Both the position numbers and the translations under genes were made by a program. Positions 1 through 64,000 of a stretch of DNA of 64,000 bases are shown here, in pieces (the stretch's first letter is position 1; each line of letters opens with the position of its first letter). Below the pieces are notes generated by a model, which ran no database searches, was not told the origin of the DNA, and saw nothing but the letters and a program-made list of their open reading frames with translations. This DNA comes from Flaccisagitta enflata (taxonomy: Eukaryota). The stretch covers positions 8,928,001 through 8,992,000 of the forward strand of contig OZ231126.1 in assembly GCA_965153355.1 (NCBI GenBank). Direction: 5' to 3'.

Positions 1-521
1 GGGTACCGCTGACCATCTAACGCTTTTGCGACTATTTTTCTTTCTTCTACTTTTTCTTTCTTTCTTTTTTCCTTCCTTTGTTTCTTTTTCACTTTTTTTC
101 CTTGTTTTTTTTTCTTTTTTTGCGTAATTGCCCCCTTTATCTTTCTCTCTCTCTCATCTTTCTCTAATGAGTTCCTTACAGTAGTCTTTTGACTAAGCAA
201 TGGTCCATCTTTTAGTCACCCCCTTTCTAATTCTATCTTCCTCCCCACCTTCTCCTTCCTTCTTTCATTTCACACTCAACTCACTCATTTGCTCCCCTTC
301 CCTTTAATCCCTTTACTAACAAACTAAAAAACAGATCTTTATTCTTCTACTTTCACCTGATGATTTTTTTTTCTTCTCTCTCATTCAATTTCATTTCCTT
401 TCTCTTCTTTTGTGTCTTTTTCTCCTCAATTTTCCTGAATTTCTTTTCGTCATGGCAAACAAAAGGGTTAGTCTTTTCTTCCTGTACGTGATTACTGAGC
501 TTTTCTATCAACAAGGCCTGT

Positions 522-712
522 TTTAAGTCGCGTGCACGCAACTCTACACCCCGCTTTGTCCGTCCGTCGGTTGGTCTGTCTGTCTGTCTGTCGGTCCGTC
601 ACACTTTTACTTTTTTTATCAATTCTATTTCCTTAAGTCATTTGAAGTCATTCTAAGTCATGCTAAGTAATTCTGTAAGTCTCAAACGCGACTTATAGGT
701 GTTGGCTTTGTT
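522..712 (+). mobile_element. DINE-1/HINE-like element, family A (AGTCGCGTGC variant)
   Basis: T-run, 5' AGTCGCGTGCACGC hairpin, (GTCY)n, ttctaagtca repeats, 3' ACGCGACT. Similar copies at about 17025-17248, 23077-23432, 27220-27610, 31432-31612 (+) and 9920-10713, 12225-12440, 23492-23632, 39080-39265, 45840-46200, 49457-49648, 56949-57160 (-). Confidence 0.8.
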
Positions 713-802
713 TTATTTTGGAACAAGCTTCTGTCAGTTGAAGTCATTTTTTATTTTTTTATTTCTTTTTTTTTTCATTTTAACATTTCTTTGCTTCTTA
801 TA

Positions 803-1070
803 CAGTCTATGGACATTTCGGTATTTGTAGATATGTCAGCAGTTTGGTACATTTCAACCCGTTGAAATCTTTCATTCCAGCATATTTCAACGGGTTGAAA
901 TCTTTCATTCTACTGATATTAATCTTGTAGAATGAGAGATTTCAATGTGTTGAAATGTACCAAAATGAGAGATTTCAACCCGTTGAAATATACCAGAATA
1001 AAAGATTTCAACGGGTTGAAATATACTAAACTGCTGACAAATCTACAAATACCGAAATGTCCATAGACTG
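803..1070. mobile_element. Tc1/mariner-like palindromic MITE
   Basis: TIR CAGTCTATGGACATTTCGGTATTTGTAGA at both ends, TA on both flanks, internal ttcaacccgttgaa repeats. Confidence 0.85.
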
Positions 1071-1111
1071 TATACCTTATTAGCATCTAACCCCAGTTAA
1101 TAAAAAAAAAC

Positions 1112-1261
1112 ATCACAGCAACGCTTAAAATAAAACTATGAAAAGCATGATTCTAGTTGGCCCAGTAAGATGAAATTATAACTGTAGAGGCTAAGATTTC
1201 ATCTTACTGGGCCCACTAGAAGTATGCTTTTTATAGTTTTATAAAAAGTGTTGCTGTGACG
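1112..1261. mobile_element. Small foldback MITE (related degenerate copy at about 5150-5260)
   Basis: Inverted arms cacagcaac...ggcccagtaagatgaaat and atttcatcttactgggcc...gttgctgtg. Confidence 0.6.
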
Positions 1262-1619
1262 ATATTACTTTAACACACCGACATTTTTATCAGTGAAAAG
1301 CAAAAAGTCCCTAATAATTATCAAAGTCAGTCTCTTTTCATCATTTCGTTTTCTAGAAGTTTTTTCTCTCTCTCTCTCTCTCTTTTGTTCCTCGATCCTC
1401 GTGTTTGTTGTTGTTTTCCCAACTTCAATGCCAAACTGAAATGACGGCGACGGTTAACAAACCAGCACCAACAAAAGATCACAAACCAAAATTTCCAAAT
1501 TGCCCTATTTATGGCGCAACTTCATCTCTTTTAGGTTGTTTTCTTGGCTCTATGACCCTCTCCTTTCCTTGACAGTTTGTTTGTCTGTGTGTCTGTTTGT
1601 CGGTCTGAATCTTTCACAG

Positions 1620-1853
<234 letters not shown>

Positions 1854-2554
1854 CACACTTTACAAAAAGGGAGCTACAAAAGTGTGACCAACTAACAAAC
1901 AAATAGATGGTAGAAAGTTTCAAACATTGCAAATCTTCTGAGAAACAAGGCCGCACACATTTCCAATATATAAGTAGTGTCAGGGTGGGCAGTAGGCGGA
2001 GGCGGAAATACGCGATCACAAAGATGGACCGATTGATGGAAGGACCAATTGACAAATGGACAGACAGAGCCTTTTATGGATTCGCTTGTCAGCAAAAAAA
2101 AAAAAACAAAGCTGGATACATGGCACCCCAGTTGGGCAGGGGCAGTGATGCCAAAACAGCTGGTAATTAAAAATGTTAACCGAATGCACCGACGGACCGA
2201 CACACCAATGTGTAAAGGAGTAGAGAAAGTTACAATTGTCACAATTCTTATGTTCTTTGATTGGCAACCAACACGTTCACACAAACAGACTCCTAAGCGC
2301 AAAATGTCAACGATTTTCAAACTGTGAATATTAATGAGGCAAAAAACCCTTTTGATTACAGTAAATACAAATATAGTGAGGGAGGAGGAAAAGGAGCGAG
2401 GAGGAAAAGGAGGGAGGAGGAAAAGAAGGGAGGAGGAAAAGGAGGGAGGAGGAAAAGGAGGGAAGAGGGAAAAAGGGAACAGCCAAGTAGGCCAAGTAGA
2501 TGCACTGTGTGGATAGTCCAACAAATATATGTTACCGACCAACCGACAGACCAA

Positions 2555-2770
<216 letters not shown>

Positions 2771-3139
2771 ATTCATGACTGAGTGTGTTTTGTTATGCTC
2801 ACGTGGGTATGTGTTTTAAAGTAATGCGGGAATATCGACCCCTTGCAGTTAATTGTCACACTTTCTATCATAGAAATTTACTTGATTTCATATGATTTCA
2901 TGCTGGAATCGTCATGAAGGTTTCAAATATGGCATATATGTGGAAAAAATTCTTGTTTGAATCATAATTCATATGATTTTTATTGGTCAAAAATTGATTT
3001 TACACATCTATGCACTCAAATCAGCCAGCCCACGTTATTGTGGAAACTGCCTTTGAATTACCTTTTATATTCGAGTATGATAATGGTTCGTGAATTGAGT
3101 TTCTTTTGAACACTAGTCAAACGCTATGTTCACGACCCA

Positions 3140-3308
3140 TTTTTAGTTGCGGACACGCAACTCTATAAGAGGCTTTGTCCGTCCGTCCGTCCGTCCGTCC
3201 GTCCGTCTGTTGGTCCGTCGGTAATGATCGAGTTTGAAAGTGTGAAAACGCGCATTTCCGCCCCTGCCCACCCGTCCGCAACTGGTGGCCGTGTATCCGG
3301 CCTTGTTT
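3140..3308 (+). mobile_element. DINE-1/HINE-like element, family A (AGTTGCGGAC variant)
   Basis: tttttAGTTGCGGACACGCAACT, (GTCC)n, GTCCGCAACT, 3' hairpin GGCCGTGTATCCGGCC then T-run. Copies at about 4707-4872, 17349-17522, 29415-29626, 29822-30035, 33517-33660 and 39439-39604. Confidence 0.85.
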
Positions 3309-4867
3309 TAAAGATGACGGTATCTGTCCTCTTACTTAGTCGCTTCTGCAGAATGAATTGGTAAAATTTACTAATGTCATTAGTAATGCCTCGTTCTTTT
3401 TTACTACCACTATGCAGCATCATGATTCATTATATCAAATCGAAAATTTCAGATCATTTTCATTGATGATCTTTTTTTTTCTTTCTTTCTTTTTGTTTTC
3501 CATCTGGTTAATCAAATTTCCTTGAAAAAAAAAAACACAACAAAATAGCAATAGGGCTTAAGAGTCCGACGAATCCTGTCGGGGAGTTGCAAGGTAATGT
3601 CTGTCGGTCTGCCGGACAGCAGGACCTTCATCATTCACACCATTTTCAGTCTCCGAACAAATCTGTTCTCTCAATTTGTTCTTTAGATTTGTTCTCATTG
3701 TTTCTCTATTCTTTTTTCATTCTTTAAATGTTTACTTCCTTTGCAGAAGTTTTCTCAGCAAATATATTTCGAAAATAAAGCAAGGTTACGTTTGGCGATC
3801 ATCAATTGACGGGTGCTTAAGTCAAATAACCTCGCCATATTTTCCAATATATGTTTACATACACATTTAATATATAGGATTAAACTTTAACGGATTGTAT
3901 TTTTTTTTTCTTATTGCTTTTGCCTCGACTTTTCCCATGTCTTTTTAATCCTTAATTATAAAAGACTTAACTCTTCACCAATTCTTGTTCTCACATCAAT
4001 ACTTGCTCACCGCAAAAAAATAATGTAGTTTGATGTAAAATGAAAGAGACATAATCAATGAAAATGTCTCTCACAATTTTACTAATGCTTTTTCTTTTCA
4101 TCATTGCATTGAGTGGATTTGATCATTACAGAAAGACAGATGCTAATTCCATTAGGGTTTTTTCATTGGCTTTAGCTTGGAAGGATGATTTTCTGTCATT
4201 TTCCAAATGAGACTACTCATCAAATTAACAATAATCTCAACCACTCAAACTTGATTTAATCTTCATTTTTCAATATTGAAATGAATTAATCTCTGTTTAT
4301 TTCTTTCTTTTCAGCTCACTTAACTCACCGACACGCGCACAGACACGTTTTGTATTAGTATTGACCATTGAAACCAGAGAATTTCGGATGAAACCCATCG
4401 AAATTCTTCTACTCGATGCTCTTTTTTCTCCTTCTTTTCTTTCTTTCTCTTTTTTTTTTTAACGTGAGATATCGCCACTGATCGAGTTTCGACGAGGCAA
4501 AAACTAATAACCATAAAATACGAAAATAAACGAAATTTGGCCATTAAACTCAACCGTGTGCCGTTCATTCCGTTCAATTCCTCCAGCCGTGCCGCCCTTT
4601 CTTTTTCGTTTTTTCCTTTTTTCTTTTTTTTTTTTTTTTTTTTCCTTTTCATTTTTTTTTCTTCTTCCTCTCCGCGAGTGCATTTGCAGTGCGATTGCTC
4701 TCTTTTTTGTTGCGGACACGCAACTCTATAAGAGGCTTTGTCCGTCCGTCTGACGGTCCGTCCGTCCGTCCGTCGGTCCGTCCGTCCGTAACCATCGAGT
4801 CGAAAAGTGGTAAATCGCGCATTTCCGCCCCCGCCCACCCGTCCGCAACTGATGGCCGTGTATCCGG

Positions 4868-4913
<46 letters not shown>

Positions 4914-5633
4914 TAAAATTCAATAACAGTCGGTACCAAACCGGCGCATTACATTAATATGATACCATCCTCATCCCAAACACATTCATTTTTAACCTAA
5001 TTTGGGATTTCCTACTTTTTTTCTTTTTTTTTTCTCGTTGAAACTTGAATCAGTCTTAGTTTCCATTTGATGGAAAAATTCAAACAAAACCGTTTTTTTT
5101 CTAACTCATGAGCAAAAATCAGGCGGAAAAACGCTTTTACATGAAAAGCATTGAAAGCATACTTCTTGCTGGCCTAGCATGATCAAATTCTAACTGTGGT
5201 AGCACGAAGGGCACTTCAGTACAAGATTTTATCTTTTTGGTCCAACTAGAAGTATGGTCTTATGTTTTTTTTTTTTGTTTTTTTTGGGGGGGAGGGGGGG
5301 GGGGGGTTTAGGTACTTTTACGCCTAATGATTGCACATGTGGTATCGTTTTCTTTCTCGTTTTCTTTTTTCTCTATCTTTCTTACTCTCTCTTTTTCATC
5401 TCTCGGAAATTTTAATACTTTTTCCCGTTAAAACGTCTTTAAAATTTCCTATAATCTTTCCTCTTACCAGATGTCTCTTTCCAACTCAAAACCTTTTTTT
5501 TTAATACATTCTCTTCCTCCATGTTTTTTTTCTTTTAGTCGCGTTACCTCCTTCCATTAGTCTGTGAGTTCCCTTTTTCATCACGTCCCCGTCTTTCCAG
5601 AAGGATTAAATACTCCTGATTGGGCTACCGAAA

Positions 5634-5658
5634 ATGATTGCTCCTAATCATGCGACAG
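5634..5658 (+). CDS. Possible start-codon exon of the + strand gene (MIAPNHAT), tentative
   Basis: Acceptor-like tctttccag at 5600, an in-frame stop upstream of ATG 5634, and a phase-1 end compatible with exon A. The donor GTTCTC is weak. Confidence 0.2.
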
Positions 5659-5954
5659 GTTCTCTGGTCCCTTCCCAGTCGACTATGATTCGAGCCAGCA
5701 CCTTATTTTTACTGTACCCTTCTATCATCATTCCTATTTATGTCAGGAATGATGAATCATGCAAAACTTGTGACCAATGGTCCGTGTTTGTTTTTTTACT
5801 CAGGCCTCCTGTTTGCATGCATGATACGAAACTTGGTCTCATACTCATAGATTTCATCAACATGTCATAAAATTGATGTTAAGCATCATCATTTCATTAT
5901 AACAATTTTTTTTGAAAATCTTTTTGTGACAGCAAAGTATAACAGTGTTTTACG

Positions 5955-7338
5955 CACCCATCCCTAGATACCCTCCTAAAGAAAATCGAAACACCCATTT
6001 CTTCTCACTATGTGTTTTCACTCAAGTAACATGTGGGCTACTCAAAAAAATAGAAAACAAAAAAATTTGCTTGAAAATTTTGGATTTTTTGCCATTTTTA
6101 TGCAAAAAAACAACATATTTTGCATCTTTTTTTCTTTAAATCCATAGAAAAAGTTGGTTATTCCCCTATGAGCCATGGAATTGGTAGGCAAAGATGAAAC
6201 ATACTAGCTGACATGCATAGTAACTAGTTTGAAGCATTTTTGGTTCAATAACATCTAAAAAATCCTAAAAAAAACAACAAAAAAAACTATTTTTTTGCAT
6301 TGTTACGACTTTTTTCACTTTTAACTGATAAGGAATGTTAGTTGTGCCACTGTGAGACATGGAATTGATAGGCATAGGTGAAACACACTAGCTGGTATGC
6401 AAAGCAACTAGTTTGAAGCATTTTTGATTCGTTATTAGTTAGAAAGTCACAATAAAGTCACAAAAATAACTATTTTTTTGCATTTTTTACTTTTAACTTT
6501 GAAAAACTTTAAAAATGCTATCAATTTCTGTGAAAATATCAAAGAGCCCTCTTGACAAGGTTTCATTTTCATTAGTTCCAGTAAATAGAGCTCATATCCT
6601 ATACAAAAATGTAAAAAAAACCTAATGCAATGTTGCTTTTTATTTGATCTTACTATGAGAAGGCAGTGGGGTCTTTTCTGCTCTTTTCAAGCTGATTTTG
6701 GAGCAGTTACTTGATCAAAAACTCATCGCACATGCTGTTATGCTTACCCTGGATTCTATTTTACCCATTCTATGACTTACAAGAGCATTTTTAAAGTTTT
6801 CTCAAGGTTAAAAGTAAAAAAAATGGTTATTTTTGCTGTTTTAGGTGACTTTTTAATTAATAACAAACAAAAAATGCTTCAAACTAGTTGCTTTGCATAC
6901 CAGCTAGTGCGTTTCACCTATGCCTACCAATGCCATGTCTCCCAATGGCACAATTAACATTTTCTATTGGTTAAAAGTAAAAAAAATCCTAAAAATGCAG
7001 AAAAATAACTTTTTTTGCTCTTTTTTGTGATTTTTAAGATGTTAATAAACCAAAAATGCTTCAAACTAGTTACAATGCATGTCAGCTAGTGTGTTTCATC
7101 TATGCCTACCAAATCCATGGCTCACAGGGGCATAACTAACATTTTCTACTGATTTAGAGAGAAAAAAATGCATAAAATAATGTTTTTTTGCCTAACAATG
7201 GCAAAAAATCCAAAAATTTCAAGCAGATTTTTTTGTTTTTTATTTTTTTGAGTAGCCCACATGTTACTTGAGTGAAAACACATAGTCAGAAAAAATGGGT
7301 ATTTCGATTTTCTTTAGGAGGGTATCTAGGGATGGGTG
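5955..7338. mobile_element. Foldback element with inverted arms of about 570 bp
   Basis: CACCCATCCCTAGATACCCTCCTAAAGAAAATCGAAA at the left end and its reverse complement at the right. The arms contain internal duplications. No clear TSD. Confidence 0.85.
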
Positions 7339-7870
7339 ATTACAAGAATTAGTTTTTAAGACTTCACTACCGACCTTAGGCTCAAAAACTTTTGCATCTA
7401 TTGGAAATGTTCAAATTGATTAGAGGACAATGCATTTCAGTAGAAAAGTTTCTATAAATGATCAATTTCAGTTCGGCTTCTCATAGGGCAATCGTAATTG
7501 TCGACTTAGAGCATTCTGTATGCAAACAGATCTGAACACATTCTCAGCCTTTGTTCACAAGTTAACATCTTGGAAAAAAATAGGCTGAAACAAATTTTGA
7601 AGGTGTTCTGCTGTTGAACCAGTAGTTGTCTTTTCCAACATGATCATGACCAATTTGGAGTCCAGAACTCAATTCGTTCAGCGGCAGGCTTCCTTTAAGA
7701 TTGTTTTTCAGAGTGGAAGATTTTTTTTTTCAAGATAATACTTACTTAAAGGTAGCGTCTCGATTCACTCCTGTCTTACGACCGCCCATCTCCTCCATTT
7801 CCCGCTTCTCTTGCTCCTCATCTTTAATAATACCTTCCATCAAAGAGTAAATGCCTTTTAAAATGGTTAT

Positions 7871-8191
7871 TACGCCGATTGCGTCCCCCTTCATGATGTG
7901 ACACTCACAATTTTATTCCAAACGACCCAATGCGCAGCATTCTAGCTTGATGGAAACCTTTTTTAGGCTCAATTTGAAATTTACTAAGAAAATAGAAGGA
8001 TTTTCTTAAGGGTATTCTTAAGGGGATTTTTTCCCATTGATTTTTATGTAAACTTTAAACGGGCCCTAAAAAAAGTTCCCATCAAGCTAGAAAGCTGCGC
8101 ATTGGCCCGTTTGAAATAAAATCATGAGTGTCACATTATGAACGGGGGACATAAGAGCGACTCTGCCGAGACCCGAGATGCAATCGGCGTA
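7871..8191. mobile_element. hAT-like palindromic MITE
   Basis: TIR TACGCCGATTGC, 8-bp direct repeat ATGGTTAT at 7863-7870 and 8192-8199, long internal inverted arms. Confidence 0.8.
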
Positions 8192-9386
8192 ATGGTTATG
8201 CCGCGCGGCTTCCTCTTTGGAGTTTTGTGCATTATTTCACGGCAAAACACAATTTTAATTTGCATATGTAAAAGTACAAATGTATTTTCTTTTTCTTTCA
8301 AAGATGAAGCCCTCTGCATCCATATTTCAAACGGAAGAAACGAAACTTAATGAAATTAATTCATAGAAAGGATTCCTAAGAAAGGATTCCTGGGAGGCGG
8401 AAAGTCCCATCTTCATCAGGCTTTCCATTTACAGTGTCTCATTTGCTTTAATGAATCTTTTTTTTTCCGCGGTTTCGAAATTCCCTTTCAAACTCATCAA
8501 AATGCTTCTTTCCTTTCCTCCTTCCTCCCCCCCCCTCGGTTCTTTCCCGACCTTTCCCCCACCTTCCGCCCTCCCCCAGCACCCCCCCCCCCCCAGCTCT
8601 TCCTTGGTGACATCCCCGAAGCTCCTGTAATCCTGAAGAACCCCCTTCCCCCTTTTGGGCAGCGGCCCCGGAGGAGTAGATGACCTATCATTCTACACAG
8701 GGGGATTTTCTCCAGTCAACATCCCCCCTCTCCCGGGCCTCAAAACAGGCCCTCAGACCTCAAAACAAGTCTTTCAGACCCCAAATCAGGCCTCTCAGAC
8801 CTCAAATCCGGCCTCTCAGACTCCAAATCAGACCTCTCAGACCCCAAATCAAACCTCTCAGATCCTTTATCAGGCATGTCAGACCCCAAATCAAGCCTCC
8901 CAGACTCCAATTCAGGCCTCTCAGACCCCAACTCAGACCTACAAGACTCAACTCAGGTCTCTCAGACCCTAATTCAAGCCCCTCAGACCCCCTAATCAGG
9001 TATTCCAGACCCCAATTCAGGCCTCACAGACCCAGCTCAGGCCTTTCAGATACTAAATTTGTCCTCTCAGAAAATCGTCCTGTGTGGAATCTCAGGTCAT
9101 CTGCTTCTCCAGGGCCGCTGCCTCTCTTATCTTGACATCCTCATGTAAACTAACTTAGGGGCATCGGGTACCACTGACCATGTAACGATTTTGCGACTAT
9201 TTAATGATACTAGTTCTTGTTCACTCACCCATCTGCTCTCACTGCCCTCCATCCACCCCTAACACTCACCCCTTCCGCCCCCACCGCCCTCCCCTTCCTT
9301 CTCTTCTGCCTCCACAACCCCCTCAACCCCACCTCACCCCCCTCACCCCCACTCAATCACCCAATCCTATTTTTGCGCCTCGACAG

Positions 9387-9873
9387 ATGGCAGTGGGAAA
9401 AAAGTCAAAGATGGCATCGAACAAAAGAGCAACGGTAACGCGGGGATGATGACGGCGATGATGGCGACGACGGCGACGGGAGCGACGACGACGACAAAGT
9501 CAGCAGCGGCCGGGGGAGACTCGAGTGGTGGCGGCGGCGCTGGTAGCAGAGTGGCGGCGGCGGAGGCGGCGGCGGAAGCGGCAATGACGATGGTGGTTAT
9601 TGAAAGCGACGGCGACGACAAAAACGCCAACAACAATCACAACAAAAACCTTACAAACAAAAGGGAAAAAGATTCGCGGCAACGAAAATCATCCAAAAAC
9701 GGGGGAACCTATCGTGTTAAAGGAGGAGGGGGAAGAGGAGGAGGAGGAGGAGGAGGAGGAGGAGGAGATGGTGATTCGTCTTCTTCCATGGCCTGTCCGT
9801 CTGATACGCCGTCGCCATCGCCGATGCATAAACCCACGCAACCCCAACGACCCGCTGACTTCAAAGGGTTCAG
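9387..9873 (+). CDS. Exon A of a partial multi-exon gene encoding a low-complexity, likely disordered protein of unknown identity
   Basis: Acceptor tttttgcgcctcgacag| and donor cag|gttggt. The frame is open throughout (DGSGKKVKDGIEQKSNGNAGMMTAMM...PQRPADFKGF) and matches ORF 9446..9883. Its phase-2 end joins the 17591 exon as AG+C=Ser. Confidence 0.75.
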
Positions 9874-9993
9874 GTTGGTTTGACAGTTCACTCTAATTGG
9901 GGATTCTTGTTTCTATTTAAAACAAGGCCGGATACATGGCTACCCAAGTCGTATGCGGGTGGGCAGGGGCTATATTTGAGGTCACTTGATCAT

Positions 9994-10556
9994 TAGCTTG
10001 TACCTAAATGACAAAAGGCAATAAAATTGGCATTCTACAAGCAGTTCATGATGTGGGGCTGTCTTGGGCTCCTGTTGGGATCAATTTTGCCACTCAAAAA
10101 AAAAACTGTTAATTGAAAGTGTTTTCCTTTTTTCAATATTCCAAAGTGTTTTCCTTTTTTTCCATATTCCAACTAGAAGGTGTTCAAAACCAGCACCGAA
10201 GTTTGCAAAACTTACCTTTCTCTTTTATTTATATGTAAAATCGCCGAACTTACCTTTTTTTCATATCTTCAATATGAATTTTGACTATGATCCCGAAGGA
10301 ATTTTGAAAAAAGAAAAACACTTTCAATTATCAGTTTTTCATGCAGATTTCAAATATGCAGTCAAAAATGTGATTTGAGTAACTTGAATTTTTTGGTTTC
10401 CTATAGACTAAAGGAAAGTTCAAGGTAAGGCGCGGCCACCAAGCTGCAAATTTTTCAGAACAAATTTGATGTCATCAGAGGCCCAAGACAGCCCCACAAC
10501 AAGAACTACTCGTAGAATTTTGATTTTATTGTTTATTTTCATTTCGGTACAGGCTA
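9994..10556. mobile_element. hAT-like non-autonomous element nested in a HINE-like element
   Basis: TIR TAGCTTGTACC/GGTACAGGCTA and 8-bp TSD TTGATCAT. The host element (9920-10713) resumes after the TSD. Confidence 0.85.
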
Positions 10557-11331
10557 TTGATCATTTGGACAGGAGTAGTGAGGCCAAAGACCGCAATAAC
10601 CAAAAAAAAGTAAAGTGTGACGGACCGACGGACCGACGGACCGACGGACCGACGGACCGACGGACCGACGGACCGACAGAGCGGGTGTAGAGTCGCGTAG
10701 CACGCGACTAAAAAGTGCTGGTGATAATGTTTTTGTTTACAGGCTTCAACCGCAATCAGTATGGGAAGCTGTTGATATTGTACCAGAAGTTAGTGTTGAT
10801 TTGTTCGCGCGAGGCAGCAGTCGCAATCAGTATATATTTGCTGTTAGGATGTTTGCGTTGAATTCACAGTTGAACCCCGCTCCAACGGACCCGCTTTTAA
10901 GGGATTCTAGGAGTCCAATGTGAAAAAAATTAATAAATATTTTCTTATTGATCTATGTTTCGTATGGGTCAGATAAAAAAGAACGCAAAAAACCGTTTGA
11001 CTTTTGCTCAATCCGAACGTTCTTGACAAAATTCATGTCCAAGTCTGGGATCATGAGTGAAAACTAGAGAAAAAAAAAGATATCAATTGTAATGGAAAAG
11101 GAATCGAACGCGGGACCCTCTATCTAGCGTTCAACGACTTACCGCGATACCATTGCCTCATCTGCCGCTGCTGGGGAATTACAATGGTTTTATTATTGAT
11201 CAAGTAACTTTGACAATGGAATGCAGGATGAGTAGTAAAATTCAACGAGACTTGGTGAAAATCAAAGACGATGCGTCCTCATCACTTTACCAATCTCACA
11301 TCCAATTTTAGGATTAGGTGGTGAAGTGAGA

Positions 11332-11428
<97 letters not shown>

Positions 11429-11429
11429 A

Positions 11430-11812
11430 GAGAGCAAGAGCGAGAACAAGAGCAAGAGCGAGAACAAGAACAAGAGCAAAGGCGAGAACAAGAGCAAGAG
11501 CAAGAACAAGAGCGAGAGCAATAGCGAGAGAATGAGCAAGAGCGAGAGCAATAGCGAGAGCAATAGCGAGAGCAATAACGAGAGCAATAGCGAGAGCAAT
11601 AGCGAGAGCAATGGCGAGAACAACCGCGAGAGCAATGGCGAGAGCAACTTCAAGAGCAAATACGAAAGCAAATGCGAGAGCAAATACAAGAGCAAAAGCG
11701 AGAGCTAAAGCGAGAGCAAAAGCAAGAGCAAAAGCAAATGCAAAAGCGAGAGCAAATGTGATAGCAAAAGCGAGAGCAAAAGTGAGAGCAAAAGTGAGAG
11801 CAAAAGTGAGAA
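11430..11812. repeat. Degenerate hexamer/dodecamer repeat (GCRAGA / GCGAGAGCAATA)
   Basis: Direct reading. Continues from an (AG)n tract. Confidence 0.9.
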
Positions 11813-13754
11813 AAAAAGAGAGAGGAACATCAAAGGCAAGTCATGGATGGACGGATGGATGGACAGACGGATTGACTGACAAAATGGACAAGAGGAGGGT
11901 AGAGTCGCGTAGCTCGCAACTAAAAAGATATTAATGTATGCATACTAATTGAAACAATGGACGCTTACGCACGTGCCGAATTTGAGTGAATGACAACAAT
12001 TCTGCGTACGCCTATGAGTCCGAAAAGATTGAGCAAACGATTACAATTGCTAATTAGGCATACAACAGTTACGAGCCCAATCGGATCACGATGCGTGACA
12101 GACCCACGGAAGTACGGATCAACAGACCAATGAACCGATGGACCGACAACCGACTAATGGACGAACGGACGGACAGACAGACCCTGTTATGAACAAAGCA
12201 TCTAAAAAATAGCGAGTTCGCTTCTAAACAAGGCCGCGACGGATACACGGCTACCGAAGTCGCGTATGGGTGGGCAGTGGCAGTGATCAAAGAGGCTTAC
12301 CAAGCATTTGGGCAGGAGCAGTAACGTAAAAAAGAAAAAACGCCCACAGACGCCAAGAAATGGATGGACCAACTGACGGACGGATGGACGGACGGACGGA
12401 CCGACATAGCAAATTATAGTCGCGTGCACGCGACTAAAAATAGCGAGTTCAGCCCATACGCGCTTCTGTACGTAAGGGGGCCGTCATCAAGCATCAATGA
12501 TATGCACACTTTTGCACACATTGTTTCAACTTTGCCGCTTGGGCTTATGATTTCTTTCTGCTTCTTCCCTATTCACTCTTTTCTTCCTCTTCCTCTTATT
12601 CTTCTTCCATTTGGGCAGCAGCCCCAAAGGGGACGAAGTCTTGTAGAATGAAGGGGGACGTTCGTTCGATCGTTCATTCGTTCGTTTGTTCGCTTGTTCG
12701 CTTGTTCGCTTGTTCGCTTGTTCGTTTGTTCGTTTGTTCGTTCGTTCGTTCGTTCGTTCGTTCGTTCGTTCGTTCGTTCGTTCGTTCGTTCTTTCGTTCG
12801 TTCGTTCGTTCGTTTGTTCGTTTGTCCGTTCATTTGTTTGTCCCCCCCTTATCAGGCATCTCAGGCCTCAAATCAGACCTCTCACGCGTCAAATCAGGCT
12901 TCTCAGGTCTCAAATACAACCTCAAATCAGGCCTCTCGGGCCTATAATCGGGCCTCAGGCCTCAAATCGAGCCTTTCAGGCCTCATATATGGTCTTAGGC
13001 CTTAAATCAGGCCTTTTGGGCCTCAAATCAGGCCTCAGGCCTCGAATCAAGCCTCTCAGGCTCCAAATCAGGCGTCTCAGCCCCTGCAAGCCTCAAATTA
13101 GCAGTCTCAGCCATATTGCCCTTGGGCGACTGGTTCTTCTTCTTCTTCATCCGTTTCTTCTTCATCCGTTTCCTCTTCATCCGTTTCCTCTTCATTCGTT
13201 TCTTCTTCATCTGTTTCTTCTTCTTCTTCATCCGTTTCTTCTTCTTCATCCGTTTCTTCTTCTTCTTCATCCGTTTCTTCTTCTTCTTCATCCATTTCTT
13301 CTTCTTCTTCATCCGTTTCTTCTTCTTCTTCTTCTTCATCCGTTTCTTCATCTTCTTCACCCGTTTCTTCATCTTCTTCACCCGTTTCTTCTTCTTCTTC
13401 TTCTTCTTCTTCTTCTTCTTCTTCTTCTTCTTCTTCTTCTTCTTCTTCTTCTTCTGCTTCTTCATCTTCTTCTTCTTTGTCTTCTTTTTAGATGCGTCCG
13501 TCAGGAACGCATCTCTATAAGAGGGTCTGTCCGTCCGTCGGTCCGTCCGTCCGTCCGTCCGTTACGCCTGTGCAAAAACCGCGTTTCTCGGCTGTTTTTG
13601 GCCACGGTGAGAACCTGCACTGAAACAAATGATCAACCAACATGTTTTGAGAGTCTTTTCACCCGTCTGTTCGTCCATCTGTCTCTCCATACATATGTCA
13701 CATGATCAATATACGCTGAGATACAGCCCGGACGCATCGGGCACCGCTGACAAT

Positions 13755-14172
13755 GTGGTAGTTATCAAGCAACGATCAAGCATATTTCACCCAGACCACC
13801 TCGACCACCTAAAACCACCCAAATCAGCTACACAGTGGTAGTTATCAATCAACGATCAAGCATATTTGACCTAGACCACCTCGACCACCTAAAACCACCC
13901 AAATCAGCTATACAGTGGTAGTTATCAAGCAGCGATCAAGTATATTTGACCCAGACCACCTCGACCACCTAAAACCACCCAAATCAGCTACACAGTGGTA
14001 GTTATCAATCAACAATCAAGCATATTTGACCCAGACCACCTCGACCACCTAAAACCACCCAAATCAGCTACACAGTGGTAGTTATCAAGCAACGATCAAG
14101 CATATTTCACCCAGACCACCTCGACCACCTAAAACCACCCAAATCAGATACACAGTGGTAGTTATCAAGCAA
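13755..14172. repeat. 80-bp minisatellite, 5 full copies plus a partial
   Basis: The unit gtggtagttatcaa...accacccaaatcagctacaca recurs at 13755, 13835, 13915, 13995, 14075 and 14155. Confidence 0.95.
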
Positions 14173-14639
14173 AAGGGAAATTATAAGAAAGCCACGCGCA
14201 GGAAAATTTTGCATTTTCAAAAACATAGTTCTCTCAAAAAACGATTTGGGAAGAGAACTATGTTCTTTGTTTTTTTCATTTTTTCATTTTCTATGCAAAC
14301 TTATAATTTCGACAAGCCTCCTGTCAGTGGACAAAAAAGAAATTTGTGGAAATTTTCAATAATTCTTCTTCAGTGACATGGGCCGAATCCGAGTCTCATG
14401 CTTAATGGATGCAAAATTTGCTATCAAATATCATGTATGTCTCATCTCAATCACTTTTATTTACTTGTGCTCAGTCATTTATTTATTTGTTTTCAGTCAT
14501 GTATATTCTCAGTTTTGGCCCAATTTGATACCCTAAATGTTGACTTCGTAGGCACGCTGTCCTAACTCTACATCCCGGTATGTCCGCCCGTTGGTTGACT
14601 GGTGGGTCGGTCAGTACCATTATAACTTATATCGACGAG

Positions 14640-14703
<64 letters not shown>

Positions 14704-14820
14704 CTTTCACAACAACAACACTTTCACAACAACAACAACAACAACAACTACAACAACAACAACAACAACAACAACCACCACAACCACAACCACCACAACC
14801 ACAACCACCACAACAACAAC

Positions 14821-14892
<72 letters not shown>

Positions 14893-14963
14893 CTTTAAAG
14901 TATCAACAACAACAACAACAAAAACATTACAGTAACAACCGAGACAAAAACTAAAACAACATT

Positions 14964-15000
<37 letters not shown>

Positions 15001-15063
15001 CCAACAACAACAACAACAACAAGGACGAGGACGACGACGACGACGACAAGCAACAACAACATT

Positions 15064-15141
<78 letters not shown>

Positions 15142-15172
15142 TACAACAACAACAATTACAACAACAACAATT

Positions 15173-15218
<46 letters not shown>

Positions 15219-15344
15219 ACAACAACAACACTTACAACAACAATTACAACAACAACAACAACAACAACAACAAAAACAACAACAACAACAGCAACAGCAA
15301 CAGCAACAACAACAAAATCGAAACAACATCAAAAACAACAGTAA

Positions 15345-15434
<90 letters not shown>

Positions 15435-15560
15435 ATACAACAACAACAAATACAACAACAACAAATACAACAACAACAAATACAACCGATATAACATTAA
15501 AAACAACCAAAACAACAATGGTAACATCGCGACGACAACAACAACATAAAAACAACAACG
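14640..15560. repeat. Long (AAC)n tract; further (AAC/GTT)n at about 20459-20810, 37733-37800, 42184-42341, 47378-47575, 49219-49443, 50811-50880 and 51048-51310
   Basis: Direct reading. Confidence 0.95.
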
Positions 15561-17590
15561 GTAATCACTCGTTTCCACTGTCAATTCTATCGGCAATCGG
15601 TCTGCAGCATTGCATAGTGATAGCGTTCCAAACAGCGCTTCAAGCAATGTACCCTAATGATAGAAAAATCACGAAAATCGTTTTCCCTAGTAACCCGTTC
15701 CCACGAAACGAAGCCAGGAACACAAATTACAAAGCTGATGCCATTTGATTTAAGCTATACCCAGTTCTCGTCAGGGAACGTTGAGAACAGAAGAAGCCAA
15801 AAATAACAAATCCGTTTTTATGTGTGTTCGAGACTGCAAAAAGCCGCGAAATTTTACACGTGACTTAGGACAGGGATTGTGATGGGTTGGTCGGAGAAAC
15901 TTTTGTCAAAAAATTGTTTCTTGACACATTTACATGATTAACTAAATTTTTAGTATTGTTTTGCCTGCTTGAATAGGCCCATAGTGAAAATATGAATCCG
16001 ACCAACCCTTAATACCCCTCTGCCCTACCTAAAACCGCAATTCGTTCCGATTTTCTATGTTCGTGGTTTTCTAAAACAGTCCATATCTGAGCTCATAATT
16101 TCAGTGATTTGACATATACTGTAAGAAGACAATGACAGCCGTCGGGAATGTCAATTACCAATTCGTTGGATCTCATTGAGTGTCTTTAGCCCCCACCAGG
16201 CCAGAGAAAGACCTGTCAAAAAGTTTCAACCTTTCGACTAAAAGCCCTTAACGGTATTCCGCCTATAGCAGATATTAATTCTTGGTTCCTTCAGCCTGAT
16301 TTCTTCTATTTCCCATATTAGCCATTATAGAATTCCGCTTATAACAGATGAAGTATGTTGAACCCCTGAAATCCGTTAGAGCGGGTTTTAACTATAGTAG
16401 TAATCACCCTCGTCATTCTGTCACCCGCTACAGCACCTGTCACCCCGTCATGACGCGCGTCACTCCCTAAATCTTCTTCGTCAGTTCCATCTATTTCTTG
16501 TGTGTTTTTTTTTCTATCTCGTTTGTCAGGGAAGAGATCAATTTGTGTTAACCTCAGCTTTGCTTCTTGGCGGTGATCATTCATCCATTTTTGTCAGATC
16601 GGGATCTCAATCTTATCTTCATTTCCACACCTGAAAGGAGTCTTGACTTCTCTTGACATGAATTTCCTCCCAAGAAAAAATCCCAGGGCTTTGCTCTCAC
16701 TTCCCAGGTTTTGCCACTTGTTCAGTCTTACAACTGCTCGAGCTCAACTAACCACTCTTTTCTTGCTTAATCATTACTAGTTTCACAAGCCCTGCCCATA
16801 CCCCTTTTTTCTGCCCGCCCCACTGCTTAGTTTCTGCCCACCCCCTCTAGGACCCTAGCCTGTTGTTCCTCAAGCCCCTGCCCCTATTTTCTTTCCGCCC
16901 TCACTCTTTCTTTCTTTAGCGCATTGACTCGGTGCGATGGTTTACCGCGTAGACAGTGCCCAACTGTCCATGCCCCAATCTTCTATCCGCTCCCGCCCTA
17001 TTTTCTATCTGCATTTTCTTGTTTTTTTTAGTCGCGTGCACGCGACTCTACACTCCGCTTTGTCTGTCCGTCCGTCCGTCGGTTGGTTGGTCGGTCTGTC
17101 GGTCACACTTTTACTTTTTTTATCAATTTTATTTCTTTAAGTCATTTAAAGTCATTTAAGAGTATACTGGGTCATTCTAAGTCATTCTAAGTCATTCTAA
17201 GTCAATCTGTAAGTCTCGCACGCGACTTATAGGTGTTGGCCTTGTTTTTCTCTCTTCATTTTAGCACATTGACTCAGCTTAGTGCTATGGTTTGCTGCAA
17301 AAACGGTGTCACACTCTACCTGCCCCTATTTCCTGCTCGCCCCTGTCCCTTTTTAGTTGCGGACACGCAACTCTATAAGAGACTTTGTCCGTCCGTCCGT
17401 CGGTCCGTCCGTCCGTCCGTCCGTCGGTCCGTCCGTAACCATCGAGTCGAAAAGTGGGAAAATACGCATTTCCGCCCCTGCCCACCCGTCCGCAACTGAT
17501 GGCCGTGTATCCGGCCTTGTTTCTACCTCTTATGCCTCTTATTTCTAACAACCCTCACTCTGTTTTTCTTCTCTTTCCTCTTCATTTTAG

Positions 17591-17900
17591 CGCATTGACT
17601 CCGTGCAACGGCCTTTTGCCAGACAGAGATCGCATCGACGATATCAAAATTCCATCCTCAAAACCCAACCTCGTCGGCAGTAATAACATCAACCACTGTC
17701 AAAACCACAACAACACCCACAACCACAATGGCGGCCTCCACGCTAATCCCCACAACAACAACGCCAACGAAAACAACAGCGCCAACAACAATAGCAACAA
17801 CAACAGAAAACCCTCGCCAGAAAATGACGATGACGTCAACCGGAAGAATGACGCAGAAAATGACGCATTTTTGAGGCGTCGGAAATTCTCCACAGATGGC
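17591..17900 (+). CDS. Exon B of the + strand gene (Asn-rich, ends FLRRRKFSTDG)
   Basis: Pyrimidine tract and ttcattttag| acceptor, ggc|gtaagc donor. Same frame as ORF 17454..18188. Phase 2 in and phase 0 out, matching both neighbours. Confidence 0.8.
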
Positions 17901-18312
17901 GTAAGCGCTGGGAAAAATGGACACGTGGGGCTTCTACTCATTTATCTATTCATTCTTCTACACATTATTTTTTTTTCTTCATTTATCCATTCATTCAGCT
18001 ATTTACTCTACTATTCATACATCGATTCCCTCGTATATTCGTTGATTTATTCACCCATCGTTTTATTCATGTTTACTTCATCCATTCATTCATCTATTCA
18101 TTCATCAATTCATACATCTATTCATTCATCTATTCATTCATCTATTCATTCATCTTTTCATACATCGATTCCCTCTTCTATTCGTTAATCTATTCACTCA
18201 TCTTTTTATTCATCTATTCACTCATCTTTTCATTCATCGATTCATTCATCTATTCATTCATCGATTCATTCATCTATTCGTTCATCAATTCCTCTCTCCC
18301 CTCTTCATTCAG

Positions 18313-19147
18313 GTGTATTTGGGTCCATCTACTCCTTCGTCTTCCGGGGCCGGTGGTTCGCTTCGCAGCGGCGGCGGAATTTCCTCCTCTGAAGACGCCG
18401 ATTCGGGCGTCAAGGAAGCTTCCAATCCTTCCGTCAATTCGAAAGCTTCCGGCGGAGAAGTCACGCCCACCGACAACGACGTCGACGTCCGTAACGACGA
18501 AGACGAAGATGTCAACGACGACGTCACCAACAAATCATCTTCCTCCGTGCTCACCGTGAAACCCGCCAAATCAGAGTCCACTGAATTACTCGGCGGGGGA
18601 CAACAACAGCAACAACAACCACAGCAACAACAACAACAGCAACAACAGCGGCGTTGTCGAAACTCATCGCTAAGTTCGATGTCCGCCTTGGATGTGATTT
18701 CTCGACATGACTTGAAGGAATCTTGCGTGGATCCGACTCCGACTCCCAGCGCCTCGCCGAAAGCCACGCCTACTACCGGCGGTAAGGACGCTCTCGTCAA
18801 TTCCACGTCGCTGAACGCCCCCTCCGGTTTTGGCGGAAGTGGCGCGGCGCCGATCCGCGCCATTCCGCCGCCGCCGCCGTCGTCGTCGTCATCGTCGGCG
18901 ATCGTTGCGGCGGCGGCGACGTCGACCAACAAATCCAACTCCTCATCTCCACTCACCAACGGCCCGCCAACTTACGATCAGTGCTTCCCAATGGTCAAAC
19001 AACAGCAACAACAATTGACGCACCAACAGCAACTTCCTCCGCACAACTTGCCAGCTCCTTTGTCATCCGCCATCCTTCCCGCCAATCAATGTCCTCCATC
19101 GATCAACAAGAATGATCCCAAAGAAGACTTGAAAACGTCAAAACCCG
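18313..19147 (+). CDS. Exon C of the + strand gene (Ser/Gln/Pro-rich, contains PPTY)
   Basis: Acceptor ctcttcattcag| and donor cccg|gtacat. GC-rich open frame equal to ORF 18313..19155. Phase 0 in, phase 1 out. Confidence 0.85.
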
Positions 19148-19319
19148 GTACATAATCAAATCTTCCGGCTTTGTCACATAGGATCCTTATTGAGATTGAT
19201 AAATTTGTTGTATCGCTCGAAATTCACCACAGCATGGCTGGCTGATTTTAAACTCGCCGCCCCTTCATAAGTTAAAACAGTTTAAGCGATAGATTGGAAA
19301 TAATTTGCCACTCATAAAA

Positions 19320-20326
19320 CATAGGTTGTCAAATGCCACTTATATAAAAGTTGGACAACATTACTACTCAACCCAATCTAGGCTGTCAAATGCCACTCAT
19401 ATCTCATAGGCTGTCAAATGCCACTTATCACTCATGAGTTGTCATACGCCACTTTTGTGTCATAGGTTGTCAAATGCCACTCATATCTCATAGGCTGTCA
19501 AATGCCACGTATATGTCATAGGTTGTCAAATGCCACTCATATCTCATAGGTTGTCAAATGCCACTCATCAATCATAGGTTGCCAAATGCCACTTATATCT
19601 CAAAGGTTGTCAAATGCCTCTCAAACAACATAGGTTGTCAAATGCCACTCATCACTCATAGGTTGTCAAATGCCAGTTATATCTCATAGGTTGTCAAATG
19701 CCACTCATCACTCTTAGGTTGTCAAATGCCACTCATCACTCATAGGTTCTCAAATGCCACTTGTCACTCATAAGTTGTCAAATGCTACTCATATCTCATA
19801 GGCTGTCAAATGCAACTCATATCTCATAGGCGCATAGGCTGTCAAATGCCACTTATCACTCATGAGTTGTCATACGCCACTTTTGTGTCATAGGTTGTCA
19901 AATGCCACTCATATCTCATAGGCTGTCAAATGCCACGTATATGTCATAGGTTGTCAAATGCCACTCATATGTCATAGGTTGTCAAATGCCACTCATCACT
20001 CATAGGTTGCCAAATGCCACTTATATCTCATAGGTTATCAAATGCCTCTCAAACAACATAGGTTGTCAAATGCCACTCATCACTCATAGGTTGTCAAATG
20101 CCAGTTATATCTCATAGGTTGTCAAATGCCACTCATCACTCTTAGGTTGTCAAATGCCACTCATCACTCATAGGTTCTCAAATGCCACTTGTCACTCATA
20201 AGTTGTCAAATGCTACTCATATCTCATAGGCTGTCAAATGCAACTCATATCTCATAGGTTGTCAAATGCCTCTTATCACACATAAGTTGTCAAATGCCAC
20301 TCATATGTTATAGGTTGTCAAATGCC
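19320..20326. repeat. 28-bp minisatellite (CATAGGTTGTCAAATGCCACTCATATCT), about 35 copies
   Basis: Direct reading. The last unit overlaps the acceptor of exon D. Confidence 0.95.
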
Positions 20327-20451
20327 GTTTCGTCGTATGGATCCTAATCCATTGCCCGCTGATTTTGACCCTGTTGCCCCTTGGGAATCCATGGCACATC
20401 CCAAGGATCAGAGGCAGATGCAAAAGTCCGCAGACGAAATCAAAAGGACAG
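20314..20451 (+). CDS. Exon D of the + strand gene (GCQMPFRRMDPNPLPADFDPVAPWESMAHPKDQRQMQKSADEIKRT)
   Basis: Acceptor gttatag| and donor acag|gtaaag. Phase 1 at both ends, matching exons C and E. Non-repetitive peptide between two repeat arrays. Confidence 0.75.
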
Positions 20452-20460
20452 GTAAAGGAG

Positions 20461-20677
<217 letters not shown>

Positions 20678-20743
20678 CTTTGTTGTCTTTGTTGTCGTTG
20701 TTGTCGTTGTTGTTGTTGTTGTTGCTGTTGCTGTTGCTGTTGC

Positions 20744-20777
<34 letters not shown>

Positions 20778-21121
20778 ATTGTTGTTGTTGTTGTTGTTGT
20801 TGTAGTTCAATATTGTTGTGGATGTTGATGTAATTGGAGCAGTAATTAGATCGGTTTTGTTGCAGTGATTGTAGCTGGTGCTTCGGTTTTGTGGGTTTGG
20901 TTATTGGTTTCAGATAATGGTATCGTTATGGCCATATCAGAAATGATAATGATAGTGATACATTGCAATTTGCAAGTGGTACTGATGAGTGATGAGGCAG
21001 GTTTATGAGCGATTTTGCTCTTTCTCCCACTCTCTTTCTTTCCCTTTCTACCTCTCTATCATTCCATCGTTCATGGGCCTCACTCCTCGCCTTTTGGCTT
21101 TTTATAGTTCATCCATCATTC

Positions 21122-21354
<233 letters not shown>

Positions 21355-21854
21355 CTCCTACCTGTCGTTTGGTGGCAGAGGTTTCCATCTCTTCTCATCT
21401 CTTTGCCTTTTGTTCGCTTTTTAGTAACATCAATTTTTCAAATTGCTTACCTTTTTTTTTCTTCATCATCTTTTTTCGTTTTCTTCCGTAGTTGCCTCTT
21501 TACCCACTTTTTATTTTCTTTTTTTTTTTAGATGCGAACACGCAACTCTGCAAGAGACTTTGTCCGTCCGTTGGTCCATTGGTACGTCTGTTGGTCTGTT
21601 GGTCTGTCCATCCGTCCGTCCGTCCGTCCGTAATGATCGAGTTGGAAAGTGTGAAAACGCTCATTTGGGATACCATGCATTTGTGTTGAGATTATTGGGG
21701 GTGTGGAGGGGGGTTGTAAGTCCCTACCCACCCGTCCGCGACAATTTAATGTAACCCCGCGTTACTTTTTTTTTCTATTCCTGCCCTACTCGTCTTCTTT
21801 TCTCATGTTGTGGCTTGCCTTTTTTTTTCTTCATCGCGTTTCATCATCTTTTAT

Positions 21855-24800
21855 CCCTCACATGCATATCTTCAGCTAGCTGCGTTATTTCTTGTAAGAA
21901 AAAAAAAATCGTTGAGGATGGCAAAAAAAAAGTGATTTCTATGTAAAATTGCATCAGGATTCCATTTTTGATGTTTTTAGGGCCCTACGAGGGGGCCCCT
22001 AGAAACGCACCAAAAAAAACAGCCAAAAATAGCCTATTTTGGCTATTTTTGTTGAAAATTTTTTGCTTTATGAGACCCTAACCCCCAAATTTTTTTGGTG
22101 GTAATACTTTTTGATGTAAGAGACTGAAAAAAAATGATCATCATGGTAAGTGATGGTTGGGGTACCTAAAAAGGCCCAAAAAGGGCCCGTAAAACATAGA
22201 AATATCACTTTTTTATTCATTGTGCGTCTAAAAATGCTTGGATTCCTACAAAATTTGAAATGGAACTTCTCATTTTATGCAACAATCTTCCTGCAAAGTT
22301 TTGTGGCCACTTTTGAACAGCTTCATGTTGAAATTATGCTCCAAAAAACAAAATTCGGCCAAAAAAAACCCAATATTTGAGTATTCTTACATGAAAACAC
22401 TATTTCAAGGTCCCTGAATCCAATTTTTTTTTTTGAAAATGGTTAGTCATGCATCTTGAGAGATCCCAGAAAAAATTTCAGCAGATATTTCCAAAAAATG
22501 GCCGAGTTATTACTTTTCAAAATGACCTGGTAAATGAAAAAAAATACAATTTTGTAACTTCAAGGCTGTAGAACTGAAAAATTATACTAAAAGTACCTGG
22601 AAAATAGACAAATTAAAAAGAAAATGCATGGGGAATTCATTACTGGTGGTTTGGGGGCTCTACAAGGGGGCCCCTGGAAACTCACCCAAAAAAAAGCTAA
22701 AAATGGCCTATTTTGGCTATTTTTTTAGAAATTGTCTTGTTTAAAGAGACCCAATCCTTCCAAATTTGTTTGGGCTATACTTCATGATGTAAGAGACTGA
22801 TGGAAAGAGAATCATGATGGTAGATGATGGTTGGGGTACCTAAAAAGGCCCGAAAGGGGCCCGTAAAACATAAAGATATCATTTTTTTATTCACTGCGCG
22901 TCCAAAAATGCTTGGATTCCAAAAAAATTTGAAATGGAGATTCTCATTTTATGTAAAAAGCTTTTGAACAGATTCATGGTAAAATTATACTCAAAAAAAC
23001 GAAATTCGCCCCAAAATAAGCCAATTTTTTAGTTTTCTCACATGTAGACACTATTTCAAGGTCATGGAATCCCATTTTTGTCGCATGCACGCGACTCTAC
23101 AACCCACTTTGTCTGTCCCTCTGTCCGTCCGTCAGTCTGTTGGTCAAACATTATTCTTTTTATTACTTTTAGTTATTCTTAGTCATTTTAGGCCATTTTT
23201 AGTCATTCTAAGTCATTCTAAGTTATCGTAAGTCATTGTAAGTCATTTTGAGTCATTTTACATTATATCAAGTCGCTTATGTCAATTTGGTCAATTTAGT
23301 CGTATAAGTCATTTATCATCATTTTATGACTTTTTAAGTTATTTTCAGTCATCTTAAGTCATTTTAAGTCAATTTGAGTCATCATAAGTTATCTATGTCT
23401 CGCACGCGACTTATAGGTGTTGGCCTTGTTTTTTCTAAATGGTTTCTCATGTATCTTAAAAGGTCCCAGAAAAAATTTAAGCAGATATTTTTAAACAAGG
23501 CCGTATACAAGAGCCGAAGTCGCGTGCGGGTGGGCAGGAGCGGCGAAAAAAGCTAAGCGTGACCGCTAAGTGTGACCGACCGACGGACAGACGGACAGAG
23601 TGGGTTATAGAGTCGCGTGCACGCGACTAAAAATGCTAGTACTGTTTAAAATGACCTGGTTAATGAAAAAAGTAAAGAGGCTGTTTGCATGAAAAATTCT
23701 ACTAAGAGTAACTGGAAAAAAGTTAAATGTATTTAAAAATGCATGGTGAATCTATTTCAGATGGTTTAAGGGTCCTATAAGGGGGCCCCTAGAAACGCAC
23801 CAAAAAGACTTTCTATAAATGGCCTGTTTTTGCTATATTTGGTAAAAAGAAATTTATCAATGAGACTCCAACCTTCTAAAATTTAAGGTAAGAATACTTC
23901 TTGATGAAAGAGACTGAAAAAAAGAATCATGATGGTAGGTGATGTTTGGGGTACCTGAAAGGCCCAAAAACGGGTGATAAAACAATGATACAAATTTCTT
24001 ATTCATTGTGCTTTAAAAGTGCTTGGATTTCTTCAAAAAATTGAAATAGAACTTTGCATTTAATGCAAAAAGCTCACTGTTAATTTTTGGTTCCTTAATT
24101 GGAGTATTTCATGAAAAAAAAATAGAAAACCACAAAATTGCCCCCCCCCCACCTCTGTAAATTCAATTTTCATTTTCATTTAAACCAGTGTTATTTAAAA
24201 AATAGTTGTTCCTGCATATGAACAGTAAACAGAAAGATGATCAACTTTACAGCACCAATATGACTCAGCCTGGACCATATGCTTAGAATCTTTAAGTGCA
24301 CCAAAGCATTTTTGATTCACTTACTGGCAAACAAAGAATACCATTTTCTTTTTTAAAACAGTTTCATTGTTTTTCATGTGGCCCAGTTGCCCAGGGGTGT
24401 CCGCGTGGAGGCACATACCGATTTCCCATATCAGGATGAGTCAGGTGAGTCACATGGTTCATCCTGATATGGACATTACACCCCCTCCTAGCTAGCTAAG
24501 CTAATAAGCAGGACTGTGGAGGTCAAAGTTGCTTATTTAAGATGTATCTTCCCTTTCTCGGACTATCATGAGTTTTTTATCCTTCATTTGTCATCAGAGG
24601 CCAATAAAACAAACAAATACGAATTTCTTATTCATTATGCTTTAAAAAATGCTTGGCTTCCTTAAAAAACTTGAAATAGAACTTGTCATTCAATGCGAAT
24701 AGCTTCCTGTTGATTTTTAGTGCCTTAATTGGAGTGTTTCATGGAAAAAAAAAGAAATCTGTAAAATTCACCTCTCTCTCTCTCCCCCTTGTCACTCACT

Positions 24801-26077
24801 GCCCTCTTTCCATTTTTATCCCTCCCCCTGTTATGAGATTCCTTTGTGTCTGTATGGTTGTAACCCACTATATCAGACCCAAGAGTAATGGTTTTAGGGG
24901 CCCTTTTTGGGGCGAATTTTGTTTGAGCATAATTTTACCATGAAGCTGTTCAAAAGTGACCAAAAAATTTTGCAGGAAGCTATTTACATGAAATGAGAAT
25001 TTCCATTTCAAATTTTTTAGGAATCCAAGCATTTTTGGACGCGCAGTGAATAAAAAAATGATATCTTTATGTTTTACGGGCCCTTTTTGGGCCTTTTTAG
25101 GTACCCCAACCATCACCTACCATCATGATTCTCTTTCCATCAGTCTCTTACATCAAGAAGTATAGCCCAAAAAAATTTGGAAGGATTGGGTCTCTTTGAA
25201 CAAGAAATTTTTACAAAAAAAAGCCAATATAGGTCATTTTTAGCTTTTTTTAGGGGGGTGTTTCCAGGGGCCCCCTTGTAGAGCCCCCAAACCACCAGTA
25301 ATGGATTCCCCATGCATTTTCTTTTTTATTATTTCTATTTTCCAGGTACTTTTAGTATGATTTTTCAGTACTACAGCCTTGAAAATACAAAATTGTGTTT
25401 TTTTTCATTTACCAGGTCATTTTGAACCGTAATAACTCGGCCATTTTTTGGAAATATCTGCTGAAATTTTTTCTGGGATCTCTCAAGATGCATGACTAAC
25501 CATTTTCAAAAAAAAAATTGGATTCAGGGACCTTGAAATAGTGTTTTCATGTAAGAAAACTCAAAAATTGGTTTTTTTTTTGGTCAAATTTTGTTTTTTT
25601 TAGCATAATTTCAACATGAAGCTGTTCAAAAGTGGCCACAAAACTTTGCAGGAAGCTTGTTGCATAAAATGAGAAGTTCCATTTCAAATTTTGTAGGAAT
25701 CCAAGCATTTTTAGACGCGCAATGAATAAAAAAGTGATATTTTTATGTTTTACGGGCCCTTTTTGGGCCTTTTTAGGTACCCCAACCATCACTTACCATG
25801 ATGATCATTTTTTTTTCAGTCTCTTACATCAAGAAGTATTACCACCAAAAAAATTTAGGGGTTGGGGTCTCATTAAGCAAAAAATTTTCAACAAAAATAG
25901 CCAAAATAGGCTATTTTTGGCTGTTTTTTTTGGTGCGTTTCTAGGGGCCCCCTCGTAGGGCCCTAAAAACATCAAAAATGGATTCCTGATGCAATTTTAC
26001 ATAGAAATCACTTTTTTTTTGCCACCCTCAAAGATTTTTTTTTTTTTACATGCTAGCTGAAGATATGCATGTGAGGG
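21855..26077. mobile_element. piggyBac-like non-autonomous element (4.2 kb) with kb-scale inverted arms
   Basis: TIR CCCTCACATGCATATCTTCAGCTAGC with TTAT on both flanks. The arms are built from repeated units of about 0.7 kb. Two HINE-like insertions at about 23077-23432 and 23492-23632. Confidence 0.85.
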
Positions 26078-27125
26078 TTATCACCTTTTCATGAATTTAT
26101 GATTTGCCTTTTCTCTCTCTCTCTCTCTCGGCTTATGTGTAGGAGACGGCCGGACATATGTAAGCACATATTTAAAGATTTAATTAAGCACAATGCCCCA
26201 ACATTAAACTAATACAGCTAACTTTGACCCTACCCTTTAATCATACCTCACTCCCTACCCCTGAACCCAACCCTGCCCCTAAACTCTTCACTACCCCTAA
26301 ACCCAGCCCTACGCCCACCCCTAAAAACTTTATCTTCCCATTTCTCCTTTCAGGGCGTGTTTCTAGTGACTCCCAAAAACGCTTTTGTTCCTGTGAAACG
26401 CGATCACAGCGTAAACACATATTTAAGAATTGGGTGAAGTGAATGAGCGAGCCCGTGAACGGAGCGAGCAAAACGAGCATAGCAAAGCTAAGCGCTGCGG
26501 AACGAATGAGCGGAGTGAGTGGTGCGAGCGAACGAACGTAGCGAGCGACCGAGTGGCTCTTTCAAAACGCGATTTTCTCTTACTGGAAACGTCCCCTCAG
26601 TCTCCTTCGCCTTCTCTTTTGGCTTTCATCCCTCAGATCTCTCGATCCTTTCCTCAAGTCTAAACCTGTGTTAAGACTCTTGACGTCATTCATACAGAGC
26701 CCTGGTCGAGAATATCACTGTCATTCATACAGAGCCCTGGTCGAGAATATCACTGCCATTCATTCAGAGTCCTGGTTGAGAATATCACTGCCATTCATTC
26801 AGAGCCCTGGTCGAGAATATCACTGCCATTTATTCAGAGCCCTGGACGAGAATATCACTGCCATTCATTCAGAGCCCTGGTTGAGAATATCACTGTCATT
26901 CATTCAGAGCCCTGGTCGAGAATATCACTGCCATTCATTCAGAGCCCTGGTCGAGAATATCACTGCCATTCATTCAGAGCCCTTGTCGAGGCTCACCTCT
27001 CCATTCATCCACAGCCCTGGTAGACACTCTCACTGCCATTCATTTAAAGCCCTGCGTGAGACATTAGTTGCCATTCATCCAGAGCTCCAGTTGAGATTAT
27101 CACTACCATTCGTTGAGACTATCAC

Positions 27126-27944
27126 TAAGGCCTTGCGTATGGCGTTTTTTTCTGCGGTTTCGGTTCGGGTTCGGAATACCTAAAAACCTTTCCTCGGGTT
27201 TATGACGGGTTTACATTGTTTTTTTAGTCGCGTGCACGCGACTCTACACCCCGCTTTGTCGGTCCGTCCGTCGGTCTGTCCGTCGGTCCGTCCGTCCGTC
27301 GGTCCGTCCGTCACACTTTACTTTTTTTGTAATAAAGCGTCAACTCTTAGGTCATTTTAAGTCTTTTTTAGTCATTAATAGTTATTCTAAGTCATTTTGA
27401 GTCATTCTAAGTCATTTTAAGTTATTCAAAGTCATTTTAAGTTATTTTAAGTCATTTTTGGTCGTTAGGTTTTTTAGACATTTTAAGTCCTTTTTGAACA
27501 TTTTAAGTCATTCTAAGTCGTTCTAAGTCATTCTAAGTCATTTTAAGTCATTCTAAGTCCTTCTTACCCTGTAAATCTCGCACGCGACGTATAGGTGTTG
27601 GCCTTGTTTTAATAAAAATAGTAACAAAGAGATGTCTGGTTATTTGCCAGAGAGAAAAAAAGAGAGAGAAAAAAGTGACAGAAAGAAAAAAAAAGAAAGT
27701 TTAAGAAGAAAGAAGAGAGAAAATGAAAAAGAAATTAAGAAAAAAAGCAAAGATTCAAATTTATACACAAACAGACACAGACATGGACATATTGAGACAG
27801 CACTGAGATAGCAAAAAATCTGTGAAAAAGGTGAGCAAAAAAAAAAAGGAAAATTAGTTTGAACAGCATAATAAAAAAAACAATAAAATAAATGTAACTA
27901 ATAAAGAAAGAGAGAGAGAGAGAAAGAGAGAAAGAGAGAAAGAG

Positions 27945-28019
<75 letters not shown>

Positions 28020-28869
28020 CACACACACAGACACACGCATACACACACACACAAACGCATACAGTGCGGCTCATAAAAAAGTTTCCAGCAGTTTAGAAGC
28101 TAGTTATTTCAATTGTAGTCACTTTAAATAATTAAAATCCATGAGATTTTTAAGCTTTTTCAAAAACTCTACAAATCTAGACCAACCCCATTTATGTGAC
28201 TCAAATTGTTAAAAAACTATAAAGGTACAAAGATGATAAGCAATTTACTTATGCTTTGAAGCAAACAGCCTTTGACAGAACACAAGGTTGATCTTGTTTT
28301 CTTACATATATTGAAAACGATCTATGATTCATACATCATATCCATGACCATTTTAAAAAGTTTCAAAAACTCTACAAATCTAGACCAAGCAGAAGTTTGT
28401 GGCTTGATTCGTTTTGAAATGACATAAGTTTAAAGTTAACTAGTTATGTTTTCTATAAAGAAAAATACCACAATTTTTTGCTCCTTTTTCCTTAGGCAAT
28501 TTTAATATGTACCACTTCAAATCAATGTCACGCCTAAATGAAAAGAGTTTGAAATCTGGGATTAGACTCAAATTGAAGAAAATAAAAAATCCTTCAATAA
28601 TCTCACTGATAAATTGCTTTTATCATTTACAAAACCTTCAAAATGTTAATGACAAAACTGGAAACTTTTTTATGAGCGTCACTGTAAACACATTATATCA
28701 TCAAAAAGGTGAGAAAAAATTAGAAAAATGATTTGATGAATGAATGATAGAATAATATAGAAGTTAAAACATCTTAGAAAACAAAGTCGGGTCTGAAGGC
28801 AAAACCGAATTTCGGGTTTGGCCTCAAAACCGAGTCTCGGCCTTATCACGGCCAAACCCGCAAGCCCTA
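27126..28869. mobile_element. hAT-like element splitting the 35-bp minisatellite
   Basis: 8-bp TSD ACTATCAC at 27118-27125 and 28870-28877, imperfect TIR TAAGGCCTTGCG/CGCAAGCCCTA. Carries a nested HINE-like element and a MITE. Confidence 0.7.
28062..28684. mobile_element. Tc1/mariner-like MITE
   Basis: TIR CAGTGCGGCTCATAAAAAAGTTTCCAG / CTGGAAACTTTTTTATGAGCGTCACTG with TA on both flanks. Confidence 0.85.
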
Positions 28870-30629
28870 ACTATCACCACCATTCATCCTGAGCCATAAT
28901 TGAGACTTGCCTTGTTGTTCATTGGGAGCCTTGCTTGTGACTCTCAAGGTTGAGACTATCACTGCCATTCTTTCAAAGCCTAGGTTGAGAATTGAGACTA
29001 TCACTGCCATTCATCTAGAGCCCTGGTTGAGACTATCACTGCCATTCATTTAAAGCCCTACTTGAGCCTATCACTGCCATTCATTCAGGGCCCTGGTTGT
29101 GACTCTCATTATTGTTAAATGTTAATCTAGAGTCCTTGTTGAGACTTAGTGTCATTCATCCAAAGCCCAGGTTGATACTCATAAGCCCAGGATGAGATTC
29201 TCACTGGCATTCATCCACAGCCCTGGTTGACACTCAGGAGCCAAGGATGAGATTCTCACCAGCATTTATCCAGAGCCTTGGTTGACACTCTCATTGAGTT
29301 TCTGTTGTAATACTCAAAAGCCTAACCTAGTCCTTCTATCAAGGGCTGTTCTTGATAACACATCCAACCTTTAACCTGGCTAATTGTCATGCCATCTAGC
29401 ATTTACCTGTATTTTTTGTTGCGGACACGCAACTATAAAAGAGGCTTTGTCCGTCCGTCCGTCCGTCCGTCCGACAGTTATAATCAAGTCGAAAAGTGGG
29501 AAAACAAACGTTTTGGATACTTTTTGTGTATGTCTGTGTGTGGACGCGGGGATTGGGGTTTGGATAGGGGTTGGACGCCCCTGCCCACCCGTCTGCAACG
29601 ATATTGTGACCCCGCGTCACTTGTTTCTTTCTTTCTTTCTTTCGTTCGTGATTTCTTTCTTGATTTCTGTCGCTCTCCTTCATACAATGCCGTTCTTCAC
29701 ATTTTCCTCTCTTTCTTTCTGATTTTTGCTCTATCTTTCTCTCATTTTCCTTTCTTAGCTTCTTACTTCGCATCTACTCATTCTTCCATTCTACTTATTT
29801 TTTCTCGTTCTTTCTTCTTTTCAGTTGTGGACACGTAACTCTATGAAAGGTTTTGTCTGTCCGTCCGTCCGTTGTGTTGTTGGTCCATCAGCATGAGCCA
29901 AAAAGTGGGAAAATGAGCGTTTTTTATTACTTTTTGCAAATGTTTGAGTGTGTATTGGCGGTCAGGGTGTAGATAGGGGTTGGATGCCCCTGCCCACCCG
30001 TCCGCAACGACATTGTGACCCCGCGTCACTTGTTTCTTTGTTCTTTTGTTCTTTCGTACATTCTTCCCTCCTTTCTTTCGTTCTTTCCTTTCTCCGCTTC
30101 TTCTTTCATTCTTTCTCTCTTCATTCCTTTCCTTTTTTTCTCAATTTCCTCTACTTTATTCATGCAGTTTATTCACACTGAAACTCCTTTTCTCTTCATT
30201 TCTTGTCCCGATGTGACTTCTGGAGTGATCGTTCCTTGTTTTCTGGGTTATCGAATCCAAAATTGAGAAGATAGTCCATATAAGGTCATATCAGGTGAAA
30301 TGCATTTTGAAGGAATGAATCGTTGGTTCACATCACACCTATAGAAAAGAAAAAATAGGTCCCTGTAGTACAGCGGTTCTATTCCGTGTTCTCTCTGTCT
30401 CTTTCTCTATGACTGTCTCTGTCTCCTTCACTTTATCTCTGTCTTTTTCTGTCTCTCGCTTTCTCTCTGTTTCTCCCTGTTTCTCTCTGTTTCTCTGTTT
30501 CTCTTTCTCTCCCTCTTTCTCTATGTCTCTTTCTCTCTCTCTCTGTCTCTTTCTCTTTCTCTTTCTCTGTCTCTGTCTCTGTCTGTCTGTCTGTCTGTCT
30601 CTCTGTCTGTCTCTCTGTCTGTCTGTCTG

Positions 30630-30683
<54 letters not shown>

Positions 30684-30765
30684 CTTCTCATGAATATGTC
30701 ATCAACTCGCGTGACTTATTCCAAAAATGGTGGAAAAACTGCAAAGAAACCGGAAGGAAGGCGAT

Positions 30766-30923
<158 letters not shown>

Positions 30924-32780
30924 AAGAGAGAGAGAGAGAACAGACGACAATTCGACAAGCACTGAGTAGATCATGTGGGCTGAATACAACAGTGGTGACA
31001 TCAAGCGGAATATTTTAGACCAATTTACGGGCATTTTTGTCCTCCTTCCTTTGGCACTTGTTTGCTTTATTCCTATTTGTTCTTCTTGGCGAGTTGCGTT
31101 TCCGTTCCTGAGCATGTTTACAATAAGTTTGTCCCTCAATTTTTCCTTATGAAAGTTATACCTCCCTGTAGATTCCAGTTTTCCAATTCCTTTGCCTGTG
31201 TCTGTCTCTCCATCTTGTCTTATCTGTCTCATGTGACACTTATTGTCTGTCCATCAGGTTTTTTATCGGTCTGCTGAAGTGAGTTCAGGTGACGATTGCA
31301 TAGAAACACAAAATCCAAGTAGAACAGAAATTTTCCGTTTCCTTACCTTTCTATCTTATCGAATTAGTAGGAAAATTCTGCCTAAACAAAAAGAATTTTT
31401 ATTTATCTGGTTATCCCATAATTTGATATCATTTTTAGTCGCGTGCACGCGACTCTACAACCTGCTTTGTCCGTCGGTCGGTCGGTCACACTTTACTTTT
31501 TTTATGATTTTATTTCTTTGACATCACTGCTCCTGCCCAATGTCTGGTGACCTCAAACATGGCCCCTGTCCACCCGCACGCGACTTCGGTAGCCGTGTAT
31601 CCGGCCTTGTTTGGGCATAAAATCACGCAGCGTTTGTCCTTCGACTTTGTTTTCCTCGATTAAGTCTCAATTTTGGAGGATTTTCCACTAAAATGAGTTC
31701 TTGGTCAGGAGAAAATCTCAACTATCAGGTGTGAACCGGGGGTGGAGGGCGTTGGGAAAGGGGGGGGAGAGGAAAGTACCTTGCTTTCGAAGATGGAATT
31801 CTTAACTATCAGTTGCGCACTATCGCGGGTGTGGGGGGGGGGGTTAAAATGGCTTAGTTTTGAAGAAAAGCTGCTCCTTCATCCTTTTTGGGCAGCGGCC
31901 CCAAAGGGCCGATGTCCTGTAGGACACAGGGGTGAATTTCCTTATATCCATCCGTAAGTCCGTCCGTCCATACATCCCCCCCCCAAGCTTCTCAATTCTT
32001 AAATCTCCGTTGAATAACATGGGAAAATGATAAATTGCAAACTTCCCATTGAATAAATGGAAAATTTACAAACAATAGAAAAATGCACATTTTCCATCGA
32101 ATAACATGGAAAATTAACAAAAAATGAAAAAAAAATGCAAAATGGCAATTGGATAACATGGATAATTGACAAAAAAATGAAATTCTCATCGAATAATATG
32201 GAAATTTGACAATAAATTGTATAAAATACATAACTCCCATTGAATACCATGAAAAATTGCCCCAAAGGCCTGAAATATGCCTTCTCAGGACGTAAGGAAA
32301 TTCACCCCTGTGTCCTACAGGACATCGGCCCTTTAGAGCCGCTGCCCTGCTCTCACTCTACCTCTTCAGCTGATCACTCCAAGCAGGACATCGGGTACCG
32401 CTGACCATGTGCAATCCTTGGATGACTTGTTCTTCACAACTCCCCTCCTTCATGTTTTCAACCTCACTACACCCCCCCCTCCTTCCCCTCCAAACCCCTG
32501 CCCACCAAAACCCCTCTCCCTTCATCCCTTCATCTTCACTTCTCGCTACCCCTTCTCACAACTCCCACCCCCTCTTTACACCCCCATTCTTCTCGCTAGC
32601 ACTCCCCACCACTTCCACCCTCTTCCTTCTAAATGCCGGAGAGACGGAGATAAATTGGTTGCATAAGAGCCACTCTCTTTTACCCCCATCCCCCCTACTC
32701 TACACTCCCTCCCGCTTCTTTACACCCTCCCCTCACTACACCCCCTTCTCTACACCCCCTCCTCCCCTTCCTTCCTCCAG

Positions 32781-33218
32781 GCGTCGTGACGACGTCGTTC
32801 TCGGCTTCACTTCCGGTGGGCAGTCGGCCGATCAAAGCTCCTCCTCCTCCTCCTCCCAAATTCGGGACTCCCGATGACGTCACCGTCGTCAAGATTTTCG
32901 ACGAGCGGCGCTACAAACTGGAAAAGGCCAAACAAAAGCACAACGACTCCTTCGACAGCCAGGAAGAGGAAGAGGACGAAGAAGAGGAAGAGGACGAGGA
33001 GGAGGAAGAGAGGAGTTTATCCTCCAAAGGGGCGAATCATCCTATGATCCCCGGTCAAAACCCGGCTAAACACGGCAATGTTGGGATCATCAACAATCCC
33101 GCCAACGCCAACAACGTCAACAACAACAATAACAACAACATTAACAACAATAACAACGCTCAAGTCGCGGTTTCTGCCAGCGGCAAAGCCAACGGATCTA
33201 TTTACAGACCCAATCAAG
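32781..33218 (+). CDS. Exon E of the + strand gene (polyPro, acidic tract, Asn-rich); downstream exons not found
   Basis: Strong acceptor ccttccttcctccag| and donor caag|gtcagt. Frame of ORF 32786..33709. Phase-1 entry fits exon D. Confidence 0.8.
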
Positions 33219-34362
33219 GTCAGTCTTTTGGATTCTGCGATTCTGAAAACACGATTTTGTGTCTCATGGTTGTTTTATCACGATTTAGCTCTCGTTTTGC
33301 ATCTTCTTTTAGTACGTTTCTTTTTTTTTTTCTTCATTTTTTCCCTCTTGCTATTCTTCTACAACTTATTCTTCTTCTTCTTCTTCTTCTCCCTCTTCTT
33401 CTTCTTCTTCTTCTTCTTCTTCTTCTTCTTCTTCTTCTTCTTCTTCTTCTTCTTCTTCTTCTTCTTCTTCTTCTTCTCATTCTCTTTTTTCCTTCTTTTT
33501 CTTCACCCTTCTTCATTAGTTGCGGACACGCAACTCTGTATGAGGCTTTGTCCGTCCGTCCGTCCGTCCGTCCGTCCGTCCGTCCGTCCGTCCTTCCGTC
33601 CGTCCGTCCTTCCGTCCGTCCGTCCGTCCGTCCGTCCGTCCGTCCGTCCGTCCGTCCGTTACCCACAAGTCCAAAATTGGAATACTGGCTCCTTAAACCC
33701 ACAACCTAGCTATAGACACCCAGATCCTGACCTTTGGGACCTAGATTGGAACCTCCAAGACTAAGGTTCTGGCCTTAAAGCTTAAAGACCTAAATCCTGG
33801 CCTCAGAGGCCCAAATCCTAGCCTCAGAGACTGAAATCCTTGCCTCTGAGACCAAGAAACTGGTCTCAGAGACTAAAATTTTGGTCTCAGAGACCCAGAT
33901 CCTGGCCTGCCCCTCCCTCAATATAACCCACAAACTATACTATAAGGGCAAGGATACCATTGTCCATGTACTGCCTTTTGTCATTTCTCTATGGTATTCA
34001 ATGAAAATTTGAATCACAGGGCATCCTGGACAGAAGGAAGGCAGACAGAAGGACGTATGGACAGATGGAAGGACGGACAGATTCCCCCTGTGTTCTACAG
34101 GACTTCGGGGCTGCTGCCCTGCTCCCTCTCAACCTAAATCACTTTCTACTCAAGCAGGGCACGGGTACCGCTAACCACTTACTGCCTTTGGGCTGCTATT
34201 GGTTTGTGTGTTGATGGTGGGGGCATGGGGTGTGGATTAAGATCGGATGCCCCTGCCCACCCGTCCGCAACGATATTGTGACCCCGCGTCACTTGTTTTT
34301 CTTCCTCCTTACCTTTTCCCTCCTCTTATCCCACATTACTTCTTCTTCACCATTACTCTCCT

Positions 34363-34862
34363 TTTTGGGCAGCGGCCCCGAGGGGGTCGATGACCCATGG
34401 TTTCACACATATAGGGAGTTTTCTCCTTCTTTTCTCCTCCTTCTTCTCCTTCGTACCCCCCTTCCCCCAGCCTCCAGGCCCATATCTCAGCCTGGAGGCC
34501 CATATCCCAGCCTCCAGCCCCAAATCCCAGTCTTGAGGCCCAAATCCCACCCTCAAGGCCCAAATCCCAACCGGAAGGCCCAGATTCCACTCTCTAGGGA
34601 TTTGGCCCTGAAGACTGAAATTTGGGCTTGGAGGCAGGGATATGGGCCTCCAGGCTGAGATATGGGCCTGGAGGCTGGGGGAGGGGAATGCGGAGGAGAA
34701 GAAGGAGGAGACGGAGAAAACCTCCCATATGTGTGAGAGCATAGGTCATCGACCCCTTCGGGGCCGCTGCCCTGCTCCCCCCTAGGGGCCTCCCAACTTC
34801 GACCACAACCTACTTAAGCAGGGCACGGGCACCGCTGACCATCTAACGCTTTCGTGACTATT
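34363..34862 (+). mobile_element. HINE-like family B element (TTGGGCAGCGGCCCC type)
   Basis: 5' TTGGGCAGCGGCCCC with an internal inverted copy GGGGCCGCTGCCC, 21-bp ggcccaaatccca repeats, and a conserved tail accgctgaccat...gactatt. Copies at about 1-35, 8655-9202, 12610-13130, 31887-32430, 33720-34200, 61730-62255 (-) and 63080-63780. Confidence 0.75.
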
Positions 34863-35383
34863 TCCCAATGTTTTCCTCGTGAGATGAAAATGGAGTAGAT
34901 AAAAGTTCAGTATAGTCGCGATATATCGTATAAATAGTCTATATAATGCGTTGTTGCCAAGGCCGATAAATTTGTACGCCGTTTTTATTAGTTTTCTATT
35001 CTGAATTCTTAGTGAGAACATTAAAAGAGCTTCATTTGAATCTAATTTCCTTTTACGAGAATTAAACATGCGGAAATCTAGATCCTACACCAAGTTGTCA
35101 TTACTATAATTTGTGTATATAAACTCCACCGCCACCGGCTACCCGAATGATCTCATATTAGATCCTTTTAAACCAAGGCATCTGTGATAAACATGGATCA
35201 TATCGGAAAATAATAATTACAGCCTTTCAAATAGCAAACTCGTGGCTCAATTCACAGCTTTAAGGTGCACAAAACCTTTCATGGGGTTTCGGCTTCTTCG
35301 GGGCAACTACTGCCCCTCTCACCAGAACATCTCCACAGATTGACGCTGACCATTGGACGCCTTTGCGACTTTTGGGTCTCGAC

Positions 35384-35586
35384 CTACTATCTTCGCCGAA
35401 AGAAACGCAGCAGTTTTGAAAATAGCATCAACTCTGGAAGAGTATTGCTCCTAAACGAGTAAAGCTACAGACCCCAGATTGGTCCCATTTTAAAGCCATC
35501 CTTTAAATCTTTAAAATGGGAGCAGTGCTCTTCCAAAGTTGATGCTATTTCTATAACTGCTGCATTTCTTTTGGCGAAGATAGTAC
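35384..35586. mobile_element. Palindromic MITE
   Basis: Inverted arms tactatcttcgcc...gcagcagtt...aatagcatcaact and agttgatgctatt...aactgctgc...ggcgaagatagta. Confidence 0.7.
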
Positions 35587-35802
35587 TGTGTCCGTTGGCC
35601 TCCTTTTCAGCATTTCTTTGCTTCCCGGCTTCACGCCGTCCACTGCCCATGCTGCAGTGATTTTTTTCATCATTGCCCCTTCCCACAGTGCCCCGGATCC
35701 CACCACCATGAAAAATAAGTACCCGTCACCCCCCTATCACCCCCTAATCACCACCAATTCACCCCCACCAATTCCCTCCCGCACGCAGCTCGTAACTGGG
35801 AT

Positions 35803-36230
35803 AGCCGTGTATCCAGCCGTGTATCCAGCCGTGTGTCCAGCCTAGTATCCAGCCGTGTGTCCGGCCGTGTGTCCAGCCGTGTGTCCGGCTGTGTGTCCGG
35901 CCGTGTGTCCGGCTGTGTATCCAGCCGTGTATCCGGCCGTGTGTCCAGCCGTGTGTCCGGCTGTGTATCCGGCCATGTGTCCGGCCGTGTGTCCGGCCGT
36001 GTGTCCGGCCGTGTGTCCGGCTGTGTATCCGGCCATGTGTCCGGCCGTGTGTCCGGCCGTGTGTCCGGCTGTGTATCCGGCCATGTGTCCGGCCGTGTGT
36101 CCGGCCGTGTGTCCGGCTGTGTATCCAGCCGTGTGTCCGGCCGTGTGTCCAGCCGTGTGTCCGGCTGTGTATCCGGCCATGTGTCCGGCCGTGTGTCCGG
36201 CCATGTGTCCGGCCGTGTGTCCGGCCGTGT
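35803..36230. repeat. 12-bp minisatellite (GCCGTGTRTCCR)n
   Basis: Direct reading. The unit equals the 3' terminal motif of family A elements. Confidence 0.95.
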
Positions 36231-36347
36231 GTTTGTTACCCTTGGTTATTAAACTTATTTTTTGCCGCTGATTTCTCTCGTTATACCGCTAAGAAAATGT
36301 CCCTGTCTTTCCTCTCGGAAAAGAAGATGAAAACAAGTAATCCGAGG

Positions 36348-36536
<189 letters not shown>

Positions 36537-36623
36537 GCATACACACACACAAACACAAGCACACCAACACAAGCACACAAACACACACATACACACACAA
36601 ACAAACATAAACACAAACACACA

Positions 36624-36693
<70 letters not shown>

Positions 36694-36768
36694 GACGCAC
36701 ACACACACACACAAACACAAGCACACAAACACACACATACACATACACACACAAACAAACATAAACAT

Positions 36769-36840
<72 letters not shown>

Positions 36841-37731
36841 ACACACCCACACACACACACAGTGTGACCAACGCAGCATCCTAAAAGTACTTTCCAACTT
36901 GAGTGTGACGGGGGTACAGACGGACCAACGGATAGACGGACCAACGGATAGACGGACCAACGGATGGACGGTCAATGCCTCTTATCGAGTGCATAGTTCG
37001 CGGCTGAAAAGAGAAAGTGAACTAAAGAAGAAAGTACTGAAGCGAGCGGTGAAATAAGGAAGATGTGTTTTCCACATAAAGCAAGTGGAAGTTTATACGA
37101 GGTAATAGACGTAATGAGGAGGAGGAAGAGATGGCGATGGAAGAGGAAGAGGAGTAGGAGGAAGAGCAGGAGGAGGAAGAGAAAGGAGAGGAGGCAATAG
37201 ACGTAATGAATTGCGCACATCAACGGCTTCTCAAGGCTAAAACCAGACGCAATAAATGTCCCAATCAGCTTCTCGATCCCCAAACCAAACCCACATCACC
37301 AAGCTACCTACCACCCTCAGTCTCGAAAATGCACTTCCCCTCCGCTATACCCCCTCCCCCCCCCCCCCATAATCACTAAAATGATCCCTAGATCAACCCA
37401 CAACCCACTTCCCACCCTCACTCTATTCAATACCCTTAGCATTTAGCCCCCCCCCCCTCACATCCCTAAATCCTTACCCTCCTAAGTCCTAACCCTCCTC
37501 GCCCAACATCGCTGAATTGACCCCCAAATTAACCCTCAACCCAAATCACCCTCAATCTAGTCAACACCCGCAGCCTTTACACCCCCCCCCTTTTCCCCAT
37601 TCTTGAGTTTCTCCTTGACTGTCTCCGATGTTCGTGTTGTTTTGTTTTTATCACCTTAATAACTCACTTTCGTATCAAACTCGCGATCACTTTGTTACTG
37701 CACGCGACGACGATGAGAGTCGCAGAGTCGC

Positions 37732-37778
<47 letters not shown>

Positions 37779-38700
37779 TTGTTGTTGTTGTTGTTGTTGC
37801 TGTCGTTACACTATCTAGAGCATAAGTATGGAAACATGCATTTATAGCCGTAACTCTGCTTAAAATAATGAATTTATATAAAAATCAGTGAGATTTTAAA
37901 ACTACTTCAAATTTCTGACCTGATATCGAAAACCCCATTTGTCTAGCTCAAGCCGTTTAGAAATGACAAGCAAAACAAAACAGCTACCTCAATAGAATGA
38001 TAGCAAAATTATTACAAAGAGATTTCTACTTCAAGAGATAACACCAATTTGAAGATAGATTGTAGGTTTTTTTTTTCATCTAATTGCTGGTCCCATCTGC
38101 AATGCCATAGACTCATTGTATTTTATTGGCCAGGCCTCTAGATTTTGGAGCAGCGAGCAGCGCCGCTTCTCGGCAGGGAAAGGGAGATGTCGGCACATCC
38201 CAATGATAGAAGAAGAAGAAGAAGAAGAAGAAGAAGAAGAAGAAGAAGAAGAAGAAGAAGAAGAAGAAGAAGAAGAAGAAGAAGAAAAAGAAGAACGAAA
38301 AAGCACGAAAAGAAACAGAAGAAGAGGGAGAAGATTGAAATGGAGATGATGGTAATTGCGGTCACCATTGATATCATTTGCATATTGTAGTTTTACAATT
38401 ACTGCACTCGCATGACTTAGCTGATTTGGAAAACTGTGAGTTGGAATTAAAGATATAATAACAACTTTGTTCTTTATGTTGTGAACTGAAAAAAAGTAAA
38501 ATCTTAATCGCATGTAAAAATTATCAACATCATCATGTGTTTCATGATGCCACTCGCCAAAAAGTGGATATTGATGATACAAGAACTGAAAAAAAACAGC
38601 CATTGTGGAAATTGAAAAACCCAAATTTAAATGTAATTCCATTGTGGTGGAGATGAGAGCTGTCATTACTTTGGCAGGGATTTGTGGGCAGTGGCAAAGC

Positions 38701-40502
38701 CTCTGCTGCTAATTTGGCGATTTCGTCGCCATTTTTAGCGAATTTTGGGTCCTCCTAGCGACAAGAATTTATCATCTAGCTCCTAGCGAATTATCTAGCG
38801 ATTTTTTTCAAAACCCCTAGCTAATCTAGCTAATTCTAGCAAATTTCAGCGAATTTCAGCTAATTCTCTCCATTTTTGCTATATATTTATCCAATTTTAG
38901 GCTTCCTCCTATTTTGTATGGAAAAATTGCTGATTCCCGATAGAACAGCATTCACTTCTCCCGCTTGGCAACTCGAGACATTTCTTCTCTCAACTGTCAT
39001 GCTCTCTACTAAATCGAAAATGTAATACTGCTCGAGTCTCGAGGCTGCCGGCTGCATTGCCTGACTTCGGCTCATTAGAAAACAAGGCCGGATACACGGC
39101 TACCCCAGTCGCGTGCTGATGGGCAGGGGCCATATTTGAGATCACCAGAGCATTAGCGCAGGAGCAGTACAGTCAAAGAATAAATATCATAAAAAAAAAG
39201 GAAAGTTTGACCAACCAACTGACAGACAAAGCGGGGTGTAGAGTCGCGTAGCACGCGACTAAAAAAACTTTAGATGAAGCAAAGAAGGAAGAAAGAAGAA
39301 GAAATACTGACTTGTATCATAACCGTTGTATGTCCTCTTTGCTTGTATTTAGTGTGCGATGTTACGCGAACAAACTGTTTGCATTGCACCTTGCTCAAAG
39401 GTTCTATCTATCAGCTTAGAACGCTTTTCTCTTATCCATTTTTAGTTACGGACACGCAACTCTATAAGAGGCTTTGTCCGTCCATCGGTCTGTCCGGCCG
39501 TCGGTCTGCCCGTTAGTCCGTAATGAACGAGTCAGAAAGTGGGAAACGCGCATTTCCACCCCCGCCCAATCATCCGCAACTGGTGGCCGTGTATCCGGCC
39601 TTGTAAGTTGCAGACACGCATTAATAAGAGGCTTTGTCCGTCCGATAACCCGTTAGTCCATCGATCTGTTGGTAATGGCAAGTCGACCTCAGCTTGATAA
39701 CAATGAGGAGGATGATGACGATAAAATGACTAAAATTCTTCACGAGGTTGAGGATACTCTTGGCGAACCCGTTTTTATCATACCGTACTGACGGGAACCT
39801 AATAAGAGCGGAGGAGGGACCAAATTGTAACATGGTTCAATCAATTTTCTCATTTGCAGTGGCGGTTAACACCTTAGGTGGATACAATTGGCGCCACCAT
39901 GGCGATTTTTCAATTTCTGTCTTGAACCCCCCCCCCCCCCAACGGTTCACTTTTAGATCAAAATTTGAGAAAATTTTTTTTTCGCGATTTTTTCAGGCCT
40001 TGGGGGTGGTGGGGGGGGTTCAAGGTGGAAATTGAAAAATCGCCATGGTGACGCCAATTGTATCCACCTATATCGTTAACCGCCACTGCAAGTGTGGAAA
40101 TTGATTGAACCATGTGAGCTGTAAGGGGGGCATGTAACACTTTGGGTCCCTCTTCCGCTCTTATACTGTCCTGTCTGTAGTCTCGATCACTTCTATCAAA
40201 GACACAACACAGTGTCATATTACGCCTTTTTTTCTCACATTTTTGGTTAACTGGCAATGAAAGCTGTATGATTATTCAATATGAATATATTGAATCCTAT
40301 CCAATTGTATGAAGTAGCAGCAATTTTCTTGTTCAAGAGCATTTTACTCTTGTTTTATTGATCGTTTTCTTAATAATGGTTATCAGGTAAGCAAAGGAAA
40401 ATCTAGCGAATTTCTAGCTAATTTGGAAAAAAACCTAGCGAATTCTAGCGATTTTCTAGGGGCTAACTAGCGAATTTTGAAAAGCCCGAGTTAGCACCAT
40501 AG
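38701..40502. mobile_element. hAT-like element with CTAGCGA subterminal repeats, copy 1
   Basis: 8-bp TSD GGCAAAGC and imperfect TIR CTCTGCTGCTAA/TTAGCACCATAG. Contains nested HINE-like copies and a MITE. Confidence 0.8.
39802..40164. mobile_element. Foldback MITE nested in the 38701-40502 element
   Basis: Inverted arms of about 140 bp: taagagcgga...gtggcggttaac...ggtggatacaattggcg and its reverse complement. Confidence 0.75.
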
Positions 40503-40638
40503 GGCAAAGCCCATGCTGACTAACCAGCGGTATCTGCAATGAAACATAAACCCTATCCTTTATCCACTGACCCCGACCTTTAAGTTAAATCGGCAGCGTG
40601 CAGGGGAAAATTTTTGCTTGTTGGTAAAAAAGAATAAT

Positions 40639-41872
40639 CTCTGCTGAGAAACTGGCGATTTTGTCGCCATTTCTAGCGAATTTTGGGGCCTCCTAGCGGC
40701 AAGTTTTTGCCATCTAGCGACTAGCGAATTATCTAGCGATTTTCTTTGAGACACCTAGCGAATCTAGCTATTTCTAGCTAATTCTAGCGATTTTTTTGAA
40801 GAAATCTAGCTAATTTAGCTACTTCTAGCTAATTTTATCTATTTTCTAGAAAATAATTGCTTTCCTAGCTTACTATTTTCCATCTTTTTCTTTTTTTTTT
40901 TTAACTTCAATTGAAAATAAGCTACATGATATCTAGACTTGTTATGTTTTAACCTGATTGTTATCATTTTGATGTTTGCCTGCTCGTTTTTTCTATCTTT
41001 TATGAGGGTCTCAAGCTATTATGACATCAGCGGTTATAAAAGGCTGGATTTCTTCAGTAACATGTATGATACTCCATACATATGCCCCTTTCTTTGTTTT
41101 AGACTTCAGAGTAAACTACCGTATTTTCTCCATTTATCGCCCCCCCTCCAATTAACGCCCCCCCCCTCTTTGAGCTCTCCAGAACAGTAATTTGGAAGAA
41201 AGTGAAATAGCAAATAATTTTTAAAAGTAGAAAGATTTTGCATATTTCAGCGGGTTTTTTTCAAGGATTGAATAAAAAACAAGCAAGATACATTTTATCT
41301 TATCTTTATCTGATATTCTAAGTAGCATTTTTTGTGTTTTTGTGTTTTTGTGTTGCACATTTCATATAATTAGAGAGTTCTCACAGATCAAAAGGGGGAG
41401 TTAATTGGAGGGTAGAATGACAATATATTTTTTCAATTTCAAAAGCGCCCGGGGCGCTAATTAGAGAAAATACGGTAATTGTAAATTATGACATTTTTGT
41501 CAGTGTCCTTTAAAGAAACTCCATTTACCAATCGTTTCAAATCCCCATATGCATCTCTATGCCCCAAACCCCTTTTACTAAAAGGGGTTTGGGGCATAGA
41601 GATACATATGGGGTTTTAGTTTCAGTTCCCAGTACAAGTCTTTTTGAAATAAAGATTATACAGTGTAGCAGTGGTAACTAAAAAATATTTTCAAAAGTCT
41701 CATCTTCTCTTTGACTTATATTTAGACCAGAGTTAGTTGGTTTTTAATTATATTATCACGTATATACACATCTAGCGAATTTTCTAGCTATTCAAAGAAT
41801 TGATCTAGCGAATTCTAGCAATTTTTGGGGGCCTAAATAGCGAATTTTTAAAAGCCGGAGTTCCCACCATAG
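40639..41872. mobile_element. hAT-like element with CTAGCGA subterminal repeats, copy 2
   Basis: 8-bp TSD AGAATAAT and the same CTCTGCTG...CACCATAG termini and subterminal repeats as copy 1. Confidence 0.8.
41119..41475. mobile_element. pogo/mariner-like MITE
   Basis: TIR CCGTATTTTCTC / GAGAAAATACGG flanked by TA. Confidence 0.75.
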
Positions 41873-42243
41873 AGAATAATCAAGAGGCCTGTTATTGGCT
41901 GATTCCAACCCCACTGAATCATTGTGGTTGCAAAAAAAAAACTAAAAAGAGCATAGAGTATAGACTGAAGAATGATCCTAATCAAATGGAAAGAAAGATA
42001 CATAATGCGTTTATCTCTAACATTCACACGAAAATGTTCAAAAACCCATACTCAATGACTTATTGAACCTCCGAGATGTTAAAGAAGATATCTAATATAT
42101 TCTTGAGGTTTTTTTACAAAAAAATTCTTTGCATAAACTATGCAATTACTAAAGTTTTTCCATACTTTCGCTCTAGATAGTAATTGTTGTTGCAAATGTT
42201 GTTGTAAATGTTGTTGTAAATGTTGTTGTAAATGTTGTTGTTT

Positions 42244-42313
<70 letters not shown>

Positions 42314-42809
42314 CATTGTTGTCGTTGTTGTTGTTGTTGTTGAAGAGCGAACTACATGCCAGATTAACCCGATTTTTAGTCCGTAGGTAGGTAGGTCAGT
42401 CGGTGCTTTATCGGCAACTAGAAATTCAATTTTGAATTCAATTTTTACAATTTGAAAAATGTATTTATGGGGCTGCGAATCGTACGATGGTACCACCAAT
42501 GATTAAAGTAGCAAAAACAATAACGACAATAATGATATCTTTCTGAAAGTTTTTTACAAGAGACAAATGTTCTTTTTTTTTATTATTATTATTTTCTTTT
42601 GCCTTGCATATCTGTTTCCAAAACAGTCAATCATTTTCCTGATTGTCGTAATCTTGTCCTTGACGTTGATCTTGTCCTAAATTTCGTTCATGATTACATT
42701 ATACAGTAATGATCATGTTTTGATCTTGTCCTACATCAGTCATGACATTTATGATCACTATGATACAGTTATGATCATGTTTTGATCTTGTCCTACATCA
42801 CGTTTATGA

Positions 42810-42913
42810 TCACATGATACAGTTTCGGGATTCGGTTCCATCTTCGGTCATTTTGGTCCAACATTTCATCACGTATCCATCGGGTTTGCAAACGAAATAT
42901 TCCAACTCGTTCT
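42810..42913 (-). CDS. VWC-domain secreted protein, exon 5 (terminal)
   Basis: Acceptor gattttgcag|, peptide ENELEYFVCKPDGYVMKCWTKMTEDGTESRNCIM then TGA. The five exons total 465 nt (154 aa plus stop) with no internal stop. Confidence 0.85.
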
Positions 42914-43157
42914 CTGCAAAATCAGCGATCGTTATCATGTAAATTGTGAATAAGGTTGAGTGCGGGTGGGCAGGAGCATTAATGAATGATATTTGTACTC
43001 GTTTGGATGTAGCCAAAAACCGAAAACACCGAAAAAACAAAGTCATACGGAATGACTAACTTAACAGGTTGTACTGGACTGGTTAATAAGACATATTACA
43101 TAATTGCGATATTAGATAAATGAATAATAAATGAATAAGTGGATAAATGACATGTAC

Positions 43158-43247
43158 CTGGATTGAAGTATTTTTCATCGCTCGGCTTCACGACTTGTCC
43201 GAAAATCTCACAATTATCACCATTTGGACAAGTTGGACAACAATCAC
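43158..43247 (-). CDS. VWC-domain secreted protein, exon 4
   Basis: Acceptor ttttgtccctcag|, peptide GDCCPTCPNGDNCEIFGQVVKPSDEKYFNP (CCPxC VWC terminus), donor cag|gtacat. Confidence 0.9.
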
Positions 43248-43339
43248 CTGAGGGACAAAATGAACGGTTTAATGCACGTTTCTTTGAAATTTTTTGGTTA
43301 GATTTAACATTTCATATTTCTATTTCATTGTAGAATCAC

Positions 43340-43437
43340 CTTCTGCAGTGGTTGAGTCCACGCATGGAAGAGGCCATCGAGTTTGACAGTATGTTATGAC
43401 TTCTTCGCAGTGAGTCAAAATCTGATCGCCCTCCGTC
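43340..43437 (-). CDS. VWC-domain secreted protein, exon 3
   Basis: Acceptor gtttgcag|, peptide TEGDQILTHCEEVITYCQTRWPLPCVDSTTAE, donor ag|gtgatt. Phases 2/1. Confidence 0.85.
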
Positions 43438-43679
43438 CTGCAAACCACGAAATGGGGCGGGGCCCGGGCGCAAGGGCAGTCATCAAATGGGCTAATCAAG
43501 CATTAGGGCAGGGGCAGTGACGCGAACAAACGCCTAAAAACTTTAAAAAAGCAACCGACCAACCAACCGACCGACCTACAAAGCGTATCAAAAAGTCTTG
43601 TGCACGCGACCATGACCAAAGAGTCATTTGAAGGTAGCTGGCATTTCTTATATAACCAACATCAGCCGCGAGCAGAGGA

Positions 43680-44449
43680 ATTTGAATGCCGTGGCATTTG
43701 ATGCTGGAGGCCATACCGTCCGACAAAGCAGCATTTGAAGCTACACATAATAACCCAGTATGCAGTTGAATGTGATGCTAACAACCATACCTCTGTATGC
43801 ACAGTGCAGTTGCATCTGAAGCAGCAGATCATAGCTTTGGCCTTGGATGTAGTTGCATTGGAAGATGCATATCATACCTCTGTATGAAGTTTTCGATTTC
43901 TTTGACACTGTAGACCATACCTCTGTGTGCACTTACAAATGAAGCAGCAGCAGCAGATCATACCTTTTTATGCAGTTGCATTCGATGCTGCAGATCTTAC
44001 CACTGTATGCAGTTGCATTTGATGCTGCAGACCATACATCTGTACGCAGTTGCATTTAATGCTGCAGACTATATCTCTGTATGCAGTTGCATTTGATGCT
44101 GCAGACCATACCTCTGTACGCAGTTACATTTGATGCTGCAGATCATACCTCTGTACGCAGTGGCATTTAATGCTGCAGACGATACCTCTGTACGCAGTGG
44201 CATTTGTTGCTGCAGACCATACCTCTGTACGCAGTGGCATTTAATGCTGCAGACCATACCTCTGTACGCAGACGCATTTTATGCTGCAGACCATACCACT
44301 GTACGCAGTGGCATTTGATGCTGCATACCATACCTCTGTACGCAGACGCATTTTATGCTGCAGACCATACCACTGTGCGCAGTGGCATTTGATGCTGCAG
44401 AGTGCAGACCATACCTCTTTACGCAGTGGCATTTGATGCATGGGATATC
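43680..44449. repeat. 37-bp minisatellite (GCAGACCATACCTCTGTACGCAGTGGCATTTRATGCT), about 20 copies
   Basis: Direct reading. It overlaps the 3' end and donor of VWC exon 2 and decays toward lower coordinates. Confidence 0.95.
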
Positions 44450-44508
44450 CTTTGGGAAATCATCGCAGTTGTCAACGACGCGGACCGACTGCCTCTCGAT
44501 GAGTTGCT
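44415..44508 (-). CDS. VWC-domain secreted protein, exon 2
   Basis: Acceptor cctacttcag|, peptide QLIERQSVRVVDNCDDFPKDIPCIKCHCVK (CxxCxC motif), donor ag|gtatgg. Phases 1/2 fit the neighbouring exons. Confidence 0.85.
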
Positions 44509-45161
44509 CTGAAGTAGGCAAAGCATTTGAATACTTAGTATTTGAAAGTAATTTCGGTTCAAACTAATTCATGAGAACAACCTTGCGTGTGTCAAATCTT
44601 TCAAATATAATTTCTGACAAACAAGAAAAATGAACAAAAGACACTGCAAACAGTCATGCAAAATTTGACACTAGTGACCTCCAGAATGACAAAAGCCTAA
44701 AAATCAACTTTTGTGAGAACCGAATTACCGATGGACCGACTGACCGACAGACGGACAATGTGACCTGAAGAGTCGAGTAGCAACAACAACAACCAAAACA
44801 AAAAACTGGCTGTTTGCGAATTTGCTCTGATTTGTCAGTGATGAAATGTCAAGAGACACCTTTTTCCAGCCAAGGCCAATGTATAAGGTCTGTGCGATTC
44901 AATCATTTCAATTTATAATGTCCACTATTTTTGGTCGGTCGGTTGGTCTGTCCATCACTCCATCCGTCCGTCCGTCCTTGCAATGTTCTCTGGCCCTGCC
45001 AACTGCACGTGACTGCTAGGTTGACCTTTTCCTATCGTTTTATCAATGATTCGAATTCTTTTTTTCTTTTAGCAGTAGTATCCACTAATCGTAATACATT
45101 TTGCTAAGCACAGTATTTCACTTAGCAATTTTACAAACAGTATTTCACTTTGGAAGTTTAC

Positions 45162-45240
45162 TTGGTTTTGTTTCCTCCGCAAAACATTTGGTGAGGAGGA
45201 CGAGACCCACCAAAACAAACTTGAAGCGACCACAGCACAT
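45162..45240 (-). CDS. VWC-domain secreted protein, exon 1 (signal peptide)
   Basis: Reads aaaATG MCCGRFKFVLVGLVLLTKCFAEETKP, with a basic n-region, hydrophobic core and CFA cleavage-like site. Donor gtaaac, phase 1. Confidence 0.8.
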
Positions 45241-46729
45241 TTTCGTGTTGGACTTTGTTTTGCGGAGAATATCGTCGGAAAAAAATTCTATTTGAATATG
45301 ACAGAGCTAGATAAAACATGAATAATGTTGTGGCAGATGAGATCGAGCTTTATAATGCTCGCTCAACCGACAAGGTCGGACTGATGCTTAGCTTAGTACA
45401 GTAAAAAGTTGTTCAAACGAAATCTAAGGGGCCAAGAAGATATTTTGTTATAGAGATTATAGCCAATATAAAGTCTTATAGAACAAAAGAAATATACTGA
45501 AGGATCTTCTTTTGTCAGGCGAAAACTCATTACAGGCGCATCCTTTGGAACGCTATTTGACTGTAGTTCCTATGAAAGAAGACAATTTCGTTTTCGTTTC
45601 GTGCATGTGTTTCTATGAGTCACTTTGACAGGTCGTAGAGCAGCCAACCGGTCGGAAACATGTTGAATCCAGGCATTTTTTATACCTTATCAACTTTTCA
45701 ACATCGTCATTTTTGGCAATGTTATGTCATTTTATCGCACTATTTCATTGCACGCGTCTCCGGCCTCTATACCTTACTTGCTTCAATGCTTTTTATCTGA
45801 CCTTTCTGTGTCTTTTACTTTTTTAATCAATGTTTCATAAAACAAGGCCAACACCTATAAGTCGCGTGCGGTACATAAATAACTTAGGGTGACTTTTATT
45901 GACTCAAGATGACTTAAAATGACTTAAAATGACTTAAGACAACTTTAAATGACTTAAAAAGATAAAAAATGACTGAAATGACTACTTTGACCTATTAGAC
46001 TGAAGTGACTTGAAATAACTTAGAATGACTTAGAATGACTTAGAATGACTGAGAATGACTGAGAATGACTGAGAATGACTTAGAATGACTGAGAATGACT
46101 TAGAATGACTAGAAATAACCTAAAGTATAGTAAAAAAGTAAAGTGTGACGGACGGACCAACGGACGGACCGACGGACCGACAAAGCGGGTTGTAGAGTCG
46201 CATGTTTCCTCATCAAACAAACTCTTTTAAACCTTTTAGCGGTACTTAGTTGGAAATGAGTACTTTAATTCCTTTGATTAGCGCGTGCCCCTCTTTCCAG
46301 TTTGTCCTACTGTTTCTCAATGGTCAGTCGAACACGTAATTATCAAATCAACATGAAACATCCATGTGTTATTGTGTAAATACGAAGAGAAATTTGGCAT
46401 ACTATTGGTGCTAGCAATTCTGTAGTTCTGTCCGTCTGCCTGTGTGACCATACGCGGGTTCGCGAGGCTAAAACCACACGCTAAAAATGTCCCAGTCAGC
46501 TTTTCGACCGCCAATCGTCAACCCACAAAGTCCCACATGGCCACATCATCAAACTTCTTCCCACCCTCAGTCTCGAGAACAGCCTTCCGCATCTCACTTA
46601 ACCACTTCTCCGCAACACATCGCCAAAATGACCCCTAAATCAACCCACAACATTCATTACACCCCCTCTAGTCAAGGCTCTTCTCCTCCTCACCCCCCTC
46701 CCCACTCAACACCGCCAAAATGACCACTA

Positions 46730-47272
46730 CCACGCGGATAAAAAGATATGACGCACCTATTTTTTTGTTGATGAATAAGATAAAAACAAGGCCGGATACA
46801 CGGCAATTCAGTCGCAGACGGTTAGGCAGGACCAGTAATGCAAAAACCGATGGGAATTCAAAAATGTGACAGACCTACCAACCTACTGACATACCGACCG
46901 ACACAGCAAGGTGTAGAGTTGCATGTCCGCGACTAAAAACAATTAAAACTATTTTCAGCAAAAACATATTTTAAGATTTTCAAAAAAATTTTCATTACAG
47001 ACCAATCCCAGGTCTGTATCTCAAACGGTTTAGAAACTAGAGCTTTGCAAAGAGGATCACTATTTTATATAGGGATTGCAAAACTGAAATGGGCAATGTT
47101 TTCATTTACACTATTGCCATTTCTAAACGAAAAAAAATCGAAATACCAGAATGCCGCCAAATGAATATACTTTCAAAGGGGTTTTAAACAGTTTAAGATT
47201 TTAACTACTTATCTTAAGATTCATTTGCAATATTAGCTATTAAAAAGTGTGTCTTTTTTTTTATCCGCGCGG
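46730..47272. mobile_element. TA-flanked MITE containing a HINE-like insertion
   Basis: TIR CCACGCGGATAAAAAGA / TCTTTTTTTTTATCCGCGCGG with TA on both flanks. Confidence 0.65.
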
Positions 47273-47386
47273 TAAATCAAGCCACAACCCTCATCACACT
47301 CCTTCCTACGCTCACTCTAATCGACATCCTCCACTCCTAACCACCCACTCAACCCCCACCCAAAACCGTCGACCCCGTTGTCGTCG

Positions 47387-47418
<32 letters not shown>

Positions 47419-47419
47419 G

Positions 47420-47574
<155 letters not shown>

Positions 47575-48076
47575 GACAGTGAATTACATGCCTATCAATC
47601 AACTTTTTAGTGGCATGCTACCCGACTCTACACCCCGCTTTATCTGTCTGTCCGTCCGTCCGTCCGTCCGTCCGTACGTCCGTCATTCCCTCGGTTCGCT
47701 AATTGTAGTTGTTAACATGAGAGGATTTGTCCGTTCGTTTACTTATTGGTCAGTCGAACACGTAATTTGCTTAGAAGATTTGTCAATTCTTGTTTATCTA
47801 GTCAAGTAACGTTACGGGACTTGAATCCTCAATTAGTAAGTAACTGGACTAATCATTAAATCAACATGAAACATTCAACGTGTAAACACTGAGAGATTTG
47901 ACCTATTAACGGTGCTAGCAATTCTGAAGATATGTCCGTCTGTCCGTATGACCATGCGCAAGTCTGCATGATCACAAAATTTTAGTATTATGCAAAAACA
48001 TGCATTGCGCCCCTGTCCTATTGCACGTGAAAGGCCAGGTATAGGTACCAGTATTTGTTTATTAAAGGAATAAGCA

Positions 48077-48452
48077 CAGTTGAACCCCGCTCTAACGGAG
48101 CGGTTTTTCACGGATTTTCATCTGTAACAGATCATAGGAGACACCTCAGAACACTTCTTGCAAAGGTGAAGCTCTTTTTCTCAAATGTTCCGCAAGATTT
48201 TTTCCCAATTGCAACCTAGAAAACTCTGTCACCTTTCGGGTCGAAAAGAGAAAAAATTCTCCACTTTTGGAGAGCCAAATCAGTATTTTGACCAGCCAAA
48301 GCCGGGACCAAAAATAAATGAAATATAATAAAACAATAAGAAGACTGAAGTTGATTATCTGAGATGACTTTTTTTTTCTAATTTGGCATTAACAACTACA
48401 ACAGATAAAAATTTGTTGGTCCCCTTAAATCCGTTAGAACCGGATTTAACTG
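48077..48452. mobile_element. pogo/Tigger-like MITE (solo ends also at about 10867 and 16370)
   Basis: Termini CAGTTGAACCCCGCTCTAACGG and CCGTTAGAACCGGATTTAACTG followed by TA. Confidence 0.65.
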
Positions 48453-48691
48453 TAGTCACGATGCAATGATAATCATTCGCAAGGGAACCTTCTCATATGC
48501 TCTTTTTTTCAGAAGCTGGACAATAGATATTTTTACTAAATTTTATAGGTCAACTTTCAAATAGTATGAACTTGGATGTTTTCTTTGCCCCAAGTTGATT
48601 GGAATGACACGGACAATCACCTCTGATTCTCATCTCTGATTCATTTTTGGAGAAATATAGATAATGACAGAGCAAAAGGAAAAAAAAAGAA

Positions 48692-48782
<91 letters not shown>

Positions 48783-48783
48783 C

Positions 48784-48870
<87 letters not shown>

Positions 48871-48873
48871 TAT

Positions 48874-48932
<59 letters not shown>

Positions 48933-49219
48933 ACACACACACACATACACACGCACACTCACAGTCGCAATGATTAAGAAATGGCGTGGGGTTTTCCGTA
49001 GTAAGCCCCATATGTTTTCCCCAAGTCTAATGTCTTCATTTCTTATTGAATTTATTGTCTTGAGTCGACGAGGCCGTCACGGGGGGGGGCGGTTGTCGGC
49101 CGGGAGAGAATGATGAGCGCAACAATTCCTCTTTTCTCCAACAACATTATTTAAACAAGACGTCGTGTTGTAACGCCCCTGAAGGCAAAACATGAGGCCC
49201 TCCGAGAATTTGGTAACGA

Positions 49220-49252
<33 letters not shown>

Positions 49253-49254
49253 GG

Positions 49255-49329
<75 letters not shown>

Positions 49330-49443
49330 TTGTTTTTGTTTTTGTTGTTTTTGTTGTTGTTGTTTTTGTTGTTGTTGTTGTTGTTGTTGTTTTTGTTGTC
49401 GTTGTTGTTTTTTGTTTTTGTGGTTTTTATTGTTGTTGTTGTT

Positions 49444-50810
49444 CACTGTGCTTTTAAAACAAGGCGGGATACACGGCTACCGAAGTCGCGTGCGGGTGGG
49501 AAGGGGCCATATTTGAGGTCGCCAGACCTTTTGGGCAGGAGCAGTGAGGTCGAAGAAATAAAATCATAAAAAAAAGTAAAGTGTGACCAACCGACCGACC
49601 GACCGACGGACAAAGCGGGTTGAAGAGTCGCGTGCACGCGACTAAAAATTCTCAGTGGAAAGTCATATAACTGTGGGTTTTTCTGCATTTTTGAGTACAG
49701 TAGATCTCGTCTAGACTTGAGATAACGGGGGCAAGCACTGTGGAAAGACGAATGAAGCCAGGGGAGCAATATTTGGATCATAGACTAATCAAAGGATGCT
49801 TAATTCCCCATGATAGCTGGTTGCCATGGAATTACATTTCCATGTATTCTCGCTAAAATATCAATATTTTGAGAGATTTTTTTAGGGAACATTGCTTAAA
49901 ATCAAATTTGCTACAACTTTCCCACAGTATGTTCTGTAAGAATGTCGCTCGTTTGGCCGTTGCTAGGGAGCGTATCTATGTGTGACAACCCTTAGCAACC
50001 GCTAAATGAGCAACATTCTTACAGAACATACTGTGGGAAAGTTGTAGCAAATTTAATTTTAAAAAATTTTCCCTCAAAAAATTTCTCAAAATATTGATAC
50101 TTTAGCTTGAATACATGGAAATGTGTTTCCATGGCAACCAGCTATCATGGGCAAAAAAGCATCCCATTATAAGTCTATGGTTCAAATATCACTCCCTTGG
50201 CTTCATTTGTCTTTCTACAATGCTTGCCCTCGTTATCTCAAGTCTAGACGAGATCTACTGTAGTACTGGGATGTTAGAGCACGTAACTAGCAAAAATAAA
50301 ATCATTCCCCGTGCGCTTTTTGAGAAATCTTCAAAATAGAAAAAAATAAAACCTTTTTATAATGCAGATTCTAATAAGTTATATTGGCTCATTTTTTGAT
50401 TCCATATTGTTATTCTATACAAAATTTCCTTTCATTTGATAGGTCACACTATATGGTTTTATATAGAAATTAGGTTTTCATATTTTGAGCCACCGTTACT
50501 TTATTGTAACGGTGACTCAAAAAATGAAAATTTTAATTCTTTGCAAAAGTATACAGTGCGACCTATCAAATGAAAGGGAATTTTGCATAGATTAACAATA
50601 TAGAATCAGAAATTTAGTCAACAAATCCCAGAAGAATCTGCATTGAAATTAGGTCTTTTTTTTTCTGATTTTGAAGGTTACTCAAAAAGCGCTCAGGGAA
50701 TGATTTTGTTTTTGCTAGTTACATGCTCTCACACCCTAATACTGCTCAAAAATGCAGAAAAACCCACAGTTATATGACTTTTCACTCAGAATTGTTTTAA
50801 AAGCACAGTG
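49444..50810. mobile_element. Foldback element with CACTGTG...CACAGTG termini (Chapaev/Transib-like)
   Basis: TIR CACTGTGCTTTTAAAAC. Palindromic about a centre near 50500 once the nested inserts (49457-49648, 49698-50260) are removed. Inserted in (GTT)n. Confidence 0.8.
49698..50260. mobile_element. Fully palindromic TA-flanked MITE
   Basis: CAGTAGATCTCGTCTAGACTTGAGATAACG at both ends in inverted orientation. The arms meet near 49980. Confidence 0.85.
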
Positions 50811-50880
<70 letters not shown>

Positions 50881-51058
50881 AGTGTGGTTTTTATCATTTA
50901 TATAATGTTATTCCCGTTGTTTAATTGTTGCATCTCCAGCGGACCGACCGACACAGATATGTTCTAGAGTCGCGTGTCTGCGATTTGTAAGATAATACAC
51001 GACCAAATCTCAATGCTCCATGGATGTAATTAGGTGATGTTGTTTCGCAACAACAAGC

Positions 51059-51152
<94 letters not shown>

Positions 51153-51183
51153 AAACAACAACAACATCAAAGACAACATCAAT

Positions 51184-51310
<127 letters not shown>

Positions 51311-51426
51311 CTTCTGCAACTTTTGTGAAAATGATGAAGCTGCCGGAGTCACAAGAAAGCGGCGAAATTCCCACTGACAAACAAATATTCTTTTATTTTC
51401 AATGGGATGTGTGTGTGTGTGTGTAT

Positions 51427-51513
<87 letters not shown>

Positions 51514-52392
51514 GCTATGTAGATTGTAGATACAGACTTAACAAAATCAATCAAGGCGCTTACTTGTAAAATAATGAAGTGAACGTGTTCTAATTCTATT
51601 GATTAAAAGAATCTATAATATCTTCTTTTGGGAACATCGGCACATTTTCTATAGAGTAACAGCTGTGGCTTCCCTTATTTCCTGCCAACTCTCGTGCCCA
51701 GCGCCATACGGGAGTGTATAATTTTGGGGATGCCACCTCCAATTTGTGTCACGACAACTTTTAAGTGTCCCGATCAATCTGACTAATGATTTTTAGATGC
51801 GTCCGTCAGGAATGCATCTCTATAAGAGGGTATGTCCATCCATTCGTCGGTCCGTTGCACTAAAGGCCATGGAATGCGCTAGATGGCTCATTGGGTCAAA
51901 ATCCTTCATCTCTGCAATATGGCTAAAACTAAGTAGAATGGTCATAGTAGCATTTTAGCATACATTACCAGTCCATTTGACAGGTTTTATGGCGATTTAG
52001 AGTGAAAAAAAGCGACCTCAATGGACATTACAACGAAAAATGCTGAGTTTCAAGAAAAATCAATGATTTTTTTGGATTATCTGTTGAGGATACAAAAAGC
52101 TCATTATATCTTCAATATTGGATTGGATTCCTTCATTTATGATTACATGTCTAGAAAAATTTAAAAAAACATCATTTTTTACATTTTTAGCACTAATAGA
52201 TTAGCCTACAATAACTACATTTTTGACCTAATTTGCATGCTTTATTAACCAATGAATAAAAAAAATCGCACAAGGACGCACAATGAGCGACCTATGCCAA
52301 AATGTAGCTTAAGGGGTCCTGAATCCAGAATGCTATGGCTCAAGCCGTACAAAGACGTACAAATTGCGATTTTCTGGTCCTAAACTGGACAG

Positions 52393-54635
52393 CAGACTGG
52401 GCCGTAGGACCCTTATTAAGGCAGATCGGCTACCAACAGCAGGGACTGGCTTCATTCATCATAACAACAAGATTTGCCAAGTTTCATGACCATATGATTG
52501 ATTTTACTCATGGCCGCCACCCCCCCTAAAATCCCAGCATGAGGGTTGTTGTGGTAAAAATTCCAACTTTGGGTCACTTTAGCCTCAAAATTAGGCCCCT
52601 TCGAATTCAAATTTTGACCTAAAATCCATGAGATTATAAAACTAGCGCTCAAGAGCTAACTAGTGGTGCAATCCGCATGTTTTTATCTTAATTTGTTGAG
52701 ATTTGAGAGCATTTCAAAGATGAAAGGGTATAAGGGTCAAATTGCAGCTTATTTTCAGTGGCAATTTTGACATTTTTCACAAATTTGAACATATTTTGGC
52801 TTTGGATGGAGCAATCAGCATGAAATTGGTGATCAAATTTAAGAGTTTTTGCTGCTCTAGCTGATGGAAAAAAATTTTGGATCAATTTTGCCTTTAATTT
52901 TTTTAATTGACTGTAGAAGCAGGTGTAAAAAAGTGGATTTTCTTGAAAACTGAGCAATTTTTGGACAAAAAATTGGACCACTTCCATTTTTAAAAAAGAC
53001 TTAAAATCCATGAGCAAAATAAAGAGCTGCTCAAGAGCTAACTAGTTGTGCAATTGGCATGTCAATATGTTTTTGCATTTAGATTTTACAGAACTTTAAA
53101 GATCAAAGGGTATGTCAAAATGACCATTTATGGTCTCTTTGGCCGTTTTGGCCTCAATTTGGGGTCACTTTGCTGTAGAAATTGATAGAAAAATCTGTAA
53201 GATTATAAAACTAGAACTCAAGAGCTAACCAGTGGTGCAATCCGCATTTTTTTATCTTAATTTGTTAAGATTTTAGAGCATTTCAAAGATGAAAGGGTAG
53301 GAAGGTCAAATTGCAGCTTCAATTTCATTTTATCATACCCACTGTTCTTTGAAGCTCTGCTAAATCTACATGCTTCAACATATTGAGATGCCGATTGCAC
53401 CACTGGTTAGCTCTTGAGCTGTAGTTTAATTTGCTCATGTATTTCTTGTCTTTTTCTAGCTCGGAAGCACCAAAATTTTGTGACAAAAGTAACAAAATGG
53501 GCAAAAAAAATACTCTTTTTAGCACCTGATTCTACAGTCTCCAAAACATTTTGAGGGTCATATCGATCAAAAATTTTACCAGAATCAGTTAGAGCATCAA
53601 AAAAATCTTCAATTTGGTCACCAATTTTATCCATATTTGTCCATACAAAGCCGAGATATATCAAAAAATGTATTTATTGTCAAATTTGCCCCCCAAGTTT
53701 ATCCAGTAAAATAACCCTCATACTCTTCTACCTTTGAAATGCTCTCAAACTAAAACGAAAAATGATAGCAACATGCGGATTGCACCACTGGTTAGCTCTT
53801 GAGCTCTAGTTTTATAATCTCACAGATTTTTCTATCAATTTCTATGGCAAAGTTTACCCAAATTTAGGTCAAAATGGTCTAAGTGATCATAAATGGTCAT
53901 TTTGACATACCCTTTGATCTTTGAAGTTCTGTAAAATCTAAATGAAAAAACATATTGACATGCCGATTACACAACTAGTTAGCTCTTGAGCAGCTCTTTA
54001 TTTTGCTCATGGATTTTAAGTCTTTTTTGAAAATGGAAGTGGTCTAATTTTTTGTCCAAAACTACCCAATTTTCAAGAAAATCGACTTTTTTACACCTGC
54101 TTGTACAGTCAATAAAAAAAATCAAGGGCAAAATCGATCAAAATTGTTTTTACCATCAGCTAGAGCAGCAAAAACTTTTCAATTTGATCACCAATTTCAT
54201 GCTGATTGGTCCATCCAAAGCCAAAATATGTTCAAATTTGTGAAAAATGTCAAAATGTCAAAATTGCCACTGAAAATAAGCTGCAATGTGACCCTCATAC
54301 CCTTTCATCTTTGAAATGCTCTCAAATCTCAACAAATTAAGATAAAAACATGCGGATTGTAACACTAGTTAGCTCTTGAGCTCTAGTTTTATAATCTCAT
54401 GGATTTTAGGTCAAAATTCAAATTCGAAGGGGCCTAATTTTGAGGCCAAAGTGACCCAAAGTTGGAATTTTTACCACAACAACCCTCATGCTGGGATTTT
54501 AGGGGGGGTGGCGGCCATGAGTAGAATCGATCATATGGTCATGAAACTTGGCAAATCTTGTTGTTATGATGAATGAAGCCAGTCCCTGCTGTTGGTAGCC
54601 GATCTGTCTTCGTAAGGGTCCTACGGCCCAGTCTG
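52393..54635. mobile_element. hAT-like foldback element with inverted arms of about 0.9 kb
   Basis: TIR CAGACTGGGCCGTAGGACCCTTA and 8-bp TSD CTGGACAG at 52385-52392 and 54636-54643. Mirror ORFs on opposite strands (52452- and 54376+) reflect the arms. Confidence 0.9.
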
Positions 54636-54764
54636 CTGGACAGGTAATAATGCGGAAAAAAGGAAAAAAAGCAGTTTTGGTCGAATTATCTTGTTTTAAA
54701 TCAAACCGTTATGATTTGTGTTGCTCTTATTCTTCTAGGAACTTCCATCCGTATTTTCCTAGTA

Positions 54765-54881
54765 TCTTCTTCTTCTTCTTCTTCTTCTTCTTCTTCTTCT
54801 TCTTCTTCTTCTTCTTCTTCTTCTTCTTCTTCTTCTCAGTTGACTTTATAAAGGATGAATTCATTTCTGCAACCTTCACTC

Positions 54882-54913
<32 letters not shown>

Positions 54914-55078
54914 CTTCTTCTTCTTCTTCTTCTTCTTTTTCCTCTTCTTCTTTGTCTTCTTCTTCTTTTTCTTATTCTTCTTCTTCCTCATCTTCTTCTT
55001 CTTCATTGTCTTCTCTTTTTTCTTCTTCTTTGTGTAATGATACCAATGTGCAACGATGTCGTTGTTATCTCTCCTCAT

Positions 55079-55129
<51 letters not shown>

Positions 55130-55148
55130 CTCTCTTTCCTTCTTTCCT

Positions 55149-55187
<39 letters not shown>

Positions 55188-55392
55188 CTCTTTTTTCTGT
55201 TCTTCCTTTCTTCCATTCTTTTTTTCTTCCATTTTTTTTCTGCTTTTTTTCTTTTTTGTTTGCTTTCTTTTTCTTTCTTTCTTTCTTTCTTTCTTTTTTT
55301 CTTTCTCTCTTGCTTTCTTTCTTTCTTTCTTTCTTTATTTTTTCTTTCTTTCTTTTTTTCTTTTTTTTTCCTTTCTTTCTTTCTTCCTTTCT
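54765..55392. repeat. (TTC)n and (TTTC)n pyrimidine tracts; others at about 13133-13480, 33369-33477 and 38207-38293
   Basis: Direct reading. Confidence 0.9.
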
Positions 55393-55552
55393 TGCCTGGT
55401 TTCTCTACTCCAAAGTTTTCTATCATTTTCCCCTCCCTCTCCCAACATATTTTTTTGAGCTACCGCTTTTTAAAAATATGAACTTTTTCTTTAGGGGGGT
55501 GTACTGTATTGGCTGTGATATATACTTAGCTGAGATCTATTTAGCTGAGATA

Positions 55553-56806
55553 CACTTTTTTCTTTTTATAAGAACCAAGTTTATAAGAACGTTAGGCTTC
55601 AATTCATTAAAAATTTTTGAACATTCTAAGAACATTGGAAAGCTTCATTTCTTCAAAAATTTAAGAACATTAGACTTAAAATCTAAAAAATCTAAGAACA
55701 TTTTTTTTGCTATTTTCTTATCAAATGTTCTTTTTAAATGGAAAGACTGTATCTTTTATGTTCAGCGAATCATGTTTTTTTTTTATTGCACATATTTTTC
55801 TACTTTTATTGATTTTAATTCACTTACAATGTTTAAATCTGCTACTTTTTGTTTCATTGACATTTTCCTTCATTTTCTCCTTAATGACATACTTAAGAAT
55901 GTTTTTAATTGAAAGTTAAAAAGTGCGTTTAAATCAAGAACAATTTAAGAACGTTCAAGCCTTGAAACTAGTGATGTGGAAGCGGAAGCGGAAGCGGAAG
56001 CGGAAGCGGGTGGAAGCGGCACTTTCTCACTGGAAGCGGAAGCGGAAGCGGAAGCAGTTTTTAGAATCTCAGTGGAAGCGGAAGCGGAAGCGGAAGCGGT
56101 TTTTAAAAATTTGGTGGAAGCGGAAGTGGAAGCGGAAGCGGAAATAAAAACTTAAATGGAAGCGGAAGCGGAAGCGGAAGCAGATACAGTGGAAGCGGAA
56201 GCGGAAGCGCTGAAAGCTTCCGCGTCCACTTATATACATTATCAGGCTTGAGCAATTGTATAAGTTAATAGGACTAAGAAAATTTTGTGTATTTGGTTTT
56301 CCATATAAATGTAACCAATTTTGTAATTTTCATTATGCAATACAATACAATGCAATAATAAAATAGTAAAATAGTAAAATAATAAAATAGTAATGAAAAA
56401 ATCAAAGGGGAGTAAAAAAAAATCAGGTAGATGAATAAGCATTTAAGATTCTTAGAACAGAATAAGTAATAGTGATAAATGATAAGAAGAAGAAGAAAAA
56501 GAAGATAAAGATTAAGTGAAAGTGAAAGAGGGTAAAGGATAAAGAAAAGGAAGAGGAAGAGGAAATTGTGTGAGTCTAAGTGACTGAAAAAAAAGAAGAA
56601 GAGGAAGAAAAATTTGAGGAGTAGGAGGAGGAAAAAGAAGTTTTGGTGAGTAAAGAATAAGGGAGAGGAAGAGGAGGAGTTTGAGTGAGTGAAAGATAAA
56701 GAGGAGGAGGAAGAAGAAGAATGTACATCTGTTAAGGAGACAGTGAAAAGCTAGAATTTCAGGGGATGAAGAAGAGGATAAAAAAATAGAAATGTAGATA
56801 AAAAAA

Positions 56807-56842
<36 letters not shown>

Positions 56843-56850
56843 AGAGAGAA

Positions 56851-56897
<47 letters not shown>

Positions 56898-57184
56898 AGA
56901 GAAAGAGAAAAAAAAGAGAAAGAGAGAGAAAAAAAGAAAAAAAGAGAGAAACAAGGCTGGATACACGGCTACCCTAGTGGCTTGCGGGTGGGCAGGGGCA
57001 GTGATGGAGGTCACTGACGCATTTAGGCAGGAGCAGTGAGCTCAAAATGCTCAAAAATGCCAAAAAAGTAAAATGGGGACTGACCGACCAAAAAACGGAC
57101 GGATTGATGGACGGACAGACAGACAAAGCGGGGTGTAGAGTTGCGTAGCACGCGACTAAAAAAGAAAGAGAGACAGAGAGAGAG

Positions 57185-57244
<60 letters not shown>

Positions 57245-58169
57245 GATACAGACACACACACACAAACACTTAAACAAACAAAAAAAAACAAACATAGCTA
57301 AAACATCTAACAGTAGCTATAAAAAAACAAATAAAAAGGTAAAAATATCTATATGTAACATTCATTTAATCCAATTTAAGAAATCATTATAGTTTATGAA
57401 TTATTATCAATACTCAATTTATCAATATTATGTTTGTTTGTTACTTTGCCTGCCTAACAGATATGCTCATCTCTTGATTTACAAAATGGCCATTTTGATA
57501 ACAATAAATCTAAATTTGAATGTTTGGATAATAAGTTATTTTTAAGTTTTTTTTCGATAGTGACATTGTATTGTACCAAAAACATAATTGATTCATTTAT
57601 TCATAGTTAAGAATAAAACACCTGGTAGCCTTTTTTATTTCTACCAACTATATTTTTCTTTATTGTCATATCAATTTCATATTTATAGTCAAAGGATTTT
57701 ATGTAAGTATTATAACTATATTTTCCATTTGAAAGATATTTGTTTTTATTATTCAGGATTCTTGTGAATCAAGTACTATTGAAATTGAAGTTCTTCTATG
57801 TTATAAGATTAGATAAAATAATATAAGCTCTAGTGGATGTGGTAATGAAAGCGGAAGTGGAAGCGGAAGCGGAAGCGGAAGCGGAAGCGGAAGCGGAAGC
57901 GGAAGCGGAAAAAAAAATTGAAATGGAAGCGGAAGCGGAAGCGGAAGCTTTAAAAAATTCTTAGATGGAAGCGGAAGCGGAAGCGGAAGCGGAAAAATAT
58001 TTCTGAATGGAAGCGGAAGCGGAAGCGGAAGCGAAAACAATTTTGAAAATGGAAGCGGAAGCGGAAGCGGTCCAAAAATTTGGCGCTTCCACATCACTAC
58101 TTGAAACTGCTCAAAATTTAAGAACATTGAAGGCTTGCTCAAAAAATGATGTTCTTATAAAAAAAAGTA
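55553..58169. mobile_element. TA-flanked non-autonomous DNA element hosting the GGAAGC element
   Basis: Ends CACTTTTTT...TTATAAGAAC and GTTCTTATAAAAAAAAGT, internal TAAGAAC repeats, inserted in a short ttagctgagat repeat. Confidence 0.6.
55969..58099. mobile_element. hAT-like element with (GGAAGC)n subterminal arrays
   Basis: Perfect TIR TAGTGATGTGGAAGCG / CGCTTCCACATCACTA and 8-bp TSD CTTGAAAC. Confidence 0.9.
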
Positions 58170-58431
58170 TATACTTAGCTGAGATACACTTGGCTGTGTG
58201 ATGTACTTAGTAGTATGGATTGTCTCTAGAAGCATCAGCAAACATCTGTAAGATGCCTCAGTTTACATGTAAAGCTGACCCTACCCACCTGCATCACTGC
58301 CCCTGCCCATCGCTAAGTGAAGAGTTTCCATCATCGGCTTTCATATTTTTTCAATGACACCAGATTATTAATGCAAGATGATTCATGCTTTCATGTTTGA
58401 TAGGCTGGGAACTGACCAATGAGATTCAATT

Positions 58432-58758
58432 CAGGGGTGTATAAAGTTGAGTCGCATTTGATTTTATTCCCCCCCCCCCCTGCATTTGATTTTCTTCCCC
58501 GCGACGCGTCGCATCGCGTTATGAAATCATTGATTTTTTCTACCCTCAAAGCATAAAACAGTATATTTAAGGTTTTAATTGTGTTAAATTGTGTTGTACT
58601 AATTACATTTTACCTTTTGGTACTGCCAGAAGTGTTAAATCTTCACAAATTTTCTTTTTTCTTTTTTTCAATCTTTTGATTTTCTTCCCCATCTCCAAAC
58701 CATTTGATTTTATTCCCCGTGCCCACCAGGGGGGAATGCTCAATATTATACACGCCTG
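58432..58758. mobile_element. MITE with CAGG termini
   Basis: Termini CAGGGGTGTATAAAGTTGAG and CTCAATATTATACACGCCTG, internal repeated tttgattttattcccc. TSD unclear. Confidence 0.6.
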
Positions 58759-58838
58759 AGATTCATTGAACATGATCAGGGAATATCTTAAGCTTTTGAG
58801 CAGGTTGGAAAAAAATCACAGGTCCGATTCTCTCTCCT

Positions 58839-58923
<85 letters not shown>

Positions 58924-59054
58924 ATTCAGGTACATGCAGGTACATGCAGGTACATGCAGATTCGCACATACGAGGAAACCTAGGCACATTTTTTTTTCTT
59001 CCGCAACCAAACCAAAATGATTCCTGTCTGTCTGTCTGTCTGTCTGTCTCTCTG

Positions 59055-59134
<80 letters not shown>

Positions 59135-59158
59135 AATAAATCTCTCTCTCTGTCTCTG

Positions 59159-59197
<39 letters not shown>

Positions 59198-60010
59198 GTG
59201 AATCAAAAATTTTATAAAATATAAATATATTAATCTCAAACACTAATTCAAATTAAAAGTCAAAAGAAGTCAGACGTATACAAATACTTACTGAGGCTAA
59301 ATCATTTCATTTTATATCAAATGAAAGTAGTTAAAGTGAGCAAAATGAGCTAAATGAGCGGAAAAATGATTTTCATTATTTGTAAGGGAGAAAATCTTTC
59401 TTTGAATAAAAAGAATGTATGTATTAAATCAGTTAAAGACAATTTACTTTTTATATTTAAGATGACTTAGCAGTGCTTTTTACTTCTTTTTCTCGCAATC
59501 TATTTGCTTTGTATTCAAAGCTCTTAAGGCATTGAATCCAATAAAAGGGGTCGATATTGGGTATGAATAGCCTAAATACATATTAAATTAGACAAACAAA
59601 TGTTTTTCACTCTTTATGTATCTTTAAGTATGATGAAATTTAAAAAATGTAATGATAATCCTCAATGAGCCACCTGGAGCATGTTTCAGCCCACAGTGCG
59701 TTGGTCCGTCCATCCGTCGATATGTCCATCCGTTACACAAGTGCCAAAACCGCATTCCTTGGTTGTTTTTGGCCACGATGAGATCCTATACTGAATAAAA
59801 TGATCGACAAACATGTTTTGAAGGTTTCCTTTACCACTCTTGTCGTTTTATCTGTCAGTTTGTCCATCTCTCTCTCCATATATGTCACATGTTCAATACA
59901 CACAGAGACACAGCCCGGACGCATCTTTGCCTGGTCGGGCTTGTTTTGTCTCTATATGTATAAACAGCAAAATTTTTTTAGTATAAACCAATAAAAAAAA
60001 GTCTTGTATA

Positions 60011-60133
<123 letters not shown>

Positions 60134-60546
60134 CTCTCTCTCTCTCTCTCACTTATGGGTGTGTGTCTAAACAAGGGGCCGCCATGGCGGCCCCGGCGGC
60201 CCTTTGCCATACGGCCCTGCTCTTGCTTCACTTTACTTACTCGGTCAAAACAAAAGCCTGTCATGTCCTCTATCCTCCTATGTTCTATATCCTCCTTCCT
60301 TCCTCCTCCTTCCTTTCCCTCACCCCCCCCCCCCACCTTTCTTCTGGTCTCCTTGTCCCAGACTTTCTTCTTTCTCTTCACTTTCTCCAATTGATTGTGT
60401 GTGATGAGAAATCGTACGGGAAGTAAATTACTTCGGTCGGTCGTCATGGTGATGGTTTGTTGAGAACGCGTGATACTCTCTGTGACTCTCGTGTTAGGTA
60501 GTGTCACTATGCAAAACGCATTAAGAAAAAGCATTACTCGATGGCT

Positions 60547-60590
60547 TTTTAGATGCGTCCTCGCATCTCTATAAGAGGGTGTGTCCCTTG

Positions 60591-60621
<31 letters not shown>

Positions 60622-61437
60622 CGGAACACGAAATTTTTGAAATGCGATTTTCAAGGTTTTCTCTTTAATTCTCTTCATGTCTCTTCATGTCTCTAATATT
60701 TCTTATGTCTCTTTCATCTCTTTTGTCTCTTTTGTCTCTTTTGTCTCCTATATGTCTCTTATATGTCTCTTATGTCTCCTATATGTCTCTTATATCTCTT
60801 ACGTCTCTTCTTTCTCTCATGTATCTTAGGTATCTTTTGTCTCAGGTGTCCCTTATGTCTCTTTGTGTCTTTTGTCTCTTTTGTCTCCTATATGTCTCCT
60901 TTATGTCTCCTGTATGTCTCTTATGTCTCATATATCTCTTATGTCTGTTATATCTCTTACATCTCTTATGACTCTTATATCTCTTAGGTCTTTTATGTCT
61001 CTCATGTCTCTTCATGTCCCTATATATCTCTTATGTTTCCTCATGTCTCTTCATGTTTCTCCAAGTCCCTTCATGTCTCTTTGTGAGGATGAGGCGGGGG
61101 AGGGTGAGGGCGTGGAGGGGAGGCGTGGTGGGAGGGTGGGGAGGTGTGGGGGGAGGGGTGGGGGAGTGGGGAGAGGGGTGGGGAGGCGTTGGGGGGGGAG
61201 GTGGGGGGGAGGCTTGGGGAAGAGGGGGGGGTGGGGAGAGGAGAGGAGGCGTGGGGGGAGGGGGAGAGGGGTGGGGAGGCGTGGGGGGAGGGAGGAATCA
61301 GTTTATATTTTTGTCTTTATCTCTGTATCTTTATATTTTCATATCATTATATCTTAATATCTTTATATCTTAATAATTTGTATGAAAATATCTTACATCT
61401 AAAGAGGACGCATCTATTGGACATCTCTTGGCCTTGT
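60547..61437 (+). mobile_element. DINE-1/HINE-like element, family A (AGATGCGTCC variant) with expanded interior
   Basis: tttttAGATGCGTCCTCGCATCT, (GTCT)n, tatgtctct repeats, a G-rich tract, then GGACGCATCT...ggccttg. Related copies at about 13485-13740, 51791-51860 and 59690-59945. Confidence 0.75.
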
Positions 61438-64000
61438 TAGTAGTTTATGTGAATGCTATGTGCTTTAATGTAAATGGAATATTATTGATTTTGTAATTAT
61501 ATCTTTAGTCAAAAAGAGTTGGCAGGGGGGTAGCCTGACCAAAGCTATTTCTGGGGATTGCTCCCGAAGATTCAAGTGTTATGACAATGAATCGAGACTG
61601 AGAATGGTTGAAATTGATAGAATTCTGTGACCCACTAAGTGTTGATATGGGGGATGATTATCAGAAAACAGCCAACATAAAGGTAAAAGAAATAGAAAAA
61701 TTAGTGCTTTATACTTACCAATGAACTAATAGTCGCAAAAGCGTTAGATGGTCAGCGGTACCCGTGCCCTGCCTAAGTAGGTTGTGGTTGAAGTTGAGGG
61801 GGGAGCAGGGCAGCGGCCCCGAAGGGGTCGATGACCTATGCTTTCACACATATGGGGGATTTTCTCCTTCTTCTCCTCCTCTCCCAGTCTCGAGGCCCAA
61901 ATCCCAGTCTCGAGGCCCAAATCCCAGCCTCAAGGCCCAAATCCTAGCCTGGAGGCTGAGATTTGGGCCTCAAGGCCGGGATCTGGGCCTCTTGGCTGAG
62001 ATTTTGACGTTGAGGCTGAGATTTGGGCTTCAGGACTGAAATCTGGGCCTCCAGGCTAGGATTAAGGCCTTGAGGCTAGAATTTGGGCCTTGAGGCTGGG
62101 ATTTGGGCCTCGAGACTGGGATTTGGGCCTCGAGACTGGAATTTGGGCCTCGAGACTGGGATTTGAGGGGGGGGGACGTAGGAGAAGAAGAAGGAGAAAA
62201 TCCCCCATATGTGTGAAAGCATAGGTCATCGACCCCTTCGGGGCCGCTGCCCAAAAAGTGGATCATAGGTCATTTATTTGATCAAAAACAGAAAATATAT
62301 AATTCAATTTCAATTCGATTTCATTCTATTTTCCTCTTAATCCAATGACGGGCAAATGACAGCAAATACAGCAATTTTAACAGTTATGGCGGTACAAATC
62401 AAGAGGGAGGACCACATAGGCCACTGCGCCCCTTCGTTATGTAGTCAGCTAAGATATAGGGGGATGTGGCTGGGGTAGCCTGTTCTGAGCAGACCACAGG
62501 TTAATAATGGGGAGTTTTTTATCCGAGTACTAAAGAGGATAAAGAAAGAAGAGAAAAAGAGAATAGGAACTAAGAAAAACCTAGCTAGAGACGTATTTAC
62601 AGAAACAATGAAATATACAAATACTTTTATCAGTTTCGGAGAATTCATGCTATTTTTTGAGACATCCTACTATCATGTGACTTTCCGCGATCACGGGCGT
62701 AGAATTGCTCTTCTGTTTGGTTGAGCTGATTGATTCTCAGCTGCCATCGCTGAGGTCGTCCTGTTCCTCGCCACTAGAGGTCCTCTTTTCAATTATCTCA
62801 ACCTTGGCGACATTTTTAAACAGCTAGCTCTTACTTTTTATTTGTTTTAAGGTTTCCTCCTTGGCTTTTTTTTTCAGTCTGTGTAAAGGACATTGTTCGT
62901 CCATTGGTCCATCCGTCTTTCCATCCGTTGGTACTTGGTAGTACAATTGTCAACAATACCGCCTCTGCCCACATCTCCGTGGCTATTATTGTAACTCCGG
63001 GTCTTTTTCTTCTCAGTCTTTATGCTTTTACACTTTGCTTTTTTTTCAATCTTTATAATTATACTGCGATATCGCCTAATTGGGCAGCGGCCCCAAGGGG
63101 ATGAAGTCCTGTAGAACACGGGGAATCTGTCCATCTGTCCCTCTATCCGTCTGTCCATTTGTACGTCCATACACCCCCCTGCCGCCCCATTGGCAGGGCT
63201 TTGAGTCCTTTAAGGCATATTCCGAACCATATTCTGTCAAATTGCCCAAATCCAAGCAATATGGCCCCATTCTAAGCAGAATGGCCCCATTCTAAGCAGA
63301 ATGGCCCCATTCTAAGCAGAATGGCCCCATTCTATGCAGAATGGCCCCATTCTAAGCAGAATGGCCCAAATCTAGTCAGAAAACCCAAATTCTGGCCCAC
63401 AGAGCATCATTTTGGCCGCTAAGACCTATATTTTGCTTCCAACCACATTTGGGTTATTTTGCTTGGATTTGCTTGGATTTTGCCTGGCTATTCTGCTTGG
63501 AATTTGGCCATTCTGCTTAGATTTGGGCCATATTGCTTAAATGTGCGCTATTTGGTAGAATTTGGGTCAGAATAGGCCCTAAAGCAGGCAAAGCCTTGAA
63601 GATGGGGCGGACAAATTGACAGACGGATGGAGGGACAGATGGATGGGCAGATTCCCATGTGTTCCACAGGTCTTTGTCCCTTTCGGGACTGCTGCCCTGC
63701 TCCTTCTCATTTTAAATCACACATTATTCAAACAGGGCTCGGTTACCGCTGACCACTTACTCCCTTTGGGCTGCTATTCTTGTTTTAATTCTCCCTCCTA
63801 TTTCTTTTTCTACCTCTTTTCCCTCTTCCAATATTTTCTTCTTTATCCGTACATCTGACCTTTCGCCTATCCGAACACAATTAGGCGTTGCTCCCCAGCC
63901 TATGGGTGCTTGCTGCTTTCCTCATTTAGTCATTGATACATTTTCCCTTCCAATCTGTTTATTTGTCATAATGCAATACCTATCTTTTCCCGCTCTCTCT

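What the first reader, a model, noticed from the sequence alone, without database searches (positions are those of the whole stretch)
19320..20451. Minisatellite made of about 35 tandem copies of an exon's own 3' splice junction
Seen: the 28-bp unit is ...CATAG|GTTGTCAAATGCC..., and the only phase-compatible acceptor for exon D (TTATAG|GTTGTCAAATGCCGTTT, exon start 20314) is the last unit. Most of the 1.17-kb intron therefore consists of near-identical decoy acceptors, each followed by the first 13 nt of the exon. Reading the consensus from an upstream copy reaches TAG within about two units or shifts frame. Inference: the spliceosome must pick the most distal of about 35 equivalent sites, or the array acts as a copy-number-tuned source of NMD isoforms or stepwise re-splicing, since most units contain AG|GT as recursive splice sites do.
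Basis: partly seen in the sequence, partly recalled or inferred. Interest (0 to 1): 0.8.

Follow-up and report, generated by a model that had tools for sequence, protein, structure and literature searches.

The report
Splice-junction 'mirage' in muscarinic receptor gene
A 28-base piece spanning a predicted intron/exon border of a muscarinic acetylcholine receptor gene stands in 35 head-to-tail copies; such copies are common in this animal's introns and are known from lancelets as 'mirages', so this is likely harmless clutter that splicing ignores, although no RNA of this animal was available to show it.

Summary
The array is real: 35 copies of a 28-bp unit (19310-20326), 30 with AG in register, found only here in the genome. 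It lies in the long third intracellular loop of a muscarinic-receptor gene whose transmembrane exons flank the window. Exon D (20314-20451) fits the phase chain but has no homologue, has a weak acceptor and can be skipped, so it is predicted (about 75-80% real), not shown. No RNA of this organism was found, so acceptor choice is untested. Correction: a second open in-phase acceptor lies at 20287. The architecture is the amphioxus 'mirage'. In this genome 23 of 311 homology-anchored introns carry copies of their own junction, no more often than intron-internal sequence is duplicated; a myosin exon has four stronger upstream decoys. Recursive splicing is unlikely (1.17-kb intron, weak regenerated donor, GT lost in 7 of 30). 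Best reading: neutral in-place expansion with silent decoys. This scan has noted the same structure in several other genomes. New member of a known kind; low interest.

The parts
19310..20326 (+). Minisatellite: 35 units of 28 bp = 15 intron-side bases ending in AG + first 13 bases of predicted exon D; the last unit (20299-20326) holds the predicted authentic acceptor
19306..19309 (+). 4-bp direct repeat (TGCC) at the 5' edge of the array, also the last 4 bases of every unit (20323-20326 in the last): microhomology that fits an origin by slippage (inferred)
   Evidence: array edges
19405..20258 (+). Recent higher-order duplication inside the array: two 428-bp blocks (19405-19830 and 19833-20258) that differ at 4 positions
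20314..20451 (+). Predicted exon D, 138 nt, phase 1-1, 46 residues of the receptor's third intracellular loop; skippable without frameshift
   Evidence: no homologue
20285..20313 (+). Second open, in-phase acceptor (AAG; exon would start at 20287 and gain 9 residues)
19148..20313 (+). Predicted intron C-D, 1166 nt; donor GTACAT weak (11th percentile)
18313..19147 (+). Predicted exon C (phase 0 to 1), strong acceptor, clear coding score
17591..17900 (+). Predicted exon B (phase 2 to 0)
16908..17310 (+). Two older, diverged copies of exon B's acceptor junction (exon-like parts begin at 16920 and 17265)
9387..9873 (+). Predicted exon A (phase 1 to 2), start of the loop; weak likeness to the SSSP-x-x-SD stretch of homologues
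32781..33218 (+). Predicted exon F (phase 1-1); the next exon, with TM6, starts just past the window (L173:139)
20460..20807 (+). (GTT)n microsatellite 8 bases after D's donor

Best explanation
The array is 35 head-to-tail copies of a 28-base piece that spans the predicted start of exon D of a muscarinic-receptor gene, likely made in place by slippage and unequal exchange and likely neutral, with the upstream copies predicted to stay silent. Shown: the array, its confinement to this locus, its internal 428-bp duplication, the host gene, the stops after every upstream copy, and that copies of an intron's own junction are common in this genome. Inferred: a first duplication between two TGCC tetramers 28 bases apart, then growth as an ordinary minisatellite. 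Inferred: D is recognised through its own donor and exon body (exon definition), so that the acceptor nearest that body (20314, or 20287) is used, or D is skipped in frame; the rare upstream choice would give a receptor cut off before TM6 and a message likely removed by decay.
For: Host gene: six exons hit Pfam 7tm_1 in order, positions 1-29, 31-66, 68-122, 133-193, 176-222, 226-260; best solved relatives of the TM4-5 exon are muscarinic M3, E 9e-10. The chain TM4-5, A, B, C, D, F, TM6 is phase-consistent and stop-free with or without D. D: donor at the 60th percentile of real donors; a random intronic start gives such an open symmetric exon in 81 of 8462 trials; coding score above 97% of 286 decoy exons and best in the predicted frame. 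Background: 23 of 311 homology-anchored introns carry a copy of their own junction 20-mer (17 donor and 8 acceptor hits; control 1 of 1842), and junction 20-mers are copied no more often than intron-internal ones (25 of 376 against 141 of 1229). A myosin-head exon (G000:C3:9375045-9375693, minus) has four upstream acceptor copies scoring 14.8-17.3 bits against 13.5 for the last one, which alone leads into the conserved GKFIRIHFG stretch. The same receptor gene has five copies behind its TM1 donor. In amphioxus, mirages were reported not to disturb splicing (PMC3087553, PMC3902484; passages); in human CBS the distal of two duplicated intron 7/exon 8 junctions is strongly favoured (PMC2630376, passage).
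Against: No transcript evidence: the only raw RNA run offered had 1 partial read on exon C and none on an actin 3' UTR of this genome, so it is not shown to be this organism. D has no homologue. Its acceptor is weak: 1.5th percentile with 135 training introns, 9th with 311, rank 21 of 33 AGs in the array. Its synonymous-codon score is poor (3rd percentile of coding windows, 73rd of stop-free intron windows). The 34 decoys are far more than in any acceptor-side case of my survey (at most 4), so some leak is likely. The survey genes (actin, kinesin, myosin families) are paralogues, not independent, and their expression was not shown.
Confidence: 0.65

Rival explanations
1. D is not an exon. The array is an ordinary intronic minisatellite that happens to contain AG, exon C splices straight to F, and the '13 exon bases' are only the partial last unit that every tandem array ends with.
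For: No homologue of D; weak acceptor; poor synonymous-codon score and a second open frame over D; the receptor frame is intact without D; 11% of intron windows are as GC-rich as D.
Against: About 1% chance of an open phase 1-1 exon with such a donor; coding score above 97% of decoys and like exons A and B of the same gene; the exon-side half of the unit varies less than the intron-side half (8 against 17 distinct variant letters, p = 0.054), as in homology-anchored donor mirages (9.6% against 16%); B, C and F also have no clear homologue.
Confidence: 0.2
2. The array acts as a copy-number dial: more decoys divert more transcripts into stop-bearing forms or raise skipping of D, and so tune the amount or the loop length of the receptor.
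For: All 34 upstream starts give stops 104-1104 bases before D's donor; 29 decoys keep AG and 20 of 32 other AGs outscore the last one; the array is less folded than shuffles (z = +2.7), so structure would not hide them; a recent 428-bp duplication suggests length change.
Against: No expression or population data. Junction copies occur at or below the general rate of local duplication. AG is not clearly better kept than the neighbouring exon-side bases. Published mirages were reported as silent.
Confidence: 0.09
3. The AG|GT units are recursive (ratchet) sites through which the intron is removed stepwise.
For: [quoted passage not shown]
Against: Regenerated donor 2.3 bits against 8.7 for D's donor; GT changed to GC in 7 of 30 AG units; 28-base steps are below the shortest intron found in the training set listing (92 nt); AG|GT is simply how exon D begins, as many real exons here do.
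Confidence: 0.03
4. The array is a member of a dispersed satellite or transposon family that landed beside the exon and supplied its acceptor.
For: A 37-bp array at 43953-44439 shares 11-12 bases with the unit on the other strand.
Against: The 20-mer occurs nowhere else and the 14-mer only singly elsewhere; the 37-bp array is itself found only at its own place.
Confidence: 0.03

Closest known systems
Amphioxus 'mirage' minisatellites: Adh3, globins BflGb6 and BflGb9, troponin C, PGBD5 (PMC3087553 and PMC3902484, passages read; the Adh3 paper PMC117041 is not held and is known only through these)
   Same: Tandem copies of an intron/exon border; BflGb6 has the same polarity (3' end of intron + 5' part of exon); many but not all units keep splice signals; unit length within the 10-72 bp given for Adh3.
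   Different: 35 copies against 3-6 in BflGb6; a genome of 9 large contigs, unlike amphioxus (chromosome number recalled); here the exon and normal splicing are predicted, there RT-PCR was done.
Human F7 intron 7 37-bp VNTR (PMC1557585, abstract and Discussion read)
   Same: VNTR whose end unit spans the exon/intron border; 5-9 identical pseudo-sites are functional but stay silent; the site next to the exon is used.
   Different: Donor side, not acceptor side; tested with 50 constructs.
Human CBS 844ins68 (PMC2630376, passage read)
   Same: Duplicated intron 7/exon 8 junction; the distal site is strongly favoured and normal mRNA is made.
   Different: Two copies, 68 bp; a polymorphic single duplication, not a minisatellite.
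Drosophila ratchet points / recursive splice sites (PMC8605326, Introduction read)
   Same: Juxtaposed AG|GT; cryptic exons that would be out of frame or carry stops.
   Different: Those are conserved, mostly in long introns, with a donor generally stronger than the cryptic exon's; here the donor is weak, often lost, repeated every 28 bases in a 1.17-kb intron.
Muscarinic acetylcholine receptors (Pfam PF00001; PDB M1-M5; invertebrate homologues P0001-P0004)
   Same: All seven transmembrane segments found in order; 57-67% identity over the TM4-5 exon; long low-complexity third loop.
   Different: Loop exons B, C, D and F have no clear counterpart in the four homologues; subtype (B-type or GAR-like, recalled label) was not tested.

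Membership tests
Mirage (junction-spanning minisatellite) | Head-to-tail minisatellite-like repeat | tested here: met
Mirage (junction-spanning minisatellite) | Unit spans an intron/exon border of its own gene | tested here: inconclusive
   True if D is an exon; sequence evidence favours it but no RNA or homologue
Mirage (junction-spanning minisatellite) | Many but not all units keep the splice signal | tested here: met
   AG in 30 of 35, AG|GT in 23 of 35
Mirage (junction-spanning minisatellite) | Locus-specific origin | tested here: met
Mirage (junction-spanning minisatellite) | Normal splicing is undisturbed | not testable with these tools
   No RNA run of this organism
Mirage (junction-spanning minisatellite) | Length varies between haplotypes | not testable with these tools
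   One assembly only; a 428-bp internal duplication with 4 differences is indirect
Recursive splice site (ratchet point) | Tandem acceptor-donor AG|GT | tested here: met
   23 of 35 units
Recursive splice site (ratchet point) | Regenerated donor stronger than the downstream exon's donor | tested here: not met
   2.3 against 8.7 bits; feature from PMC8605326
Recursive splice site (ratchet point) | Lies in a long intron | tested here: not met
   1166 nt; between the 75th (792) and 90th (1722) percentile of 311 sampled introns, far below the 31-73 kb examples
Recursive splice site (ratchet point) | Splicing intermediates or lariats at the site; conservation across species | not testable with these tools
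   No RNA and no relatives held
Poison (NMD-coupled) alternative acceptor | Use creates a stop well upstream of the next junction | tested here: met
   34 of 34 upstream starts; 104-1104 bases before D's donor
Poison (NMD-coupled) alternative acceptor | The site is used and regulated | not testable with these tools
   No RNA of this organism
Dispersed satellite or transposon family | Arrays of the same unit elsewhere in the genome | tested here: not met
Muscarinic acetylcholine receptor (host gene) | Seven-TM rhodopsin-family domain with closest solved relatives among M1-M5 | tested here: met
Muscarinic acetylcholine receptor (host gene) | Activation by acetylcholine; subtype | not tested
   No tree or assay

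The most novel reading that the evidence does not exclude
The array is a heritable dial on a neurotransmitter receptor: copy number sets how often a 46-residue cassette of the third intracellular loop is included, lengthened by 9 residues, skipped, or replaced by a stop-bearing form. More widely, selection would shape mirages in this genome: donor-side copies carry 60-80 exon bases, acceptor-side copies almost never more than about 30 (18 of 182 against 1 of 188 at 40 bases into the exon), which would make these arrays a natural series for how much exon an upstream decoy acceptor may carry before it competes.
Probability: 0.1. Interest if true: 0.55.

Novelty: new member of a known kind. Interest (0 to 1): 0.17.

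Why it matters
As a single locus it matters little: the structure has a name and published precedents, and similar copies stand at about 7% of sampled introns of this genome. Two things are of modest use. A short-unit array with 29 intact decoys and a last acceptor that is not the strongest is a clean natural test of whether exon definition rather than site strength picks the 3' splice site. And the in-genome survey gives a frequency, a neutral control and a donor/acceptor asymmetry for mirages, which my searches did not find reported genome-wide; those searches cover open-access full text only.

Tried and rejected
X24 gave 1 partial read on 18660-19375 and 0 on an actin 3' UTR of G000: no test. 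Exon F: none. RNA structure hiding the decoys: rejected (z = -0.06 for the 3' end, +2.7 for the array). Dispersed satellite: rejected. Junctions as duplication hot spots: rejected. A small candidate exon at 10743 was dropped (weak sites, poor coding score, phase mismatch), as were candidates at 1441 and 43334. Branch-point mapping from 135 introns gave only a diffuse CTNAY enrichment, too weak to place a branch point. In one search exon C was scored in a wrong frame (stops); one search has the right frame. One of the 8 acceptor hits (C6:28396051-28396529) looks like a mis-called border and another (C1:361803-355032) has a real copy but a border probably called about 47 bases too far in; both are left in the count of 23 of 311. 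The Adh3 mirage paper is not held. Supplements of PMC3087553 (BflGb6 alignment) were not opened and may bear on the unit-level comparison.

Full report
OBSERVATION. The repeat is there. TRF reports a 28-bp array at 19379-20326 with 33.6 copies. Anchoring on the first 13 bases of the proposed exon D gives 35 copies from 19325 to 20314, spaced 28 apart except for one gap of 57 and one of 36. Each unit is 15 intron-side bases plus those 13 bases. AG stands in register in 30 of 35 units, AG|GT in 23 of 35; the five others have an AG one base further on; mean pairwise identity is 81%. The array spans 19310-20326 and fills 1004 of 1166 bases of the intron that starts at 19148. It begins right after a TGCC and every unit ends in TGCC, and it holds two 428-bp blocks that differ at 4 positions. 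A 20-mer of the unit has 11 of 11 genome matches here, a 14-mer 17 of 27, the rest single. Read on from exon C, all 34 upstream starts meet a stop after 7-46 codons. One correction: two AGs, not one, give an open in-phase exon to donor 20452, at 20314 and at 20287.

HOST GENE. An exon scan of 244 kb around the window, with splice and coding models trained on this genome, found transmembrane exons upstream, and a motif scan found TM6 and TM7 just downstream. Six exons hit Pfam 7tm_1 in order over positions 1-260 (two of the six pass the curated cut-off alone). The TM4-5 exon's best solved relatives are muscarinic M3, E 9e-10, and 4 of 26 candidates passed in the protein search, invertebrate receptors at 57-67% identity. 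The whole window therefore lies in the third intracellular loop of a muscarinic-type receptor gene. The chain TM4-5, A (9387-9873), B (17591-17900), C (18313-19147), D (20314-20451), F (32781-33218), TM6 is phase-consistent and free of stops with or without D.

IS D AN EXON? Any tandem array ends in a partial unit, so the finding stands or falls with D. For: its donor is at the 60th percentile of 311 real donors; a random intronic start gives an open phase 1-1 exon of 90-300 bases with such a donor in 81 of 8462 trials; its periodic coding score exceeds 97% of 286 decoy exons, is best in the predicted frame and is like that of exons A and B, though only at the 6th percentile of 109 real exons; the exon-side half of the unit varies less than the intron-side half (8 against 17 distinct variant letters, p = 0.054). 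Against: no homologue in any search; a weak acceptor (0.5 bits, 1.5th percentile with 135 introns; 3.1 bits, 9th percentile and rank 21 of 33 array AGs with 311 introns); a poor synonymous-codon score; and it is dispensable for the frame. My estimate is 75-80% real, possibly as a cassette exon. No RNA could decide: run X24 had 1 partial read on exon C and 0 on an actin 3' UTR of this genome, so it is not shown to hold this organism.

HOW COMMON IS THIS HERE? From actin, kinesin and myosin-head loci of G000 I inferred 311 GT-AG introns by protein homology. Their own junction 20-mer recurs in the adjoining intron at 17 donors and 8 acceptors, in 23 of 311 introns on 19 of 95 segments, against 1 of 1842 for junction 20-mers sought in unrelated introns. 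Two of the 8 acceptor borders look mis-called and are left in the count. Junctions are not hot spots: in the 188 introns of 330 bases or more, 25 of 376 junction 20-mers have a copy against 141 of 1229 intron-internal ones (positions are not independent). A myosin exon at G000:C3:9375045-9375693 (minus) has four upstream acceptor copies of 14.8-17.3 bits, all above the 13.5 of the last one, which alone runs into the conserved head sequence. The receptor gene itself has five copies behind its homology-anchored TM1 donor and two diverged copies of exon B's acceptor. Donor-side copies carry long exon pieces and acceptor-side copies short ones (18 of 182 against 1 of 188 at 40 bases into the exon, Fisher p = 2e-5, paralogues not independent; a check for picking the wrong copy as the true border found 0 cases on either side). 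The 13 exon bases of this array fit that pattern. No acceptor-side case in the survey had more than 4 copies, so the copy number here is high.

MECHANISM. Most likely (0.65): a 28-bp duplication between two TGCC tetramers, growth as a minisatellite, and silent decoys because the exon is defined from its own donor and body, the acceptor next to it being used or the exon skipped in frame. Origin and splicing are inferred. Site strength cannot explain the choice, nor can RNA structure. Rivals: D is no exon (0.2); a copy-number dial through decay or skipping (0.09); recursive splicing (0.03), against which stand a 2.3-bit regenerated donor, loss of GT in 7 of 30 AG units and a short intron; a dispersed satellite (0.03).

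WHAT IS KNOWN. [quoted passage not shown] PMC3902484 (passages) adds PGBD5 and troponin C. PMC1557585 (abstract and Discussion) shows functional but silent donor copies in the human F7 VNTR. PMC2630376 (passage) says that the distal of two duplicated CBS intron 7/exon 8 junctions is strongly favoured; it calls them donor sites, though by position they are acceptors. The Adh3 paper was not held. A search for mirages, minisatellite and intron gave 3 papers, two on amphioxus and one on pines that I did not read; two searches listed no genome-wide count of such repeats. After I had reached this reading, the scan's own notes showed 8 follow-ups from other genomes with the same architecture, some with more copies and some with transcript support for the last site; these are unchecked AI notes and are not counted as evidence. 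None was noted for this genome.

VERDICT. Real repeat, correctly described in outline, at a predicted exon of a muscarinic receptor gene. It works like, and probably is, an acceptor-side mirage: three defining features met, the exon border inconclusive, splicing and length variation untestable here. New member of a known kind; interest 0.17.

Noticed in passing
L189:979-1340 (G000:C1:8878979-8879340, upstream of the window): Donor-side mirage behind the receptor's TM1 exon: five or more diverged copies of about 38 bases holding the exon end and its donor.
   Followed up: partly
window 16908-17310: Two diverged copies of exon B's acceptor and first 40-50 bases, 671 and 326 bases upstream; the farther one scores higher as an acceptor than the predicted real one (13.8 against 12.7 bits).
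   Followed up: partly
L173:2511-2880: The 20 bases around the receptor's stop codon recur twice downstream, with (CAA)n between.
   Followed up: no
G000:C3:9375045-9375693 (minus; L144): Myosin-head exon with four upstream acceptor copies (unit about 70-77 bases), each scoring higher than the last one.
   Followed up: partly
G000 survey: Donor-side junction copies carry 60-80 exon bases, acceptor-side copies almost never 40; 23 of 311 sampled introns carry a junction copy. Actin-like paralogues share an array at the same donor (76-bp unit in three genes, 86-bp in a fourth).
   Followed up: partly
window 43953-44439: 37-bp array, found only here, whose minus strand shares 11-12 bases with the 28-bp unit; unexplained, possibly chance.
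   Followed up: partly
window 21893-26050 and 52385-54643: Two large foldback-like elements with inverted arms of several hundred to over 1000 bases at 91-97% complementarity in the best pairs.
   Followed up: partly
window 13755-14172, 26687-27118, 28950-29290: Further minisatellites (80 bp; 35 bp twice, related to each other) in the receptor's introns; no exon link tested.
   Followed up: no
L189:5189-5590 (minus): Exon of a transporter-like gene (weak Pfam Sugar_tr hit, E 0.003) nested on the opposite strand in the receptor's first introns.
   Followed up: partly
G000: Many actin-like and myosin-head loci (141 and 123 exon-level matches), suggesting expanded families.
   Followed up: no
about 65-75 kb downstream of the window (L179-L180, minus): Long open stretches that look like an LTR retrotransposon (label recalled, not tested).
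   Followed up: no

Follow-up and report, generated by a model that had tools for sequence, protein, structure and literature searches.

How is a 5' splice site chosen when the authentic site is followed, unit after unit, by copies of itself? The question is raised by a small gene on the minus strand of the 64,000-nucleotide stretch of DNA analysed here (the window). A preliminary description, drawn up from the letters of the window, had noted about 20 tandem copies of the exon 2/intron 2 junction of this gene. It had proposed that they form a bank of alternative donors yielding an isoform with additional cysteines together with several truncated secreted peptides. Do the copies work as donors, and if not, why is the first preferred to those that follow?

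The host gene was predicted from sequence as five exons, and all of its splice sites were then confirmed by a contig from a public RNA run, X1. This contig (559 nt, depth 13.2) joins 45300-45162, 44508-44415, 43437-43340, 43247-43158, and 42913-42800, and all four introns that it skips begin with GT and end with AG on the minus strand. The coding part of exon 1 (45162..45240, minus strand) begins with an ATG at 45240, encodes a hydrophobic, signal-like N-terminus (judged by eye), and ends at a phase 1 donor after 45162, from which the contig, covering 45162-45300, passes to 44508; the transcript extends 5' of the ATG beyond 45300. Exon 2 (44415..44508, minus strand; 94 nt) carries a CxxCxC motif (C-I-K-C-H-C) at its end and is bounded by joints 44508/45162 and 43436/44414, the latter corresponding to 43437/44415 once the cut is moved by +1 and recurring in a second run, X2. 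Exon 2 accordingly belongs to the transcript, with its end at 44415 and the start of exon 3 at 43437 as originally proposed. Intron 2 (44414-43438, minus strand) measures 977 nt, exactly the length skipped by the RNA joint; its 3' part (43438..43688, minus strand) is free of the repeat and carries the acceptor. Exon 3 (43340..43437, minus strand; 98 nt) and exon 4 (43158..43247, minus strand; 90 nt), the latter with a CCxxC motif, are likewise placed by RNA joints, the one between them being 43241/43334 with a cut of +6. Joint 42913/43158 leads into exon 5, whose coding part (42810..42913, minus strand) ends with a stop codon at 42812-42810, and the transcript runs on past the stop, below 42800.

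What does this transcript encode? The spliced product is 154 aa long and has 17 cysteines in full, 14 of them in the mature part. After the signal-like N-terminus the cysteines are ordered C, CxxCxC, C, C, C, CCxxC, ten in all, and four more follow. VWC proteins have the same ten-cysteine arrangement with CxxCxC and CCxxC, and the gene is predicted to encode a small, putatively secreted, VWC-like cysteine-rich protein. The likeness has one flaw. PROSITE-type VWC patterns separate the fifth cysteine from the sixth by 3-4 residues, whereas six are present here. The strict pattern consequently finds no match in the spliced product, and a regular expression with this single spacing relaxed from 3-4 to 3-6 matches residues 50-97. 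The spliced product does show a VWC-like cysteine pattern, in keeping with the preliminary description.

Searches for relatives of this protein returned little. A Pfam scan of the three stop-to-stop frames containing exons 2, 3, and 4 singly produced unrelated sub-threshold matches and no VWC domain (PF00093) at E up to 10; these were single-exon frames, and the VWC-like domain spreads over exons 2-4. No homologue of the frame containing exon 3 emerged as a candidate among longer proteins, a PDB sequence search with exon 3 gave two matches at chance level (E 4.7 and 5.2), and the top score for exon 3 in the ESM Atlas was 0.75, under any useful level. An exact 24-mer of exon 3 had no match in metagenome contigs. 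A metagenome protein scan with the 81-aa frame containing exon 5 gave 240 pattern matches, none of them confirmed, and no second copy of the locus was found in these metagenome scans. Within the window there are no paralogues, since tblastn of the spliced product yields no matches beyond the gene and the repeat copies, and an Rfam search of the whole window gave no matches. Given these results, the protein may be lineage-specific.

The array was delimited by fitting units along the minus strand. About 20 head-to-tail units of 37 bp occupy 44441-43689 (minus strand): one authentic, 12 clean, and seven decayed. Tandem Repeats Finder (TRF) reports the array at 43953-44439 with period 37, 13.0 copies, 86% matches, and a score of 659. 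Each unit consists of the exon 2 tail (about 25 nt), a GT donor, and about 12 nt of intron, so that the units are indeed copies of the junction at the exon end placed by RNA, in the number first described. Unit 1 (44405..44441, minus strand) is the authentic exon tail with the donor in use (GT at 44414-44413). It is separated from unit 2 by a spacer of 7 nt (44398..44404, minus strand), which is why the second donor lies at +44 instead of +37. The 12 clean pseudo-units (43954..44397, minus strand; TRF and unit fitting) each match the consensus at 31-36 of 37 positions, and the seven decayed units, found by unit fitting, fill 43689..43947 (minus strand), the final one (43706-43689) being partial; one of them, 43743-43707 (about 24 of 37), was identified by eye and not by the fitting script. 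Units 2-3 and units 4-5 are two occurrences of one 74-bp dimer, alike at 36 of 37 positions per unit, which points to growth of the array by duplication of more than one unit per event.

The copies become less faithful away from the exon, as had been claimed. With increasing distance, identity to the authentic unit is 32, 30, 33, 31, 33, 32, 32, 32, 30, 31, 29, 30, 26, 19, 12, 24, and 23 of 37, the lowest value belonging to a unit that is out of register (43818-43782). Over these 17 ungapped pseudo-units, a set that omits one gapped unit (43867-43825) and the partial one at the end of the array, identity falls with distance at a Spearman rho of -0.81 (p = 8e-5); the trend among the first 12 pseudo-units alone is weak (rho -0.51, p = 0.09).

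Each unit in 43954-44397 (minus strand) also contains the hexamer CCACTG and, on its donor side, CAGTGG or CAGAGG, which are reverse complements or nearly so. The pseudo-donor of each unit is therefore predicted to be able to form a small hairpin. In the authentic unit the fifth base before the cut is A instead of C, a change that weakens the hairpin pairing; the predicted difference in accessibility is negligible.

Which of these donors does the RNA use? Four public runs were compared with 42800-45300, three as assembled contigs (X1-X3) and one as raw polyA reads (X4); the two informative runs come from one study. The intron 2 joint from 44415 to 43437 occurs in two of the four, in one contig each (X1, depth 13.2; X2, depth 3.9). 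The first, authentic donor, with the exon end at 44415, is the one in use. Junctions 44371/43437 and 44334/43437, suggested at the outset as the signature of alternative donor use, were looked for, and no joint from either site or from any other repeat unit is listed in the X1 and X2 contigs that cover the junction. Nor do the RNA contigs list cassette joints, in which pseudo-exons would be inserted between exons 2 and 3. As far as contigs show, then, only the 44415 donor is used; assembled contigs lose rare variants and do not give isoform ratios, and low-level use of another donor, or a minor isoform, could escape them.

The remaining RNA sequences speak to other matters. Run X3 placed no sequence on 42800-45300. 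About 6 in 100 reads of X4 were sampled, giving 12 partial reads with 90-95% likeness, all on simple repeats and none on exons, which are uninformative for splicing. In X2, unspliced contigs at 42800-42963 and 43082-43249 extend into intron 4, and a 67-nt contig lies inside the array at 44107-44173, with three differences, collinear with the genome and free of joints, as would be expected of pre-mRNA or DNA and not of an alternative exon. The unspliced X2 contig 43082-43249, comprising exon 4 and part of intron 4, differs from the window at eight of 168 nt, and the spliced X1 contig matches the window almost perfectly. These eight differences suggest that the sampled population carries a diverged allele or that a close paralogue lies elsewhere in the genome.

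Why does the first donor win? The 9-mer of the authentic donor is identical in six pseudo-donors, and further ones differ by 1-2 nt. Seven sites with the same 9-mer thus lie inside 625 nt, and the first of them is used. Masking of the pseudo-donors by RNA structure was considered and rejected: the predicted unpaired probability is near zero for all of the 9-mers (0.0002 for the authentic site, 0.0000-0.066 for the pseudo-sites), and accessibility that is equally low on both sides has no bearing on the choice. Since the sites share their 9-mer and their predicted accessibility, neither strength nor structure explains which donor is taken, and position does. The locus is a natural test of 5' splice site choice among many equal sites, and its outcome agrees with the position-based model (oriented scanning or exon definition) derived from human F7, which it would extend to this marine eukaryote. 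None of this would surprise a specialist. It does set a trap for annotation, as gene predictors may choose the wrong donor among identical copies.

What would the other donors produce? The second donor (exon end 44371) has T at -2, and its use would lengthen the exon by 44 nt and shift the frame, as had been stated. The third (44325..44334, minus strand), identified in the sequence with the authentic 9-mer and with no RNA joint listed, would end the exon at 44334. This site is the sole alternative that keeps the frame. It would add 81 nt, stop-free, and exactly the 27 residues predicted in the preliminary description. The resulting product of 181 aa would carry these 27 residues inside the domain, after its fourth cysteine and before its fifth, and with them three cysteines, which raises the count in the mature part from 14 to 17. 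An odd number of cysteines argues against a well-folded isoform. Seven of the eight alternative donors tested introduce premature stops that precede the last exon junction by more than 50 nt, with products of 79-130 aa. In many animals, a premature stop in such a position marks the transcript for decay, and we assume that it does so in this organism. The proposed isoform with extra cysteines and the truncated secreted peptides therefore find no support: no RNA joint leads to them, the in-frame form has an odd cysteine count, and the other donors bring early stops.

Do the copies bear marks of selection as coding sequence? When the 12 clean pseudo-units are compared, codon positions 1, 2, and 3 show 15, 5, and 7 changes (of 96 each), and the intronic part has 8 in 120. 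Third positions are no more variable than first or second ones, and the comparison gives no sign of coding constraint on the pseudo-units. Both Cys codons are nevertheless intact in all 12, with one synonymous change. The CAG that precedes the 24-nt segment of each unit is unchanged in 12 of 12, the GT that follows has survived in 11 of 12, and every segment is open in the cassette frame, flanked by both AG and GT in 11. This retention is compatible with some coding use and is no evidence for it, being what young copies of coding sequence are expected to display.

The array is very probably an intronic minisatellite whose first monomer lies across the exon 2/intron 2 boundary, and, as far as the protein is concerned, it is most likely neutral or nearly neutral. 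The duplicated 74-bp dimer speaks for a tandem origin. Slippage or unequal exchange would have produced a first tandem duplication of a 37-bp segment comprising the exon tail, the donor, and 12 intron nt, and expansion would have followed. Selection would act on the exon-bound copy alone, and distal copies would be left to decay. The spliceosome would pick its site by position, taking the first suitable donor after the acceptor of the exon, either through exon definition or through 5'-to-3' oriented scanning, and the downstream copies would be silent pseudo-sites despite their equal strength. Leaky use of a pseudo-donor would yield mostly transcripts with premature stops, which would be degraded, and it is on this account that the array should matter little to the protein. 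By analogy, the mechanism of donor choice may be the oriented scanning described for F7.

Could the repeats nonetheless have a function? The main rival to a neutral minisatellite, and an unlikely one, is a regulator that depends on copy number, in which U1 snRNP, bound at the intronic donor-like sites, would adjust how efficiently the transcript is spliced or how much of it is made while the protein is unchanged; alleles that differ in copy number would then differ in their expression of the gene. Many intact U1-type sites do lie near the authentic donor, and in F7 the number of repeats correlates with the factor VII level. Alleles of such arrays vary in length, with 5-9 repeats in F7 (PMC1557585) and six versus three units in BflGb6 (PMC3087553). 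The distal units of the present array, however, decay as expected in the absence of selection on the array. A working bank of donors, whose regulated use would give the 181-aa isoform with a duplicated C-x-C motif as well as several truncated secreted peptides, is quite unlikely. The structural reading behind it is right; the function is unsupported, and the arguments from the protein make it improbable. It would draw on the six pseudo-donors with the authentic 9-mer and on the open, in-frame +81 extension. Neither run covering the junction lists such a joint, though, and the insert would fall inside the VWC-like domain and leave 17 cysteines; the second donor, with its T at -2, shifts the frame, and the codon positions lack the signature of constraint. 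Precedents exist on both sides: human IFI6 (6-16) and CBS use the authentic site and the two nearest copies, whereas F7, LMNB2, and PDGF (PMC1557585) and the lancelet mirages of Adh3, TnC, and the globins (PMC3087553, PMC3902484) use the authentic site alone.

Two further explanations appear extremely improbable. The units could serve as raw material for new exons or introns, with non-adjacent units acting as 24-nt cassette mini-exons (eight residues, two cysteines) or as seeds of intron gain, for which Ebner et al. published a model based on lancelet globins (PMC3087553). The open segments with their Cys codons, CAG, and GT would suit such a role, but copies of coding sequence would have open frames in any case. 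Adjacent pseudo-exons lie 13 nt apart, too little for an intron, pyrimidines are scarcer ahead of each AG than at the four real acceptors of the gene, and the RNA contigs list no cassette joint. It is about as improbable that the assembler inflated a shorter array or collapsed the array. Ebner et al. do describe one mirage as misassembled in a genome draft (PMC3087553). The units here, however, differ from each other in a graded, position-specific manner, and a contig from an RNA library sits within the array with three differences in 67 nt. The RNA joint skips exactly 977 nt, which supports the flanks rather than the copy number. The neutral minisatellite thus remains our preferred reading.

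The window as a whole has a GC content of 0.41 and a very high load of tandem repeats, with 172 TRF rows listed and 22 further ones. Some families are present at more than one place: one with a unit of 10 bp is found at 23181-23382, 27347-27559, and 45900-46110, one of 35 bp at 26687-27118 and 28950-29290, and one of 42 bp at 56025-56183 and 57849-58070. Short (GTCC)n runs are also numerous. At such a density, it is not very surprising to find the edge of an array near a splice junction. A candidate for a second boundary array, on the acceptor side of another gene and apparently the one to which the preliminary description called the present array a mirror case, lies at 19290-20326 (plus strand) and has about 34 copies of a 28-bp unit (TRF 19379-20326, 80% matches, score 1138), each with an AG acceptor and the first 16 nt or so of the next exon. 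The exon after it, predicted at 20314-20451 (plus strand), is an open, non-repetitive segment of 46 aa with a GT donor at its end. In this array a block marked by a distinctive variant unit occurs again at a distance of about 430 bp (by eye), suggestive of a higher-order duplication. For the large exon of this neighbouring gene (18388-19155), no homologues at E <= 0.001 were found among longer proteins.

The two boundary arrays, 19290-20330 (plus strand) and 43680-44449 (minus strand), lie 24 kb apart and have in common a 12-mer, TCAAATGCCACT, which lies on the sense strand of both genes and is absent from the rest of the window; in the first gene, its last three bases are present in the repeat units and not in the real exon. 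The chance expectation that this pair would share it, estimated from the k-mer diversity of both arrays, is roughly 0.03. Some 12-mer is common to 12 of the 276 pairs of arrays in the window, most of which belong to one repeat family. The sharing could be due to chance or to a common seeding motif. It is very unlikely that the present array is not inert, with low-level or tissue-specific use of cassettes or of the +81 donor producing a secreted VWC-like protein whose number of C-x-C modules varies, and that boundary arrays are also seeded by this shared core. If both were true, 'mirages' would generate new exons and introns in a directed way and would not be the outcome of random slippage.

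How does the array compare with others? It belongs to a published kind, the exon-boundary minisatellite ('mirage' or F7-type VNTR). Like them, it is a tandem array with a unit in the range of 10-160 bp, its first monomer lies on a real boundary, a splice signal is reiterated, and regular splicing is kept, as judged from contigs. The F7 account describes a 37-bp VNTR in human intron 7 whose first monomer lies across the boundary of exon 7 and which provides 4-8 identical pseudo-donors (PMC1557585). These pseudo-donors were functional when tested and never chosen, which was explained by 5'-to-3' oriented scanning to the most upstream site (PMC1557585, Borensztajn et al. 2006). The present array is alike in its 37-bp monomer across the boundary, its identical pseudo-donors, and splicing from the most upstream site alone; the equal period is a coincidence. 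The differences from F7 (PMC1557585) lie in scale and in proof. F7 has 5-9 repeats with four exonic nt per monomer, whereas the present array has about 20, with about 25 exonic nt in each, and each copy therefore also carries coding sequence, namely the C-x-C motif, unlike those of F7. The function of the F7 pseudo-sites was proven by mutation, whereas ours are known from their sequence.

Other human genes resemble the locus in having reiterated donors after the authentic one, with 25 such donors in IFI6 and 15-20 monomers in CBS intron 13 (PMC1557585, PMC4526556). In these sources, the two nearest pseudo-sites of IFI6 exon 2 and of CBS are used constitutively and give in-frame isoforms, whereas no such use is listed here and one donor alone is in frame. 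By analogy with these two genes, 44371 or 44334 could plausibly see minor use.

The lancelet (Branchiostoma) 'mirages' are known from Adh3, TnC, the globins BflGb6 and BflGb9, and PGBD5, and they affect 5' as well as 3' exon boundaries; the papers describe allelic length differences, report no aberrant mRNAs, and propose the arrays as a source of new introns (PMC3087553, PMC3902484). As in the present array, units that span a boundary reiterate AG or GT and leave regular splicing undisturbed, and units at the edge escape homogenisation and diverge (PMC3087553, PMC3902484). Both boundary types occur in the lancelet, and the window has one candidate of each. Lancelet units range from 10-72 bp in Adh3 to 150-160 bp in the globins, where there are 3-6 copies, compared with 37 bp and about 20 copies here (PMC3087553, PMC3902484). 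The host genes of the lancelet arrays differ from ours, which encodes a VWC-like, putatively secreted protein. Should the source of this DNA not be a lancelet, 'mirage' minisatellites would not be peculiar to cephalochordates.
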